Virus record (IMG/VR): IMGVR_UViG_3300031812_000004 | Location: 1 to 57,985 of that record | Source of the DNA: a virus | Taxonomy: Duplodnaviria > Caudoviricetes | Length of the DNA: 57,985 nucleotides | Reading direction: 5' to 3' (one strand) | Shown here: positions 1-57,985 of the stretch, one piece after another | Position numbering within the stretch: position 1 is the first letter of the stretch | Layout of the letters: each line of letters begins with the position of its first letter | Position numbers and translations under genes: made by a program | Notes under the pieces: model-generated | The model's database searches: none | What the model saw: only the letters and a program-made list of their open reading frames with translations | What the model was told of the DNA's origin: nothing

Positions 1-1
1 T

Positions 2-214
2 ATGCTGGTCTGTGGTGTATAATAATCCTTTATAACTTTCTAATATAAAGAAGTCTTTTATATCGTTTAGTTCAAATTCAGGTAAAATAAATGTGTATTT
101 CTCTTCTATAGTAACGTTTTCTATATTAACAGTTTTATAAAAGTCCAGTGCTTCTTTTTTTAAAACAGATGAAACTTCCTTAGGTTTTTCGAGTGTAAGG
201 TTAATTGTAGTCAT
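2..214 (-). CDS. hypothetical protein, runs off the window edge
   Basis: ATG at 214 with an A-rich leader; open frame MTTINLTLEKPKEV... continues to the window start. Confidence 0.6.
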   Translation of the reverse strand, partial: MTTINLTLEKPKEVSSVLKKEALDFYKTVNIENVTIEEKYTFILPEFELNDIKDFFILESYKGLLYTTDQH

Positions 215-243
215 GTTTTTATCTTTTTAAATTTATTAACATT

Positions 244-465
244 TTAAACTTTTAGTTTTTCATAGTATTCATATTTATAACACTTTGGGCAGATTATTAT
301 AAAATCATCAAATCTGACATGATAAGTCAGTAAATATGCAGTTCTTTCTTTAGAACACATGCACTCATCAGTAGTTTTTATAAAACCAAATCCGTTTCTT
401 TTGATATATTCCATTAGTTTTTCTTCATCATCAATAACTTTTACTTTTACGTGGTGTTCGTTCAT
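244..465 (-). CDS. small hypothetical protein, possible Zn-binding
   Basis: CMC...CPKC cysteine pairs; lies in the minus-strand operon. Confidence 0.6.
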   Translation of the reverse strand: MNEHHVKVKVIDDEEKLMEYIKRNGFGFIKTTDECMCSKERTAYLLTYHVRFDDFIIICPKCYKYEYYEKLKV

Positions 466-483
466 AAGTTTTTTTTCTTTTTA

Positions 484-1155
484 TTAGATTTCGATTTTTT
501 TCAATTTGTGTGAGAACTCTTCAATAAAGCTTTTAGAAAGGTGTTGGTGTTCAAATATCTTGTCCCAATGAACTTCATTCTCAAATTCTCTTATAAAGTT
601 TTCTGACAGCTTTTGTTTTATGCATATATAATACCATATAACTCTATTACGAAATTCACGTATGAAATCTTCAGGTAAAATTTGGTGTTCGCTTATATAA
701 AACCAATCTACATAATCTTTAAATTCTTTTATAAAATCAGGGGATAGTTTTTGACAACGGGATATTTCTCTCCAAATGACACGGTCTTTAAACTGTCGTA
801 TGAAGTTTTCAGGTAATGTCTGATATACAGAAATAAGATAAAAATCCAATTTATCAGCAAATTTGAAAAGAATATCCGGAGATAGTTTTTGGTATTTACA
901 AGCATACTCCCAATAAATTTTATTGTGGTATTTTGTAATTAGATAATCAGATAAGTTCTGATATTTTGACATTAAATCCCAGTCAAGCTTATCGCTGAAC
1001 ACATCTATAAATTCTTCACTTAAAAACTTATACATGGAAATTCTTATCCAATCTAAAGTTTCTTCACAATTTTTGTTTAAAAGCTCTTCTACACTGTGTC
1101 TTAAATCACATTCTTTTACAAGTTTTTCAAACTCTTCTCTTATTTCTTTTTTCAT
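484..1155 (-). CDS. tryptophan-repeat family protein
   Basis: About eight 22-aa repeats of the type LSEDFIREFKDRVDWxxISxYQ. Confidence 0.8.
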   Translation of the reverse strand: MKKEIREEFEKLVKECDLRHSVEELLNKNCEETLDWIRISMYKFLSEEFIDVFSDKLDWDLMSKYQNLSDYLITKYHNKIYWEYACKYQKLSPDILFKFADKLDFYLISVYQTLPENFIRQFKDRVIWREISRCQKLSPDFIKEFKDYVDWFYISEHQILPEDFIREFRNRVIWYYICIKQKLSENFIREFENEVHWDKIFEHQHLSKSFIEEFSHKLKKIEI

Positions 1156-1184
1156 AGCGTTTTTTTTTGTTTTAAATGTATTTA

Positions 1185-1703
1185 TTATAAATCTTCAATA
1201 TGTTTTTCTATATCTCTGTAATCATACATTTTATTCAATGTATCAGATTTTATTTCTATACAGACAAAATCATCCAATTTAATGTAATATACTTTGTATT
1301 CAGAAGGTAGTCTGCTTTTAAGTCTTGATGTCCTCGAAAATATATCCTTATTTATTTCATGATACAGAATAATAAGCACGGCATAACATAAATATCTAAT
1401 TACTTTATCGTTGTATAATACTTTTCTCATTGAGTTATAATCAATAGAAACTATATTATTTTCTACATCATCGAGTTCTTTTATTTCAATATTTATGTTC
1501 TTTTCGTAATTTTTATTCTTTATTTCTTTATTGTTTGTAACATATATTGTATACTCTGAAGGTATTTCTGTTTGTTCTTTAATGTTTTTTTTAATCTCAT
1601 CAAGAAGATAATGATATATCTCTGATACTACTGCTGTATCTTCAGGTGTGGTTATTATTCTTGGGGATATGAAGTTTATCAGATGTTTTGTACTTTTATT
1701 CAT
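1185..1703 (-). CDS. hypothetical protein
   Basis: 172-aa ORF overlapping the stop of the upstream gene. Confidence 0.65.
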   Translation of the reverse strand: MNKSTKHLINFISPRIITTPEDTAVVSEIYHYLLDEIKKNIKEQTEIPSEYTIYVTNNKEIKNKNYEKNINIEIKELDDVENNIVSIDYNSMRKVLYNDKVIRYLCYAVLIILYHEINKDIFSRTSRLKSRLPSEYKVYYIKLDDFVCIEIKSDTLNKMYDYRDIEKHIEDL

Positions 1704-2691
1704 AGCTTCCCACAGTTAACAGTTCTATTATTTTTTTTATTTTTTCTTTATCGGGACTGTTTTGTATTTTCTGGTAGAACATTTTACTTATCTTTTTTTC
1801 TGTTATTTTTTTATGATTTTCAAGATATCTTTTATTCAATTCTTCTTTGGTAGTATTGTATATCTGTGCAACTTCTTCAAGATTTATTGTTTTTAATATC
1901 ATTTTATACAATATAAGATAAAGTATTATATAATCCGGTATACCGCATTCTTTAAATAATATTGTCAGTTTCACTTCCAACATTAAATTATCTATCTTTA
2001 TGATTTCATGTCTTATGTCGTCTGTATTAGTTTCAGTATTATACCGGAAAGCGTAATAATATTCTTTATAGTTTCGTGGTTCTATGTTATCACTTTCATA
2101 AAAATATTCTTTGTCTCTTTCGACTATTCTTGTATCTATACTTACAGGATGAAGGACTTTATAATCTTCCAATAGTTTTTTTTCTTTTTTTGTTATTTCT
2201 TCCGGTTTATCTTTTTTATCGCTTATTATTTTTTCTATTTTATTTAGCGTTCTTATGGGAATCCGTATAGATGATGACCTTTCCTTAGCGTATAAGCTAA
2301 GATACCTGTTAACACTTACAGCAGCATAGGAATAAAACCTTACGTTATTTTTATTGTTCAAATCAAATGTATCCAGTGCTTTACAAAGACCATATATTCC
2401 TTCCTGTAATAATTCATTGTAAAACTGACTATCAAAATTTATAGGCTTATACTTTTTTATGAGTGAAATTACAAAAGGAATGTTACACAGTATGAGTTTT
2501 TCCTTTGCTTTTTCATCTCCTTCTTCTTTGTATTTACGTATCAGTTCCTGTTCTTCTTCCTTTGACAGGGATTTATTACCGGATAATGCTTTCTTCATAC
2601 CGTTTTCACGGTAGTAGATAATAGACGAATTGTTAACATTTACGTCTAAAAGTTCTGTTTTAAACTGATTTCTTTTTTTACCGAAAAGCAT
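1696..2691 (-). CDS. sigma-70 family RNA polymerase sigma factor (RpoD/RpoS-like N-terminal regions, divergent C-terminus)
   Basis: LSKEEEQELI..GDEKAKEKLILCNIPFVISLIKKY (regions 1.2/2.1), ELLQEGIYGLCKALDTFD..RFYSYA (2.2-2.3), SIRIP (start of region 3). Confidence 0.85.
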   Translation of the reverse strand: MLFGKKRNQFKTELLDVNVNNSSIIYYRENGMKKALSGNKSLSKEEEQELIRKYKEEGDEKAKEKLILCNIPFVISLIKKYKPINFDSQFYNELLQEGIYGLCKALDTFDLNNKNNVRFYSYAAVSVNRYLSLYAKERSSSIRIPIRTLNKIEKIISDKKDKPEEITKKEKKLLEDYKVLHPVSIDTRIVERDKEYFYESDNIEPRNYKEYYYAFRYNTETNTDDIRHEIIKIDNLMLEVKLTILFKECGIPDYIILYLILYKMILKTINLEEVAQIYNTTKEELNKRYLENHKKITEKKISKMFYQKIQNSPDKEKIKKIIELLTVGSYE

Positions 2692-3524
2692 TATCCAAAG
2701 TATAAATATTTTGATTTATACATTTTTTCCATATCAAAATCTTCACCTAAAAATTCTATACTGTCTTTAAATATTCCTATAACTTCAGGACTATATCCAT
2801 GGCGTATTATAATCTTTTTATCAAACCGTTCTATGTTGATATCGTTTCCCTGTAAGTATAAGGTTTTATATGTTGTTAATGCTTTAAGAACAGAAATGGT
2901 ATAATAGTCTTTTTCTATTTCTGTAAAAAGTTTATATTTTTCTTTATGTTTTTCCAGTATATCTTTCAGAAATGCATATTCTGTTTTGCTTATCTTTATA
3001 TCAGTCATTGCTCCTGATATTCTGACAATTTCGTAATTGTTTTCTATAGATTGTCTTTCTTTATCGTCTTCTGTAACAAATTTATATGTGACTTTTTCTT
3101 TGAGATTTTTTATTGTTTTTGTGAAAGATGTATCTTTACTATAGTAAAAGGTTAATGTTTTGTCATCGTCTTTTACTAACTTTTTTATGTAATAGTATGG
3201 ATCATTTTCTTCAAAATTATTATCTTTTCTTTCGTAATCCAGAAATTTATCAACAATTTGATTCTCATTGAATTTAACAGATGTTGACAGTATTTCATTA
3301 TTGTTATCAAAGTCATGAGTTATTTCGTTTATGGTTATAGGTTTGTCAGAAAATTGGTTCTCAGGAATTAAAAAATGTAAAACGTTGTATACCGTGAAAG
3401 CAAACGTATAAGGATCACATTTGATAAGCGGATGTATAAATACCGATTTTGTGAGTTCTTTTATCAGTGAATAATTATATTTTCTTATACTGTTCTTTTT
3501 TATTTCGTCGGTCGTTTCATTCAT
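2691..3524 (-). CDS. hypothetical protein
   Basis: 277-aa ORF translationally coupled to the sigma gene; TAATTTTG box just upstream. Confidence 0.65.
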   Translation of the reverse strand: MNETTDEIKKNSIRKYNYSLIKELTKSVFIHPLIKCDPYTFAFTVYNVLHFLIPENQFSDKPITINEITHDFDNNNEILSTSVKFNENQIVDKFLDYERKDNNFEENDPYYYIKKLVKDDDKTLTFYYSKDTSFTKTIKNLKEKVTYKFVTEDDKERQSIENNYEIVRISGAMTDIKISKTEYAFLKDILEKHKEKYKLFTEIEKDYYTISVLKALTTYKTLYLQGNDINIERFDKKIIIRHGYSPEVIGIFKDSIEFLGEDFDMEKMYKSKYLYFG

Positions 3525-3582
3525 ATTTCAAAATTAGCAAATTTATTTATTATTTTAACATACTTTTAACAAATTTTAAATA

Positions 3583-3960
3583 TCAAGTTGTTTTTTTTTT
3601 CTTTTTAATAACATGTTCAATATAGTTTTTGTTATAGGTAATGGTAAATTGTACATCGTCAAGGAATATAAAACTTATAAATTCTTCAATACAGCTTTCT
3701 GATATAAACATAGGAACTACATTTTTATCACCGTTTTTTTCGTATATCGTGAGTCCAAAGTTACAACATTCTTTATCCATATTTGCAAATGTAATATAAT
3801 CTATTATAATTTCTTTTTCAGTTTTTAACTTTTCGGGGCTTGTTATAACAGTTTTAAAGGTCACATCCCTTTTTGGAGTTATAATCATTATATTTCCGAT
3901 ATAATCCCTGCTTTCGTTTATGGCTTTTCTTATAAGATTTAATAAATTATCTTTGTTCAT
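3583..3960 (-). CDS. hypothetical protein
   Basis: 125-aa ORF with ATGA overlap. Confidence 0.6.
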   Translation of the reverse strand: MNKDNLLNLIRKAINESRDYIGNIMIITPKRDVTFKTVITSPEKLKTEKEIIIDYITFANMDKECCNFGLTIYEKNGDKNVVPMFISESCIEEFISFIFLDDVQFTITYNKNYIEHVIKKKKKTT

Positions 3961-5330
3961 TTGTGTTCTATCAGTTCAAATCTCAGTTCTCCGGCTTCAA
4001 AGTCAGGTTTTTCTATTAACAACTGTAAATCATTCTTTTCTGCCCAATCAAGAACTTTCTGCATACTCACTTTATCAAGTGGAGAACAATCAAAATACAA
4101 AGTTCTTAACTCTTTAAGATTTACAGATGATAAAAGCAAAGAAACTATGTATAACTCACTCAAGGAAAGATGTTCTTTATCTACAGGCATACCATTATAA
4201 AACACTCCTTCGTCATTAATAGTTATTCCATCAGGAAGCTTTACAGATTCCATCCTGGACTTTATAGCTTTTTCTATCTCTTTTATCTGAGAATCGATTT
4301 CATTGTAACTTGCTTCTGCTTTTTCAAACTGTTCTTTATAACTAAGAAATTGTTTATATTTTTCTTTGTAAAGATCGGCTTTTCTTAAAGTATTATCTAT
4401 TTCACTAAGATCCGGTGGCGGCGGTACATCTTCTTTTTTAGGTAATTTATTTATAAAATCTTCATAATTTGTTTTTAATGCTTCTTCTTCTTCTATCTTG
4501 TTATAGATTTCTTTGAGAATATCTATGTTTTTACTTAAACATTCAGATGTTTCATGCCTTACATCTGCATTACGTAAGAATAGTGTTTTACTCAGACAAT
4601 CTTCAAGAACTCTTACGTCTTTCTCTATGTGTTCTTTTTTGGATTTATATTCGTTAATGGTTCTTTCTCTTTCTGCTGTCAGTTCTTGTATTTTCTTTTC
4701 TGCTTCTTTGTTCCTTTCGTTTATGCTTTTAACTTTATTTTCATATTCTTCTATAATCATTTTTCTTTCTTCCTCTACTTGCTTAATTTGATTTTCATCA
4801 ATAGGCTTAGAATAAATCTGGTATTCCTGATATAACGATTTTGCCTGATTCTTTGCTCTGAACCTTTCTTCTCTGATACTTATAAGTTGTCTCAGCTTTT
4901 GTTTTTCTTCTGTTACATCTATACCTAACGTTTTGCTAAGTATATTAACTTTTTCTTTCGGAGTAGCGTTTATGAAGGCATCTATATCAAAATAAGCATT
5001 AGGAAGGTATTTGTTAACTATTTCTTTTGTTACTTTAAATTCCAAACTGTTGGAAACAAAGGTTAACTTTTCTTTTCCGTCCGGCTCTAATGTATAAATG
5101 AATTCATTACCATCATCCATTTTTATAGATGCGTATCCTTGTTTTGTTTTGTCTTTAAGTACTTCTGGCTTATATTTGTTTCCCATCAATCTTTCTGTCA
5201 AAAATCTTATAAAAGTTGTCTTACCTTTCGTATTTCCTGCTATAATGTAAGCCGTACAGCCATTTAGTTCTGCTGAAAATTCGTCAATGTTTTTGATGTT
5301 TCTTATTTCGCTTTTAGTTATTTTAGCCAT
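3957..5330 (-). CDS. SMC/Rad50-like ABC ATPase with central coiled coil
   Basis: N-terminal Walker A AGNTKGKTT, long K/E coiled coil, C-terminal LSLSE signature-like motif and LYFD Walker B. Confidence 0.8.
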   Translation of the reverse strand: MAKITKSEIRNIKNIDEFSAELNGCTAYIIAGNTKGKTTFIRFLTERLMGNKYKPEVLKDKTKQGYASIKMDDGNEFIYTLEPDGKEKLTFVSNSLEFKVTKEIVNKYLPNAYFDIDAFINATPKEKVNILSKTLGIDVTEEKQKLRQLISIREERFRAKNQAKSLYQEYQIYSKPIDENQIKQVEEERKMIIEEYENKVKSINERNKEAEKKIQELTAERERTINEYKSKKEHIEKDVRVLEDCLSKTLFLRNADVRHETSECLSKNIDILKEIYNKIEEEEALKTNYEDFINKLPKKEDVPPPPDLSEIDNTLRKADLYKEKYKQFLSYKEQFEKAEASYNEIDSQIKEIEKAIKSRMESVKLPDGITINDEGVFYNGMPVDKEHLSLSELYIVSLLLSSVNLKELRTLYFDCSPLDKVSMQKVLDWAEKNDLQLLIEKPDFEAGELRFELIEHK

Positions 5331-5360
5331 AATGTTTTGTTTGTTTTAATTAAATTTATT

Positions 5361-5741
5361 TTACCACACACAATACAGACTGAAATCGTTGGCAACTCTT
5401 ATCATATTTAATACTTTATTTCCTAATTCTTTTATATCGATCCAGTTCGTTTCAAGCCAATGATAGCCGTACTCTTCTTCATAAGATATATTGTTTGAGT
5501 CTGATGCCCACGATTTATATGCTTCCAGTGTATTTTTATCCGGGAATAAAATCTTTCCTATAAAACGTGCTTCTACTTTATATTTGTCTGTAATTCTGTC
5601 ATGTATAATTTCCATATAATAGTCGTCTGCCATCAGTTTATGTTCAAAATCATACCTTGTATATTGTGGATCTTTTATACTTTCATCTACTATGAATTGA
5701 CACATTGTTTCTGTAATGTTCTTTTTGATATCTTCAACCAT
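5361..5741 (-). CDS. hypothetical protein
   Basis: 126-aa ORF in operon. Confidence 0.6.
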   Translation of the reverse strand: MVEDIKKNITETMCQFIVDESIKDPQYTRYDFEHKLMADDYYMEIIHDRITDKYKVEARFIGKILFPDKNTLEAYKSWASDSNNISYEEEYGYHWLETNWIDIKELGNKVLNMIRVANDFSLYCVW

Positions 5742-5773
5742 AATGTTTTTATTTTAATGTTTTTTTTATAAAC

Positions 5774-6883
5774 TTATAATTCCTGATTTCTTAAAGGTTT
5801 AACAGGTTTTATGTTAAATCTGTCTTTAAGAACTACGATATAATCTTCACATATAACGTTTTTGTGAGAAGGATATTTGACTCTGAAATTATTCTTTATA
5901 CTTTCCATCTTTTGTTCGTATTCGGTTTTAAGTTCTCTGTTTTTAATATATTCAACAGCCATTGTATAATCCTGATCGTCTCCTGCTATATCGTCTGCGT
6001 TTTCATAGTAAGTTTCATTACTGTATATTACATTTTCATTGTCGACTTCATATCCTGAAAGTTTTATACTGTATTCTGTGTAATAATTATTTATAACTTC
6101 ATCTCTTGCTTTTGTGTTTGCGTCTATTACATTCTTATAAAAGTCGTCAACATTCTGTGAAACTGTTGTTATGAATGGCAAATATTCATTTAAATCTATT
6201 TTTTGTATAACTACATCTTCATTTGCTATAAGATAAAATAATAAACCAAAGTCAGTATTCATGGCGAGCTGTTGCATTATACTTTGCCATACATACTGTC
6301 CAGGCAACATTGACATTTCTTTCTTATTAAAAGATATACGGTTAACAAATTTTGTATCTACCGGTATATCTTTATCTTCTATTTTTATACTGAAGTCAGG
6401 AGTTACTCTTATGGGAACATCGTTTATAAATACTATATAGGTGTTTTGAATTTCAGCAACTTCTCTTATTCTGTTCCCTTTTAGTTTGTTTTCCAATATG
6501 CTGTCCGCATCTTTATCAAAATATGTAAGCAGGTCTTTGAGATACTCTTCAAAAATCCTGCCAAGTATCATCTGTTTAGTGTTAATTTTTCTTATAATAT
6601 TAAGCTTTTCCAACAGCATGTTTTTAGGATTGGAAAAGCTTTCTTCCGGTACAAGTAACGAAGCAACCTGTGATGCACCTATAAACAAATTAAGATACTT
6701 GGAATCCAGCATTCCCTGGTCTTCAAACTCATATTTATGTTTACGTTTATAAACATCTATCTTTATGTCGTTAAAGTTAACCTTTTTGGTGTAGCTGTTT
6801 ATCTTTTCGTATAAACCACACTCTTCTATAAACCTTTTTGATTCGGCGTATTCTTCAATGGTTGGAAGGTTGTTGTATTCCAT
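5774..6883 (-). CDS. YqaJ/lambda-exonuclease-like recombination nuclease
   Basis: IGASQVASLL, GRIFEEYL, VTPDF..DTK (PD-(D/E)xK), QYVWQSIMQQLAM motifs. Confidence 0.75.
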   Translation of the reverse strand: MEYNNLPTIEEYAESKRFIEECGLYEKINSYTKKVNFNDIKIDVYKRKHKYEFEDQGMLDSKYLNLFIGASQVASLLVPEESFSNPKNMLLEKLNIIRKINTKQMILGRIFEEYLKDLLTYFDKDADSILENKLKGNRIREVAEIQNTYIVFINDVPIRVTPDFSIKIEDKDIPVDTKFVNRISFNKKEMSMLPGQYVWQSIMQQLAMNTDFGLLFYLIANEDVVIQKIDLNEYLPFITTVSQNVDDFYKNVIDANTKARDEVINNYYTEYSIKLSGYEVDNENVIYSNETYYENADDIAGDDQDYTMAVEYIKNRELKTEYEQKMESIKNNFRVKYPSHKNVICEDYIVVLKDRFNIKPVKPLRNQEL

Positions 6884-6909
6884 GTTTTTTAATATGCAAA
6901 ATTAATATT

Positions 6910-7452
6910 TTATTCTTCTTCTTTTTTCAGATTTTTAAAATATTCATCTATTTCATTCGAATCTGCTGGAAAATATCCGAATTCTTTGAAAAAGATATGT
7001 TCTTTCAGGGCTTCCTCTGCTTCTTCTTTTGTGGCGTAGGGGATAGCTGCGTTAGTACTCTTTGTTTGAAAGTCGTGATAGAAACCATCTAGTATACTTT
7101 CATACGCTTCTTCGTATGTATTATATTCGTCTCTGTTCCAAACGAAAGGACCGTTTCCCCAGGCTCCTGTCCATGTAAAGGTTCCGTACTTGATATCAGG
7201 CATCCATCCGTCCTCTTCGTCTTTATAATACTCAGGATCCAGGTTTTCTTCATACCTGGAATAATTGAGTAATTCTCCGTTCCTGCCTACCAACATTGCC
7301 CTAACTTGGGTTCTGTTGGCTATACCTTCGGGGGTGGTGGTTTCGTCATGCCACCACGTCTCTAAATATTCCTTCATGGACATTTCTTTAATCTCATCGT
7401 TTTCTATTATAAATACAGGATAGTCATACTTTGATTTAAATGCTTGTGTTTT
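6910..7452 (-). CDS. hypothetical protein
   Basis: ORF 6910..7488; likely start at MKTQAFK (approx. 7455); acidic, Trp-rich. Confidence 0.6.
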   Translation of the reverse strand, partial: KTQAFKSKYDYPVFIIENDEIKEMSMKEYLETWWHDETTTPEGIANRTQVRAMLVGRNGELLNYSRYEENLDPEYYKDEEDGWMPDIKYGTFTWTGAWGNGPFVWNRDEYNTYEEAYESILDGFYHDFQTKSTNAAIPYATKEEAEEALKEHIFFKEFGYFPADSNEIDEYFKNLKKEEE

Positions 7453-7527
7453 CATAGATATTATTTTAATTTTTAGTTTTTTTTTCAATTCAATTAATGT
7501 GTTAGTATATTTTATAATTTATATTTA

Positions 7528-7836
7528 TTAAACTTCATTATATTTTAACGATAATATTTCATCTGAACTTGTTATACTTCCTTTTTCAAACAGAATTTTA
7601 GACATTTTAACATTTTCTTTATCTATATGAACCAAATAACCTACATTTGGTGGTTCTGCAAATATTAAAACGTTTATAACTTTATGAATTATATAAAGCT
7701 CATGAAGATGAGCTTTTAGCTCATCGGGTGTGATTATTTTTTTGCTTCCTAAACCGTTCTCAAGATTGATTAATTTATAAGGATTTATATTATAAATTAT
7801 TTTAACTACAATTTCAATGTAAGTATAAACATCCAT
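7528..7836 (-). CDS. hypothetical protein
   Basis: 102-aa ORF in operon. Confidence 0.55.
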   Translation of the reverse strand: MDVYTYIEIVVKIIYNINPYKLINLENGLGSKKIITPDELKAHLHELYIIHKVINVLIFAEPPNVGYLVHIDKENVKMSKILFEKGSITSSDEILSLKYNEV

Positions 7837-7875
7837 ATTTACTGCATTTGTTTTTGTTTGGTGTAGAGTTTATGC

Positions 7876-8205
7876 TCATATATTTTTATAAATTTCTAAA
7901 ACATACGGTTCTAATTTATCAGCAATCTCTTGTGATCTTTCGTCGTCCTGATAACATCTAAAATAATCTTTACTTATTTTCAATTCAAATTCAGTATCCA
8001 TTATACGTACACTGTCAAACGCAGATACACGCACCTTACCATCTCTTATTGTGATTTCACAAAGAAGGTCTCCAAAATTGTCTTCCATTATATCCAGTAT
8101 TTTGCGTGCCGGCTCAATGATTTTCTGCACTTTTTCTATATCATTTCCGTAAAATTCTCCGCTTATTCTTATATCAGAAAACACTTTTTGAATTTCGAGT
8201 TCCAT
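7876..8205 (-). CDS. hypothetical protein, paralog of the N-terminal domain of 8240..9094
   Basis: Shared RIxSGEFY-G.xIEK and KLxPYxLEIY motifs. Confidence 0.7.
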   Translation of the reverse strand: MELEIQKVFSDIRISGEFYGNDIEKVQKIIEPARKILDIMEDNFGDLLCEITIRDGKVRVSAFDSVRIMDTEFELKISKDYFRCYQDDERSQEIADKLEPYVLEIYKNI

Positions 8206-8239
8206 AGTTATTTCATTTTTGTTTTTTTTTTTTTTTTTA

Positions 8240-9094
8240 TTAAAATTCGTTTCTGATCAATTCTCTGTAAACAGTAATCATAGATTTCATTGTAGCGTAT
8301 TTGTGATTATTTCCATCAAACGTGCTATTATAAGTATCTATGTATAATTTTATAGCATCTTTCAATTGTTCTTTTTTTATTAAAAATTCTCCCATAAAAT
8401 CAATATATTCATCTTGATTGATATTATCTGTGGATGATAGATAATCAACTGAGTATAAATTATCTTGTGGTGGAATATAACCATGAGCTGATGCAGGATT
8501 TAAAAATTTATATTTTATTGCAGGCAACCATAATGTATTACCTGTAAATATTTCATTAAGTTCTTTTTGGTTGTTTCCTAATCTTCCTAATATGTCTGTT
8601 ATTTCAACCCGATACTTTTTTTCATCAGTATAGTTTTTAATAATTTTACCTAACAATATATAATTGTTATACAAGATTACATGAGTTGCTTTTTCTATTT
8701 GTTGATTCGTTGTTGGTTTCATGAATTCTTCTGTTTTTACTACAATACTTTTATCAATAATTATATTATAAATTTCTAACATATATGGTTTTAATTTTTC
8801 AAAAGCTTCTTTTACTTTTGTGTCGTTTGGATAATATCCAATTTTATTATGTATAATTGAGAAAAGGAAATCATAAGGACTCATATATTTTGGATGATAA
8901 GTTTCAATTTTTACTGTTCCTTCATCACTATTTATACGAATATAAAAAGTAATATCTTTAAAATAAAAATCAATTATATTAAATATATCTGCTGATATAG
9001 CCGTTATTTTTTCAATATTTTCTCCGTAATAAAATTCACCAGAAACTTTGATTCTGTGATGGTTTTTCTTTTCCAGTATTATTTCTAGCAGCAT
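8240..9094 (-). CDS. hypothetical two-domain protein
   Basis: N-terminal ~110 aa homologous to 7876..8205, plus ~170 extra aa. Confidence 0.7.
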   Translation of the reverse strand: MLLEIILEKKNHHRIKVSGEFYYGENIEKITAISADIFNIIDFYFKDITFYIRINSDEGTVKIETYHPKYMSPYDFLFSIIHNKIGYYPNDTKVKEAFEKLKPYMLEIYNIIIDKSIVVKTEEFMKPTTNQQIEKATHVILYNNYILLGKIIKNYTDEKKYRVEITDILGRLGNNQKELNEIFTGNTLWLPAIKYKFLNPASAHGYIPPQDNLYSVDYLSSTDNINQDEYIDFMGEFLIKKEQLKDAIKLYIDTYNSTFDGNNHKYATMKSMITVYRELIRNEF

Positions 9095-9100
9095 ATTGAT

Positions 9101-9361
9101 TTATTTAATTTTAGTTTTTACAAACCAGATTCTATAATTGCTTTTTCTTAAACCAAATCCTTTATATTTTTCTCCGTTAAATTCTCCGACATCTATAAGT
9201 GGCAGTAAATGTTCACACAAATTGTGAAAGTCATTTATTGAGATATTAAATTTATCATATAGAACGTCTTCAATTTCTTCTTGTGGCGTTTCGCCCTCAA
9301 GATCACATATATATGCTGCCAAACTTATAATGTCTTCACAATCTATTCTTATTTTTTCCAT
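9101..9361 (-). CDS. hypothetical protein
   Basis: 86-aa ORF with A-tract leader. Confidence 0.6.
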   Translation of the reverse strand: MEKIRIDCEDIISLAAYICDLEGETPQEEIEDVLYDKFNISINDFHNLCEHLLPLIDVGEFNGEKYKGFGLRKSNYRIWFVKTKIK

Positions 9362-9392
9362 AGTGTTTAGATTTTAATTTGTTTTTTTTTTA

Positions 9393-9725
9393 TTATTTTT
9401 CGGTTTTTACGTACTTGTCTTTTATTTTTCCTTCAACACACCAAAGGATTACTTCTATCCGTTTACCTTCTATATAACCACGACATCGTACTTCTCCTGT
9501 ATATACTATTTTTTTATATTTAATTTTAATCTCATCTGATTTTGGAAATTCTTTAATATTATTAAAAGTTTCATCATCAGTGTTAACCATTAGATTACCG
9601 TTTTTATCAATTATAAATTCAGATAGATTGTTGTATAGCGATTTTGTTTGAAAAGTTATATTCTTTCTTTTCAATTCTTTTAGTAAAAAGTTATCATGTA
9701 TTTTTATTACATCGTACATTCCCAT
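9393..9725 (-). CDS. conserved phage hypothetical protein
   Basis: MGMYDxI...FQTKSL..L..F.I..NG.L..YTGEV pattern, recalled as common in phage hypotheticals. Confidence 0.65.
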   Translation of the reverse strand: MGMYDVIKIHDNFLLKELKRKNITFQTKSLYNNLSEFIIDKNGNLMVNTDDETFNNIKEFPKSDEIKIKYKKIVYTGEVRCRGYIEGKRIEVILWCVEGKIKDKYVKTEK

Positions 9726-9738
9726 AGTTATTTAATTT

Positions 9739-10023
9739 TTATTTTAAAAGAAACCAACATCTTACTATTGTATGTAATAGTACAACTTTTAACTCACAAT
9801 TTTGAATGTCATTTTTTATTTTTTCCAACAATTTATGTAAATCTTCTATATCCATATCTCTTTTTACTATAAAAGTAACATCTTTTTCGTGGTTTGCATC
9901 TACTACAATACTTTCATTATCAATCATTTTTACTATTATATTTCTATAATCGTCGTCCATATAAACACACAAAGTACTTTCGATATCTGTTAATGAAAAA
10001 TCAGTCTTTAAAACGTTTTCCAT
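9739..10023 (-). CDS. hypothetical protein
   Basis: 94-aa ORF directly after polB. Confidence 0.55.
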   Translation of the reverse strand: MENVLKTDFSLTDIESTLCVYMDDDYRNIIVKMIDNESIVVDANHEKDVTFIVKRDMDIEDLHKLLEKIKNDIQNCELKVVLLHTIVRCWFLLK

Positions 10024-10026
10024 ATA

Positions 10027-12381
10027 TCAATCAAATAATGTTGAACTTTTTACTTTTCTAGAACTGTTTATTATATTGTCGGATATTTCCTGTATAAATT
10101 TTAAAGAACTGTACTTTATAAAGATATCTTTTAAATCATTGTAGTTACCTTTATATTCTTCCAATACATCATCAATTAGCAAAGAACATTGATTTTTGGT
10201 TTTGTGTATAAGAGATCTTTTGTTTGTGTTTATCCTTACTATGTATCCTATCTTACCTTGTATATCGATTCCTTTTTCTGAAAGTTCTTTTGACAGGTTA
10301 TCTATGTTCTTAAAATCTACCATTATGTATCTTAATATTTTCCTACGCAGGGAATGCGTTTCTCCTGTCTTTGGATCTATAAGATACATCTCACTTTTTT
10401 TGTTCCTCCTCAACATTCCTAAATGGTCAAATAATCTTTTGTTCTTTTGTATAGTTATGATAGGATTTATGTTATGAACAAAATAGTTTATAACTGCTTT
10501 ACTTGCCAGTAAAAAAGAATAGTTTCTGTGGAGATCTGATATACTGACATCGTGTGTATAAAAGTCTCCTTTTGTTTTTATAGAATACTCTGTTCCTTTT
10601 TTGACAAAATCTGTAAGTATATTTTCATATATGTTAATGTTTGTTAAATCTGTGTCTTCTTTTTCGGTAGGTTTCGCTTTAATTGCTATATAATTATTTA
10701 CGTTTGTTATAATCATTTTTGTATATTCGTCTGTTTCAAAGGTAAGATCAAATCTTTTACCGAATTCTTCTATATCTTTCAGTATAGAATCTTTATCTTT
10801 CTTTTCTATTACAATTTCTCCGCCATCAGTATTTATCATTACAGGATATATGGTATATTTGTCTGACAGTTCTTCTATAAGGTTAATAAGTATCAGCTGA
10901 CCGTTTACAGTTACGGAATAGAAAAATTCATAGTCAAATATATCGCTGGTTCTGCTTTTACTATCCCCTATTATTGAGTTCAGACAGTCCTTATAGACAC
11001 GATTCAGTGATGTTCCTTTCGGATACATAAACCTTTTTTCTTTTATACCGGAATATACTTTTATAAACTCTTTACCTAATGGTTTTGGATATAATTTGTT
11101 GGCTATCACTATGCTTGGATAGTAACTGGCAACATCAAAAGTTATAATAGAATATTTATCATTTTTAACGTATATTCCCGGATTACATCCGTGAACACCA
11201 CCTAGTCCAAGAGAACATGTGATGGTGTTACTGTAATCTTCATGTTCAGGAGCGTTAGTGTTTATGGTATATTCTTTTTTATATCCGTTTGTATCTGCTT
11301 CTTCGCCTTCTTTGGTATTCCTGGTTTTTGCGGTAGAAACATATACAATAGTATTTTTGATGTCTTCAAATGTATTTATATCTTTAAGTTTTATTTTTTT
11401 CAGTATTATGTTTTCTAATTTCAGTGATTCCAAATCACCTGAATATAATTCCTTGCGTTTTCTTTTTATCTCAAATATTTTACTTATGCTGAAATCTGTT
11501 ATTTCTTTGTATAATGTCAGTACACCGAATTGAGTTCTGTTGGTTTTTAACGCTCTGTTAATTTCACCAAACACCTGATCTTCTATTCTTCCGTCAACAG
11601 AACGTTGTTCAATCCACTTTTTCCATATATCTATCCTGTCTTTTATATCTGTTTCAGTAATATCATATATTTTCATCGTTTCTTTTACATCATTAACGCA
11701 ATACCGAATTGTTTCGGAAATTCTTATTTTATTTTCTTCTTCGTTGTCTGTGAGTAATGGCTGACTGAAATCATATTTACTTTCTATAATTATATCAGCA
11801 TTGGTGTTTGCCGATAACCATTTTAAAGAAGCAGATCGTTGTTCATTGTCCCATCCGTTTATCTTGTATATGTCTATAGTGGGAACAATTCTTATATCTT
11901 CTGTAAGCTTATTTACAATTTTAACAAAGATTTCAGGATTTATATTTTTAAATCTCTGATTTCTTGCTTTTTCTGATAAATTTATAATATCATATACTTT
12001 ATTGTTTCCTATCAGAAAGGTGTTATATTCATTTAAAGCATCCAATATCTTATTAACATCTTTGCTTTCTATGTTTTTCAGATACAAATATAAAAACATT
12101 ATTACAGGAAGATCATAGTTATAGTTATTAAATCCTACAGTAACATAATCAATATTATTTATATCTTTTATTACATGTTTTGCTGTATTTCGTATGTATT
12201 TTACAAACAATTTTTCACATATTTTAAGAAACAGATTTACATTATAATCTGTTTCTTCTTGTTTCTGTTTCTTATGTATTTGTATAATAACTTCTTTATT
12301 ATTGTCTTTGCTTATAAATACTCCAAGAAAATAATCCTTAAAAACTTCTACATCAAAAAATATCAGTTTCAGTAGCTCCAT
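10027..12381 (-). CDS. polB: family B DNA polymerase (crAss-like type)
   Basis: ExoI FDVEVF, ExoII GFNNYNYD, ExoIII YCVNDV, GLGGVHG, motif A FDVASYYPS, motif B KDCLNSIIG, TVNGQL, motif C INTDGG. Confidence 0.9.
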   Translation of the reverse strand: MELLKLIFFDVEVFKDYFLGVFISKDNNKEVIIQIHKKQKQEETDYNVNLFLKICEKLFVKYIRNTAKHVIKDINNIDYVTVGFNNYNYDLPVIMFLYLYLKNIESKDVNKILDALNEYNTFLIGNNKVYDIINLSEKARNQRFKNINPEIFVKIVNKLTEDIRIVPTIDIYKINGWDNEQRSASLKWLSANTNADIIIESKYDFSQPLLTDNEEENKIRISETIRYCVNDVKETMKIYDITETDIKDRIDIWKKWIEQRSVDGRIEDQVFGEINRALKTNRTQFGVLTLYKEITDFSISKIFEIKRKRKELYSGDLESLKLENIILKKIKLKDINTFEDIKNTIVYVSTAKTRNTKEGEEADTNGYKKEYTINTNAPEHEDYSNTITCSLGLGGVHGCNPGIYVKNDKYSIITFDVASYYPSIVIANKLYPKPLGKEFIKVYSGIKEKRFMYPKGTSLNRVYKDCLNSIIGDSKSRTSDIFDYEFFYSVTVNGQLILINLIEELSDKYTIYPVMINTDGGEIVIEKKDKDSILKDIEEFGKRFDLTFETDEYTKMIITNVNNYIAIKAKPTEKEDTDLTNINIYENILTDFVKKGTEYSIKTKGDFYTHDVSISDLHRNYSFLLASKAVINYFVHNINPIITIQKNKRLFDHLGMLRRNKKSEMYLIDPKTGETHSLRRKILRYIMVDFKNIDNLSKELSEKGIDIQGKIGYIVRINTNKRSLIHKTKNQCSLLIDDVLEEYKGNYNDLKDIFIKYSSLKFIQEISDNIINSSRKVKSSTLFD

Positions 12382-13496
12382 TGTAATATTTGTTTTATAG
12401 TTGTATCATTATGATTTTTTATTATGTCTGATATGTCTTTGTTGTTTTTTACATCTATTTGGTTCATGATGTGAATGTTTAATGGTATAATGTTTTTATT
12501 TTCCTTTGAAACCTGTAATGAAATATTATATCCATGTTCATCCATATCATAAAGAAGATAATATACAAAATTCATATTAAAACATTCAATAAGTTTTTCT
12601 TTTAGTTTTTCTTTTATGTTTTTTTCTATTTCGTTTGTATTAAAATTGAATTCACTTAATGTAGAAACGACAATAGTGTTTTTATATTTGTTTCTTTTCA
12701 GGAAAGAATACAGACATACAGCATCTTTTATAGCTCCGGTTATATAAACATTTATATCTGTTATATCTTTATCTTTTATAATGTTGTTGCAATATACATT
12801 AAACATCTTACCTTTTGAAAGATTTCTGAAATACTTCTGTTTGTCTGTGGAAAGTTCTTTTGGTATATATACTTGAATAAGACTTCCTCTATCATTAAAA
12901 TATCCTATTATACCTTTTTTTGTCTTATCGTCTAAACGTTCTTCTTTAATAATTACATTGCTGATAGCAAATACATTACATTCTTCAAGATCTTTTTCAC
13001 AAACTTTATATTTGTTAAAATATTCCAAAATGTATTTATTGTATGAAGATATCTGATATTCACATCGTTCTATTGAAACTTCTTTCTGTATTACTATTTT
13101 TTTGTAATCTTTATGTTTGTTAAAATATTCGTTAAGTTTCAACGGATACTCTTTTAATACACTTTTATTTATCAGATTTATACTGATTCTTTTTTTGGAA
13201 AGGTTTTCTATAAAATCTTTGTATTCTTCCTTTGGTTTTAATTGTTTTGGTTTTAATGTTATATAATCCAGAAGCAGTTTCTGACCGTTGCCCTGATTAC
13301 CGGAACTGAAATCCTTAAACTTTAAACAATTACAGGTTTTATCTGTATATATATACATTGAAGGAGTTTTTTCATAATTGTATATACTGTAAAATCTTAT
13401 TCCTGGATACAAACTGAATATCTCGTGAATAATAAAATTACTTATAGTTATAATAGTATTTTGATCTTTAATATCAAGATCTGATAGTGTTATCAT
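12369..13496 (-). CDS. DnaG-like (Toprim) DNA primase, divergent
   Basis: EKTPSM..FKDFSSGNQG N-terminal motif, ITGAIKDAVCL and LLYDMDEHG Toprim motifs, KDISD; adjacent to polB. Confidence 0.8.
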   Translation of the reverse strand: MITLSDLDIKDQNTIITISNFIIHEIFSLYPGIRFYSIYNYEKTPSMYIYTDKTCNCLKFKDFSSGNQGNGQKLLLDYITLKPKQLKPKEEYKDFIENLSKKRISINLINKSVLKEYPLKLNEYFNKHKDYKKIVIQKEVSIERCEYQISSYNKYILEYFNKYKVCEKDLEECNVFAISNVIIKEERLDDKTKKGIIGYFNDRGSLIQVYIPKELSTDKQKYFRNLSKGKMFNVYCNNIIKDKDITDINVYITGAIKDAVCLYSFLKRNKYKNTIVVSTLSEFNFNTNEIEKNIKEKLKEKLIECFNMNFVYYLLYDMDEHGYNISLQVSKENKNIIPLNIHIMNQIDVKNNKDISDIIKNHNDTTIKQILQWSY

Positions 13497-14064
13497 TTTT
13501 TATGGTTTCATCTTCATCTTCTATTATTTCATAGCAGGAAGTTATAAAAATCCCTTCGTAGTTTTTGTATTTAAGTAAATAAATAAACTCTTTCATATTC
13601 ATATACATGTCTTCGTTTGTATAGAAATAGAATAGATTCATTTCTTTATTTACTTTAAATATCTTTTCAGGAATGTAATCAAACAAATATTTATTGGCAT
13701 CTATAATTATTTCCTTTTTGAGTCTCCTGTTAACCGATGTAACATATTTTAACATTTTTTGCATTAGTTTGTTGCTAAGTATGTACACCTGTATTTTTTT
13801 ATTGTTTATCTTTATAGTTTCAGGGTATGCTTTGTAAACTATTGATTTTTTGCTTTTTATTGCACGACCTGTAAAGCTGTTAAGATAATACTGCATTTCT
13901 TCATAGCTTACTTTCCTTATTAGTTCAGCTCCTGAAAGCATTTTAATCCTGCTTGTGTGGTCTTCTTCTATAAAACGTCTTATACTGCCTTCATCGTAAT
14001 TGCTTGCATCATTTACGATGAAGGCTTTAAATATAGCTTTCTTGTCGTCAACAATGTTTATCAT
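13474..14064 (-). CDS. hypothetical protein
   Basis: 196-aa ORF in the replication operon. Confidence 0.6.
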   Translation of the reverse strand: MINIVDDKKAIFKAFIVNDASNYDEGSIRRFIEEDHTSRIKMLSGAELIRKVSYEEMQYYLNSFTGRAIKSKKSIVYKAYPETIKINNKKIQVYILSNKLMQKMLKYVTSVNRRLKKEIIIDANKYLFDYIPEKIFKVNKEMNLFYFYTNEDMYMNMKEFIYLLKYKNYEGIFITSCYEIIEDEDETIKNDNTIRS

Positions 14065-14073
14065 ATATCAGAT

Positions 14074-14706
14074 TTAAAAAGGAAGGTCATCTAACGAACT
14101 CAAACCTATTTTCTCTTCTGTATTTTGATTTTCTTTTATGTTGTTGTTTTCATTTACAGGTGTTTGACCTTTTACTTCTTCTTTTGCTTCGGGTTTTACA
14201 TAAGGTTTGTAATTTATATCTGACATTTTTGAAGAAAATACTACTGTATTTCCAAAACAGGCAGGTATACATAAAAACTCGTATCCTGATTTTGACTTTC
14301 TTTTCTCAATATACATGGCACATCTTCCTTTATAGTTTATATTCTTTTTAAACTTTTCTATAAGTTCAAATATGGTATTACCGTTTATATTCTTCGTTTC
14401 TTCAGGTTGATATGCTACTCTTATACCAATCTGTTTTAATTTGTTTACTAAATCCACAATGAGATGGCTCTGCGGATCAGGATTAAAATTGTCTTCCTTG
14501 TTTATAAAGAATGGTGTTAGTTTAACAAACTTATAGTTCACATTATTTATACTGATATCCATTGTTATATCAAAGAACTCACATTTCTGTCCAACTCTTG
14601 ATTCCATCCTGATATCATTTATAGTTGCTATATAAACACCGTCTTTAAATCCGCTGAGAAAAGATGGCTTTCTTTCAGATGAATTATTATCTCCAAGACC
14701 TATCAT
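14074..14706 (-). CDS. probable single-stranded DNA-binding protein
   Basis: GVYIATINDI beta-rich N-terminus, disordered linker, acidic LDDLPF C-terminal tip; follows an AAA_24 ATPase. Confidence 0.65.
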   Translation of the reverse strand: MIGLGDNNSSERKPSFLSGFKDGVYIATINDIRMESRVGQKCEFFDITMDISINNVNYKFVKLTPFFINKEDNFNPDPQSHLIVDLVNKLKQIGIRVAYQPEETKNINGNTIFELIEKFKKNINYKGRCAMYIEKRKSKSGYEFLCIPACFGNTVVFSSKMSDINYKPYVKPEAKEEVKGQTPVNENNNIKENQNTEEKIGLSSLDDLPF

Positions 14707-14725
14707 GGTTTTTATTTTATTATTT

Positions 14726-15496
14726 TTATTTATTTACTTCCAACTTTTTATAAACGTTATTCCAGTAAGTTTTTATAGTTCCATCATCTGTCTTTTCTGA
14801 TATGGTCAATATTCTTCCGCTTAGATCTTCTAACTGACATCCAGCCAGGTATTCGTTATTAGTTACAAAACTTAGTTCTACTTTGTTGTTATTTCTTTTT
14901 GCATATCCTATGGCACCTGCTCTCACAGAAAGTGCTGACTTGATATTTGCAGGAAGGTCAATATCTTTAAATCTTATATCGTATCCTCCAATAGTATCTA
15001 CTACCGTGTCTTTACTGTGAGCAATCCATATATAATTCTTTGGAAGTTTAAATTTAGTATCATCATCCAAAAAGTCCATTATATTTACCAGTGCTTCCTT
15101 TACATAACCATATCCTGCTCCTTTCGGTAGGTTCAGAATATCTTTATATTCATGTTTTAATGTCGTAAACCAGTTCTTTCCCATGCTTGTAGAAGAAAAT
15201 ATCTCTTCTGCTTTTTCTTTCAGAACTTCAAGCATAGTAGTTACGGTATCAAATACTACAAATCTGAACCTTGTATCACTCATTAAATCTTTAAGAACTT
15301 CTTTAAGTTCGTCATACTTTCTTATTCTTACCTTATAGCCTTCCACGTAATCTATACCTTTTTCAAAACCAATTATAAGACAGTCAGGTAATTGACTGCA
15401 GATGGTTGTTTTTCCTATTTTAGGCAACCCGTATATAACCAAATGTCTTAGATCATCGGTTGCTTTTGCCGGTGTTTTCTGAATTGACTCCAACAT
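14726..15496 (-). CDS. AAA_24 / Sak4-like ATPase (ssDNA-annealing/recombination)
   Basis: IYGLPKIGKTT Walker A, VVFDTVT Walker B, GAGYG, WIAHSKD. Confidence 0.8.
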   Translation of the reverse strand: MLESIQKTPAKATDDLRHLVIYGLPKIGKTTICSQLPDCLIIGFEKGIDYVEGYKVRIRKYDELKEVLKDLMSDTRFRFVVFDTVTTMLEVLKEKAEEIFSSTSMGKNWFTTLKHEYKDILNLPKGAGYGYVKEALVNIMDFLDDDTKFKLPKNYIWIAHSKDTVVDTIGGYDIRFKDIDLPANIKSALSVRAGAIGYAKRNNNKVELSFVTNNEYLAGCQLEDLSGRILTISEKTDDGTIKTYWNNVYKKLEVNK

Positions 15497-15606
15497 ATTG
15501 ATTTTAATTTAATTGTTTTTTTTTTCCACAAATATACATTAAATGTTTCAAAACTATTTTGTTTTTTGCAATATTTAACTGTTTTTTTTATATATATGTT
15601 TTTTTT

Positions 15607-16443
15607 TTACTTTATAAAAGCTCTTTTATCTATAAGTTTACTTAACTTTTCTATTATATTTTGGTCTTTATCTTTATTTATTACAATAGCATCATTTATT
15701 TTTATGCTTTCTTTTCCTACACGTAAACGGTGTTCTGTAAAAATGTATATATGATTAACAGTAATATATGGTTTTTCAAATATAAGAATAATTTCGTTAC
15801 TGTTATTATCGTAGTAATGATTAAATCTGATATAGATATCATCCATTATATCCTGAAAAACATCTTTTATTATTTTTTCTTCAATATTTGTATTTACATG
15901 TATGCATTGATAGTAAGTAAAGTATTCTATTTTTTGTTCTATTTTGTACGTATCTGATAATGACTTTGAAGAATTGCTTAGAACAATAAAGATACTTTTT
16001 ATTAGATTGCCTATATCATTTTTGTGTAAATGATAACGATATTTTATGTTATCTAGTAAGTGTATAACAGGTAAAAGATCATTTATAATTTTCTGTATGA
16101 CTTCTTTTTCTTTTTTATATTTTATTGTTTTTTTGAAATCTTTATACAACGTCTCATATAATTTTAGTTCAAATTCAGAAGGAGTATATAATCTGTAAGG
16201 ACCTTCTGATAAACAATTCGTAGGTATATCGACTAAAGATAATATACTGTTATTTGAAATCTTATATATGTTAATTATATATCTTGCTATTTCAAGTATT
16301 TCATAATATTCTTTCTTATTTTCTATTGCTTCCTCTATTTTACTACGATCTGCATCTTTTGTCGGACAGCAGATGTATACGTTGTTTTTATTGTCTTTAA
16401 AGAATATGTTTTTTTCGGTGTTTCTTATTATTGTTTTTGGCAT
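15607..16443 (-). CDS. unknown ~280-aa paralog family, copy 1
   Basis: Closely similar to 16458..17309 (NIFFKDN.NN.YICC, PSE.E.KLYETLYKDFK). Confidence 0.75.
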   Translation of the reverse strand: MPKTIIRNTEKNIFFKDNKNNVYICCPTKDADRSKIEEAIENKKEYYEILEIARYIINIYKISNNSILSLVDIPTNCLSEGPYRLYTPSEFELKLYETLYKDFKKTIKYKKEKEVIQKIINDLLPVIHLLDNIKYRYHLHKNDIGNLIKSIFIVLSNSSKSLSDTYKIEQKIEYFTYYQCIHVNTNIEEKIIKDVFQDIMDDIYIRFNHYYDNNSNEIILIFEKPYITVNHIYIFTEHRLRVGKESIKINDAIVINKDKDQNIIEKLSKLIDKRAFIK

Positions 16444-16457
16444 AGTTACATTAATTT

Positions 16458-17309
16458 TTATTGTTGTTTGAGTCCCAAAATAGATCTTTTATCTATAAAT
16501 TTTCTTAGTTTTTCCATTATATTTTGATCTTTCTTTTTATCTATTATGACAACATCATCTATTTTGATTATTCTTTTTTCTATATTTAGACGATGTTCAG
16601 CAAACAAATGTATCTGATTTCTTGAAAATTTAGGATTTTCTGTTATCAAAATAATTTCGTTGTTATAATTGTCATAATAATGGTTGAAACCAAAATAAAA
16701 ATTATCATTTAAGTGCTGAAGAATATCGTTTATTATTTTTTCTTCAAGATTTGTGTCTACGTATATGTGTTGATAATAAGTAAAGTAATATATTTTTTGT
16801 TTTATGTTGTATCTTTCTAAACGTGATTTAGAGGAATCAGACAAAACGGTAAAAATACTTTTTATTAAATTATTTATGTTATTTTTGTACTGATAATAAC
16901 AGTTTTTTATATTGTCTAATAAATGTATAATTGGTAAAAGATCGTTTATACTTCTTTGTATAACTCTTTTCTCTTCTTTATATTCATTCGTATTTTTGAA
17001 ATCTTTATATAATGTTTCATATAGTTTTATTTCATATTCAGATGGAATAAATATTGTATAAGGACTTTCCAATAAAAGCCTTTCAGGTACGTTGGTTGTA
17101 TATAATATACTATTATTTGAAATTTCATAAATGTTATCTATATATTTTTTTAATTCATATATTTCACCATAATCTTTTTTGGTTTCAATTGCATCTTTTA
17201 CTTTATTTCTGTCTGCACCTCTAATTAAACAGCAGATATATATATTATCATTATTATCTTTAAAGAATATATTACTTTTTGTATCACCTATTATTATTTT
17301 TGACATCAC
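16458..17309 (-). CDS. unknown ~280-aa paralog family, copy 2
   Basis: Recent duplicate of 15607..16443. Confidence 0.75.
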   Translation of the reverse strand: MMSKIIIGDTKSNIFFKDNNDNIYICCLIRGADRNKVKDAIETKKDYGEIYELKKYIDNIYEISNNSILYTTNVPERLLLESPYTIFIPSEYEIKLYETLYKDFKNTNEYKEEKRVIQRSINDLLPIIHLLDNIKNCYYQYKNNINNLIKSIFTVLSDSSKSRLERYNIKQKIYYFTYYQHIYVDTNLEEKIINDILQHLNDNFYFGFNHYYDNYNNEIILITENPKFSRNQIHLFAEHRLNIEKRIIKIDDVVIIDKKKDQNIMEKLRKFIDKRSILGLKQQ

Positions 17310-17323
17310 AACACTAATTTTTT

Positions 17324-18175
17324 TTATTTTTTATCGAAAGTTTTATTTACAAAATCACTTATTTTAACTACAAGATTTCCTTCGTTTCCCTTCTTACTTA
17401 TACTTATAGCATTTGTCATTTCTTTGTCTGTATTTGAGTCGTTTGTAACATCAAGATGTATACACCACGAATTACCTGTACTTTTTCTTTCTATTACAAC
17501 ATGTGCGTCATAACCATTAGTTGACTTTATATTTGTTACTGATAAAGATTTGTTATTTATTATCTGTGATACTATATGTTCTGTTATAAAATCTCTTATG
17601 TCTTTATTTGCAGTTACAGAACTATACGTTTTTCCGTATACAAGCAGTTTAAATCTTATATCGTTTATTCTGTATCTGTCTGCTATATCTATTATTTTTT
17701 CTGATAAATCTTTTACAATCTTTGTTTCATCTCCTTTATATGTTGTATAACAGTCTCTGAAATACTTTACGTATTCTACAACAGGTGCATAAGTTTCTTT
17801 AAGTTTTCGTATTCTTTTTTGAAAATTTTCATTATTTATCTGTTTTATTCCTTCTTTAATAAGATTCATATATTTTCTGATTTCTTTTTCATTTGGATGG
17901 TATACTCCATGTAAATTATGAATTGTATACGGATGTCCTGAAGATATATGTTCTATTTCTTTGTTGTCTTTAATTTTAAATATATCTGCATAATGATACC
18001 ATACTTCAATGTAATCTGATTTATAATCATTTTTATTTAAGCGTTGTTCTATTCTGTCTGTTATTATTATTTTTGTATCTTTTGAATTAAACACATATAC
18101 ATACAGAGTGTTTTCTTCTTCTTTGCTTCTTATAAATAGTATTTTATCTTCAGGTTTTGCTCTTTTTTTATTCAT
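17324..18175 (-). CDS. unknown ~280-aa paralog family, copy 3 (divergent)
   Basis: LFIR..LYV, YHPNEKEIRKY, VVIERK, ISKK..NLV motifs shared with neighbours. Confidence 0.7.
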   Translation of the reverse strand: MNKKRAKPEDKILFIRSKEEENTLYVYVFNSKDTKIIITDRIEQRLNKNDYKSDYIEVWYHYADIFKIKDNKEIEHISSGHPYTIHNLHGVYHPNEKEIRKYMNLIKEGIKQINNENFQKRIRKLKETYAPVVEYVKYFRDCYTTYKGDETKIVKDLSEKIIDIADRYRINDIRFKLLVYGKTYSSVTANKDIRDFITEHIVSQIINNKSLSVTNIKSTNGYDAHVVIERKSTGNSWCIHLDVTNDSNTDKEMTNAISISKKGNEGNLVVKISDFVNKTFDKK

Positions 18176-18520
18176 AATTTTTTATCATTTTTATTGGTTC
18201 AATAATTTCATCGTCTATTATTTTATCTAAAGTATTTATTTCTTTTTTGTTTATAATTATTACTTTTCTTAGTGGAACTTCTACATGAGATTTAGACATC
18301 TCAAAATAAACGTATAATTTGTTTTTGTATTTCCTTTCTATAATTATATAAATTTCGTGATGTTTTTTATATTTACTCATGTAATTGAAAAAGTATTATT
18401 ATTATAAATATTTGAAGCTATAAGATCTTTTATAAAATGTATAAACTCAACATCTATATATCCACATTTTAATGTGTAAGATAATATTTCTTTTAAATCT
18501 TGTATTTTCGTAAGTAGAAA
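18168..18520 (-). pseudogene. truncated, frameshifted copy of the paralog family (C-terminal part only)
   Basis: An upstream frame gives FIKDLIASNIYNNNTFSIT*, then a shifted frame gives MSKYKKHHEIYIIIERK; together they match IKDYIISSINTEKTLSVACIDSDKSHESFVFVERK of 18536..19411. Confidence 0.6.
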
Positions 18521-18535
18521 TTTAATTGTTTTTTT

Positions 18536-19411
18536 TTATCTGTATGTTTTAATTTGATTTAACATTTTATCTATTTTTTCTGTGTAATTCTGATCTGTTT
18601 TCTTATTTATAATTATGGTTTCACTTTCTTTAATCTTATCTCTGTTTTTATAAATTATACTGACGTTAAGATAGTATATATATTTGTTTTTCCTTTCTAC
18701 AAACACAAATGATTCATGGCTTTTGTCACTATCAATACAAGCAACAGATAAAGTTTTCTCGGTGTTTATAGATGATATTATGTAATCTTTTATACGTTGC
18801 TTTTCGTTATCCGTTTTTATAAATTCTATTTCTTTAATATATTTAAGCAATTCTTTTCTTTTTATATCTGCTTTTTTATATATGTTTTCATAAATATTTG
18901 ATCCTTCTTTTATAGTGGCGGCTAAGTTATCATCATATTTGATACATTCATATAGTATAGGTATATTCCATAAACTTTCAGTTATTTTTTCATATTTTTT
19001 TCCTGTATAATATGCTTTACTTTTTATATTTGATTCCTTAATTTCTTTAAGAAGTTCTTTATACATAACTTCATACTTTTTAATTTCTTCTTTTGTCGGG
19101 TAAAATTCTTCATACTTTTTGATATCACTAAATAAGAAATCATTATAATATACATACGATAGTTTTTTAAATCCTTGTTCGGTTTTTTTTGTTTCGAAAA
19201 CAAACATTTTATTCTTCATAGAAATTATTAAATTCTTATAATTACCAGGTATTCTGTTTTCAATATTATTTGCATTAGTAAATAAACTTATTATTCCTTT
19301 AATGTCAAAATAACATATACGTACATTTTCTTTTTTTTCTTTATTCCTGAAGAATGCAACTTTTTTAAGATCTTTAAATATATTTCCCGGAAACAATGAT
19401 AGTGTAGGCAT
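18536..19411 (-). CDS. unknown ~280-aa paralog family, copy 4
   Basis: FFRN..VRI, FYPTKEEIKKY, VFVERK, IIINKKTDQN. Confidence 0.7.
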   Translation of the reverse strand: MPTLSLFPGNIFKDLKKVAFFRNKEKKENVRICYFDIKGIISLFTNANNIENRIPGNYKNLIISMKNKMFVFETKKTEQGFKKLSYVYYNDFLFSDIKKYEEFYPTKEEIKKYEVMYKELLKEIKESNIKSKAYYTGKKYEKITESLWNIPILYECIKYDDNLAATIKEGSNIYENIYKKADIKRKELLKYIKEIEFIKTDNEKQRIKDYIISSINTEKTLSVACIDSDKSHESFVFVERKNKYIYYLNVSIIYKNRDKIKESETIIINKKTDQNYTEKIDKMLNQIKTYR

Positions 19412-19435
19412 AAACTTTAAATTTTGTTTTTTTTT

Positions 19436-20254
19436 TTATTTAAACGTTTCTTTAAGTTCTGTTTTTATCTGATTTACTATATTTTTCTTTGTTGTCTTAT
19501 CTATAATAAATACATGTTTTGAAAATTCGTACACTTCTTTTTTACATAAAGATTTGTCAATGTACACGTAATAAGAGTTTTTATTACATTTTTCAATTAC
19601 AATATAAACATTTTCATATTCGGGAGTTGATATACTTATTATATCATGTTCAACGTCAGATGAAATTTTTGATACAATATAATCTGTCAGGAAATGTGTT
19701 ATGCTCTTGATACATCCTACATGTTTATAGTTTTTTACGTAGTCCAGCAAATTAAATTCTATGCCTGTTACACAATGTTTTTCTCTTATATCCATCAAAC
19801 ATTTTATTAAATCTGCAAGCGTTTTACTGCTGTCTTTTATGTGATTGTCAAGTATTACTTTTGCTTCTGTAATATATTCTATTGTTGGTTCGTATTTTTT
19901 TCTTAGTTTATTTATAGTTTCTTTTTTCTTTTTATTTCTTTCTTCTTTCAGGCATTGATAATATAATATCTTATAATTTTCCAGTTGATCTTTTGTAGGT
20001 TCATAGATTTTATTTTCGGTTCTGTTCAGGTATATAACTCCGTCTTTTATTAAATGGATTACGTTTTCTTTGTAGATCATATATTTTTTTGCTCTTCCTA
20101 TTCTTATAATATTTGATAAGTTGTTTTGCATATATTTTATTGTTTTTTCTTTTTGGTCTTCGTTCAACAGGTATAACATGTAAACTTTATCTTCGTCATA
20201 TATATTTCTGTAAAATAACAGATTATTTTTATTATCGAATATACTTTTAGACAT
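19436..20254 (-). CDS. unknown ~280-aa paralog family, copy 5
   Basis: LFYRN..VYM, YEPTKDQLENY, IVIEK, IIDKTTKKNI. Confidence 0.7.
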   Translation of the reverse strand: MSKSIFDNKNNLLFYRNIYDEDKVYMLYLLNEDQKEKTIKYMQNNLSNIIRIGRAKKYMIYKENVIHLIKDGVIYLNRTENKIYEPTKDQLENYKILYYQCLKEERNKKKKETINKLRKKYEPTIEYITEAKVILDNHIKDSSKTLADLIKCLMDIREKHCVTGIEFNLLDYVKNYKHVGCIKSITHFLTDYIVSKISSDVEHDIISISTPEYENVYIVIEKCNKNSYYVYIDKSLCKKEVYEFSKHVFIIDKTTKKNIVNQIKTELKETFK

Positions 20255-20265
20255 AGCAAACTGAT

Positions 20266-21060
20266 TTAAGATTTTACAAACATTTCGGAGTATTCTTTTC
20301 CTATTACTCCTCTGACCATATCTTCAAAATCCTTTTCTTCAAGATTAAGTTTTTCGGTAACATACATAAGATTTGACAGAAATTTTATAGTGCGGTTGGT
20401 AGCAAAAGGCATGTTGTTTTCCTGTTTTTTATAACTTAATGTTTTATTTTCTTTTATCATGTTTTCAAGAAAACTTATAACTTTTTTATGATAGTTATTT
20501 TCTTTTGCATATTTTAACGTTTCTTCTATATTACTTTTTACTTTAAATACAGAACATCTTGTGAGTATAGGTGAAGGAAGTTCAGAAGCCAAGTCAGAAT
20601 CATCTGTATTATTTCCTGCAAGGATGATTACGGTATCATCTTTCAGTTTATGAGTCCCTGCAATTCTTTCCGTAATCATCTGCATTACTATACTTATTTC
20701 ATCTTCACTGGCGTTGGTAATTTCGTCTATAAATATAACGTCCGAATCAATAAAATAAGGTTTTGTATAAATTATACTTTCAATAGCTTCTTTTTTATTT
20801 GCTTTATTAAGTAAATTAGCAAATAATTCTTTGAAATTTACAGCAGGTATTCCTGTTATATTTTCCCTTGTAGTATTTGAAAGGTTTATAATGGATACTC
20901 TTTTATTTAATTCCTTGCAGGTCTGTAATACAGTATAACTTTTACCACATCCTACGGGTCCAAGAAAGCATTGAGTAACTCTCTTTTCTTTAGGAAGGCT
21001 TATATTGGTTTTTATAAGCTCCTTCATTTCTTCAAGATTTATTGTAAGATTGAATATCAT
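20266..21060 (-). CDS. MoxR-like AAA+ ATPase (AAA_5), short copy
   Basis: GPVGCGKS, ITGIP, IFIDEITN, ILAGN, LPSPILTRC. Confidence 0.85.
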   Translation of the reverse strand: MIFNLTINLEEMKELIKTNISLPKEKRVTQCFLGPVGCGKSYTVLQTCKELNKRVSIINLSNTTRENITGIPAVNFKELFANLLNKANKKEAIESIIYTKPYFIDSDVIFIDEITNASEDEISIVMQMITERIAGTHKLKDDTVIILAGNNTDDSDLASELPSPILTRCSVFKVKSNIEETLKYAKENNYHKKVISFLENMIKENKTLSYKKQENNMPFATNRTIKFLSNLMYVTEKLNLEEKDFEDMVRGVIGKEYSEMFVKS

Positions 21061-21080
21061 AGTGTTTTATTTTTTTATTT

Positions 21081-22190
21081 TTAGGTAAATTTAATAACTT
21101 TATCATAAAACTCTACAGAATCTTTATCATTTACATCCAGTACAGATTTGTCTTTAAATCTGTTCATATATTTATTTATAAGCCTTACATTGTTTTCATC
21201 CTTTGAAGTAAAAATAGACGTATAAACCATTTTATCTATATTGTTTTTGAATATTTTATAGCATTTTACTATATCCTTTGGATCTAAACTGTCATTAAGC
21301 AGGTAATTACTCATCCTATAGATAGTTACAAGCTTTGATTCGTAAGATATACTGTTAATTTTATCTTCAAGTTCTGACATTTTATCATTAGTTATACAAT
21401 CTTTTATATCTTCATAACTTACTGATTTTTGAGTTTTATTAACAAATTCAATAAAGTCCATTCCATACTTAAAACCTATTGTAGCACAAATATACTTGGT
21501 TTTCAGGTTTTCGTTTATATCTAAATCAAGTATATTATTGAGATTTTCCAACGATCTTGGTGTTATAAAAGCATTATTGGAATGCACTGACTCACTGTCT
21601 CCTATGCATTCAGGTTTGTATTTTATGTAACTTATTATGTGTTCATTCCATTTATTATCGATGGCATATCGTATGATACTTTCAAGGTCGTAGTCTATAT
21701 TAAGGAATGCCATTCTGGTTAGCATAGGCTCAGGAAGTTCTTTTGCCAGTGATGAGTGATTCAGATTATTACCTGCACAAATAATATACACATCATCTTT
21801 CAGTTTATGCGGACCGCAGATTCTTTCGGATATCATTTGCATGACAAGTTTTATAGAATAAGAATCTGAGTTCGTTATTTCATCTATGAATATTACATCT
21901 GAATCATGTAAAGGAAGTCTTGTAAAATGAACTTCCTGCCGGCATTCCTTATTTTCTTTTAACTCGTTAACAAGTTTTAAGAAATTGATTACAGGAATAC
22001 CTGTTATATCTTCCTTCGTTTTCCATGCAAGGTTTATAAGTGTAAGTTTTTTATTATATTTTTTGCATATATCTTTTATAATACTTGTTTTACCCACTCC
22101 TACTGGTCCTAATAAACATAAAGGGGTTCTTAAATCAGGAGGGCTTATAACATTAGCTTCCACAATCTTTTTAGCAGTAACAATATTCAT
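21081..22190 (-). CDS. MoxR-like AAA+ ATPase (AAA_5), long copy
   Basis: GPVGVGKT, DITGIP, IFIDEITN, ICAGN, LPEPMLTRM, TPRS. Confidence 0.85.
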   Translation of the reverse strand: MNIVTAKKIVEANVISPPDLRTPLCLLGPVGVGKTSIIKDICKKYNKKLTLINLAWKTKEDITGIPVINFLKLVNELKENKECRQEVHFTRLPLHDSDVIFIDEITNSDSYSIKLVMQMISERICGPHKLKDDVYIICAGNNLNHSSLAKELPEPMLTRMAFLNIDYDLESIIRYAIDNKWNEHIISYIKYKPECIGDSESVHSNNAFITPRSLENLNNILDLDINENLKTKYICATIGFKYGMDFIEFVNKTQKSVSYEDIKDCITNDKMSELEDKINSISYESKLVTIYRMSNYLLNDSLDPKDIVKCYKIFKNNIDKMVYTSIFTSKDENNVRLINKYMNRFKDKSVLDVNDKDSVEFYDKVIKFT

Positions 22191-22233
22191 TGTTTATTTA
22201 TTTAACTTTTTTTTAATTGTTTTTTTTTTTTGT

Positions 22234-23463
22234 TTAATCGAGGTAAAATATTCTTTCTCCTCTTACATTATCAAGGCTATGACTTCTTTTATACAGAACT
22301 ACAAATCTTTTAGTTCCGTTTTTTTGTGGTTTAAGATCTTCAAAAAGATACCCGTCTGTTACTAATATAAAATAATCGTATTTCTTTTTATCTGCATATT
22401 CTACCAAAGGATTCATATTGGTTCCGCCTCCGCCTTTTATATTTCTTTCAAACAATCTTTTTAGATCGCTTTTACTTTTAATCTTTTCTACATTATTTAT
22501 TTCTGTATCACAGGTAACTATATCAATTTTGTTTATACTTTTAATAAGTTCTTCTGAAAACGAGTAAACCAGACCTAGTTCTTTATCATTTATACTTGCG
22601 GAAGTGTCTATTCCTAATAAGACTTTTGCTTCTTTGTTATTTCCTATCCTTGATGGTAGAATACACATATTAGAAGCTGCTGTCGGATTTATCTTCGAGT
22701 AAGTTCGTTTGCTGTTTCCTTCATTATTTTTTATTTGCTTAATGATATATTTTGCTATATCCGGTTTTTCTTTTAACAGAGCTTTCTTTATTTTTCCTAG
22801 TAAAGAATTTCCTGATCTTAATCCTGCCTTTTTTAATTGAGATTCAAGACTTTCTGTGTTATATGGATTTATAACTTCTGATTCTGTTGACTTTCCTTCA
22901 CTTTCATCGCCTGTTATAGCTTCATCTTTAATCTGATTTTCGTCTATAATTTTAATTATCAATTTTTTTGGTTTTAATTCTTTAACAATTTTGTCATATA
23001 TTTCTTCAGCAGAATCTTCTTCACATATTCTTTCAGAGGAACTTTCATTACGTAATTTTTCATTTACATTTTCAAAAGTTACTCCTTTCTTGTTAGCTAT
23101 TTCATATAAAGATTCATCAATCTTTCTTATTATACTGTGTATTTCTACATCCGTAGCTATGTTCCATATTTCTTTATCTCTGTTTTCTCTTCTTAAATAA
23201 TGATTTAATTTTATATGAAGAAGTTCATGTAGTATAACCAAAATATAGCTTTTTTCATTATTTCCTATATATTTGTTGATATTTTTGGTATTAAGAAATA
23301 TTCTTCTGTTTTTTGCATCAGCATACGCTATTGCTTCTTTATTATATTTATCTTCAAAGTTTTTATCGATTTCCCAATGTATGTTTCCGGCAATGTCTAT
23401 TATAAGGTCCGGAAACTTCTTAAACATAACCTGAAATACCTTTTCTTCCCTTGTCATAATCAA
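22234..23463 (-). CDS. metallopeptidase-like + VWA domain protein (DUF2201-type)
   Basis: HELLH zincin motif, WNIATDVEI, MIDAS DTSAS, GGGGT, VTDGY. Confidence 0.85.
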   Translation of the reverse strand: MIMTREEKVFQVMFKKFPDLIIDIAGNIHWEIDKNFEDKYNKEAIAYADAKNRRIFLNTKNINKYIGNNEKSYILVILHELLHIKLNHYLRRENRDKEIWNIATDVEIHSIIRKIDESLYEIANKKGVTFENVNEKLRNESSSERICEEDSAEEIYDKIVKELKPKKLIIKIIDENQIKDEAITGDESEGKSTESEVINPYNTESLESQLKKAGLRSGNSLLGKIKKALLKEKPDIAKYIIKQIKNNEGNSKRTYSKINPTAASNMCILPSRIGNNKEAKVLLGIDTSASINDKELGLVYSFSEELIKSINKIDIVTCDTEINNVEKIKSKSDLKRLFERNIKGGGGTNMNPLVEYADKKKYDYFILVTDGYLFEDLKPQKNGTKRFVVLYKRSHSLDNVRGERIFYLD

Positions 23464-23819
23464 AGCATATCTTTAAAGAAATTAACATAATTTTCTCCCC
23501 ATCTTTCTCTTATAAAATATAACAAATAACTAGGATCTTTTACTTCTGTAGGGTAGTTTTTTGCAAAATTATAATAAGTTTCAGTAAGATCTATTCTTAC
23601 GTATTTTTCATCATCGAACAAATCCAATTCAAATATTATATTACTTAAAAACTCTTTATCTTTTATATCAAAGAATGATATAGTTCCGGATATAATTTCT
23701 CTGGCAAGTTGGTCTTTTTTCTTATTATAAAACAGTAAAGGTAATAATTTATTTATATTAAAAATCAATCTCAATATCCTGATTATCGAAGATTCCGTTT
23801 TCTTCTTGTGTCTTTTCAT
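23460..23819 (-). CDS. hypothetical protein
   Basis: 119-aa ORF overlapping the dnaB end; start uncertain. Confidence 0.5.
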   Translation of the reverse strand: MKRHKKKTESSIIRILRLIFNINKLLPLLFYNKKKDQLAREIISGTISFFDIKDKEFLSNIIFELDLFDDEKYVRIDLTETYYNFAKNYPTEVKDPSYLLYFIRERWGENYVNFFKDML

Positions 23820-24717
23820 TTACAAAGTTATCATTTTCCGGTAGTTCTGTGTTGTATCTTTTGTTAAAATCTATTTCTTCTATAAGTTCAAACAATAGGT
23901 TATTATTTATTTTGTACTTATAATGTTTTAATTCACCAAATCTGTTTTTAAGCATACCTATAATGCATTCCTTGTCGCTGAAAGGTATTTTGGCAGAACT
24001 GTATATATTTATGTTTCTCAGATCTGGTCTGTCTATATATATAACGATATCGCTATATTGCATAAGGATGTCACTGTTATATATATCGGATTCGTATATC
24101 TTTGCTTTATTAGAACCGTTTTTGCAACGTTCGTCGGATCCTATATCTCTGCGTAACTGACTCAGGACTATGCTGTAAATGCCGTTCTTTTTTAAAGTTA
24201 CCAAAGCTTCAAATAACGACTGCATTTCTGTTCCTGCTTTGGTTATAATAAGAGCATGGTCAACGCTGATAAGATTTTTACCGGTTTCTGTATATTCTTT
24301 CATAGCATAATATTCCAGTTCGCTTATACTACGTATTTCAGTTATGGTTGACCAGTTTTCGTCGGGGAGCATTTTGACTTTATTTTCTATGTCTTTAAGA
24401 TTTAACGTATCTACTCCCATGAATTTAAGTTCTCTTTTGATTTTCTCATATATAGGCATTTCCAGCTGGAAGTCCAGCCATCCTTTTATTTTCGTGTTTA
24501 TATCCTGGTTATTGCGGTTTTGGTAGTATAAATCCATGCACAGCTGGTCTTTTAATAAGGTTTTTCCCCACTGTGGTCTGGCAACTATACTTATAATGGA
24601 TGGGAAATTTAATACATCTTTCAGGAACCGGTAGTTTGTATTTACAAAGCTTAAATTTCTGGCATATTCAGTAAACGTTCTTATAGAATCTTTTCGTGTA
24701 ATGATCTTGTTTTCCAT
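23758..24717 (-). CDS. dnaB: DnaB-like replicative helicase (C-terminal ATPase domain only)
   Basis: ARPQWGKT, FQLEM, SVDH, LSQLRR, SDIVI, KNRFG. Confidence 0.85.
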   Translation of the reverse strand: MENKIITRKDSIRTFTEYARNLSFVNTNYRFLKDVLNFPSIISIVARPQWGKTLLKDQLCMDLYYQNRNNQDINTKIKGWLDFQLEMPIYEKIKRELKFMGVDTLNLKDIENKVKMLPDENWSTITEIRSISELEYYAMKEYTETGKNLISVDHALIITKAGTEMQSLFEALVTLKKNGIYSIVLSQLRRDIGSDERCKNGSNKAKIYESDIYNSDILMQYSDIVIYIDRPDLRNINIYSSAKIPFSDKECIIGMLKNRFGELKHYKYKINNNLLFELIEEIDFNKRYNTELPENDNFVNEKTQEENGIFDNQDIEIDF

Positions 24718-24824
24718 ACTTTTAACTTTTAACTTTCAAACTTTTCACTTTCCACTTTCTACTTTCTACTTTCAACTTTCCACTTTCAAACTTTCCACTT
24801 TCTACTTTCTACTTTCAACTTTCA
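24718..24824 (-). repeat. heptamer tandem array (GAAAGTN)n abutting the dnaB start codon
   Basis: Plus strand ACTTTCT/ACTTTCC/ACTTTCA units, about 15 copies. Confidence 0.9.
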
Positions 24825-25068
24825 TCTCTATAAGTCTTACAGCTGTTGGTATATCCCATTTATATTTCTCTTTTTCATTTATTCCTTTGACATTCAGTGT
24901 TCTTTTATGAACTCTGTAAGTAAAGTATGGGGTGCCGTAGTCTTGTTTAAGGAAAACATAATCTTTGGTTTCTTTTACTAAGGTATAGGTTATGGTAGTA
25001 TCAATTCCCTGATTCCTGAACAGAAGTTTGAACTTCCTGACTTTGTTTTTCTTTTCCATAAACTTCAT
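24802..25068 (-). CDS. hypothetical protein
   Basis: 88-aa basic ORF whose stop lies inside the heptamer array. Confidence 0.55.
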   Translation of the reverse strand: MKFMEKKNKVRKFKLLFRNQGIDTTITYTLVKETKDYVFLKQDYGTPYFTYRVHKRTLNVKGINEKEKYKWDIPTAVRLIEMKVESRK

Positions 25069-25708
25069 TTATGTAATAATAAGCAATAAGAGCAGAATCG
25101 GTAAGTCCGTCTTTAAATCCTCTTTTACCTATTACTTTTTCTTTATATTCCGGGAACAGTTTAATAAAGGTATTATAAGAAAGGTATTTTGTTTTCTTTT
25201 TGCTTTTACTTTGTTCGGTATTTTCCTGTTGTTGTGATTCAGGTAAAGAGGATATATATTTCTGCCATATTCTGGGATTTATACTGTACATTTTGATATG
25301 TAAGGCGTTACAAATACCTTCTATAACACCACGTTGTCTTCCCAGGCTATACATGGTATGCTTATGGATTTTAAATATACTTCCTATATCTTCGAAAACA
25401 ACAGTAACTTTACCGAACTTTTGCTGCTGGTTTTTAAGTATAATGACCAGCATGCCCGGATTGATAAAGTTAGAGAACCGTCTTGAAGTTCTTACTCCTT
25501 TGACAACAGGCATGTGTATAAGATCTACCAGCTTAAATTCCTGGCTTTTATTTTCTCTGGCAAATACTGATATACCACCCTTCATACCTATATCAATGCC
25601 AATAACACATTCTTTTTCATTGTTTTCCATAATCATATTGTTTTGTTCCTGCAAAGATACGTTATCTTTTTCTTTTTTTAAACTAAACTTTATTAATTTT
25701 CTTAACAT
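25001..25708 (-). CDS. ruvC: RuvC-like Holliday junction resolvase
   Basis: IGIDIGMKGG, VVFED, INPRIWQK, DGLTDSALIAYY. Confidence 0.85.
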   Translation of the reverse strand: MLRKLIKFSLKKEKDNVSLQEQNNMIMENNEKECVIGIDIGMKGGISVFARENKSQEFKLVDLIHMPVVKGVRTSRRFSNFINPGMLVIILKNQQQKFGKVTVVFEDIGSIFKIHKHTMYSLGRQRGVIEGICNALHIKMYSINPRIWQKYISSLPESQQQENTEQSKSKKKTKYLSYNTFIKLFPEYKEKVIGKRGFKDGLTDSALIAYYYINEVYGKEKQSQEVQTSVQESGN

Positions 25709-25737
25709 GACTAATTATTTTTTTTTTTATTTTTTTT

Positions 25738-25977
25738 TTATCTGAAAGCATCTATAGTTTTTTCAACCATCATCATAAAAGCAGTATAAAATATATTACA
25801 TGCTACAGTAAAGAAAGATATAAGCAGATATCCTGCAACTTCGTTATAATTTTCTTCATTTCTTACGTAATCTATAACAAAATTATAACACCAAATGTTA
25901 ATTTTTACTAAAAAGAAAATATATACTATATAGAATATAGTTTTAATAAGTTCGATAAGTGCTACTTTTCCTTTCAT
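25738..25977 (-). CDS. small membrane protein
   Basis: Two hydrophobic segments. Confidence 0.55.
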   Translation of the reverse strand: MKGKVALIELIKTIFYIVYIFFLVKINIWCYNFVIDYVRNEENYNEVAGYLLISFFTVACNIFYTAFMMMVEKTIDAFR

Positions 25978-25980
25978 AAT

Positions 25981-26184
25981 TTAGTTGTTTAGTACTATTT
26001 CCAGTTTTTTATTATAGCTATATTTATCAAAGTTTTTAATTGCTTTTTTCATTGTATTTCCCAATTTATAGATATCTTCCTGGCTTTTAAGTCTTAATAT
26101 AAAACTTAAATTTTCTTCTTTACATTCACCTTTTACTTTGATATAATCTTTGTCCGGCAGTATTGTGTAAACTATTTTGTTCAT
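25981..26184 (-). CDS. hypothetical protein
   Basis: 67-aa ORF with A-tract leader. Confidence 0.5.
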   Translation of the reverse strand: MNKIVYTILPDKDYIKVKGECKEENLSFILRLKSQEDIYKLGNTMKKAIKNFDKYSYNKKLEIVLNN

Positions 26185-26205
26185 AATTACTATTTTTTTT
26201 TTTAA

Positions 26206-26451
26206 TTATTTTTTTGTATTAATAATAGCATAATATAACGCATCTCTTCCATGGTTATCTCTGGCGTTAACATCTGCTCCATAGTCTATGAGAAGTTCAG
26301 CTATTTCAGGATACCCTTTTTCAGCAGCAACCATCAAAGCTGTTCTTCCATGTTCATCTCTCATATTAACATCTATACCATCATGAATAAACAATAATAC
26401 TTTTTCGTAATTTCTTTCTCTTACAGCATCAAAAAATTCATTTGTTTCCAT
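26206..26451 (-). CDS. ankyrin-repeat protein (short)
   Basis: GRTALMVAAEKGYPEIAELLIDYGADVNARD; likely start METNEFF. Confidence 0.9.
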   Translation of the reverse strand: METNEFFDAVRERNYEKVLLFIHDGIDVNMRDEHGRTALMVAAEKGYPEIAELLIDYGADVNARDNHGRDALYYAIINTKK

Positions 26452-26471
26452 AAATTTACATTTTAAATGGT

Positions 26472-27188
26472 TTAACAATAGAACATTTCATATTCTTCTT
26501 CAAAAAGTTTATAAGATCTTTTATTTATTTTTATTTCATCTATAATTTTCTTACTATCACAATCGGTAGTATAATGATTTATTCTGTTCTTTTGAAAATC
26601 ATAGGTTATTATTCTTTTAGGACTAATATCTCTTATACAATCCAGTTCATATTGTGGTATTTTGTATAGCAAGTTAAGATATAAAGAGTTGTTAAACTGA
26701 TCTGGCAGGTTACTACTTACTATAAGATCGTTATAGAATTCTTTATTTAATGTTTTTTCATAGTCTGTACCTTTAAAACCAAAAATGTCGATTATCTTAC
26801 TTTCCAAAGCCACGTAGTTTCTAATCCATTTTTTTGTAAAGTCGTGGCTATACAGTCCTATATAATGTTCTATATTTCTGTATGTTATAGGGTGTCTTAT
26901 TTCATCCAGATCTTTAATACAAATTAACAGTCCTGATTCAAAGTTTTCAAGACTTAGTATAACAAAGACTTCTGAGAGATTGGTTTGAATATAATGCCAA
27001 TATGATCCAAGATTTTCTCTTTTTTCTTTATCGTTAAGTCTTTCGTAATGTTCTGTATATTTCAGTATATTTCCGAGTTTACGTTTTATAACTTTAAATC
27101 CGAATCCATCCTTATTCAGGATGTTGCAATATAATTCTTTTATTCCTTCCAGTTCTGTTGATTTTAATACTCTCATCCTGAAATACAA
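26472..27188 (-). CDS. hypothetical protein
   Basis: 238-aa ORF. Confidence 0.6.
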   Translation of the reverse strand: MYFRMRVLKSTELEGIKELYCNILNKDGFGFKVIKRKLGNILKYTEHYERLNDKEKRENLGSYWHYIQTNLSEVFVILSLENFESGLLICIKDLDEIRHPITYRNIEHYIGLYSHDFTKKWIRNYVALESKIIDIFGFKGTDYEKTLNKEFYNDLIVSSNLPDQFNNSLYLNLLYKIPQYELDCIRDISPKRIITYDFQKNRINHYTTDCDSKKIIDEIKINKRSYKLFEEEYEMFYC

Positions 27189-27190
27189 AT

Positions 27191-27535
27191 TTAAATAAAA
27201 GGTAATATTTTATTATTAGTTTCGTAGGTTTTAATCTCATTTTCTTTCAGGTATACATCTTTCATTATTTCAATTATAATTTCTTCTTTTTCTTTATCTT
27301 CGATTTCATTCTTTTTATAAACTATTAAACTTCTGAGTATACCTGCTTCTCCTATACTTAATGTACCGTAATCAGTTTTTTTGTTTATAATGTCAAGACA
27401 TACCTGAAGATGTTCTTCATTAACGCTTGACATTATAAGCTTGATTATTTTATATACTTCTCTTCCTTTCTTTATATTCTTTTCATCTGATATGTCAGAA
27501 CCTGTACCGTTAATATTCTTTATTATTTCTAACAT
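27191..27535 (-). CDS. hypothetical protein
   Basis: 114-aa ORF with TAAATTTG box upstream. Confidence 0.6.
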   Translation of the reverse strand: MLEIIKNINGTGSDISDEKNIKKGREVYKIIKLIMSSVNEEHLQVCLDIINKKTDYGTLSIGEAGILRSLIVYKKNEIEDKEKEEIIIEIMKDVYLKENEIKTYETNNKILPFI

Positions 27536-27659
27536 AACTGTTCTTTATTGCAAATTTAATAAAAATAATCTCTTGTTGTTTTCAAATTATTATATAATTT
27601 CAATTTTTAATGAACAATTTAAAACATAAAAGATCTTATAGTCAGGTTATAAAGTAATA

Positions 27660-28502
27660 TCAGGCTTCTTCCAGTTCAGCTTCCATCAGGTTGAAGCTTC
27701 TGTTGGCAAGTTCGAATCCTCTTCCCAGGATTATATTTCTGAACTTGCCTTTTTCTCCTTTCCTTGTGGGCATGCTATGGGTTACATATCTTGTGATCCC
27801 GTTATGCAGTCCCCACAGGTTATATCCTATTTTATCGCATTCCAGTTTTATATCATTAAGTAATATGTTATTTTCTTCTTTTCCTGTAATTTTCTTTATA
27901 TGTTCTATAATATACTTTTGATCTATTTGTACTTTAGCAAACCTGTTCAGTTTTTCTATAAGATTTTGATTATTGTTAATAGCATATTGTATATTGTTTT
28001 TCATTTCTTCGATTCTCATGTTAGCGTTTGACAAATGCCGTATATGGAATTGTGACTTTTTGAGCAATTTATAGAACTGGTTTTGGCAGGTCATTCTTTT
28101 ATATCCGATACCGACAGCATACGATATTGTTTTATCGTAGCTGTTAAAAATTGTTATATATTGTTCTGTATCGTCCCCGTTGACTTTAAAAGTATCCCCC
28201 ACTTTGAACTGGACAAACATCTTTTTGCCACCATCCAGTTCTCCTGCTTTTATCAATGAAAGTTTATTTTCTGAGTTTTCATTATAAACCTGTAAAGCGT
28301 CCATAATATTTTGGACAGCTTCGCAGTATGTTATTATATGATATTTTCTGTCTACTACGGATAACATTTTACCGTTATCTGTTCTTATAATAGCATACTT
28401 GCTTGTATTAAATTGCTGTCCATTATTGAAATAAGACAGCTGTTTTTTCTCGACTCCAAAATCGAGACCATATTCATTGCAGATTTCGTTTGCTGTTTTC
28501 AT
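27660..28502 (-). CDS. DUF932 family phage/plasmid protein
   Basis: GLDFGVEK, AIIRTDNG, AGELDGGKKMFVQ, NSYD, RMTCQN, IRH, NLWGLHNGITRY; likely start MKTANE. Confidence 0.85.
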   Translation of the reverse strand: MKTANEICNEYGLDFGVEKKQLSYFNNGQQFNTSKYAIIRTDNGKMLSVVDRKYHIITYCEAVQNIMDALQVYNENSENKLSLIKAGELDGGKKMFVQFKVGDTFKVNGDDTEQYITIFNSYDKTISYAVGIGYKRMTCQNQFYKLLKKSQFHIRHLSNANMRIEEMKNNIQYAINNNQNLIEKLNRFAKVQIDQKYIIEHIKKITGKEENNILLNDIKLECDKIGYNLWGLHNGITRYVTHSMPTRKGEKGKFRNIILGRGFELANRSFNLMEAELEEA

Positions 28503-28601
28503 AGGATTCAAATTTAATAGTTTAACGTTTTTTTTATTATTTGTATTTTCATATTTTAACAAAATTTATAAATTTATATTGTTCAAAATTATAATATTTT
28601 A

Positions 28602-29078
28602 TTATAATTTATGATTTACAAGAATGTTTACAACATCATCATTTCTGGACCAGGCTGCCCAGACCAGAGCGTTCCATCCGTTTTCTTTGTCTCTTATATT
28701 TACATCTGCTCCTTTTTCAAGAAGCGATTTAACAACAGGAGTATGTCCTTTTCTTGCTGCCCAGATGAGAGCTGTATTTCCCCATACGTTTTGAGCGTTT
28801 ACATCCGCATTATTTTCAAGGAGCAGGTTGACAATTTCAGTATAACCATTATAAGCAGCCCACATAAGAGCCGTCCAGCCATAATCGTCTCTTGCGTTTA
28901 TATCTGCATTGTTTTCAAGTAAGACTTTTACAGTTCCCATGTCACCATTTTTAGCTGCATGCATCAGATATACATTTATTCCTTTTTCAAGTAATAGTTT
29001 TACATTCTTAATATCTTCAATCAATGCAGTATTATAAAATGGTTTTGTTTGATAATTGTATGCATATTTGTTTTTCAT
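28602..29078 (-). CDS. ankyrin-repeat protein (about 4 repeats)
   Basis: GWTALMWAAYNGYTEIVNLLLENNADVNA, GNTALIWAARKGHTPVVKSLLEKGADVN. Confidence 0.92.
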   Translation of the reverse strand: MKNKYAYNYQTKPFYNTALIEDIKNVKLLLEKGINVYLMHAAKNGDMGTVKVLLENNADINARDDYGWTALMWAAYNGYTEIVNLLLENNADVNAQNVWGNTALIWAARKGHTPVVKSLLEKGADVNIRDKENGWNALVWAAWSRNDDVVNILVNHKL

Positions 29079-29135
29079 AATTATAAATTTTAACAAATTT
29101 TTAATCATTTAATGTTATATTTCATTATAATTTAC

Positions 29136-29423
29136 TTACATATAAGATTGTCCGGGATATATATATGAAGAATAATATTGCAATTCAAGTTCCAGTTCTG
29201 AAAGTCTTGAATCTATAGCCGATATAGTGTCTAATAGCTCTTTTGCTTCCTCACCATTCTTACAATTTTTCAATCTTTCAAGTAAATTTTCTTTCAACTT
29301 TATAATGCTTATTCTTTCCTGACACAGGTTATTATATATGCTTAAATAGTGTGTCAGAACTTCGTCTCTGATTTCATCTTCATTATATCCGTCCCATATA
29401 AGATATTCAGTTCCGTTTCCCAT
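29136..29423 (-). CDS. hypothetical coiled-coil protein
   Basis: 95-aa ORF directly downstream of a heptamer array. Confidence 0.6.
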   Translation of the reverse strand: MGNGTEYLIWDGYNEDEIRDEVLTHYLSIYNNLCQERISIIKLKENLLERLKNCKNGEEAKELLDTISAIDSRLSELELELQYYSSYIYPGQSYM

Positions 29424-29431
29424 AGTACATT

Positions 29432-29676
29432 AGTTTAAAGTTACAAGTTAAAAGTTGAAAGTTATAAGTTTAAAATTTAAAGTTGCAAGTTAAAAGTTAC
29501 AAGTTTAAAGTTACAAGTTTAAAGTTACAAGTTTAAAGTTACAAGTTTAAAGTTACAAGTTTAAAGTTACAAGTTTAAAGTTACAAGTTCATACTTTTTA
29601 CTTTTGACTTTATACTTTTAACTTTTTACTTTTATCTTTTTACTTTTTACTTTTATCTTTTTACTTTTTACTTTTA
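29432..29676 (-). repeat. bipartite heptamer fold-back array
   Basis: (AAAGTTACAAGTTT)n followed on + by (TACTTTT)n; in mRNA sense an AAAAGT arm, then an AACTT arm. Confidence 0.9.
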
Positions 29677-29850
29677 TTTTTGTAAAATATCTGATATTTT
29701 CTTATCTATCAATAATCCTGTGAATATAAATGTAAAAAATGAAAATGCAGGATGATTTTTAACAAACACGCTTAAAAAATATAACATACTATCATATTTT
29801 ATGTAGTGTATACATACAAACCAGAATACAAACATAAATATTGTTACCAT
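29674..29850 (-). CDS. 58-aa membrane protein (not in ORF track)
   Basis: Translated by hand: MVTIFMFVFWFVCIHYIKYDSMLYFLSVFVKNHPAFSFFTFIFTGLLIDKKISDILQK. Confidence 0.5.
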   Translation of the reverse strand: MVTIFMFVFWFVCIHYIKYDSMLYFLSVFVKNHPAFSFFTFIFTGLLIDKKISDILQK

Positions 29851-29883
29851 ATTTTTTGAATATTTTATGAAAATTTTGAATTG

Positions 29884-29936
29884 AAAAAAAAGGCTTAATC
29901 TGTTCTGTATTATCTTTATAGAACAGACTAAGCCTT
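29884..29936 (-). terminator. intrinsic terminator
   Basis: AAGGCTTAGTCTGTTCT..AGAACAGATTAAGCCTT stem followed by a U-tract, just after the stop at 29945. Confidence 0.8.
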
Positions 29937-29944
29937 AAAATCAT

Positions 29945-30331
29945 TTATTCTTTGTTTTCTACTTCGCTTTTAGTTTCTTGCTTTTTGTTTTTTCCGGTGA
30001 TTACATTATATTCTTCAACTGTAATGTTGTAAATTTCCCATCCCATTACAGTTTGGAAAGGCTTTAATTTCTTTTCGTTTACATAAATGCTTCTGTCATC
30101 CTGTACTTTAAACAGTACAAGATTTCCTTCGTCATCATCCGGAATGATTAATGGAACACCGCTTTTACGTGTTGTGACACAAATGGCACCACTTTTTTTG
30201 AAATTCCCTCTAACGGGAACAACGGTGTTTCCAAGGCTAATACCTTGCGTATTACTCATTTCGGGATTCCTTATAACTTTTGCAGTATAAATGGAATCCC
30301 CTACAAGTATTTTAATGTTGTTGATAGGCAT
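29945..30331 (-). CDS. hypothetical early protein
   Basis: 128-aa ORF flanked by hairpins. Confidence 0.7.
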   Translation of the reverse strand: MPINNIKILVGDSIYTAKVIRNPEMSNTQGISLGNTVVPVRGNFKKSGAICVTTRKSGVPLIIPDDDEGNLVLFKVQDDRSIYVNEKKLKPFQTVMGWEIYNITVEEYNVITGKNKKQETKSEVENKE

Positions 30332-30377
30332 AAACTTATTTTTTTTGCTTGTTAGACATAAACTTGTTAAAAATTAT

Positions 30378-30412
30378 AAAAAGGGCAGAACTGAAGTTAT
30401 ATCAGCCTGCCC
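30378..30412 (-). terminator. probable intrinsic terminator
   Basis: GGGCAG..CTGA/TCAG..CTGCCC hairpin followed by U5 on minus. Confidence 0.65.
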
Positions 30413-30455
30413 ATTAAAACTTAAAATTAGTTAAATGGTTAAGCCACTAGCACTG

Positions 30456-30698
30456 TTACTCGTCCTCTCCGGAATCAGTATTTTGAGTGCTTTTGCGGCG
30501 TTCGAGTCTATTAACTCTATTTAATTTGCCTGATTCCACCAGTTGCTGAATTTGCTTATCATCTACTTCCAGAGTAAATGAAAAGCCATCAGCAACGAAA
30601 AATACTTCAGAATCGTTGGTGGCGTTAACGGCAAGCGGAAGGATTACTTCCTTTCCGTTCTTAGTTACCTTTTTGTAACCTTTGATGATCAGATGCAT
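30456..30698 (-). CDS. hypothetical early protein
   Basis: 80-aa ORF. Confidence 0.65.
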   Translation of the reverse strand: MHLIIKGYKKVTKNGKEVILPLAVNATNDSEVFFVADGFSFTLEVDDKQIQQLVESGKLNRVNRLERRKSTQNTDSGEDE

Positions 30699-30927
30699 AT
30701 TTCACAGATTTTAATGATTTTTCTCTGAACTTCAGGTGCCAGAGACTAACCTTTCAGATTTTGATATCGCTCAAAACCTGACAAAAAACGTCAGCACTCC
30801 ATCTATACAACGTAGATGTCAAACACAACAGTACCAGAGCCAATCCCAAATACTGTTGTGTGGCTGATCTTATTTTAATTTGTTTTTTTTTTTGATTTTT
30901 TAATGTTTTTTTTGTTTTTTTTTGCTG

Positions 30928-31041
30928 TTACTTAGAAATTTCCATAATAGTAACAGCAATACTAATGCAGAATCCTGCAGCCAACACTCCAAGTGCCAGC
31001 CACAGTTCTGCTTTTTCTCTAAGAACACTCTTTGTTTTCAT
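30928..31041 (-). CDS. 37-aa single-TM peptide (not in ORF track)
   Basis: MKTKSVLREKAELWLALGVLAAGFCISIAVTIMEISK preceded by the A-tract leader motif. Confidence 0.6.
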   Translation of the reverse strand: MKTKSVLREKAELWLALGVLAAGFCISIAVTIMEISK

Positions 31042-31086
31042 AATTTTTAATATTTAATTTGTTTTTTTTTTAATACAACCAAGAAT

Positions 31087-31127
31087 AAAAACCGTCCAGT
31101 GGTACACAACTATACCACCAGACGGTT
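31087..31127 (-). terminator. probable intrinsic terminator
   Basis: AACCGTC.GTGGTA..TACCAC.GACGGTT hairpin followed by a U-tract after the stop at 31137. Confidence 0.7.
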
Positions 31128-31136
31128 AAATTCCCA

Positions 31137-31367
31137 TTATTCTTCAGTTCTCCACTCAAAAGCTTCCTGACGATACTTTATCACAGCTGTATCATAAGAT
31201 ACAACTTGAAATTCGTCAGAATAGTGAGACTGATTATAAAGTCTCCTTCTCAGCTTTTGAGCTTCCGAATAGCTGAGCGGACGAAGCTCCTCCGGATTGT
31301 ACGCCCAGCTATTACCATCAGTGTACATTACGTCACTGATGGATTTAACAATAAACATCTCTTTCAT
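31137..31367 (-). CDS. hypothetical early protein
   Basis: Likely start MKEMFIV at 31367, after an A-tract leader. Confidence 0.65.
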   Translation of the reverse strand: MKEMFIVKSISDVMYTDGNSWAYNPEELRPLSYSEAQKLRRRLYNQSHYSDEFQVVSYDTAVIKYRQEAFEWRTEE

Positions 31368-31463
31368 AAGCCTAAGTTTTAATTTGTTTTTTTTTTCAGT
31401 TAAACATAAACAAAACCCTGCTGATTGTTTTACGTTGCCAGCAGGTAACAACGGCAGTGACTA

Positions 31464-31796
31464 TTAAACCACTGCAAAACCCTTACACCCGATGATGACA
31501 CCCTTGTCATCCCGAACCGCATCGTCAGGAATGACAAGATCATCTCGTACCCCTTTCGCAGCTTCAGCTACTACTCGAGATACGATATACAAAGTGTCAT
31601 CAGCCTTATCAGGCAACCCTTCAATCTTCCCCATAACAGACTTACTGACGGGGATCCCATTAATGTTACCCACTGCAGTTCTAGAAACCGCACAACGGGC
31701 AACCTGTCCTGACGGGGGAAACTTCGCCAGGACTTCCCCGTTACTCCCCACTACTGTCACTTCATGGGGAGTCAAATTGATGATTTTCGTTTCCAT
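31464..31796 (-). CDS. conserved phage hypothetical protein
   Basis: IINLTPHEV...PPSGQVAR...GLP...YIVSRVVA...RDDL..P..VRD..G.IIGC, a widespread phage family pattern. Confidence 0.8.
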   Translation of the reverse strand: METKIINLTPHEVTVVGSNGEVLAKFPPSGQVARCAVSRTAVGNINGIPVSKSVMGKIEGLPDKADDTLYIVSRVVAEAAKGVRDDLVIPDDAVRDDKGVIIGCKGFAVV

Positions 31797-31833
31797 AATT
31801 TTTTGTTTTTAATTGTTTTTTTTTTTCGTTTTT

Positions 31834-32088
31834 TTAAACTTCAAACACATTGAACTCAATAACCTCACCGGCTGAGTCCAAAACCGTCCACTCAACGTAT
31901 TTATCGTTGAGCAAGACATCATAAGTCTTATCATAAAACATATCAAAACTTATAGACCTCTCCTTTTCTAAAAAATCCATAAATTCCGATACCGTTTTAA
32001 CTTCCCTAGTCGCATCCGAAGTATTCGAACGCAACACCGCAGATCCTAAATCAAGAACTCTGCGGATTTTAACATTTAACTTTTCCAT
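31834..32088 (-). CDS. hypothetical early protein
   Basis: Likely start MEKLNV at 32088. Confidence 0.65.
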   Translation of the reverse strand: MEKLNVKIRRVLDLGSAVLRSNTSDATREVKTVSEFMDFLEKERSISFDMFYDKTYDVLLNDKYVEWTVLDSAGEVIEFNVFEV

Positions 32089-32329
32089 AATTATAAATTT
32101 TAATTTTCTCTTTTTGTTGTTGTTTTTTTTAATAATAAAGTAATTGGTGTTTTTCTGAACGTAACTCAACAGGATAACACCAAACCTGCTTCAATCTGTT
32201 AATAAATTCGGCTAAACTGATAGTAATTAAACTATCAGCACAAGCCGTCCCATCCTTGAGTAACAGAGCAATGGGAATCTCTCCGTCGTTACTAACTCAA
32301 AAGAGCTTTCGCAAAATCGCAGAAAATAG

Positions 32330-32593
32330 CTAATCGAACCATTGAACGTCAACTACTGTCCAAGTCGCTGATTCGATTACTCTCCGTTCTGGTGTTGAAA
32401 CCCAGGACCATTCGTGAGTTTCTTCACCTTGTTCTACATGCACTACTTGCTCGTTGAGAAGGTAGTGCATAAGTTGGAACGGAGAGTTAGCCGTTCCTGC
32501 AGTATTCTTTCCGTAGAATTTCAACGGGTAAGAATACTTTTTTAGTTCTGCGAGCACCCTTCTTTGGGTGCGTAGATTATATTTAGTATTCAT
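32330..32593 (-). CDS. hypothetical early protein
   Basis: 87-aa ORF, first gene of the leftward block, A-tract leader. Confidence 0.65.
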   Translation of the reverse strand: MNTKYNLRTQRRVLAELKKYSYPLKFYGKNTAGTANSPFQLMHYLLNEQVVHVEQGEETHEWSWVSTPERRVIESATWTVVDVQWFD

Positions 32594-32668
32594 ATCTTAT
32601 TTATTTTATTTGTTTTTTTTTTTATTTTATTTTATTCTATTTTATTTTGTTTTTTTTTTCAGGAACGT

Positions 32669-32697
32669 AAAAAAAAGTCAGGATTTACGGACCTGAC
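32669..32697 (-). terminator. intrinsic terminator closing the structured RNA
   Basis: Minus strand GTCAGG-TCCGTAAAT-CCTGAC-TTTTTTTT. Confidence 0.75.
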
Positions 32698-33282
32698 AGT
32701 GCATCTTCCGATGCCCCCCGCCGTTTTTGCACCTGCTCACGGGCTCAAAACGGCAAACCTCTCAGTCAGTTTTGACTCCCAATACGTAGCGGGACATTAC
32801 AAACTGACAAACTACCCGCATTTCGACGTGCCTCGGGACAGCAACTTCACCTTAGCGGCTTGCGACCACAGGCAGTGTCCGGACACTGTTTATCCTGTGG
32901 TCCTCACCGATTTAGCGTGGGTACCCGAGAACTTACTCCCACGCATACCACTTGTTTCGTCTTTTGACTGCACAAGTGGCTGGACGGTTATCCCCCCTCA
33001 GTAGCGTTGTAGCTACGGGTGTTTGCGTCCAGTTCGGGCTGCTTTCCTAGTATATGGCAGCCCTATGTCTTCCATCTTGGTCTTTCGACCTCAATGGCGT
33101 TCATGACTCCGTGGTGTCTTGGTTATCACCTCCGCTGACACACTCGGTGCCCGCCCTACCTGTACCGCACATCACAGACATATAGTCTGTTCGACGCAGT
33201 CTGCTGTTACGGGTTGTTACCCCTCGGGCGGCTCACACCACGGAGCCACATAGACCTCCACGTCTCATAACCGTGGGGTCTA
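32669..33282 (-). ncRNA. putative large structured non-coding RNA (~615 nt), family not recognised
   Basis: GC-rich island with at least 13 stems, GGAA/GAAA tetraloops on minus, and a 3' hairpin followed by U8. Confidence 0.75.
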
Positions 33283-33303
33283 ATTTTTATGTTTTTTTTT
33301 CAA

Positions 33304-33319
33304 TGTTCCACGTGGAACA
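33304..33319. promoter_or_regulatory. parS: parS-type palindrome (ParB/Spo0J binding site)
   Basis: TGTTCCACGTGGAACA matches the widespread chromosomal parS consensus; extends to a 20-bp palindrome at 33302-33321, followed by an extra half-site GTGGAACA. Confidence 0.75.
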
Positions 33320-33563
33320 TTTTGTGGAACATTTACTTTATGTGTTTTTTTTTTTAACACATCGTAGTACATATATATACGTATATACCACACAAATATA
33401 TACTTGCACTAAAGTATGTCGTAGTTCGGTGAGGATTGTTAGTGTATGTGTAGCGGTGGTCGGTTTTAGTGTGTATGTTTTAAAATGTTTATAAGAACTT
33501 TAAAACGGAAATTTTCGTTTGCTATTATATAAAATAAATGTCTAACCTATAAAACCATGAGTT

Positions 33564-33824
33564 ATGAAAACAAAAGAAAAAATCCGTGTTTACGTTAAAC
33601 ACACACCAATCAAGGATGAGCAATCAGGAAAGTTTAGAATTAAAACATCCTATTTCGTGGAGTATACAGGTATGCTTAAACCTGTATATTTCAGACAAGA
33701 TGTAAGGAATGTGGGATATTGTGTGAGTTTGCCTTTAGACGTTTTTACTGAGTACTTCCAGTTTGAACCCCCAACGTTTAACAAGGGGGCTTCATCTGAA
33801 TCTGAAAATGACACGGAACAGTAA
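33564..33824 (+). CDS. hypothetical protein
   Basis: 86-aa ORF with ATG and A-rich leader; first rightward gene. Confidence 0.6.
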   Translation: MKTKEKIRVYVKHTPIKDEQSGKFRIKTSYFVEYTGMLKPVYFRQDVRNVGYCVSLPLDVFTEYFQFEPPTFNKGASSESENDTEQ

Positions 33825-34139
33825 AGTAAACTGTTTAGGTAACGTATCAATCACGATGCGTTACCTTTTTTTTTACGTTCATTCTAAAACAAACCTTACT
33901 ACAAACGAAACCAAAACCGCTTTTATATTTTTTCAAACCTTTATAAAAACTTTCATGCACTGTTTAACCTTTGCCTTATTCCCTTCCTTTTAACGGTTAT
34001 TAACAAACCTTTAAACAAACACTCAACCAACAACCAGCAAGCCAGCCAGCACAACCAACCAGCCAAAAACCAAACACAGGGGGGACACAAAAAACTTAAC
34101 ACGGCGGGGGGGAAGGGGGGGACTGACTCCCAGCCGCTC

Positions 34140-34382
34140 GTATCATAGTTTCGTATGATAGTCTTGTATCATAATCTTGTATCATAATTTTGTAAGATAG
34201 TTTTAAATCTGATTGTATAGTAGTGTAGTATTATATTATAATATCATAGTATAGTATAGTAATATAGTATCGTAGTATATTATTGTAGTGTAGTATCATA
34301 ATTTCGTATTGTGATATAGTTTTAGAATTGGTTGTATCATAGTTTTGTATCATAGTTTTAAGTTTGTTTGTGTTATAGTTTT
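34140..34382 (+). repeat. 13-bp iteron-like repeats GTATCATARTYTT (candidate replication origin)
   Basis: Five tandem units at 34140-34204; more at 34293, 34334, 34347, 34370; interspersed TAGTA pentamers. Confidence 0.75.
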
Positions 34383-34699
34383 AGAGCTGTTCGTATAATA
34401 AACAAATTATTTAACGAATTTATTAATTAATAAACAAATTGTTATAGACTTATTTTGTTATATTTTTAAGAGGTGTAGTATAAGGTATATGTTTATATTA
34501 TTATTTTCTACGTTTTATTTGGTTGAATAGTAGGAATTTGGTTATAGTTATTGTGTAGTTTATGAGGAATGTTAGGGGTGATTATTTGGGTGGGGGGGGG
34601 GGGGTGGTGTGGGTGGATATTTGGAAGGCAAGTTTGGTTAGGTTTTTGGTAGTTTGGTTTAGGTTTTTCATAGGTTATTGATTTTGTTGGTGTAAAGAT

Positions 34700-34880
34700 A
34701 GTAAAAAGTAGAAAGTTAAAAGTTGAAAGTTAAAAGTAGAAGGTATAAAAGACAAACTTGTAACTTTAAACTTTCGATTTTCAACTCACAACTTTCAACT
34801 TTCGACTTGTAACTTTTATCTTACAACTTTCAACTTGTAACTTACAACTTACAACTTTCAACTTATAACTTATAACTTAT
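34700..34880 (+). repeat. bipartite heptamer fold-back array
   Basis: AAAGTAG/AAAGTTA arm, then AACTTTC/AACTTGT/AACTTAC arm. Confidence 0.9.
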
Positions 34881-34893
34881 TTTTAATTGTGTT

Positions 34894-34906
34894 TAATATT
34901 TAGTAT
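34894..34906 (+). promoter_or_regulatory. candidate late promoter motif TAAWATTTAGTAT
   Basis: Same 13-mer also at 43500, 48513 and 52273, each upstream of a structural gene. Confidence 0.55.
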
Positions 34907-34931
34907 AGGTAGAATACTAAAATATTTGTCT

Positions 34932-35543
34932 ATGAGTTGTGGTGGTAATGGTAATTGTAATGAGATAGAGCGGTTATTGGGGTGTATATGTGACAGGGTG
35001 TATGCTTTGCACCAGATGTTAGGTGATTATTTAGTTAGTATTATTAACCAGTTAGTGAATGTGAATGGGTGGTTGAATTCTATATATAGTGTATTGAATA
35101 ATGTTAATAATGTTTTAGGGAATATAAATAGTTTATTAGTAAGTATAGATAGTATGTTGCAGAACATACAGAATGATTTGAATAATGGGTTTAGTCAGGT
35201 TATAGGGTTATTGGGGCAGTTATTGGCTTGTTGTCAGGCTGGTTTGGCGAGTAGTTCGGTTATCAGGAATCCGGTTGTAATAAGTTTTAATTCCAGTAGT
35301 ATTCCTTTGAATCGGATAAGCAATGCGGTGGGTTTGGTACCTGGGGGTTTGTTTTTGTGGGTTCAGTTTCGGAATGTGGGGGCTAATCCGGCTATGGTCA
35401 ATGGTTTTTATGTTCCTCCTGGGGGTGTCAGGGAGTACAGGGTTAACGGGAATGATAAGCTTGGGCAGATATCGTATGATTGTACGGGAGCATTCCCTGG
35501 GGGTATGGGGGTGACGGAGTTGGAGATAGAGGGGTTGCAGTAG
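34932..35543 (+). CDS. coiled-coil fibre-like virion protein
   Basis: ATG at 34932 (MSCGGNG); L/I/V-N heptads flanked by Cys pairs; C-terminal beta domain similar to 35824..36243. Confidence 0.6.
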   Translation: MSCGGNGNCNEIERLLGCICDRVYALHQMLGDYLVSIINQLVNVNGWLNSIYSVLNNVNNVLGNINSLLVSIDSMLQNIQNDLNNGFSQVIGLLGQLLACCQAGLASSSVIRNPVVISFNSSSIPLNRISNAVGLVPGGLFLWVQFRNVGANPAMVNGFYVPPGGVREYRVNGNDKLGQISYDCTGAFPGGMGVTELEIEGLQ

Positions 35544-35803
35544 GAAGTAGAAAGTTAAAAGTAGAAAGTTAAAAGTAGAAAGTAGGAAGTAGAAAGTTAA
35601 AAGTAGGAAGTAGAAAGTTAAAAGTCATAAGTAAAAAGTATAAAGTTAAGAGTAGAAAGTGGAGAGTCAAAAAGTTAAAAGTATAAAGTCAAAAAGTTAA
35701 AAGTATAAAGTCAAAAAGTTAAAAGTATAAAGTCAAAAGTAAAAAGTATGAACTTGTAACTTTTAACTTGCAACTTTAAACTTGTAACTTTAAACTTGTA
35801 ACT
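35541..35803 (+). repeat. bipartite heptamer fold-back array
   Basis: Long AAAGTAG/AAAAGTT arm, then AACTTGT/AACTTTA arm; fills the intergenic gap. Confidence 0.9.
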
Positions 35804-35823
35804 AACAACTAAAATAAAGGTAT

Positions 35824-36243
35824 ATGGGAGAAGTTCAGGGGCATACGTATGATAGTAACTTGCAAAGGAATTTGCAGGATGAGGTTAATATAGGTATCAG
35901 GGATTTGAGCTTGCAGATAGCGAGGTTGTGTCAATGTGTAGGTGGAAGTGGAACAATAAACGGAACGGTAGATATAAACCCTAAGCCGGTAGATTTACTT
36001 GTTACCGGTTATCAGAATGTAGGAGGCATAATAATAGTTATACCGGTAGATATAGTGGCATTAATAGTAAGGAATGATGATACTGTTGCAGGTAAAGTTT
36101 TATTAGTAAACAACTTTCCAGTTTTGCCTGGGGAAGTGTATACGGTTGATGCGGTAGGGTATAACAGGTATTTTCCGAAAAATACTATAACTATTAATGG
36201 TGTGAGCTGTGATAAGTTTTCTGTTCAATGGGTAGCTGTTTAA
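35824..36243 (+). CDS. putative virion protein, paralog of the C-terminal part of 34932..35543
   Basis: LCQC..NP..RN..VNNFPVLPGEV versus CCQ..NP..RN..VNGFYVPPGGV. Confidence 0.6.
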   Translation: MGEVQGHTYDSNLQRNLQDEVNIGIRDLSLQIARLCQCVGGSGTINGTVDINPKPVDLLVTGYQNVGGIIIVIPVDIVALIVRNDDTVAGKVLLVNNFPVLPGEVYTVDAVGYNRYFPKNTITINGVSCDKFSVQWVAV

Positions 36244-36458
36244 AGTAGAAAGTCAAAAGTCAAAAGTTAAAAGTGGAAAGTATGAAAGTGGAAAGTAAAA
36301 AGTTAAAAGTTAAAAGTATAAGGCATAAAGTTGCAACTTTAAACTTTCAACTTACAACTTACAACTTTCAACTTTCAACTTTAAACTTTAAACTTTAAAC
36401 TTGTAACTTGTAACTTGCAACTTTTAACTTGTAACTTTAAACTTTAAACTTTTAAACT
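36241..36458 (+). repeat. bipartite heptamer fold-back array
   Basis: AAAGTNR arm, then AACTTTA/AACTTAC/AACTTGT arm ending just before ATG 36467. Confidence 0.9.
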
Positions 36459-36466
36459 AACATAAA

Positions 36467-37312
36467 ATGGGATTTAATATTGAAAAAAAAGCAGGAAGTG
36501 ATCTACCAACAGGGGTGTTGGGAGATGTACTGGTTCATAACGGCACGCAATGGATTGCGGACGATGTGATTATTACACGGAATATATCATGGTTTCAGGC
36601 GAATGCTAATAATGTGTTGCGAAAGAACACGGTTGTGTTTTTAGAAGAAGATAAAAACTGTTTTAAAATAGGCGATGGAGTAACGACGTTAAAGAATTTG
36701 AAGTGGTATATTGATAGAAACTACGGAGGCATTTCCATTTCCGCATATAGCGGGATATTTGCGAAGAATACATCAACAGGTAAAGATGTTACTCATTCAA
36801 TTTTTGGAAGTTCATATTCTGTTTCATCTACTGTAACATCAAGCAATGATTTTAGAGGAGCGTTTGGTTTGCTACCCGAGCCGATGATAGTTGAAGCACT
36901 TGGTATAAGGGTTTCATCATATAACGCAAGCGGGGGTAGTGTTAAATTAGAGTTTGGAATATATCAGCCGGATTTTTCAAATAAAATAAATACGTTGATT
37001 GCGAAAACTAATTTACTACCTATTGTCGTTGGGAATAATATATTCAATTTACAATCACCGGTAACATTACCGAGTGGCGTGTATTTATTTGCTTTTAGGC
37101 GTGAAGTTCCCAGTGGCAGTTCTTATACATTTTCGTATATTTCAGCAACAAATCAAATATGTGATGTTAAAAATGATGACTTTGGTATATATTCATATAT
37201 AGGGTTAAACAATCAAACGTCAATGCCAGCAACATGCTCATTTCCTTCTGTTTCAGATAATGTAACATTTTACTTTATCGTATCAGGACAAAGAATTTTA
37301 CCAACAATTTGA
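36467..37312 (+). CDS. tail/head fibre protein with Mtd_N/hyaluronidase-like N-terminal motif
   Basis: WFQANANNVLRKNTVVFLEEDKNCFKIGDGVTTLKNLKWY matches the FKIGDG.T....L.Y fibre motif; GDVLVHNGTQW repeat. Confidence 0.7.
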   Translation: MGFNIEKKAGSDLPTGVLGDVLVHNGTQWIADDVIITRNISWFQANANNVLRKNTVVFLEEDKNCFKIGDGVTTLKNLKWYIDRNYGGISISAYSGIFAKNTSTGKDVTHSIFGSSYSVSSTVTSSNDFRGAFGLLPEPMIVEALGIRVSSYNASGGSVKLEFGIYQPDFSNKINTLIAKTNLLPIVVGNNIFNLQSPVTLPSGVYLFAFRREVPSGSSYTFSYISATNQICDVKNDDFGIYSYIGLNNQTSMPATCSFPSVSDNVTFYFIVSGQRILPTI

Positions 37313-37325
37313 ATTAAAATAAAAT

Positions 37326-37544
37326 ATGAGCACAAGAACACTTGAAAAAATAAAAAATATCATGGGATATATCCTGATAGTTTTATTGCTGTTGTTTTAC
37401 TCAGTATGGTTTACAATATACCCTGTTGCAGTTTTTTTTACAAGTTTGTTTTTATTATATCTGAGCCATCTTAATATTTTGTATCTGACGGAGAATAATA
37501 AACGAAAAGAAAGAAAAAGAAACCATGTAAAAGATATTGTATGA
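37326..37544 (+). CDS. small membrane protein (holin-like?)
   Basis: Two hydrophobic segments and a basic C-terminus. Confidence 0.5.
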   Translation: MSTRTLEKIKNIMGYILIVLLLLFYSVWFTIYPVAVFFTSLFLLYLSHLNILYLTENNKRKERKRNHVKDIV

Positions 37545-37747
37545 TACCACTTGAAACTAACGATACTTTTGGAATATACACTTTTTTCAGTCAGATAGCT
37601 ACTGTAATAGGAGCTATATCTCCGTTTATAGTATTGGTATATTATATTTCAAGTATGAGAAAAGATATAGATTATCTGAAAGAACAGGTAGAAAAAATAG
37701 AAGAAATGCTTATGAAACAAATACAAGATAAAAACAAATCAAAATAA
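37541..37747 (+). CDS. single-TM coiled-coil protein (holin/spanin-like?)
   Basis: TM segment followed by RKDIDYLKEQVEKIEEML coiled coil. Confidence 0.55.
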   Translation: MIPLETNDTFGIYTFFSQIATVIGAISPFIVLVYYISSMRKDIDYLKEQVEKIEEMLMKQIQDKNKSK

Positions 37748-37848
37748 AATATAAAATATGTTAAAATTATAAAATGAAGATATAATTCTTAATTTATATA
37801 ACTTATATAATTTATATTATAGCAAACTAAAATTTCCTTGGAGACAAT

Positions 37849-37889
37849 ACTAGTGTACATTAAATTTACACTAGTGTACATTAAATTTA
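37849..37889 (+). repeat. 20-bp perfect direct repeat in an extremely AT-rich spacer
   Basis: ACTAGTGTACATTAAATTTA at 37849 and 37870. Confidence 0.85.
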
Positions 37890-38164
37890 TAATTTAAATA
37901 TAATATTTTCTTAATTGTTTTTTTTTTATAAGTACTATATTAATAATAATATATAATATATAGTACTATATAATATAATTATATAGATCAATATATTAAA
38001 TATAAAATTGATTTAATTTTTTATAAGTAATTTTGTAAATATTAAATATTTATATACCTTTGTAAAAATTATAATAAGATATTCTGTAAAGATTCTATAA
38101 ATTATACTGTATAATTATACTAAAACATCTTTTAATATTTTAATAACAATAAAACTATTTAATT

Positions 38165-39904
38165 ATGTTTATAATACCTTGTAAAGTTATTATTTTAAAA
38201 GACAGAATATCAGAAGAATTATATAAAGAAGCTTATGAGTTTTATTACTTATATAAATGTTTTCAGAATAGAAATAGTATAAGTAAAATAGATAAAAGAC
38301 TTATAAATATTCTTCTTACAAAAGATAAACATAAAGAAAAATTAGAAGAATTCAGAAAAAATGATATAAATTCTTTTAAAATATTTACAGAAATACAAAA
38401 TTTAGAAAAAGAAAGAGGTTTAAATAAAATATTAAAAGATGTACTTGTTACTAACTATGCCATAGATGATAATAACTATGCTAAAGTTTTTAGTAAAATT
38501 ACAGTATTCTTCTATATATTTGATATTGAAGAATTAACTTATAAAGAATATATAAACAAATGGTACAAAAATAATACAGTCTATACTATAGTATATGCAG
38601 ATAAATTAGCTAAAAATCAAATAAGTTGGTTAAAAAATGTTAACGTGTTTAATATAAACAGGCTTAAATTTACGTTTTTATGGACCTACATAAATCCTAA
38701 TGCCAATTTCATATTTAATTTGCCCTATAAGACACAAAATGAACTTTTTGATACTCTGAATAGGTTTATATCAAAATTCACTAAAATAAACGATTTAACG
38801 GCTTTATTAGAGGATTTAAATAAACTGTTCTATATCAATAAAGATAAAAACTATTCGCTTAAAAAAATATACGATATTATAAAAACATGTAATATTATAT
38901 TTGCTCACTATTTCTACATAATTGTTTATAAAAAAGTAAGATATAAAAGCATGCCTGTATTCGAAGAATTGTATTATTTAGACCAGGATATATTCAAAAG
39001 AAGAATCAGAGGAAGCTATGTTAAAAAATTAAATAATGTTAAAAAAGAGAAAAACTTAGCAGTTATCACTAGTTCTTTAAAAAAGTATGATATTTATAAA
39101 GAACTTGTTGATTTTCTTAAAAGAGATATTATTGTTACCAACGAAAAAAATGATTTATTGTTCGAATCCTACTTACACCAGATAACTTCCAGACTTTATA
39201 CTTTATACTTCCTTCCACCTGTAACTTATGAATTCTACGGCTTTGATTCTTTTGAAGATTTTATGAAGGAAGGGACATTCAAACCAGGACGCCATAAATA
39301 TCATACAGTTACTAAATTCTTTATACAGGAGTTCAGCGGATATTTTAATATGAACCTGTTTTACGTAATGCTCCCATTATTATCATTAAAAAAAAATCTG
39401 GATATAGAAAACTCAGTATTTAAACCGTTTGTAAGAAGCAAAAAAGATATATACAAACTTATGTACAAATTAAACGAAATAATGATAGCATACAAAGCAA
39501 AAAATATGTTAAAATACCAGAAATATATTACTAAGTTGAAAAAATGCAACGAAGATTACTTCTGCTATATTAAAAACAGAATAGACGATATAGATACTCT
39601 TAATCATAAAATGCTTAACAACCCCTATAAAAACATTTTTATAAATGATATAGATTTTATAACTGAATTTATGAAATATGTAAGGAATATTCACAAAATA
39701 ATTCAAAAGTCAGGAAGAAAGCTTTTTGATGATATATTCAGAGAAAACTTACAGGTTCTTTTCGGAGGACGTAAAAATGATATCCTGATAGAAACCGAAG
39801 AACCAAAAGATATTATTGTCTATGACGACGGTATAGCTAAATTCTTACTGGTTAAAAACATAAATGACAATAAAATGTTTATAACTTATCTTTCTGTTTT
39901 TTGA
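38165..39904 (+). CDS. large hypothetical protein
   Basis: 579-aa K/I/Y/F-rich ORF with no motif recognised. Confidence 0.65.
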   Translation: MFIIPCKVIILKDRISEELYKEAYEFYYLYKCFQNRNSISKIDKRLINILLTKDKHKEKLEEFRKNDINSFKIFTEIQNLEKERGLNKILKDVLVTNYAIDDNNYAKVFSKITVFFYIFDIEELTYKEYINKWYKNNTVYTIVYADKLAKNQISWLKNVNVFNINRLKFTFLWTYINPNANFIFNLPYKTQNELFDTLNRFISKFTKINDLTALLEDLNKLFYINKDKNYSLKKIYDIIKTCNIIFAHYFYIIVYKKVRYKSMPVFEELYYLDQDIFKRRIRGSYVKKLNNVKKEKNLAVITSSLKKYDIYKELVDFLKRDIIVTNEKNDLLFESYLHQITSRLYTLYFLPPVTYEFYGFDSFEDFMKEGTFKPGRHKYHTVTKFFIQEFSGYFNMNLFYVMLPLLSLKKNLDIENSVFKPFVRSKKDIYKLMYKLNEIMIAYKAKNMLKYQKYITKLKKCNEDYFCYIKNRIDDIDTLNHKMLNNPYKNIFINDIDFITEFMKYVRNIHKIIQKSGRKLFDDIFRENLQVLFGGRKNDILIETEEPKDIIVYDDGIAKFLLVKNINDNKMFITYLSVF

Positions 39905-39944
39905 ATTTTAGAATATTATTTTTATTTTTGCATCTGAATTTAAT

Positions 39945-40193
39945 TTGCATACAAAAAATAATAAAAATAAAAAAAAGAAAAATGAATCTGTATATTCATC
40001 CATACAGAATAAACCAACGTATATTGAATTTATCTGTCCGGAAGGTTATAGTATAAAAATACCACTGGCATTGTATACCAGTCTTACAGATGAACAGTTC
40101 AACGAATATGTAAATGAACAGTGCTACAAAAAAACAAATAACTACTACGAAGATAATGACGATATAAACATAATAGATATTATTAAATCGTAA
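39945..40193 (+). CDS. hypothetical protein (start uncertain)
   Basis: FICPEGYSIKIPLALYTSLTDEQFNEY core; no in-frame ATG. Confidence 0.5.
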   Translation: MHTKNNKNKKKKNESVYSSIQNKPTYIEFICPEGYSIKIPLALYTSLTDEQFNEYVNEQCYKKTNNYYEDNDDINIIDIIKS

Positions 40194-40212
40194 CCTACTA
40201 AAACAAATAAAT

Positions 40213-40467
40213 ATGCAAAACCAGAAAAATCAACAGGTAAACCTGAACGGTCCGGAAAGAAACGAGTTTAAGAAAAACCTAAAAGAAATGGCAGCTATCT
40301 CAAAACTCAGAAAAGAAATAGCTGAAAATATGTACTATGAACACCTTTATACCTTAAAACTGCAGGAACTACAAATGAAGTTCCAGACTCCGGAAAATAA
40401 AAATAATGAACCGGAAAAACAACCTGACGAAATCAAAAACGAAACTAACCAAAATGTTCAACAGTAA
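40213..40467 (+). CDS. hypothetical coiled-coil protein
   Basis: 84-aa ORF. Confidence 0.6.
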   Translation: MQNQKNQQVNLNGPERNEFKKNLKEMAAISKLRKEIAENMYYEHLYTLKLQELQMKFQTPENKNNEPEKQPDEIKNETNQNVQQ

Positions 40468-40480
40468 CAAGTTATAACCT

Positions 40481-40768
40481 ATGAAATTTACCAAACGTAT
40501 AAAACTTGTATACCAGAACTTCGGTAGTATATCTCATGCGTTTCTGCTGTGGATAAAAGACGGCATAAGCAAACTTACAGGAAAAGAAAGCGAAAGCCAG
40601 AAATTATACCACCAGAGAATCAGATTATGCCGTGTATGTAAATTTAAAAGATATAACGATACAGAAATGTGCGTTATACCTTTTTCCGAATGTTGCGGTC
40701 TTTGTGGATGTACTTTACGTCTTAAACTAAGACTGAAAGAAGAAAGATGTCCGATAGGAGAATGGTAG
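40481..40768 (+). CDS. small Cys-rich Zn-binding protein
   Basis: RIRLCRVC...CCGLCGC.L..K.R...CPIGEW motif, common upstream of terminases in Bacteroidota phages. Confidence 0.75.
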   Translation: MKFTKRIKLVYQNFGSISHAFLLWIKDGISKLTGKESESQKLYHQRIRLCRVCKFKRYNDTEMCVIPFSECCGLCGCTLRLKLRLKEERCPIGEW

Positions 40769-40774
40769 TATACC

Positions 40775-41281
40775 ATGAGTCCGTTAATAGTCAATGAAGG
40801 TAAAAATATAGTTCCTAACGGATTTGTATATGAAACATATCCGCTTAATGAACTTATAAAACTTCCGGACGGAATCAAATGGCTTACGTATCTTCATAAT
40901 CATTATTATCCTAATGTTGAAGAAAATCCCTTCTTTTTGCTAGATGAATACCGTAAAGATAAAATAATACTAAGAACTCTTGGTCTTAAAGAAGAAGATA
41001 AACCAGAAATTCTTAAAGAATGCATCAGTCTTGTAAAAGAAATATACAGCAATCCTATTATACGTTTACACGAATCACTTAAAAACTCTATAGATAAAAT
41101 AGCAAGATACCTTGAAGAAACAGAAATCAACGACCGCAACATGAAAAACATAGAAAGTGTTATCAAAAACTTTAATATCATATTGGAATCATACAAAAAA
41201 ACATTAACTTCTATAAACGAAGCCTTCATAAATAAAAGCCAAAAAGTAAAAGGTGGTAAAAAACTCCCGTATGATTTATGA
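40775..41281 (+). CDS. conserved pre-terminase protein (possible small terminase subunit)
   Basis: Helical 168 aa, NPFF motif, ends KVKGGKKLPYDL; ATGA-coupled to terL. Confidence 0.55.
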   Translation: MSPLIVNEGKNIVPNGFVYETYPLNELIKLPDGIKWLTYLHNHYYPNVEENPFFLLDEYRKDKIILRTLGLKEEDKPEILKECISLVKEIYSNPIIRLHESLKNSIDKIARYLEETEINDRNMKNIESVIKNFNIILESYKKTLTSINEAFINKSQKVKGGKKLPYDL

Positions 41282-43491
41282 TATTAAAAACAAACGAAAA
41301 AGGGAATATACAGGTACCATACTTTACATTTAAAGATGTAAAAAAACCAGTTACTCCGGAAAGTATAACAGAATTCCGCTACAAAACCTTCCAGGATAAA
41401 CATGACTATGTAGAATTTCTGAACAGTTGTTTTTACAATGTGGGTGCTTTTGAATATAACCAATATAATCTTTTCATAAAAGGAGCCAGCGAACTGTATA
41501 ACAAAAACGGTTTTTACTGTAACTATAAGGAAGAAAGCTACGATTATATTCATTTTTGGGACTCAGAAAAAGAAAAATGCATGTACGGTGTTATCATTAA
41601 TAACGGAAAAAGAGAATACTTTTACCCCGGAGAACTTTATTTCTGGTTTAACTATCTTCCAATATATAACAAATCAAAGTTTAAAAAAGACTTTCCTGAT
41701 CATTCAGACCTTCAGCATCACATAAGTTTATACGAATACATCGCTTTCATGGAAAACAAACATGCCGTTATCGTCAAAAAAAGACAGTCAGGTTCTTCTT
41801 ACTATCATGCCGGTAAAATGATACATGTACTATGGTTTCTTGAAAACAAAATAGTAAAATTACTTTCTTTCCACGAATATCATCTTCACGAAGTATGGGA
41901 TATGTTCGAAGAATACGCCGACTTTCTGAACAGTAATACAGCATGGATAAGACCTATGTTTCCTGACAGAAGGTTCCTGTGGAAACAACAGATAGAAATA
42001 AACCAGGAAGGTGTTAAACAGTACCGTGGTCTTAAATCTTCCGTTAAAGCCAGACCTATGGCTGACGGACCTACAAAAGGTGTAGGAGGTCCCAGCTGGA
42101 TAGTATTCTACGAAGAACCCGGCGTTTCACCTACCGTCCTTGAAACATTCCTTTACATGAAACCTGCCCTCAAAGACGGAGAAAACCTGACAGGTCAGTT
42201 TATAGCTTCGGGTTCCGTTGGAGAACTGGAAGAATCCAGAGGACTCAGAAAAATGGTTCTGAATCCTGAAACGTACGATATCAAAAGTGTAGATAACCCA
42301 AATTATGATAACAGCGGTATTGTAAGAAAAACAGCACTGTTTATACCACAATCATACCGTTATCTTCCTTATGTAGATGCTTACGGAAACTCATTGGTCA
42401 ATGAAGCAAAGGAAAGGATTCTCAAAGACAGAGAACAAAAAAAGCAGGACATGTCCTATGAAGAATATAACATTTTTGTAAGCCAGGAACCGTTAACACT
42501 GGAAGAAGCATTTTCATACCGTAAAGAAAGCAAATTTCCGATAGATATTATTAAAAAACATTTAAGTATACTGGAAATGGAAAAACCTGATTACAAATGC
42601 GTAGAACTTGATGTTGTTAACGGTAAAATAGAAGCATTCCCAAGTAATAAAAAACCTATAGATATATTTCCTTTACCGTCTAATTACATGTTTAAGGAAG
42701 GTGTTTTACAGGTATGGGAAGAACCTGATACATCATTACCTTTTGGTTCCTATATAGCTGGCGTTGACCCTGTATCAGAAGGTAAAACAACAACATCAAA
42801 TTCTTTGGCTTCTGTATACATATTGAAACAACCTACGGAAAAGACAGTTTACAATAAAAACGGAGAAGTTATTGAAAATACTATCAGCCCTGCCAAAATT
42901 GTCGCCTGCTGGACAGGAAGGTTTGATGACCTTGAAAAAACCAACGAACACATGTTACGTATTATAGAATGGTACAAAGCCGTAGCTGTAGTAGAAAATA
43001 ATGTAAACAATTTCATTCATTTCTGTATACGAAAAAAGAAACAACACCACCTTATAAGAAAAAACCAGCTGATGTTCCTGAAAGAATTAAATATGAATAA
43101 TTCAGTACATCAGGAGTATGGATTCAGAAACGTAGGAAATGTATTTATGAATATGCTTGATTATACTATTAGTTTTATAAAATCAGAGATAGGAAGCACT
43201 ACAGATCCATTAACAAATAAAGAAAGAACAGTATTAGGAATAGAATACATAAAAGATAAAATGGTATTGACAGAAATGTTATACTATGGAGTGGAAAATA
43301 CCGACCGGCTTGTGGCTCTTACTGCAGCTATATCTTATTATTATGTTGTTAATTCCTACAAAAGTTATGTTAAAAGCATTACTGTAGAACAGGATAGTAA
43401 TAAAAATAATGGATTTTTTGACGATAAAATAACGAAAGCCGTGAAATATAATTACATGCGTAAAAAGAATTTGTTTACTAGATTAAGATAG
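41278..43491 (+). CDS. terL: terminase large subunit
   Basis: YFWFNY, KKRQSGSSY Walker A, FYEEPG Walker B, GSVG coupling motif, IAGVDPV nuclease, VENN, DRLVA. Confidence 0.92.
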   Translation: MILKTNEKGNIQVPYFTFKDVKKPVTPESITEFRYKTFQDKHDYVEFLNSCFYNVGAFEYNQYNLFIKGASELYNKNGFYCNYKEESYDYIHFWDSEKEKCMYGVIINNGKREYFYPGELYFWFNYLPIYNKSKFKKDFPDHSDLQHHISLYEYIAFMENKHAVIVKKRQSGSSYYHAGKMIHVLWFLENKIVKLLSFHEYHLHEVWDMFEEYADFLNSNTAWIRPMFPDRRFLWKQQIEINQEGVKQYRGLKSSVKARPMADGPTKGVGGPSWIVFYEEPGVSPTVLETFLYMKPALKDGENLTGQFIASGSVGELEESRGLRKMVLNPETYDIKSVDNPNYDNSGIVRKTALFIPQSYRYLPYVDAYGNSLVNEAKERILKDREQKKQDMSYEEYNIFVSQEPLTLEEAFSYRKESKFPIDIIKKHLSILEMEKPDYKCVELDVVNGKIEAFPSNKKPIDIFPLPSNYMFKEGVLQVWEEPDTSLPFGSYIAGVDPVSEGKTTTSNSLASVYILKQPTEKTVYNKNGEVIENTISPAKIVACWTGRFDDLEKTNEHMLRIIEWYKAVAVVENNVNNFIHFCIRKKKQHHLIRKNQLMFLKELNMNNSVHQEYGFRNVGNVFMNMLDYTISFIKSEIGSTTDPLTNKERTVLGIEYIKDKMVLTEMLYYGVENTDRLVALTAAISYYYVVNSYKSYVKSITVEQDSNKNNGFFDDKITKAVKYNYMRKKNLFTRLR

Positions 43492-43525
43492 ACTTGTCCT
43501 AAAATTTAGTATTTTTGTAATAAAA

Positions 43526-46255
43526 ATGAAACCACAAATAGCTAAACTTATAACTGAAACAAAGGATAGTATCTTTAAAACCGGTAAAAGTAACAGCACC
43601 TTACTTACCAGACCTTTTCAGTTTCTCAGCAAAAAAGATAAAGATTTTGAATGGTATGCCCGTAATCTTGACTGGCTGGAATTCTACGGCTACAACCAGT
43701 TAAGAACAAGAAGCATGAAAATGTTAAAAAATTATAAAATTGTAGCCGGAGTTATAGATAAAGAAGATTACATAGTAAGCGAAGACAATGAAAACAGTTT
43801 ATTTATAACTTTCCTTTCAGAAGATAATTCTCATGATACCAGCGTTACGGATTTAAAGTTTTATCCGCTAGTACCAAGGATAATAAATACTCTTACCACA
43901 GAATTTTCAAAAAGAAAAACAGAAGTACTTTACAGAGCAGTAGATATCTATTCTGTCAACGAAGTCCTTGAACTCAGAAACGAAGAACTTAAAAAACTGG
44001 TCTATAACCAGCTATCCGTAGCTATATACAAAGAAATGGTAAAATATGGACTTATAGACGAAAGTCAGGTTACTCCTGAACTAAAAGACGCTATCGCTCA
44101 GGATTATATTTCCAAAATACCACAAATAAACGAATATTTCAATAAAAACTTTGTATTAAAAGTTGAAGAACTGGCTGCCAAATTACACGAAATAGATTGC
44201 AATCGTCTTAAAATGGACGAACTGGAACTCTCAGCGTTTGTGGATTTTCTTACTACTTCGAGTGCTTTCTTTCATTTCAGAATGGAAGAAAACAACTACT
44301 TCATTGAAAACTGGAATCCAATGTTTACTTTTTATCGCAAAAAACCTTCCAGCTACTTTATTTCTGACGGCGATTTCGTAGGAAAAATAGAACTAATGAC
44401 CATTCAGGAAATAGTAGACCGCTACGGAAGATATATAGATCCTGATGACCTTGAAAAACTTGAAACCTACTACGGTAATGTCAATGCAAACCAGGCTCTT
44501 ACAGGATACGAAAACGACGGTTCATACTTTGTAAATGTAAAAGGATACGATAACAGTGCTTATTCCGGTGGTCTTGACTATCGCAGGACATTATACTGGT
44601 TTGATAACATAGGTAACCTTCAGGATATCATAAGCAATCTTTTTATTTCTTCCGAAGATGCCAGAGGTAACCTTCTTGGTTCATACCTGAGAGTAACAAC
44701 AGCATACTGGAAAACCTATAAAAAAGTTGGTAAACTTACCAAAATAGATATTAACGGAAATAAAATAGAAACTATAGTATCTGAAGATTATGTAATAACA
44801 GACAAACCAAGATATAATACTTCTTTAAAAAATGAGCAAAACGAAGAAACACTTGTCTTTGGAGAACATATCGAATGGGAATGGATAACAGAAGTAGTAG
44901 GAGGTATTAAAATAAGCCGTAACGGAATATCCTATTTTACTCCTTTCAGTGATGATAAAGAAAAGAATGATACCGGTCTTCCGATATACATTGGAATAGG
45001 AAGAAAAGAACCAGGACCTGTACGGTATCAGTTTAAAGATGGTACGGATAACATTTATGGTTGCAGACTACCGGTAGAAGGTATCGTTTATACTGAGAAA
45101 AATGTGAAGGTTTCCAGTCTGGTGGATTTGACAAAACCATTCCAGGTGGCATATAATCTGGTTAATAACCAGATAATGGACATACTTCTCGACGAATTGG
45201 GAAGTGTTATTCTTATAGACCAGAACGTTTTACCTAAACATTCACTGGCAGAAGACTGGGCAAGTGATCCCTATATGAGAGCCTATCTTGCCATGAAACA
45301 GTTTAAAATGCTCCCGGTAGATACTTCTGCTGCCAATCTTGAAAATCCCATAAATTTTAATCATTTTCAGGCTTTAAATCTTGAACAGTCAGCAAGGATA
45401 GCGTCCAGAATACAACTGGCTGAATTTTTCAAACGTCAGTGTTTTGAAGCCATAGGTTTTACTATGGAAAGACTTATGGGTGCCAGCGGTCAGTATCAGA
45501 GTGCCAGAAGTGCTGAATTGAGTATTGTACAATCCTATAATGTAACTGAAAAATGGTTTATGCTCTTTACTGATCAGCTTATGCCAAGAGTCCATGAAAT
45601 GAGAACGAACCTTGCATTTTATTACCTGACATTTTCAGAAAACCCGCCTAAATACCTGATTAACATACTTAATACCGGAGAAAGAAACATTTTGAAAATA
45701 GATGATGATGCGTTGGCATTAAGGGATTTATGTGTATTTATAACAAACAAAATAAACTATCGTAGTATACTTGACCAGATTAAGCAGGTGGTAGTAAACA
45801 ACAATACACTCGGATTATCTATTGCAGATCTTGCTGAAATATTAGGTAGCAATTCTTATAACAAGCTGTTACAGATGTTAAAACTAATGGAAGAAAAGAG
45901 ACAAAAACAGATGGAACTGGAAGCAGAACAGAAACGTCAGGAACTGAAGCAACTGAGTCTGTTAAACATGGAAGAAAAGAAACTTGCTTACGAATACAAC
46001 AAAGCCATAGAAGAACTGAAGGCAAGATATCGGTTACTGGAAACACAGTTAAAATCGTATGGATATTCAGTAGGAGACTTGAACCAAAACAAAATACCTG
46101 ATGTCTACGATCTGCAACAGATGTTCAGACAATCTGAGGAATACAAAAAAGAACTGGAAAACACCAAAAACAACTATGAACAGGTTATGCAGGAATATGA
46201 ACAAAAAATAAAAAAACTGACAGAAGAAATTGAACAATACAGAAAAAATACGTAA
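43526..46255 (+). CDS. portal protein (crAss-like)
   Basis: 909 aa directly after terL; FYPLVPRIINTL.TE, LRVTTAYWKT, EWEWI, SLVDLTKPFQVAYN, C-terminal coiled coil. Confidence 0.85.
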   Translation: MKPQIAKLITETKDSIFKTGKSNSTLLTRPFQFLSKKDKDFEWYARNLDWLEFYGYNQLRTRSMKMLKNYKIVAGVIDKEDYIVSEDNENSLFITFLSEDNSHDTSVTDLKFYPLVPRIINTLTTEFSKRKTEVLYRAVDIYSVNEVLELRNEELKKLVYNQLSVAIYKEMVKYGLIDESQVTPELKDAIAQDYISKIPQINEYFNKNFVLKVEELAAKLHEIDCNRLKMDELELSAFVDFLTTSSAFFHFRMEENNYFIENWNPMFTFYRKKPSSYFISDGDFVGKIELMTIQEIVDRYGRYIDPDDLEKLETYYGNVNANQALTGYENDGSYFVNVKGYDNSAYSGGLDYRRTLYWFDNIGNLQDIISNLFISSEDARGNLLGSYLRVTTAYWKTYKKVGKLTKIDINGNKIETIVSEDYVITDKPRYNTSLKNEQNEETLVFGEHIEWEWITEVVGGIKISRNGISYFTPFSDDKEKNDTGLPIYIGIGRKEPGPVRYQFKDGTDNIYGCRLPVEGIVYTEKNVKVSSLVDLTKPFQVAYNLVNNQIMDILLDELGSVILIDQNVLPKHSLAEDWASDPYMRAYLAMKQFKMLPVDTSAANLENPINFNHFQALNLEQSARIASRIQLAEFFKRQCFEAIGFTMERLMGASGQYQSARSAELSIVQSYNVTEKWFMLFTDQLMPRVHEMRTNLAFYYLTFSENPPKYLINILNTGERNILKIDDDALALRDLCVFITNKINYRSILDQIKQVVVNNNTLGLSIADLAEILGSNSYNKLLQMLKLMEEKRQKQMELEAEQKRQELKQLSLLNMEEKKLAYEYNKAIEELKARYRLLETQLKSYGYSVGDLNQNKIPDVYDLQQMFRQSEEYKKELENTKNNYEQVMQEYEQKIKKLTEEIEQYRKNT

Positions 46256-46278
46256 ATTTGTAAAAAAAATAATGTGTT

Positions 46279-47523
46279 ATGGAAAACGACAACAAAAAAC
46301 AGATGTTTGAAAACGAGGAGCTGGATATTAATATAGCTGATGCTTTTCTTGCTCCTGATATAACTTCGGTCAGTAACGATGACAAAGAAAAACCGGAAGA
46401 AACCAAAAACTATAAGAAAGATGAAAAAAAAGACCAGAAATCAGAAGATAAAAAAGATATTCAGAAAGAACAACCGGAAAATAACGAAGAAGACAAACAA
46501 AATATCCAGCCGGATGAAATTTCGGCAGCCGAAATCATCACAGGACAAGCACAGAGCCTTAGCAGAAAGCTCGACAGTTCAACGTCTAACAAAGCGGTTG
46601 GAGAGATTAAAGATACTATTAAGGAACTTATTGAACAAAAGATACTCCTGCCGTTAGATATAGACAAAGATATAGATGACTATACAAAAGATGAACTTAA
46701 AGAACTTTTAAAGCTAAATATAGAAAATGCAAGAAAAGAAGAATCTGAAAGCGTATTGGAACAGTTTATAGATTCTTTACCTGAAGAATTGCAGAAAATG
46801 ATAGAATATCATGTGGCTGGTGGTTTTGATATTAAACAGATTATAAATCTTATCAGCAAAGATGCTGAAATGTTCAGCTTAGATCCTGATAATGAAACTG
46901 ATGCTAAAACAATTCTGGCTTATCATTTACGTAACAATCTTGGAATGAGCGACGACGAAGTTGATGAAGAAATAGAACTTTACGAAAAAGCAGGCAAACT
47001 TACCGAAAAAGCAAGACGTATCTATGATACAGTAAAAGAAAAACGTAAAGAAGAAATAGAAAACAAAATAAAAGAAGCAGAAAAAGCAAAAGAAGAAGCA
47101 TCTAAAAAAATACAAACTTTTATTGAAGGTGTTAAAGCTGTTTCCAGACGTGGAAAGCTAAAGGATAACAATGCAGACAAAACCGTTTTGAAAGATATCG
47201 TTGATGGTCTTACATCAGTAAATTATGAAAGCATAACCGGTAAAAAAACAAATCTACTGGGTTATCTTATAGAACAAAAGCAGTTTATAGAACCAGATTA
47301 CGATCTTATTGTAGAGGCAACATGGCTTTTAAAAGATCCGGAAGGTTATAAAAAATATATTATGTCTTTGGGAGAAAGCAAGGCGGCAAAAGAAACACTG
47401 CGTAAACTAAAAACCGCTTCGTATAAAGATGATAGCGGAATGTCTGAAAGTATAGAAGAAAGAACAAGCCTGCAAAGAAAACTGAAACCAAAAGATGACA
47501 GATCGTGGCTGTTTAACAGGTAA
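46279..47523 (+). CDS. acidic scaffold-like protein
   Basis: D/E/K-rich disordered N-terminus and coiled coil, located between portal and MCP. Confidence 0.65.
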   Translation: MENDNKKQMFENEELDINIADAFLAPDITSVSNDDKEKPEETKNYKKDEKKDQKSEDKKDIQKEQPENNEEDKQNIQPDEISAAEIITGQAQSLSRKLDSSTSNKAVGEIKDTIKELIEQKILLPLDIDKDIDDYTKDELKELLKLNIENARKEESESVLEQFIDSLPEELQKMIEYHVAGGFDIKQIINLISKDAEMFSLDPDNETDAKTILAYHLRNNLGMSDDEVDEEIELYEKAGKLTEKARRIYDTVKEKRKEEIENKIKEAEKAKEEASKKIQTFIEGVKAVSRRGKLKDNNADKTVLKDIVDGLTSVNYESITGKKTNLLGYLIEQKQFIEPDYDLIVEATWLLKDPEGYKKYIMSLGESKAAKETLRKLKTASYKDDSGMSESIEERTSLQRKLKPKDDRSWLFNR

Positions 47524-47543
47524 AAACCAAAAGAAACAAAAAT

Positions 47544-48497
47544 ATGAAAAAAGCTATAGTAATTTCCGGCGGGGGATGTAAGGGAGCCTGGGCATTCGGA
47601 TGGTTATCATACCATACCGATAGAAAGCCGTTTCTGCATAAAGAATACGATTATTATGTAGGAACGTCAGCAGGAGCATTAGTGGCGTGTGCTTTTGCAG
47701 CAGGAAAGATAAAAGAAGCTTCAGAGCTCTTTATATCGTTGGACAACGATAAAGTTTATAAACGATGTCCTTTTAAAATAAAACAAAAACTCGGTATCGG
47801 AAAGTACAAAACTACTATGAAGTTATTTCCGATGGTAAGATCTGTACTTCTTAACACTTATGATACGTTTGGTGATTCTACTCCTGTTCTTACTCTTATA
47901 AGAAAGATTTATACAGAAAATGATCATCAAAATATAAAAGAATCAGGAAGAAAGTTAATAGTTACAGTAACCAATATAAACAATAAAAATTCAGTTTATA
48001 TTGATGCTTCAAATTTTGATTATGAAACTTTTACAAAATATATTTTTGCCAGTACCGCAGCTGCACCTATCATGTCTGTTGTAGAAATTGATGGTGTTCA
48101 GTATGTTGACGGTGGTATTCTTGAAAGTACTCCGATAACAGGTATTATTAGTTATAATGACATACAATCAATAGATGTTCTGAATCTTAATCAGGGTTAT
48201 GCAGAAATCAGCAAAGTCCACAATCCAATAGATATTATTTCATCTTATATAGATATGTTTATGAATCAGGGTAATTCAGATGATATTATTGTTGGAACTT
48301 TGAAAGCAAGTCAGACAGGAAAAGACTTAAAAATATATGAACCTTCCAGATTTCTTACTGATTCGCCTTTTGTTTTTATTCCTGAAGATATGAAATGGTT
48401 TTATGAGTATGGAAGACAGGATGCAGCCAAAGGGTATAAACGCTGTAACTACCAGTTTCTGGCTGATAAAAACAAATCTGTAGTAAAAATTGCATAG
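47544..48497 (+). CDS. patatin-like phospholipase
   Basis: SGGGCKG oxyanion motif, GTSAG nucleophile elbow, AS.A.P, YVDGG catalytic Asp. Confidence 0.92.
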   Translation: MKKAIVISGGGCKGAWAFGWLSYHTDRKPFLHKEYDYYVGTSAGALVACAFAAGKIKEASELFISLDNDKVYKRCPFKIKQKLGIGKYKTTMKLFPMVRSVLLNTYDTFGDSTPVLTLIRKIYTENDHQNIKESGRKLIVTVTNINNKNSVYIDASNFDYETFTKYIFASTAAAPIMSVVEIDGVQYVDGGILESTPITGIISYNDIQSIDVLNLNQGYAEISKVHNPIDIISSYIDMFMNQGNSDDIIVGTLKASQTGKDLKIYEPSRFLTDSPFVFIPEDMKWFYEYGRQDAAKGYKRCNYQFLADKNKSVVKIA

Positions 48498-48545
48498 TTT
48501 TATAAAAACGTATAATATTTAGTATCAGATTTAAATTTAAGAATT

Positions 48546-50180
48546 ATGGCAACACCGGTTTTAAACAACGGAATATTGATAAAAGAAGAAAAGATATCCC
48601 TGGATGCAAGGGGTATCGATGAATTTTCTTTGGTAAGAATGCAACCTTCAGCAAGACCTACTTCGTTAGGATTGCTGGATATATGGGCTATGGCTCGTAA
48701 AGCTGAATCACCGCTTTACAACCTTGCCGTTCTCAACAAAAAGAACATCATTGTTGTTGATGATCCTCAGGGTCGTTACACATGGCAATATCCGGTTGCT
48801 TACGAGCTTCCTGTTGTTGTTGACGACCTGGATCCCAGCAATACAACCAAAGGATTAGGAGATACCACTTTCAAAGTAAAATTTGACAAAGCAGAATTCG
48901 GGCATGGAGATATTATCACCTATAATAAGATTGGTGGTGTACAATGCCTTGTTACCGAAGACGATATCATTCCGACAGGAGACGGATATATTTATACATT
49001 ACGTCTGTTAAATCCTGCTCAGAATAAATTTCTGGATAACCAATATCTGAAACCACAAACACGTTGGTTCAGAATTTCATCCGCTACCAACGAATATGGT
49101 AAAAGATTTACAAACGTACATGCAGAAGCCGGATATCGTGAATATTATAACTTTGTAGGAGATCATCAGGTTCATGTATCTATGCGTGTTACCGAAAAGG
49201 CTGCCGATATGGCACGTTTGGGAATTGTAGACGGTGGTGCTTCTGCATTGGTTGATTTTGTATTACGTTTTAAAGAAGGTTCTTTGGATCCGAGTATTCG
49301 TTCATTTAATGATGCGGTCAGAATGTATGGTAAGGACTTCCTGAAAAAGTTCAAGGCAGAAGGAAAGGTAGCCGGTGGTTTTCTTACCAAAATAGAATCT
49401 GCAATGCTTTCCCAGCTTGCTAAGGATATAGAAAACTATCTGATGTGGGGAGAAGGTGGTATTATTGAAGTAGATGGTCCTAAAAAATCACGTCTTAGCG
49501 TTGGGTTGTGGCGTCAGCTCAATAATGCTTATACCAGAACTTATACTCTTAAGAACTTCTCACTTAAGATGTTACAGTCTTCGATTTATAACTTTTATAA
49601 CGGAAGAATAGATTGGGACGAAGTAGATCCTTCCCGTAATGTTGTATTTATGACGGGTATGGGTGGTGCTCAACTGTTGAACGATGCTATTAAGAAAGAA
49701 GCTGCAAGTTCAGGATTCGTTATCAATGCTGCTGCCAATGCAGGTATCGGAGCCATCCAGGGTCAGGGAATGAAACTAAGATACGGTTATTTCTATAACA
49801 GTATCACAATTCCATTTATTGGAACCATATCATTTGTTATCAACCCTGCTTTTGACAACACTCAAATTAATAACATTGAAAATCCGATCATTCCTCAAAC
49901 CGGTTATCCGTTGAGTTCTCACCTTTTTATTGCCTTTGATGTGGTAGAAAATCTGTCTGACAACCTGATATTACTTAAACATAAGTTTGACAACGGGACT
50001 AAAATCGGATATATTAACGGTACTTCTGACTACCTTGGAAGGAACATTTTTAATTCTTCAGGTAAATTTAGTGGTTTTGAAGTTTGGGCTAAACAATATG
50101 TTCCTTCAATAATGGTAAAAGATCCTACCAAGGTTATGAAAATATCTATGATTAATCCTATTACAGGAGGTAACCTGTAA
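48546..50180 (+). CDS. major capsid protein (crAss-like)
   Basis: MATPVLNNG start, 544 aa, YLMWGEGG, GLWRQL, TGMGG, KDPTKV..NPITGG; followed by a strong terminator; position after portal/scaffold. Confidence 0.85.
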   Translation: MATPVLNNGILIKEEKISLDARGIDEFSLVRMQPSARPTSLGLLDIWAMARKAESPLYNLAVLNKKNIIVVDDPQGRYTWQYPVAYELPVVVDDLDPSNTTKGLGDTTFKVKFDKAEFGHGDIITYNKIGGVQCLVTEDDIIPTGDGYIYTLRLLNPAQNKFLDNQYLKPQTRWFRISSATNEYGKRFTNVHAEAGYREYYNFVGDHQVHVSMRVTEKAADMARLGIVDGGASALVDFVLRFKEGSLDPSIRSFNDAVRMYGKDFLKKFKAEGKVAGGFLTKIESAMLSQLAKDIENYLMWGEGGIIEVDGPKKSRLSVGLWRQLNNAYTRTYTLKNFSLKMLQSSIYNFYNGRIDWDEVDPSRNVVFMTGMGGAQLLNDAIKKEAASSGFVINAAANAGIGAIQGQGMKLRYGYFYNSITIPFIGTISFVINPAFDNTQINNIENPIIPQTGYPLSSHLFIAFDVVENLSDNLILLKHKFDNGTKIGYINGTSDYLGRNIFNSSGKFSGFEVWAKQYVPSIMVKDPTKVMKISMINPITGGNL

Positions 50181-50215
50181 TACCGATTTGAATTGTTATT
50201 TACTTAAAATTTGTG

Positions 50216-50256
50216 AAACGCCTGTGCAAAAAAAATGCATAGGCGTTTGTTTTTTA
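50216..50256 (+). terminator. intrinsic terminator after MCP
   Basis: AAACGCCTGTGCA-A7-TGCATAGGCGTTT followed by GTTTTTT. Confidence 0.85.
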
Positions 50257-50269
50257 TTGAAATTTGCCA

Positions 50270-50277
50270 TATCTTTG
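50270..50277 (+). promoter_or_regulatory. Bacteroidota sigma-A -7 element TAnnTTTG
   Basis: TATCTTTG upstream of ATG 50297; similar boxes near 38055, 39923, 43510, 46253 and on minus near 3530, 6900, 15530, 27555. Confidence 0.6.
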
Positions 50278-50296
50278 TGAAATAAAACAAAAAGTT

Positions 50297-51553
50297 ATGA
50301 CAAAACAGGAATTTGATGAAATGATAGCCAGGGTAGAAGCCAGATATCCTAAGATGGTTTATGTAAAACCATTAGTAAATCCGGCAGTAGAAAACTTTGG
50401 TCTTGAAAAAGAAGGAAGAGTGTTGTTTCCCGGATGTAGTATAGTATCTGATCTGGCATATATAGACAAAAACGGTATAAGCATGTATCTTATAGGTATT
50501 GATGAAAGGTTTGTTGATGAAAGCAATAAGCCTATAGAAGAAAAAAACCGATTAAAAAGAGAAATAAGAGAAGAAGTTGCATACCTTGAATATAAAACGT
50601 CTTATAATATTTTAGATCCTGATGACGTTGAGTTTTGGAGTAAAGTTAAAAGATTTAGAGCAGATAACGAAGAATATTGGAAAAATATAACAGTAAAGCT
50701 TGAAAACTTTGGTTTTGCTTTAAATATGTTAAAACCTGAAGACAGGGTTATATTTCATTGTATAAAAGGTGGAGGTTTTCCACATATAGCTCCTGACATA
50801 GAAACTGGTTTAATGACTCCCGGAAAGTATAAGTTTTATCTTGAAGTACCTAACGATGCATCTTACGTTGCAAAAGGAAGGTTTGCCAAAAATAAAGCCG
50901 TTTCTATGTTTACTGATTTGTATGATAACAACGAACATCAGAAGCTATTTTATATTGTTAAATGCTTACATAGAAGCTCGGCGACCATACGATATGAAGA
51001 TTGGAGTATTGATAGATTGTACGTAGAGGTTGACAACTGGTTTTCAGGAGTTTTGACAACATGTATTTATCGTGATACAGAAAAGCTTTTTAATAAGTTT
51101 ATTTCATTGTGTAATAGTCCCGTAAGAAAAATAGCAATAGAAGCTTTTGTATCTGACTTGGTAAATATGAACCATATAGTATTCAGGACATCAGAACAGC
51201 AGTTTTTCTCATCTGACGTAAACGAGATGTTAGGTCAGACAAAAGAAGAAATAGTGGGATATCTCTCATCAGAATCAGGTTATCCGAAATTGATGAAACT
51301 GTATGAAATATATGGCAAAAAGTATAGTTTTAACGCTAATCTTTTAAGACCCGATCAAATTTCAGAAAATCAAAACAAGTTAAAAAAACCTGAAAACGTT
51401 AATATAGAAAGTAAAACAGAAAGTAAATCAGATTCTGAAGTTTTAGAAGAAACCAGTGTTATTGCAGAAAATGTACATGACGATGAATCTTCGAAAATAA
51501 ATAAAAGCAAAAACTCTTTAAAAAAACTACTCAAAAATATACAGGATAAATAA
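50297..51553 (+). CDS. conserved crAss-like protein following MCP (gene 75-like)
   Basis: VENFGLEK, FWSKV, GGFPHIAP, KFYL; synteny after MCP. Confidence 0.65.
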   Translation: MTKQEFDEMIARVEARYPKMVYVKPLVNPAVENFGLEKEGRVLFPGCSIVSDLAYIDKNGISMYLIGIDERFVDESNKPIEEKNRLKREIREEVAYLEYKTSYNILDPDDVEFWSKVKRFRADNEEYWKNITVKLENFGFALNMLKPEDRVIFHCIKGGGFPHIAPDIETGLMTPGKYKFYLEVPNDASYVAKGRFAKNKAVSMFTDLYDNNEHQKLFYIVKCLHRSSATIRYEDWSIDRLYVEVDNWFSGVLTTCIYRDTEKLFNKFISLCNSPVRKIAIEAFVSDLVNMNHIVFRTSEQQFFSSDVNEMLGQTKEEIVGYLSSESGYPKLMKLYEIYGKKYSFNANLLRPDQISENQNKLKKPENVNIESKTESKSDSEVLEETSVIAENVHDDESSKINKSKNSLKKLLKNIQDK

Positions 51554-52251
51554 TGACAGTAGAAGCTCTGATAGTAAAAATAAAACAAAGAATAAACAAA
51601 CTGGATAGTCAGGATTATGACAATCTTGAAATATGGCAGATTCTTGAATATTATAACAGAGCTCAGAAACTGTTTGTAAGACAAAACCTTCATGGTCTGA
51701 ATACATACAGGGAAGGAGACGAAAACAGTAAAAGGCGTATTGATGATTTCAGCAGACTTATTACCAGTATAAAACCTGTTCTTACCAAAAAAGATATTTA
51801 TTACGAATTTCCTTTGCCTGTCAGTAATTACATGTGTTTTAAAAGAATAGATATAACTGCAGAACATTGTGGTAAAAAACGACTAATGGTTTGCTATTTA
51901 GGTCAAATGTCCAATGTAAATAATTACCTGGTAAATTACCAGAAAAAACCTGATTTTGTATGGGGAGAAACCTTTGCTACTATGAGTAATGGTAACGTTC
52001 AGGTCTATACTAACGGGGAATTTGATATATCAGATCTGACATTTTACTACTATCGGTATCCTGTTGATGTTGCTATGGCTAATAATTATTCGTTGGAATA
52101 TAATTCTGTAGTTTCTAACGACATAAATCCTGAACTGCCGGATGATTTGGTGGAAGTTATTATTAGTCATACTGCTTCGCTGATAGGTGGAGATTTGAAG
52201 GATGATTTCGGATTTCAGATAGGAAAATCAGTATCAGCAGAACACAACTAG
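51553..52251 (+). CDS. head-tail ring/adaptor protein (crAss gene 74-like)
   Basis: KIKQRINKLDSQDYDN...NRAQ, RRIDDF, WGETF, YYRYP, ELPDD. Confidence 0.75.
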   Translation: MTVEALIVKIKQRINKLDSQDYDNLEIWQILEYYNRAQKLFVRQNLHGLNTYREGDENSKRRIDDFSRLITSIKPVLTKKDIYYEFPLPVSNYMCFKRIDITAEHCGKKRLMVCYLGQMSNVNNYLVNYQKKPDFVWGETFATMSNGNVQVYTNGEFDISDLTFYYYRYPVDVAMANNYSLEYNSVVSNDINPELPDDLVEVIISHTASLIGGDLKDDFGFQIGKSVSAEHN

Positions 52252-52301
52252 TGTAAAAAGTTAAAACTTGTATAAAATTTAGTATTATAAAATAGAGCGT
52301 T

Positions 52302-53840
52302 ATGAAAGATAATTTTGTTCACGGGTATAAAAGAGTTTTTCCTGGTCATAGCAGTCAGCTAACTCCAGGAGGACCGTTTAACTTTTCAGCAAATAGTATT
52401 AACTATTCAGTATTAACAGCACCATACGATCCCCCTGTTGCTCCTTCACCTCCTTTACCACCTGGTGTCAATGAGTCAGGATTTATATTGAATGTAACTA
52501 AAACTCCTGTAAGTCCATTCACTTTACCGGAACTAGATCTTCTTCAACCTGGTGCCTTCGGATTTTTTAATCCTGATACAAATCAATTAGTACCTGGTAA
52601 TGCTCCACCTACTAATTGTTGTAGCTTAATACTTGCCGGTGCTCCTTTGTATAAACTTGATTCTATAAGTCCTTTTATACAGGGATACAGGATTCCTGTA
52701 AAAAGCAAGAAAATCAGTCCGTCTCAGGTAAGATATTTTGGTGTATACGAACCATGTCCTGCAGTTCAATCTTTATATGCATTAGGAAATATCCCACCGA
52801 TAACTACAGGGCAATGCTGCTTTGATTTTGTTTGCGGCAACACATATCAACTCAAAATAAAAGTATGGGGGGATCCTACCTATGGAACGTATTGGAGAGA
52901 TTTGGAGAGAGTGATTATTGCTGACGGTGGGTGTTGTCCTCCTGTTGACTGTTCCAACGGTCCATGTACTCAAGCTATCTATGTAGATCCTAATAGTATT
53001 TATTTCCAGTTTGCACAGCAAATTGTTGCCGATCCTGAGTTAAGACAGTTTATTTTCCCAATATTCTATAATGGAACAAGTTTCTTTTATCCGCCTCAAA
53101 AGTTCTATCCTGATGTTCAATATCAACCAGGATGGCTAACATGGGATGTAAATCAGCCATCTTTTGCTCAAAATCAAAATACTCCTTTCTGTTCTAGTCC
53201 TCAGCCACCTACTGGTGGTCTTATTTTACAGACAGCGTATGTAGAAACTCGTTATGGTAACTGTACATTCAGTGTACTGGATGCATATAATTATGCAACA
53301 GTCAAAGTAACAGCTGCTATTTTCAGTATGAATCCAAGTCCCTGTGATACTGGATTATGCTTTACTGAAGTATGTCCTGGACATAATGTAGAAGGTACAG
53401 GCGATAAAGCGTTAAGAGATCTTTCTTTCAGTGAAGCTGTAAGGGGATATCATGATTTATATTCCTCCTGCGATGCTATGGATTTTCGTATACGTGAAGC
53501 TAATCAGTCAGCTCAGCTGTTTGATATTATAAATCGTGATCAGCTTTATGTAAAATATCTGCTTATTGTAGACATGAAAGAAGCTTATGAAGCCAATACG
53601 GGTAACAGAATTACTGATACTTATGCGTATATCATATATGCTTTGCAAAGAATTCCGGCTTTTGAAAACTTTGTTTTAGGTTGGTTGACGAATTGTAGTC
53701 AATGTTCAAGATTGGAAGTAACCAGGTGTGGTGTATGTACTATACCTGCATTACTGAACAATCAGCTACCTGTTGATAAGTTCTATGAGTATGCTCCTGC
53801 ACCCCAAAGAACTATCAAGATTGATCCGGCTCAGCAGTAA
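52302..53840 (+). CDS. Cys/Pro-rich structural protein (auxiliary capsid / gene 73-like)
   Basis: Synteny; KSKKI, CGNTYQLKIKVWG, GLILQTAYVETRYGNCTF; preceded by the late motif and followed by a terminator. Confidence 0.6.
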   Translation: MKDNFVHGYKRVFPGHSSQLTPGGPFNFSANSINYSVLTAPYDPPVAPSPPLPPGVNESGFILNVTKTPVSPFTLPELDLLQPGAFGFFNPDTNQLVPGNAPPTNCCSLILAGAPLYKLDSISPFIQGYRIPVKSKKISPSQVRYFGVYEPCPAVQSLYALGNIPPITTGQCCFDFVCGNTYQLKIKVWGDPTYGTYWRDLERVIIADGGCCPPVDCSNGPCTQAIYVDPNSIYFQFAQQIVADPELRQFIFPIFYNGTSFFYPPQKFYPDVQYQPGWLTWDVNQPSFAQNQNTPFCSSPQPPTGGLILQTAYVETRYGNCTFSVLDAYNYATVKVTAAIFSMNPSPCDTGLCFTEVCPGHNVEGTGDKALRDLSFSEAVRGYHDLYSSCDAMDFRIREANQSAQLFDIINRDQLYVKYLLIVDMKEAYEANTGNRITDTYAYIIYALQRIPAFENFVLGWLTNCSQCSRLEVTRCGVCTIPALLNNQLPVDKFYEYAPAPQRTIKIDPAQQ

Positions 53841-53854
53841 TTCTCAATATAATT

Positions 53855-53876
53855 AAGGTCCCGTAAGACCTTTTTT
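53855..53876 (+). terminator. intrinsic terminator
   Basis: AAGGTC-CCGTAA-GACCTT-TTTT. Confidence 0.7.
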
Positions 53877-53887
53877 AAATTTCAAAA

Positions 53888-54445
53888 ATGAAGATAACAG
53901 GGAAGAAGAGTACTATTATTGACTTCATCGTTGATGATAGTCATCCCTGCGTATTTCATGTAAAAGACATTTCTGAATATCAGAATTTTAACAAAAACTG
54001 CATAACGTTATTTGTTGTTCCGCCAGGATACTCAGATGCTTCTTCTATACAGGTGGAAAATCTTAATCCAGAGTTTTCACTGATAGTTGATAAATGTTTA
54101 CTTGGTATACAACAATCAGGATGCGGCGAGTATCGTGAAGAACTGATGGATGGAAATTATTATTTTGAATTAAATATTAATGGAAGTTCTTTCGGTAAAA
54201 ATGTTTACAGAATTAACAAATTACTTGGTAAATATTACGATCTTTTATGTTGTGTAGAAAAGAAATACAGAGATACTTATTTTATTAATGACTTATATGA
54301 TGGTATATTGGAAGTGAGAGTTAAAATGGACAGTATTAAATCGTTGGCTGAAAAATGTAATTGCCCTGATAAGGCAGATTTTCTTTACAAAGAGGCTGAA
54401 AAAGTTATTAAAAACCTAAGATGCAGATATTGCGGGTGTGATTAA
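53888..54445 (+). CDS. putative tail ring/structural protein
   Basis: DISEY, VPPGY, LMDGNY, helical C-terminus with Cys; crAss-like synteny. Confidence 0.55.
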   Translation: MKITGKKSTIIDFIVDDSHPCVFHVKDISEYQNFNKNCITLFVVPPGYSDASSIQVENLNPEFSLIVDKCLLGIQQSGCGEYREELMDGNYYFELNINGSSFGKNVYRINKLLGKYYDLLCCVEKKYRDTYFINDLYDGILEVRVKMDSIKSLAEKCNCPDKADFLYKEAEKVIKNLRCRYCGCD

Positions 54446-54464
54446 AAATTATTAAATTTGAACT

Positions 54465-54713
54465 ATGAATACACAGAATAATATTAAACCGTCTAATACC
54501 TGCACGTCCTGTGGGGCAGCGTTAGGATGCGGATGTCAGGGTAAAAAACAAGCCATGTATTATAATGGTACTGCTTATTGTATAGATTGCTATAATAAAA
54601 TTATAGCCCAGCAGATTAAAAACAATTCACCTAACAATGTACAGGTGAACGATCCAAAAAATTATACAGTTAATATTGTATCAGCAAATGTTACTATAAG
54701 TAATAATGGATGA
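54465..54713 (+). CDS. small Zn-finger-like protein
   Basis: CTSCGAALGCGCQ...CIDC. Confidence 0.7.
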   Translation: MNTQNNIKPSNTCTSCGAALGCGCQGKKQAMYYNGTAYCIDCYNKIIAQQIKNNSPNNVQVNDPKNYTVNIVSANVTISNNG

Positions 54714-55203
54714 GATTTGTGGCATAGTCAGTAAGATTTTTGATACAGCAGTACTGAAAAAGTATAAGCTGATAAAGGGTAAATTACCTGAGGATATAAG
54801 CTTTTCCTATAAGACTCAGGTAATTTCTTTTTATAAATCTTTATTTGAAAAGTATTGTACAGATGGTATATGTATTGATTATTGCGGACCTAAAACATGT
54901 ATAGAAGACATTGATACGTATGAGTATAAGATATGTCCTGACGGAGCTTTATTGTTCAGTCCTATAGATTGTATATTACAAAATATAGTAAGTTTTGATG
55001 CAATTCCTTGTTACAGTTCTGCGTTGGATTTTGTAACACAGGGATGTATAAAACCAGATGTTACGTTGACTACTAAACCATGTTATAGTTCTGATGTTAC
55101 CATAGATTATATAGAATGTCCAAAACCAGATATTACAGCAACAATGAGAGTTTGTTATTCTGCTTCTGTGAATGCAATCATTTACAATTTATATCATAAC
55201 TAA
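54706..55203 (+). CDS. Cys-repeat putative structural protein
   Basis: Cys every 12 aa in the C-terminal half (PCYSS / CxKPD alternation). Confidence 0.6.
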   Translation: MDEICGIVSKIFDTAVLKKYKLIKGKLPEDISFSYKTQVISFYKSLFEKYCTDGICIDYCGPKTCIEDIDTYEYKICPDGALLFSPIDCILQNIVSFDAIPCYSSALDFVTQGCIKPDVTLTTKPCYSSDVTIDYIECPKPDITATMRVCYSASVNAIIYNLYHN

Positions 55204-55231
55204 GTAATATGTCAAACAAAAATAAACAACT

Positions 55232-55969
55232 ATGACTATGAATAGCAACACACAGGTTTTCAGTAATCCGATAGATAAAGAAAAACTGAAAGAAGAAGTA
55301 AAAAAACTATTTACCACATTTGATAGTGGCGGGAACGTATCTGTCATAAGTTCACATACAGCAAATATAGAAATACCAAATGATTTTTATGATGTTCTTG
55401 TAATGGCAAGAAATACTTTTATGATGGCTTTCCTTAATGACAAAGAAACTTATAAAAGATTTCTTCAGCTAAAAGGTGCTACGATTTCTGATTTTACTGA
55501 CAATTACTATCAAAAGGTAGTACAGCTTATATCAGGACCAAAAGATGGTAAGAAACAGGTATCAGATTTTATTAAATCTTTATATTATATTGAGGGTGTT
55601 ATCGAAGAAAAAATACGTAACGGTCAATATAAAAATCAAAACACCAGAAGTTTTGAGGTTGCTGTACCAGGTGAAGTTGCCTGTATTTTTGCTGTTATGA
55701 CTCCTGCTTATATACTTGTTTTAAAACAGATGGCACAGACAAACGAAGGTATTGCTCAGGATTTACAGGTTATAGAATCAAAAGCAAACACTGCTGTAAA
55801 CACAAATCCTGAAAACATCAATGTTAATTTTAATAGTCCTTTGTCAGCACTTCCTTTTGTTCTTAGTTATATCGTTTATGCATTTATAGATGATGCAAGG
55901 AAAAACAATCATACTACGCAGGTAACTTCTGAAGAAATAGATAATCTCATAAATTCAGCTTTTAACTGA
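55232..55969 (+). CDS. hypothetical protein
   Basis: 245-aa ORF in the structural operon. Confidence 0.65.
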   Translation: MTMNSNTQVFSNPIDKEKLKEEVKKLFTTFDSGGNVSVISSHTANIEIPNDFYDVLVMARNTFMMAFLNDKETYKRFLQLKGATISDFTDNYYQKVVQLISGPKDGKKQVSDFIKSLYYIEGVIEEKIRNGQYKNQNTRSFEVAVPGEVACIFAVMTPAYILVLKQMAQTNEGIAQDLQVIESKANTAVNTNPENINVNFNSPLSALPFVLSYIVYAFIDDARKNNHTTQVTSEEIDNLINSAFN

Positions 55970-56631
55970 TGGAAAGATTAGATATATATAAATTTACGGT
56001 TGGCAACGATTTTCTTTATAGTATCTATCCTGAGATGGGTTTAATTTCAGGTGTACAACAGGGGGTTCTTGTGTCTTATAATCAGATTGAAGATCTGAGT
56101 AAAATTGAAGGTCTGTATTATTCTCAGGCTATATCTTATACACAGTTAAAAAGGTATTTGGACAGGTGGTTTTTGAATAACTCAGGAAATGAGGATTTAA
56201 TAAACAAGAACATGCATGTATTGGCAAAGCATGTTACAATTCCAAGAAATCAGGTTTTTGAAATGTATGGTTCAGCAGCTTATAACATAATAGACGAATA
56301 CCATGAAAAAAGTGTTAAATGCAGAAGAAAACTATATGATTATGCCGTAACATTGGTAAGGAAAGAACTACAGATACCAAATCAGCTTCAGGTTTTGGGT
56401 GTTATTTTAAATAATGACTTTGAAACAAAATATGTAATGTATGGTATAGAAGGATTAAACTACGGGGATCCGGTTAACGGAATAATGGATTATATTGAAG
56501 GTACTAATGATTTTCAGGGGGCAGGGCTTATTGATTCCGCATTTGAACCTGACACAATCACTTTACAGGATTTGGTGGAAAAACTTAAACAGTTGTTGGT
56601 ATATGGTAATGTAAATGCTGTACTTACCTAA
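55969..56631 (+). CDS. hypothetical protein
   Basis: 220-aa ORF, TGATG-coupled. Confidence 0.65.
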   Translation: MERLDIYKFTVGNDFLYSIYPEMGLISGVQQGVLVSYNQIEDLSKIEGLYYSQAISYTQLKRYLDRWFLNNSGNEDLINKNMHVLAKHVTIPRNQVFEMYGSAAYNIIDEYHEKSVKCRRKLYDYAVTLVRKELQIPNQLQVLGVILNNDFETKYVMYGIEGLNYGDPVNGIMDYIEGTNDFQGAGLIDSAFEPDTITLQDLVEKLKQLLVYGNVNAVLT

Positions 56632-56644
56632 AATTTAGTTTTAA

Positions 56645-57985
56645 ATGTCTAAGTGTGTAGATAGTACAAATAGTTCATGTGTAGTTTGGGATGGTCATAA
56701 TATTGACTGTCTTGGGTTGTGTCGTGGAGATACTGTTACTGATGTTATAACCAAACTTGGACAAATTGTATGTTTATTAAATAATTTTACAGATGTTAAA
56801 ACTTTAAACTTTTTATGTTATAGTAATGAGAATAATCTACCACAAAATCTTAATGAGCTTTTACAGTGGTATATAACAAAACTTTGTGAAATAAGAAATC
56901 AACCTTCATCAGAACCAGATATAACTTGTGATTACGTATTAAATAATATTTATTCCTGTCTTATACCTTTTACGATTTGTTTTGGTAATAATATAATTGC
57001 TACGTACAATGTGCCTTTGTGGACTTCATCTGGAAACTCATTTGTATCTATTGTAGCAGAAAGAATATGTGATATTTACAGCACTATTTCTTCAATACAA
57101 AACACATTAAATAATATTCAAAATCAGATAACTTATATTTTAAATAACTGTTGTGATGAAGGTGGTGGCGGTGTTTCATTCAGTATAACACCAAACACAT
57201 GTGTTTATCCTTCTGAAATAACACCACCGTCAGAAATAAACACTTTTAATTTATTGGGTGATTACATATTTTTCACCGCAGGTTTAAGTTGTTGTTTACA
57301 AGGAATGCTTGGTTATTCAGGAGTTTCTCCTGATTTATTAAATTGTAATTTTAATTCATTTACAAGACCTTCAGTCCGTTTTAATATTCCTACGGGTTTT
57401 TGTGCTGCTAATAGTGGATCACCGGATCAAATGTTCTTCTTTCCCAACGTGAACGTTAACAACATTCATGATTTAACAAATTTTGTAGCAACGATTTCAA
57501 ATAATCTTTATAATTCCACCAATGGTATTTATGCTATTTTAAAACAAATAACTACAAATTTAACTATCTGTATAAACGATTTACAAGCTCAAATAGATAA
57601 TTGTGACTGTATATGTTCTTCAATAGATCAGCCGTTGGTATATTTAACTCCCAGGATTAACACTTATAATAATAATAATACCGTACCATCAGGTGTATTT
57701 GTCGTAAATCTTACTGCTTTTCCGTCATCTTCTTTACCAAACGTTAGTGTTGATCTTACCTTTTCGTTTATAGACAGTAACGGTGGAACTACTGGTTATC
57801 CCGTTACAACACATACCGGATTATCTCTTTCTTTGTTTACATCAGGATATAATGCTACTGTTAATTATTTAAGTCATGCAGCATTTAGCGGAACTTATAT
57901 TCATTCAGCAGCTCCTGATGATCTCTATGTTATTTTAAGAGCAGATGTAAAATATGAAGATTCCGGTGGATTATTAAGATGTACT
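56645..57985 (+). CDS. Cys-rich structural/fibre protein, runs off the window edge (not in ORF track)
   Basis: ATG at 56645: MSKCVDSTNSSCVVWDGHNIDCLGLCRGDTVTDVITKL...; the same frame reads open at the window end (..GGLLRCT). Confidence 0.75.
   Translation, partial: MSKCVDSTNSSCVVWDGHNIDCLGLCRGDTVTDVITKLGQIVCLLNNFTDVKTLNFLCYSNENNLPQNLNELLQWYITKLCEIRNQPSSEPDITCDYVLNNIYSCLIPFTICFGNNIIATYNVPLWTSSGNSFVSIVAERICDIYSTISSIQNTLNNIQNQITYILNNCCDEGGGGVSFSITPNTCVYPSEITPPSEINTFNLLGDYIFFTAGLSCCLQGMLGYSGVSPDLLNCNFNSFTRPSVRFNIPTGFCAANSGSPDQMFFFPNVNVNNIHDLTNFVATISNNLYNSTNGIYAILKQITTNLTICINDLQAQIDNCDCICSSIDQPLVYLTPRINTYNNNNTVPSGVFVVNLTAFPSSSLPNVSVDLTFSFIDSNGGTTGYPVTTHTGLSLSLFTSGYNATVNYLSHAAFSGTYIHSAAPDDLYVILRADVKYEDSGGLLRCT

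Follow-up and report, generated by a model that had tools for sequence, protein, structure and literature searches.

What a sharp G+C-rich island represents in the control region of an A+T-rich phage genome is the question raised by this locus. The window, by which we mean the whole stretch of 57,985 nucleotides (nt) that was analyzed, derives from a distantly crAss-like phage from a hot-spring setting, and the island within it (window positions 32669–33283) has a G+C content of 53–54%, compared with 30% for the phage genome. The G+C fraction of 200-nt windows is 0.525–0.545 within 32700–33299 and 0.275–0.45 in the flanks, with a mean of 0.302 for the whole window. A preliminary description, made by reading the sequence by eye, had put the island at about half G+C, which these values bear out, and the background at about a quarter, which they correct to about 0.30. 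In the A+T-rich genomes of thermophiles a sharp island of this kind is a mark of structural RNA. We are confident that the island is a real structured RNA gene of a new family, and we consider it probable, at a lower level of confidence, that it stands alone as the gene of a large structured non-coding RNA (~615 nt) from an undescribed family, most likely read from the minus strand and predicted to act in trans.

The region is non-coding. Its sole long open reading frame (ORF), at 32699–33004 on the plus strand, would encode 101 amino acids and has no relative among 5.8 billion proteins, and no minus-strand ORF of at least 40 amino acids is present. In the homolog from sequencing run X3, indels of 1 and 2 nt and at least two stops in each of the six frames break the reading. 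The 101-codon frame is therefore not kept open, in line with the earlier statement that there is no credible ORF, and codon-type conservation of 32699–33004, which was looked for in the homolog, is absent.

The fold of the region, on the other side of the question, is exceptional. The minus strand folds at −250.1 kcal/mol, compared with a mean of −206.7 for 100 dinucleotide shuffles (z −6.3), and the plus strand at −226.4 kcal/mol, compared with −185.5 (z −7.2, 100 dinucleotide shuffles). Folding is better than in these controls, as none of the 100 shuffles equaled the native fold of either strand, whether at 37 or at 65 °C; a run of 20 shuffles gave z values of −8.4 and −7.4. Nearly all of the stems drawn in the preliminary description recur, at high pair probability, when the minus strand is folded to minimum energy. 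The exceptions are the stem 32980–86/33026–32, which is absent from the minimum-energy fold of the whole RNA, and the closing stem of a multibranch domain, which is present (0.99) with a length of 15 bp (33103–17/33235–49) rather than the 11 bp first given. Two GNRA tetraloops, a hairpin followed by U8, and complementarity between CCCGAG and CUCGGG, all remarked on before, are present in the sequence.

The RNA was then compared with known families. Searching the window with the 4227 Rfam families (cmscan) resulted in no match at the gathering thresholds, and searching 32400–33500 at E ≤ 10 resulted in five chance-level matches, none of them inside 32669–33250, so the proposed novelty with respect to Rfam holds. 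ARAGORN found no tRNA or tmRNA gene and no tmRNA model matched at E ≤ 10, although the same tools did detect the tmRNA of a related phage. Group I intron, group II intron, RNase P, and small-ribozyme models likewise gave nothing at E ≤ 10, and there is no split gene around the RNA. The lack of tRNA, tmRNA, RNase P, or intron hallmarks noted by eye is thus matched by the ARAGORN and Rfam results. By eye, a tmRNA-like frame, "ANTRSYNATEGG*", can be made out in the variable domain described below, but it comes without a tRNA-like domain and was set aside; a hammerhead core was also considered by eye and dropped. A literature search returned no paper describing the RNA, which may nevertheless be among the more than ten thousand structured-RNA candidates from viruses and phages reported in PMC10690425.

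Homologs were sought in phage, viral, genomic, and metagenomic sequences. A blastn search ("distant") of 50,697 phage records and an nhmmer search of 2.04 Mb in 80 loci that surround TerL relatives found no match to the RNA, and a single TerL query of viral contigs gave 42 pattern matches, none a relative. Four of five exact motifs had 0 matches in the IMG/VR viral contigs; the fifth, a 16-nt loop, occurred at 17 loci, which we attribute to chance, as the hairpin flanks are missing from all of them and nhmmer matched none. An 18-mer was found at six loci in metagenome contigs, of which contig L085 alone is real, and at one locus, a chance match in a Paenibacillus, in genome contigs in which each GTDB species is represented by one genome. 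The core covariance model R1 (136 nt and 27 bp, built from two identical sequences, with a positive control on the window and L085 of 182.5 bits) was run on 50 of the 80 related virus records and matched none of them. G+C islands in the loci of 18 relatives had no mutual similarity in a screen that was poor, as its ORF mask covered the RNA as well. Over the RNA, L085 is 100% identical, with identity running from about 33285 through the terminator and a different 5' flank. Hot-spring and mat runs, two of them RNA libraries, contain diverged copies, and in X3, X15, and X17 there are contigs that match parts of the RNA at 80–95% likeness. Contigs of 336–762 nt from four data sets end near the borders of the RNA gene. 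Because of these contig ends and because it has its own terminator, the gene can be regarded as a discrete module. In X17 the depth of the RNA contig is 22.8, compared with 3.8–7.3 for contigs matching the flanks. The homolog comparison draws on four partly seen contigs, with 66 differences and 19 indels beyond those listed; 19 of the 23 listed runs contained only 4–7% of the sampled words and were excluded from it, and no inference was drawn for 32958–33004 and 33240–33286, which are without cover in X3, X15, and X17.

The whole gene, about 615 nt, was placed at 32669–33283 on the minus strand from the G+C island, the fold relative to shuffles, the identity with L085, and the absence of an Rfam family; the RNA is predicted from its sequence and the L085 identity to have its 5' end near 33283 and its 3' end in the U8 tract at 32669–32676. 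All features that follow are given on the minus strand. The 5'-terminal hairpin P1 (33251–33282) has 6 + 5 bp, one bulged A, and a 9-nt loop (pair probability 0.97–0.98); when this hairpin is read on the plus strand, a T-rich run comes next (33251–33300). The multibranch domain (33103–33249; pair probability 0.95–0.99) is closed by the 15-bp helix 33235–49/33103–17 (0.99), which includes two G-U pairs, and contains the inner helices 33226–31/33151–56 (0.96), 33195–200/33164–69, and 33185–90/33174–79 (0.99). In the X17 contig of depth 22.8, three changes in the closing helix (G>A at 33111 and 33113, T>C at 33115) are matched at 33241, 33239, and 33237, giving three both-sided compensatory pairs as worked out by hand from loose-end letters. 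The invariant block CAGCGGAGGUGAUAACCAAGA (33117–33137) has no other letters in the X15 RNA-library contig, the rest of which is less than 80% alike, and it holds the 9-nt Shine-Dalgarno-like sequence GGAGGUGAU, partly paired (GGUG with CACC; pairing probability 0.48). The next hairpin, CCAUU..GGUC-GAAA-GACC..GAUGG (33072–33097), carries a GNRA tetraloop (0.99–1.00) and gives way to a different sequence in one X17 contig, which has a loose end at 33062. A variable domain of roughly 110 nt (32950–33062) follows, in which the sequence of the four homolog contigs is unlike that of the window. The window version pairs as the stem 33036–42/33057–63 (0.99) and the 9-bp helix 32947–55/32972–80 (0.95), and the replacement is near-equal in length in three of the four contigs (107 for 106 nt in X3, 110 for 111 and 116 for 86 in X17, and 166 for 165 over 32951–33117 in X15).

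An invariant 49-nt core (32903–32951) comes next. It has no other letters in the X15 contig, and the X3 piece that includes it (32717–32955) has at most three differences beyond those listed. Its hairpin GCGUGGG/CCCACGC (32938–44/32915–21; pair probability 0.77) encloses the 16-nt loop AGUAAGUUCUCGGGUA and is flanked by UAUGC...GCUAAAUC. A reading of UAUGC...GCUAAA beside this hairpin as what we take to be an 11-nt GAAA-receptor-like motif was rejected, as it conflicts with the 9-bp helix 32947–55/32972–80. The covarying hairpin at 32864–32902 consists of 9 bp GACCACAGG/CCUGUGGUC (32864–72/32894–902; 1.00), an internal loop, 6 bp CAGUGU/ACACUG (32873–78/32883–88; 0.97), and the palindromic loop CCGG (32879–82). 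Its X3 version, with 26 of 43 positions unchanged and six letters added, refolds as 10 + 4 bp (GAAACUAUGA/UCAUAGUUUC, CGGA/UCCG) at −18.5 kcal/mol (z −5.4), and none of 1000 shuffles folds as well. The segment AAGGUGAAGUUGCUGUCCCGAGGCACGUCG (32824–32853) is conserved, with no change among the differences listed for X3 and the partial list for X17, and has low local pairing in the ensemble (0.08–0.31). Its CCCGAG (32832–37) is complementary to CUCGGG of the core loop (duplex −12.7 kcal/mol); both partners of this candidate pseudoknot are invariant and so offer no covariation by which to judge it, and a rival local hairpin has one consistent change.

Helix A (GCGGG/CCCGC, 32815–19/32789–93) and helix B (GUCAGUUU/AAACUGAC, 32801–08/32765–72; pair probability 0.59) interleave in a candidate H-type pseudoknot (32765–32819), to which the X3 changes point: G-C becomes A-U at 32817/32791 and A-U becomes G-C at 32805/32768. 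This compensation is statistically weak: for one compensated pair among the 46 specified a priori, P is about 0.10, and for two among all 711 possible stem pairs it is 0.42. The hairpin GCCGUUUU/AAAACGGC (32720–32754; stem 32720–27/32747–54, 0.94), which has an internal branch, is unchanged and re-predicted in the X3 version. The second GNRA tetraloop caps GCAUC-GGAA-GAUGC (32701–32714; 1.00); X17 has a shorter stem here, GGA/UCC, with the GGAA loop kept (again by hand, from loose-end letters). The RNA closes with an intrinsic-terminator-like element, GUCAGG-9 nt-CCUGAC with U8 directly after (32669–32697; stem 32677–82/32692–97, 0.99), of which a stem half and the loop are nearly unchanged in the X17 and X3 loose ends. 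A hairpin with U8 is what an intrinsically terminated RNA gene should have, the 6-bp stem being short and weak for a thermophile; the consensus terminator scan, with a loop limit of 8 nt, missed it. Over the 3' half, X3 has a fold energy of −85.3 vs −85.7 kcal/mol at 82% identity. If X3 is superimposed on the minimum-energy fold of the window without re-registering, 12 of 20 changed paired positions look broken, eight of them in the hairpin that refolds and four in helices since revised. In the contigs compared, the homologs from other hot-spring samples keep several helices through compensatory change, and they share invariant blocks (49 nt, 21 nt, and about 30 nt) while swapping a peripheral domain of roughly 110 nt.

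The RNA is very probably made from the minus strand. The fold of this strand is 24 kcal/mol lower and has 18 G-U pairs vs nine on the plus strand, both tetraloops are of the GNRA type on this strand only, U8 abuts its 3' hairpin, and its composition is purine-rich (159 A, 191 G, 140 C, and 125 U). At 32854, moreover, a U-G pair on the minus strand becomes C-G in X3 and in both X17 contigs. Relative to its own shuffles, the plus strand folds as well (z −7.2 vs −6.3). RNA-library contigs from two studies cover homologs in X3 (depth 24.7) and X15; this cover is compatible with a transcript but no proof of one, considering that contigs cannot give strand, ends, or level and that DNA can be present in RNA libraries. 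In both of these runs the flanks of the RNA are without cover, which says nothing about expression, as the flanks of a diverged relative would not align. For a promoter of the RNA itself, consensus look-alikes are all that was found, and TANNTTTG, which we take to be the −7 box of Bacteroidota, is not enriched (92 matches vs 99.9 expected). A weak promoter-like site (32662–32634, a match to the consensus at 9 of 12 positions) lies between the terminator and the first downstream ORF.

The gene sits in a divergent control region, just upstream of a leftward block of 26 genes that includes the replication genes and has the same orientation as the minus-strand RNA. The first ORF of the block, ~75 nt downstream, encodes an 87-amino acid protein with one relative (81% identity), no usable Atlas lead, and no hint of an RNA-binding partner. 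About 0.9 kb from the RNA, a 1-kb non-coding stretch contains ~20 iteron-like 13-nt repeats, inverted arrays of 7-nt repeats, and G-runs, and coincides with the cumulative GC-skew minimum and the switch in gene orientation. The 5' border is polymorphic between strains: at 33286–33293, L085 and X2 have ~550 nt in place of 6 nt, including a 154-amino acid ORF on the same strand as the RNA that has no PHROG match. The 58-kb record, about 48% of a genome, holds a single copy of the RNA and, according to ARAGORN, 0 tRNA genes in its 57,985 nt. Genes of this phage are without Shine-Dalgarno sites.

With this setting in mind, we lean toward a folded RNA acting in trans over the rival explanations. 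The RNA could instead be a cis-acting leader with which the leftward early/replication transcript begins, the hairpin and U8 forming a regulated terminator of a riboswitch-like or processive antitermination system. A leader would share the orientation of the 26-gene block, lie directly upstream of its first ORF, and end in a terminator, as this RNA does, and an alternative pairing can be drawn, since helix B and the terminator both contain GUCAG/CUGAC. However, X3 changes helix B to GUCGGUU/AACCGAC while the terminator stays GUCAG, so that helix B is kept and the antiterminator pairing, which we consequently rejected, is spoiled. A length of 615 nt with a swappable peripheral domain also far exceeds that of the leaders known to us, which are much smaller, and the promoter-like site, though weak, separates the terminator from the ORF. 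The homolog contigs, too, stop at the module borders and do not run into a conserved downstream gene, and on balance we consider a leader unlikely. A structured pre-primer or copy-control transcript of the neighboring origin, for which ColE1 RNA II is the model, is very unlikely in our estimation. While the RNA heads the replication module and is close to the repeats at the skew minimum and orientation switch, it is transcribed away from those repeats and stops at a terminator, and its GNRA and invariant loops are more in keeping with a tertiary fold than with R-loop formation.

We consider it highly improbable that the island is a catalytic or mobile RNA that inserted into the control region, whether a large ribozyme or an intron-like element lacking an ORF. 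ORF-less group II introns are of similar size, related phages carry small self-cleaving ribozymes, the 5' border has an insertion polymorphism, contigs break at the borders of the RNA, and depth over the RNA is raised in X17; several strains with a common conserved gene would explain that depth equally well, though, and the record has one copy, no split exons around it, and no match to a group I, group II, RNase P, or small-ribozyme model at E ≤ 10. The least probable reading is that there is no RNA gene and that the island is a protein-coding stretch or a palindromic element acting as DNA. An open frame of 101 codons does exist, and both strands fold equally well against shuffles, as would be expected for any inverted repeats, but the frame lacks protein relatives and is interrupted in X3, one strand only has the G-U pairs, GNRA loops, and U8 tail, which are features at the level of RNA, and contigs from RNA libraries cover the homologs.

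The discrete, folded phage RNA first proposed for this island is therefore supported by the negative Rfam searches, the breakage of the ORF, the shuffle comparisons, and the helices kept through compensatory change. In the trans-acting reading that we prefer, the RNA would start at a protective 5' hairpin, end at the hairpin with U8, and act as a compact, tertiary-folded particle, with the GNRA loops, the invariant 16-nt loop, and the invariant single strands as its presumed contact or binding surfaces. It may bind or sequester a host or phage factor, or self-assemble, and would not regulate the downstream genes in cis. A bolder and rather doubtful extension is that it is the founding member of a new class of tertiary-folded RNAs of more than 600 nt in thermophilic crAss-like phages that work without a dedicated protein, either as a ROOL/GOLLD-like RNA-only multimer or as a decoy engaging host translation through the invariant GGAGGUGAU and the 16-nt loop. 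In the decoy version, the genes of the host lineage itself would not use Shine-Dalgarno sites.

To our knowledge, only a handful of bacterial and phage RNA classes longer than 500 nt have conserved, elaborate folds, among them OLE, GOLLD, ROOL, and the large ribozymes, and each has opened new RNA structural biology. For structure work, the thermophilic origin of the present RNA favors a rigid, well-behaved molecule, its domain borders are clear, its invariant blocks point to functional surfaces, and natural variants back several of its helices. It also belongs to a distantly crAss-like lineage whose early biology is poorly known, and it shows that, in A+T-rich thermophilic phages, a G+C island can reveal an RNA gene. 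The same signal underlies screens of GC-rich intergenic regions (PMC6429828 and PMC11109978); it is a principle of detection rather than a family and is silent on function.

Related phages, with TerL proteins about 40% identical, have non-coding RNA genes a few kb upstream of terL, including a tmRNA in L066, a RAGATH-1 hammerhead in L054, a pistol ribozyme in L020, and tRNAs; the tmRNA and tRNA features are absent here (ARAGORN, Rfam), and model R1 matches nothing in 50 such records. ColE1 RNA II, made beside an origin, and the phage antitermination RNA put, which precedes an operon, are likewise structured transcripts, but the direction of transcription, size, terminator, and tertiary-motif content of the present RNA fit them poorly. 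OLE RNA, which works with Oap proteins, is likewise about 600 nt long, highly structured, and found in extremophile settings; unlike the present phage-borne RNA, it is chromosomal in Bacillota and has its own Rfam model, which has no match here. A proposed link of OLE to ribosomal protein bS21 (RpsU) is mentioned in PMC12286853, and the phage RNA has its invariant Shine-Dalgarno-like GGAGGUGAU. According to the same paper, ROOL occurs in phages or prophages, often near tRNA islands, and RNA-only nanocages have recently been described for large RNAs (PMC12286853). Neither the ROOL nor the GOLLD covariance model matches the present RNA (cmscan), the setting differs in being a hot spring and a distantly crAss-like phage, and there are no tRNAs in the 58-kb window, which is only about 48% of a genome. 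ROOL and GOLLD are known for multimers; in the present RNA the palindromic CCGG loop (32879–82) is the sole hint of this kind in the sequence. All the same, it may be an RNA of the same sort: like them, it is phage-encoded, falls within 600–800 nt, has no known protein partner or function, and is predicted to form an elaborate multi-helix fold with pseudoknots or kissing loops. In GOLLD, moreover, the 3' region is conserved, the 5' region is less so, and a linker is variable, an arrangement echoed, by resemblance rather than homology, in the conserved 3' half (32717–32950) and variable domain (32950–33062) of the phage RNA.

The candidate structured RNA gene (32669-33283, about 615 nt) occupies exactly the gap between the two divergent gene blocks of this 57,985-nt IMG/VR virus record, whose estimated completeness is about 48%. 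Genes up to 32593 run leftward, with products including a DNA polymerase, a Sak4-like annealing protein, clamp-loader-like ATPases, an HNH endonuclease, a primase/helicase, a resolvase, a RecE-like exonuclease and a sigma-like factor; genes from 33564 on, the large terminase and portal among them, run rightward. The terminase is 24-26% identical to those of crAss-like phages that infect Bacteroides and related hosts, below 60% identical in all 117 matching phage records, and 62-63% identical to its closest relatives in any collection (at most 44% within IMG/VR). Only 2 of the 43 ORFs of at least 150 aa in the whole window have a Shine-Dalgarno-like tetramer upstream, and ORF starts have A-rich sequence ahead; this scarcity presumably fits a Bacteroidota-type host. 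Of the three ACCTCC hexamers that the window has on its plus strand (GGAGGU when read on the minus strand), two fall inside the RNA, despite the Shine-Dalgarno-poor genes.

The region matched neither a known RNA family nor a conserved protein, as the preliminary description had proposed. Searching the entire window with Rfam 15 (4227 models) gave no matches at gathering thresholds, and a scan of 32400-33500 at E<=10 returned five: four to miRNA models (three on AT repeats at 33356-33418, one at 32439-32469) and a fifth at 33251-33374 with 12.7 bits against a gathering score of 174.8. ARAGORN found no tRNA or tmRNA. No minus-strand ORF of at least 40 aa is present within 32594-33649, and the plus-strand 101-aa ORF at 32699-33004 has no relatives among 5.8 billion clustered proteins. 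This ORF is not codon-conserved, because its region in the homolog from sequencing run X3 carries scattered 1- and 2-nt indels and in the segment rebuilt for X3 every one of the six frames contains two or more stops; the window's own frame is open across all 79 codons of that segment.

The G+C content of 32700-33299 is 0.525-0.545, about half as described, set against a background of 0.30 rather than the quarter first estimated. Nearly all of the stems drawn by eye recur in the minimum-energy fold of the minus strand, and most of them have pair probabilities of at least 0.94; the stem closing the multibranch domain (33103-17/33235-49) is present at 15 bp instead of 11. Compared with 100 shuffles that preserve dinucleotides, the minus strand reaches -250.1 kcal/mol (z -6.3; shuffle mean -206.7) and the plus strand -226.4 kcal/mol (z -7.2; mean -185.5); separate 20-shuffle runs gave z of -8.4 and -7.4. 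At neither 37 nor 65 °C did any of the 100 shuffles reach the energy of either strand, so the structure is real and lies far outside chance expectation; as both strands beat their shuffles, this test cannot pick a strand. The RNA is nevertheless most likely read from the minus strand, which folds 24 kcal/mol lower, has 18 G-U pairs rather than 9, is purine-rich, places U8 directly after the 3' hairpin, alone forms the GNRA loops GGAA and GAAA (GGAA kept in a homolog), and shows a U-G to C-G change at 32854 in three homolog contigs. Against this, the plus strand, too, has T-runs after a terminal hairpin; assembled contigs carry no strand information.

Homologs are nearly absent from the public collections scanned. 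An 18-mer search of JGI metagenome loci gave six matches, of which only one, contig L085, is a real homolog, with a 100% identical RNA and a different 5' flank. From a run index, four runs were compared in detail; the near-identical DNA run (X2) and those with diverged homologs come from hot-spring and microbial-mat metagenomes. X2 represents the same phage and shows a single difference in 623 nt. The RNA library X3 gave a 445-nt contig (depth 24.7) covering 32717-32955 and 33062-33131, and the DNA run X17 gave contigs of 569 nt (depth 22.8; 32718-32950 and 33062-33235) and 762 nt (32838-32950 and 33037-33062). X15, an RNA library made in another study, gave a 336-nt contig that matches letter for letter over 32903-32951 and 33117-33137 and is less than 80% alike outside these blocks. 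In all four homolog contigs approximately 32950-33062 (to 33117 in X15) is swapped for unlike sequence, of nearly equal length in three. The family thus combines blocks that do not vary, helices of moderate divergence and a single swappable domain. This picture draws on the differences listed, which for the main piece of X3 include every one of its 12 gap letters and 32 of its 35 substitutions, and for X17 the smaller part of the total; 66 further differences and 19 indels lie outside them.

Structure is kept where sequence is not. The hairpin at 32864-32902 retains 26 of 43 positions in X3, with six letters added, and the rebuilt segment forms, from new sequence, a hairpin of 10 bp plus 4 bp (-18.5 kcal/mol, z -5.4, 0 of 1000 shuffles as good). 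Counting against the model, 12 of the 20 paired positions that change in X3 look broken when its changes are placed on the window fold with no shift of register, eight in this hairpin and four in low-confidence helices since revised. In the closing helix, X17 carries three both-sided compensatory changes (33111 G>A, 33113 G>A and 33115 T>C, facing T, T and G at 33241, 33239 and 33237; G-C to A-T twice, T-A to C-G), in a by-hand reading of the contig's loose-end letters that leaves out three other positions of the helix, whose facing letters are not listed. The GGAA hairpin of X17 keeps the loop on a 3-bp stem of other letters in place of the 5-bp stem, and the 3' half has a predicted stability of -85.3 in X3 versus -85.7 in the window at 82% column identity. 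X3 also changes helix A (32815-19/32789-93) from G-C to A-U at 32817/32791 and helix B (32801-08/32765-72) from A-U to G-C at 32805/32768. These interleaved helices, a candidate H-type pseudoknot, are only a lead, since a chance control easily yields such pairs (P ~0.10 for one compensated pair among 46 a-priori pairs; P = 0.42 for two when all 711 possible stem pairs are considered). In a second candidate pseudoknot, the one put forward in the preliminary description, CCCGAG is complementary to an invariant 16-nt hairpin loop (-12.7 kcal/mol), both partners being invariant among homologs; a local hairpin using CCC and the final G of CCCGAG shows one consistent change.

Several neighboring features were recorded. 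In L085 and X2, about 550 nt are inserted at 33286/33293, right at the RNA's 5' border, encoding on the RNA's strand (L085:1285-1749) a 154-aa Cys/His-rich protein without PHROG matches. Downstream, the 87-aa ORF (32320-32585) has one relative (81%, 88 aa) in a large protein collection, and X17 contains a contig about 85% alike; the RNA and this orphan gene travel in the same springs. In the interval that separates the 5' end of the RNA from the rightward genes lies a 16-bp perfect palindrome, TGTTCCACGTGGAACA, with a third half-site, GTGGAACAT (33306-33334); it is likely an operator to which a dimeric protein binds. Just past the 86-aa ORF at 33564-33824 there is a strong terminator-like hairpin on the plus strand (33837-33866; 12 bp, T9 tail), which makes that ORF look like a one-gene rightward unit ahead of the repeat region. 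Phages whose TerL is about 40% identical have ncRNA genes a few kb ahead of terL, including a RAGATH-1 hammerhead (L054:3007-3085), a pistol ribozyme (L020:1778-1839), a tmRNA (L066:5115-5475; 86 bits, tag ANMNKVFSLIREEVAVAA) and tRNAs.

The approximately 1 kb of non-coding sequence at 33850-34880 is a candidate origin of replication or control region. It contains a 13-nt unit resembling GTATCATAGTTTT in about 20 copies (34127-34400), about eight AGAAAGT (34696-34751) facing about 15 AACTTTC (34755-34880) as an inverted pair, long G-runs (34080-34125 and 34587-34616), and both the cumulative GC-skew minimum and the gene-orientation switch. A role as a replication RNA is kept alive by these neighboring origin-like repeats and by the skew minimum. 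A cis-acting leader loses ground, as X3 keeps helix B yet spoils the only antiterminator pairing that could be drawn, and a ribozyme or mobile element has no model support in the E<=10 Rfam scan.

That this is a real structured RNA gene is well supported: the module is discrete and conserved, it is non-coding and highly structured, and it has a terminator-like end of its own. We infer that it stands alone and putatively acts in trans. Its size, GNRA loops, invariant 16-nt loop and invariant single-stranded blocks (one being CCCGAG, another containing GGAGGUGAU) are as expected of a compact tertiary fold with putative binding surfaces, in which the swapped region would be a dispensable or variable peripheral domain. 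No description of this RNA turned up in the literature searched. Nearest in kind are ROOL and GOLLD, described in PMC12286853 as phage-borne RNAs of 600-800 nt with variable linkers and unknown function that form RNA-only cages; their Rfam covariance models gave no match, so membership is excluded. Large, ornate phage RNAs are a known kind; the one described here is an unrelated new class in a new setting.
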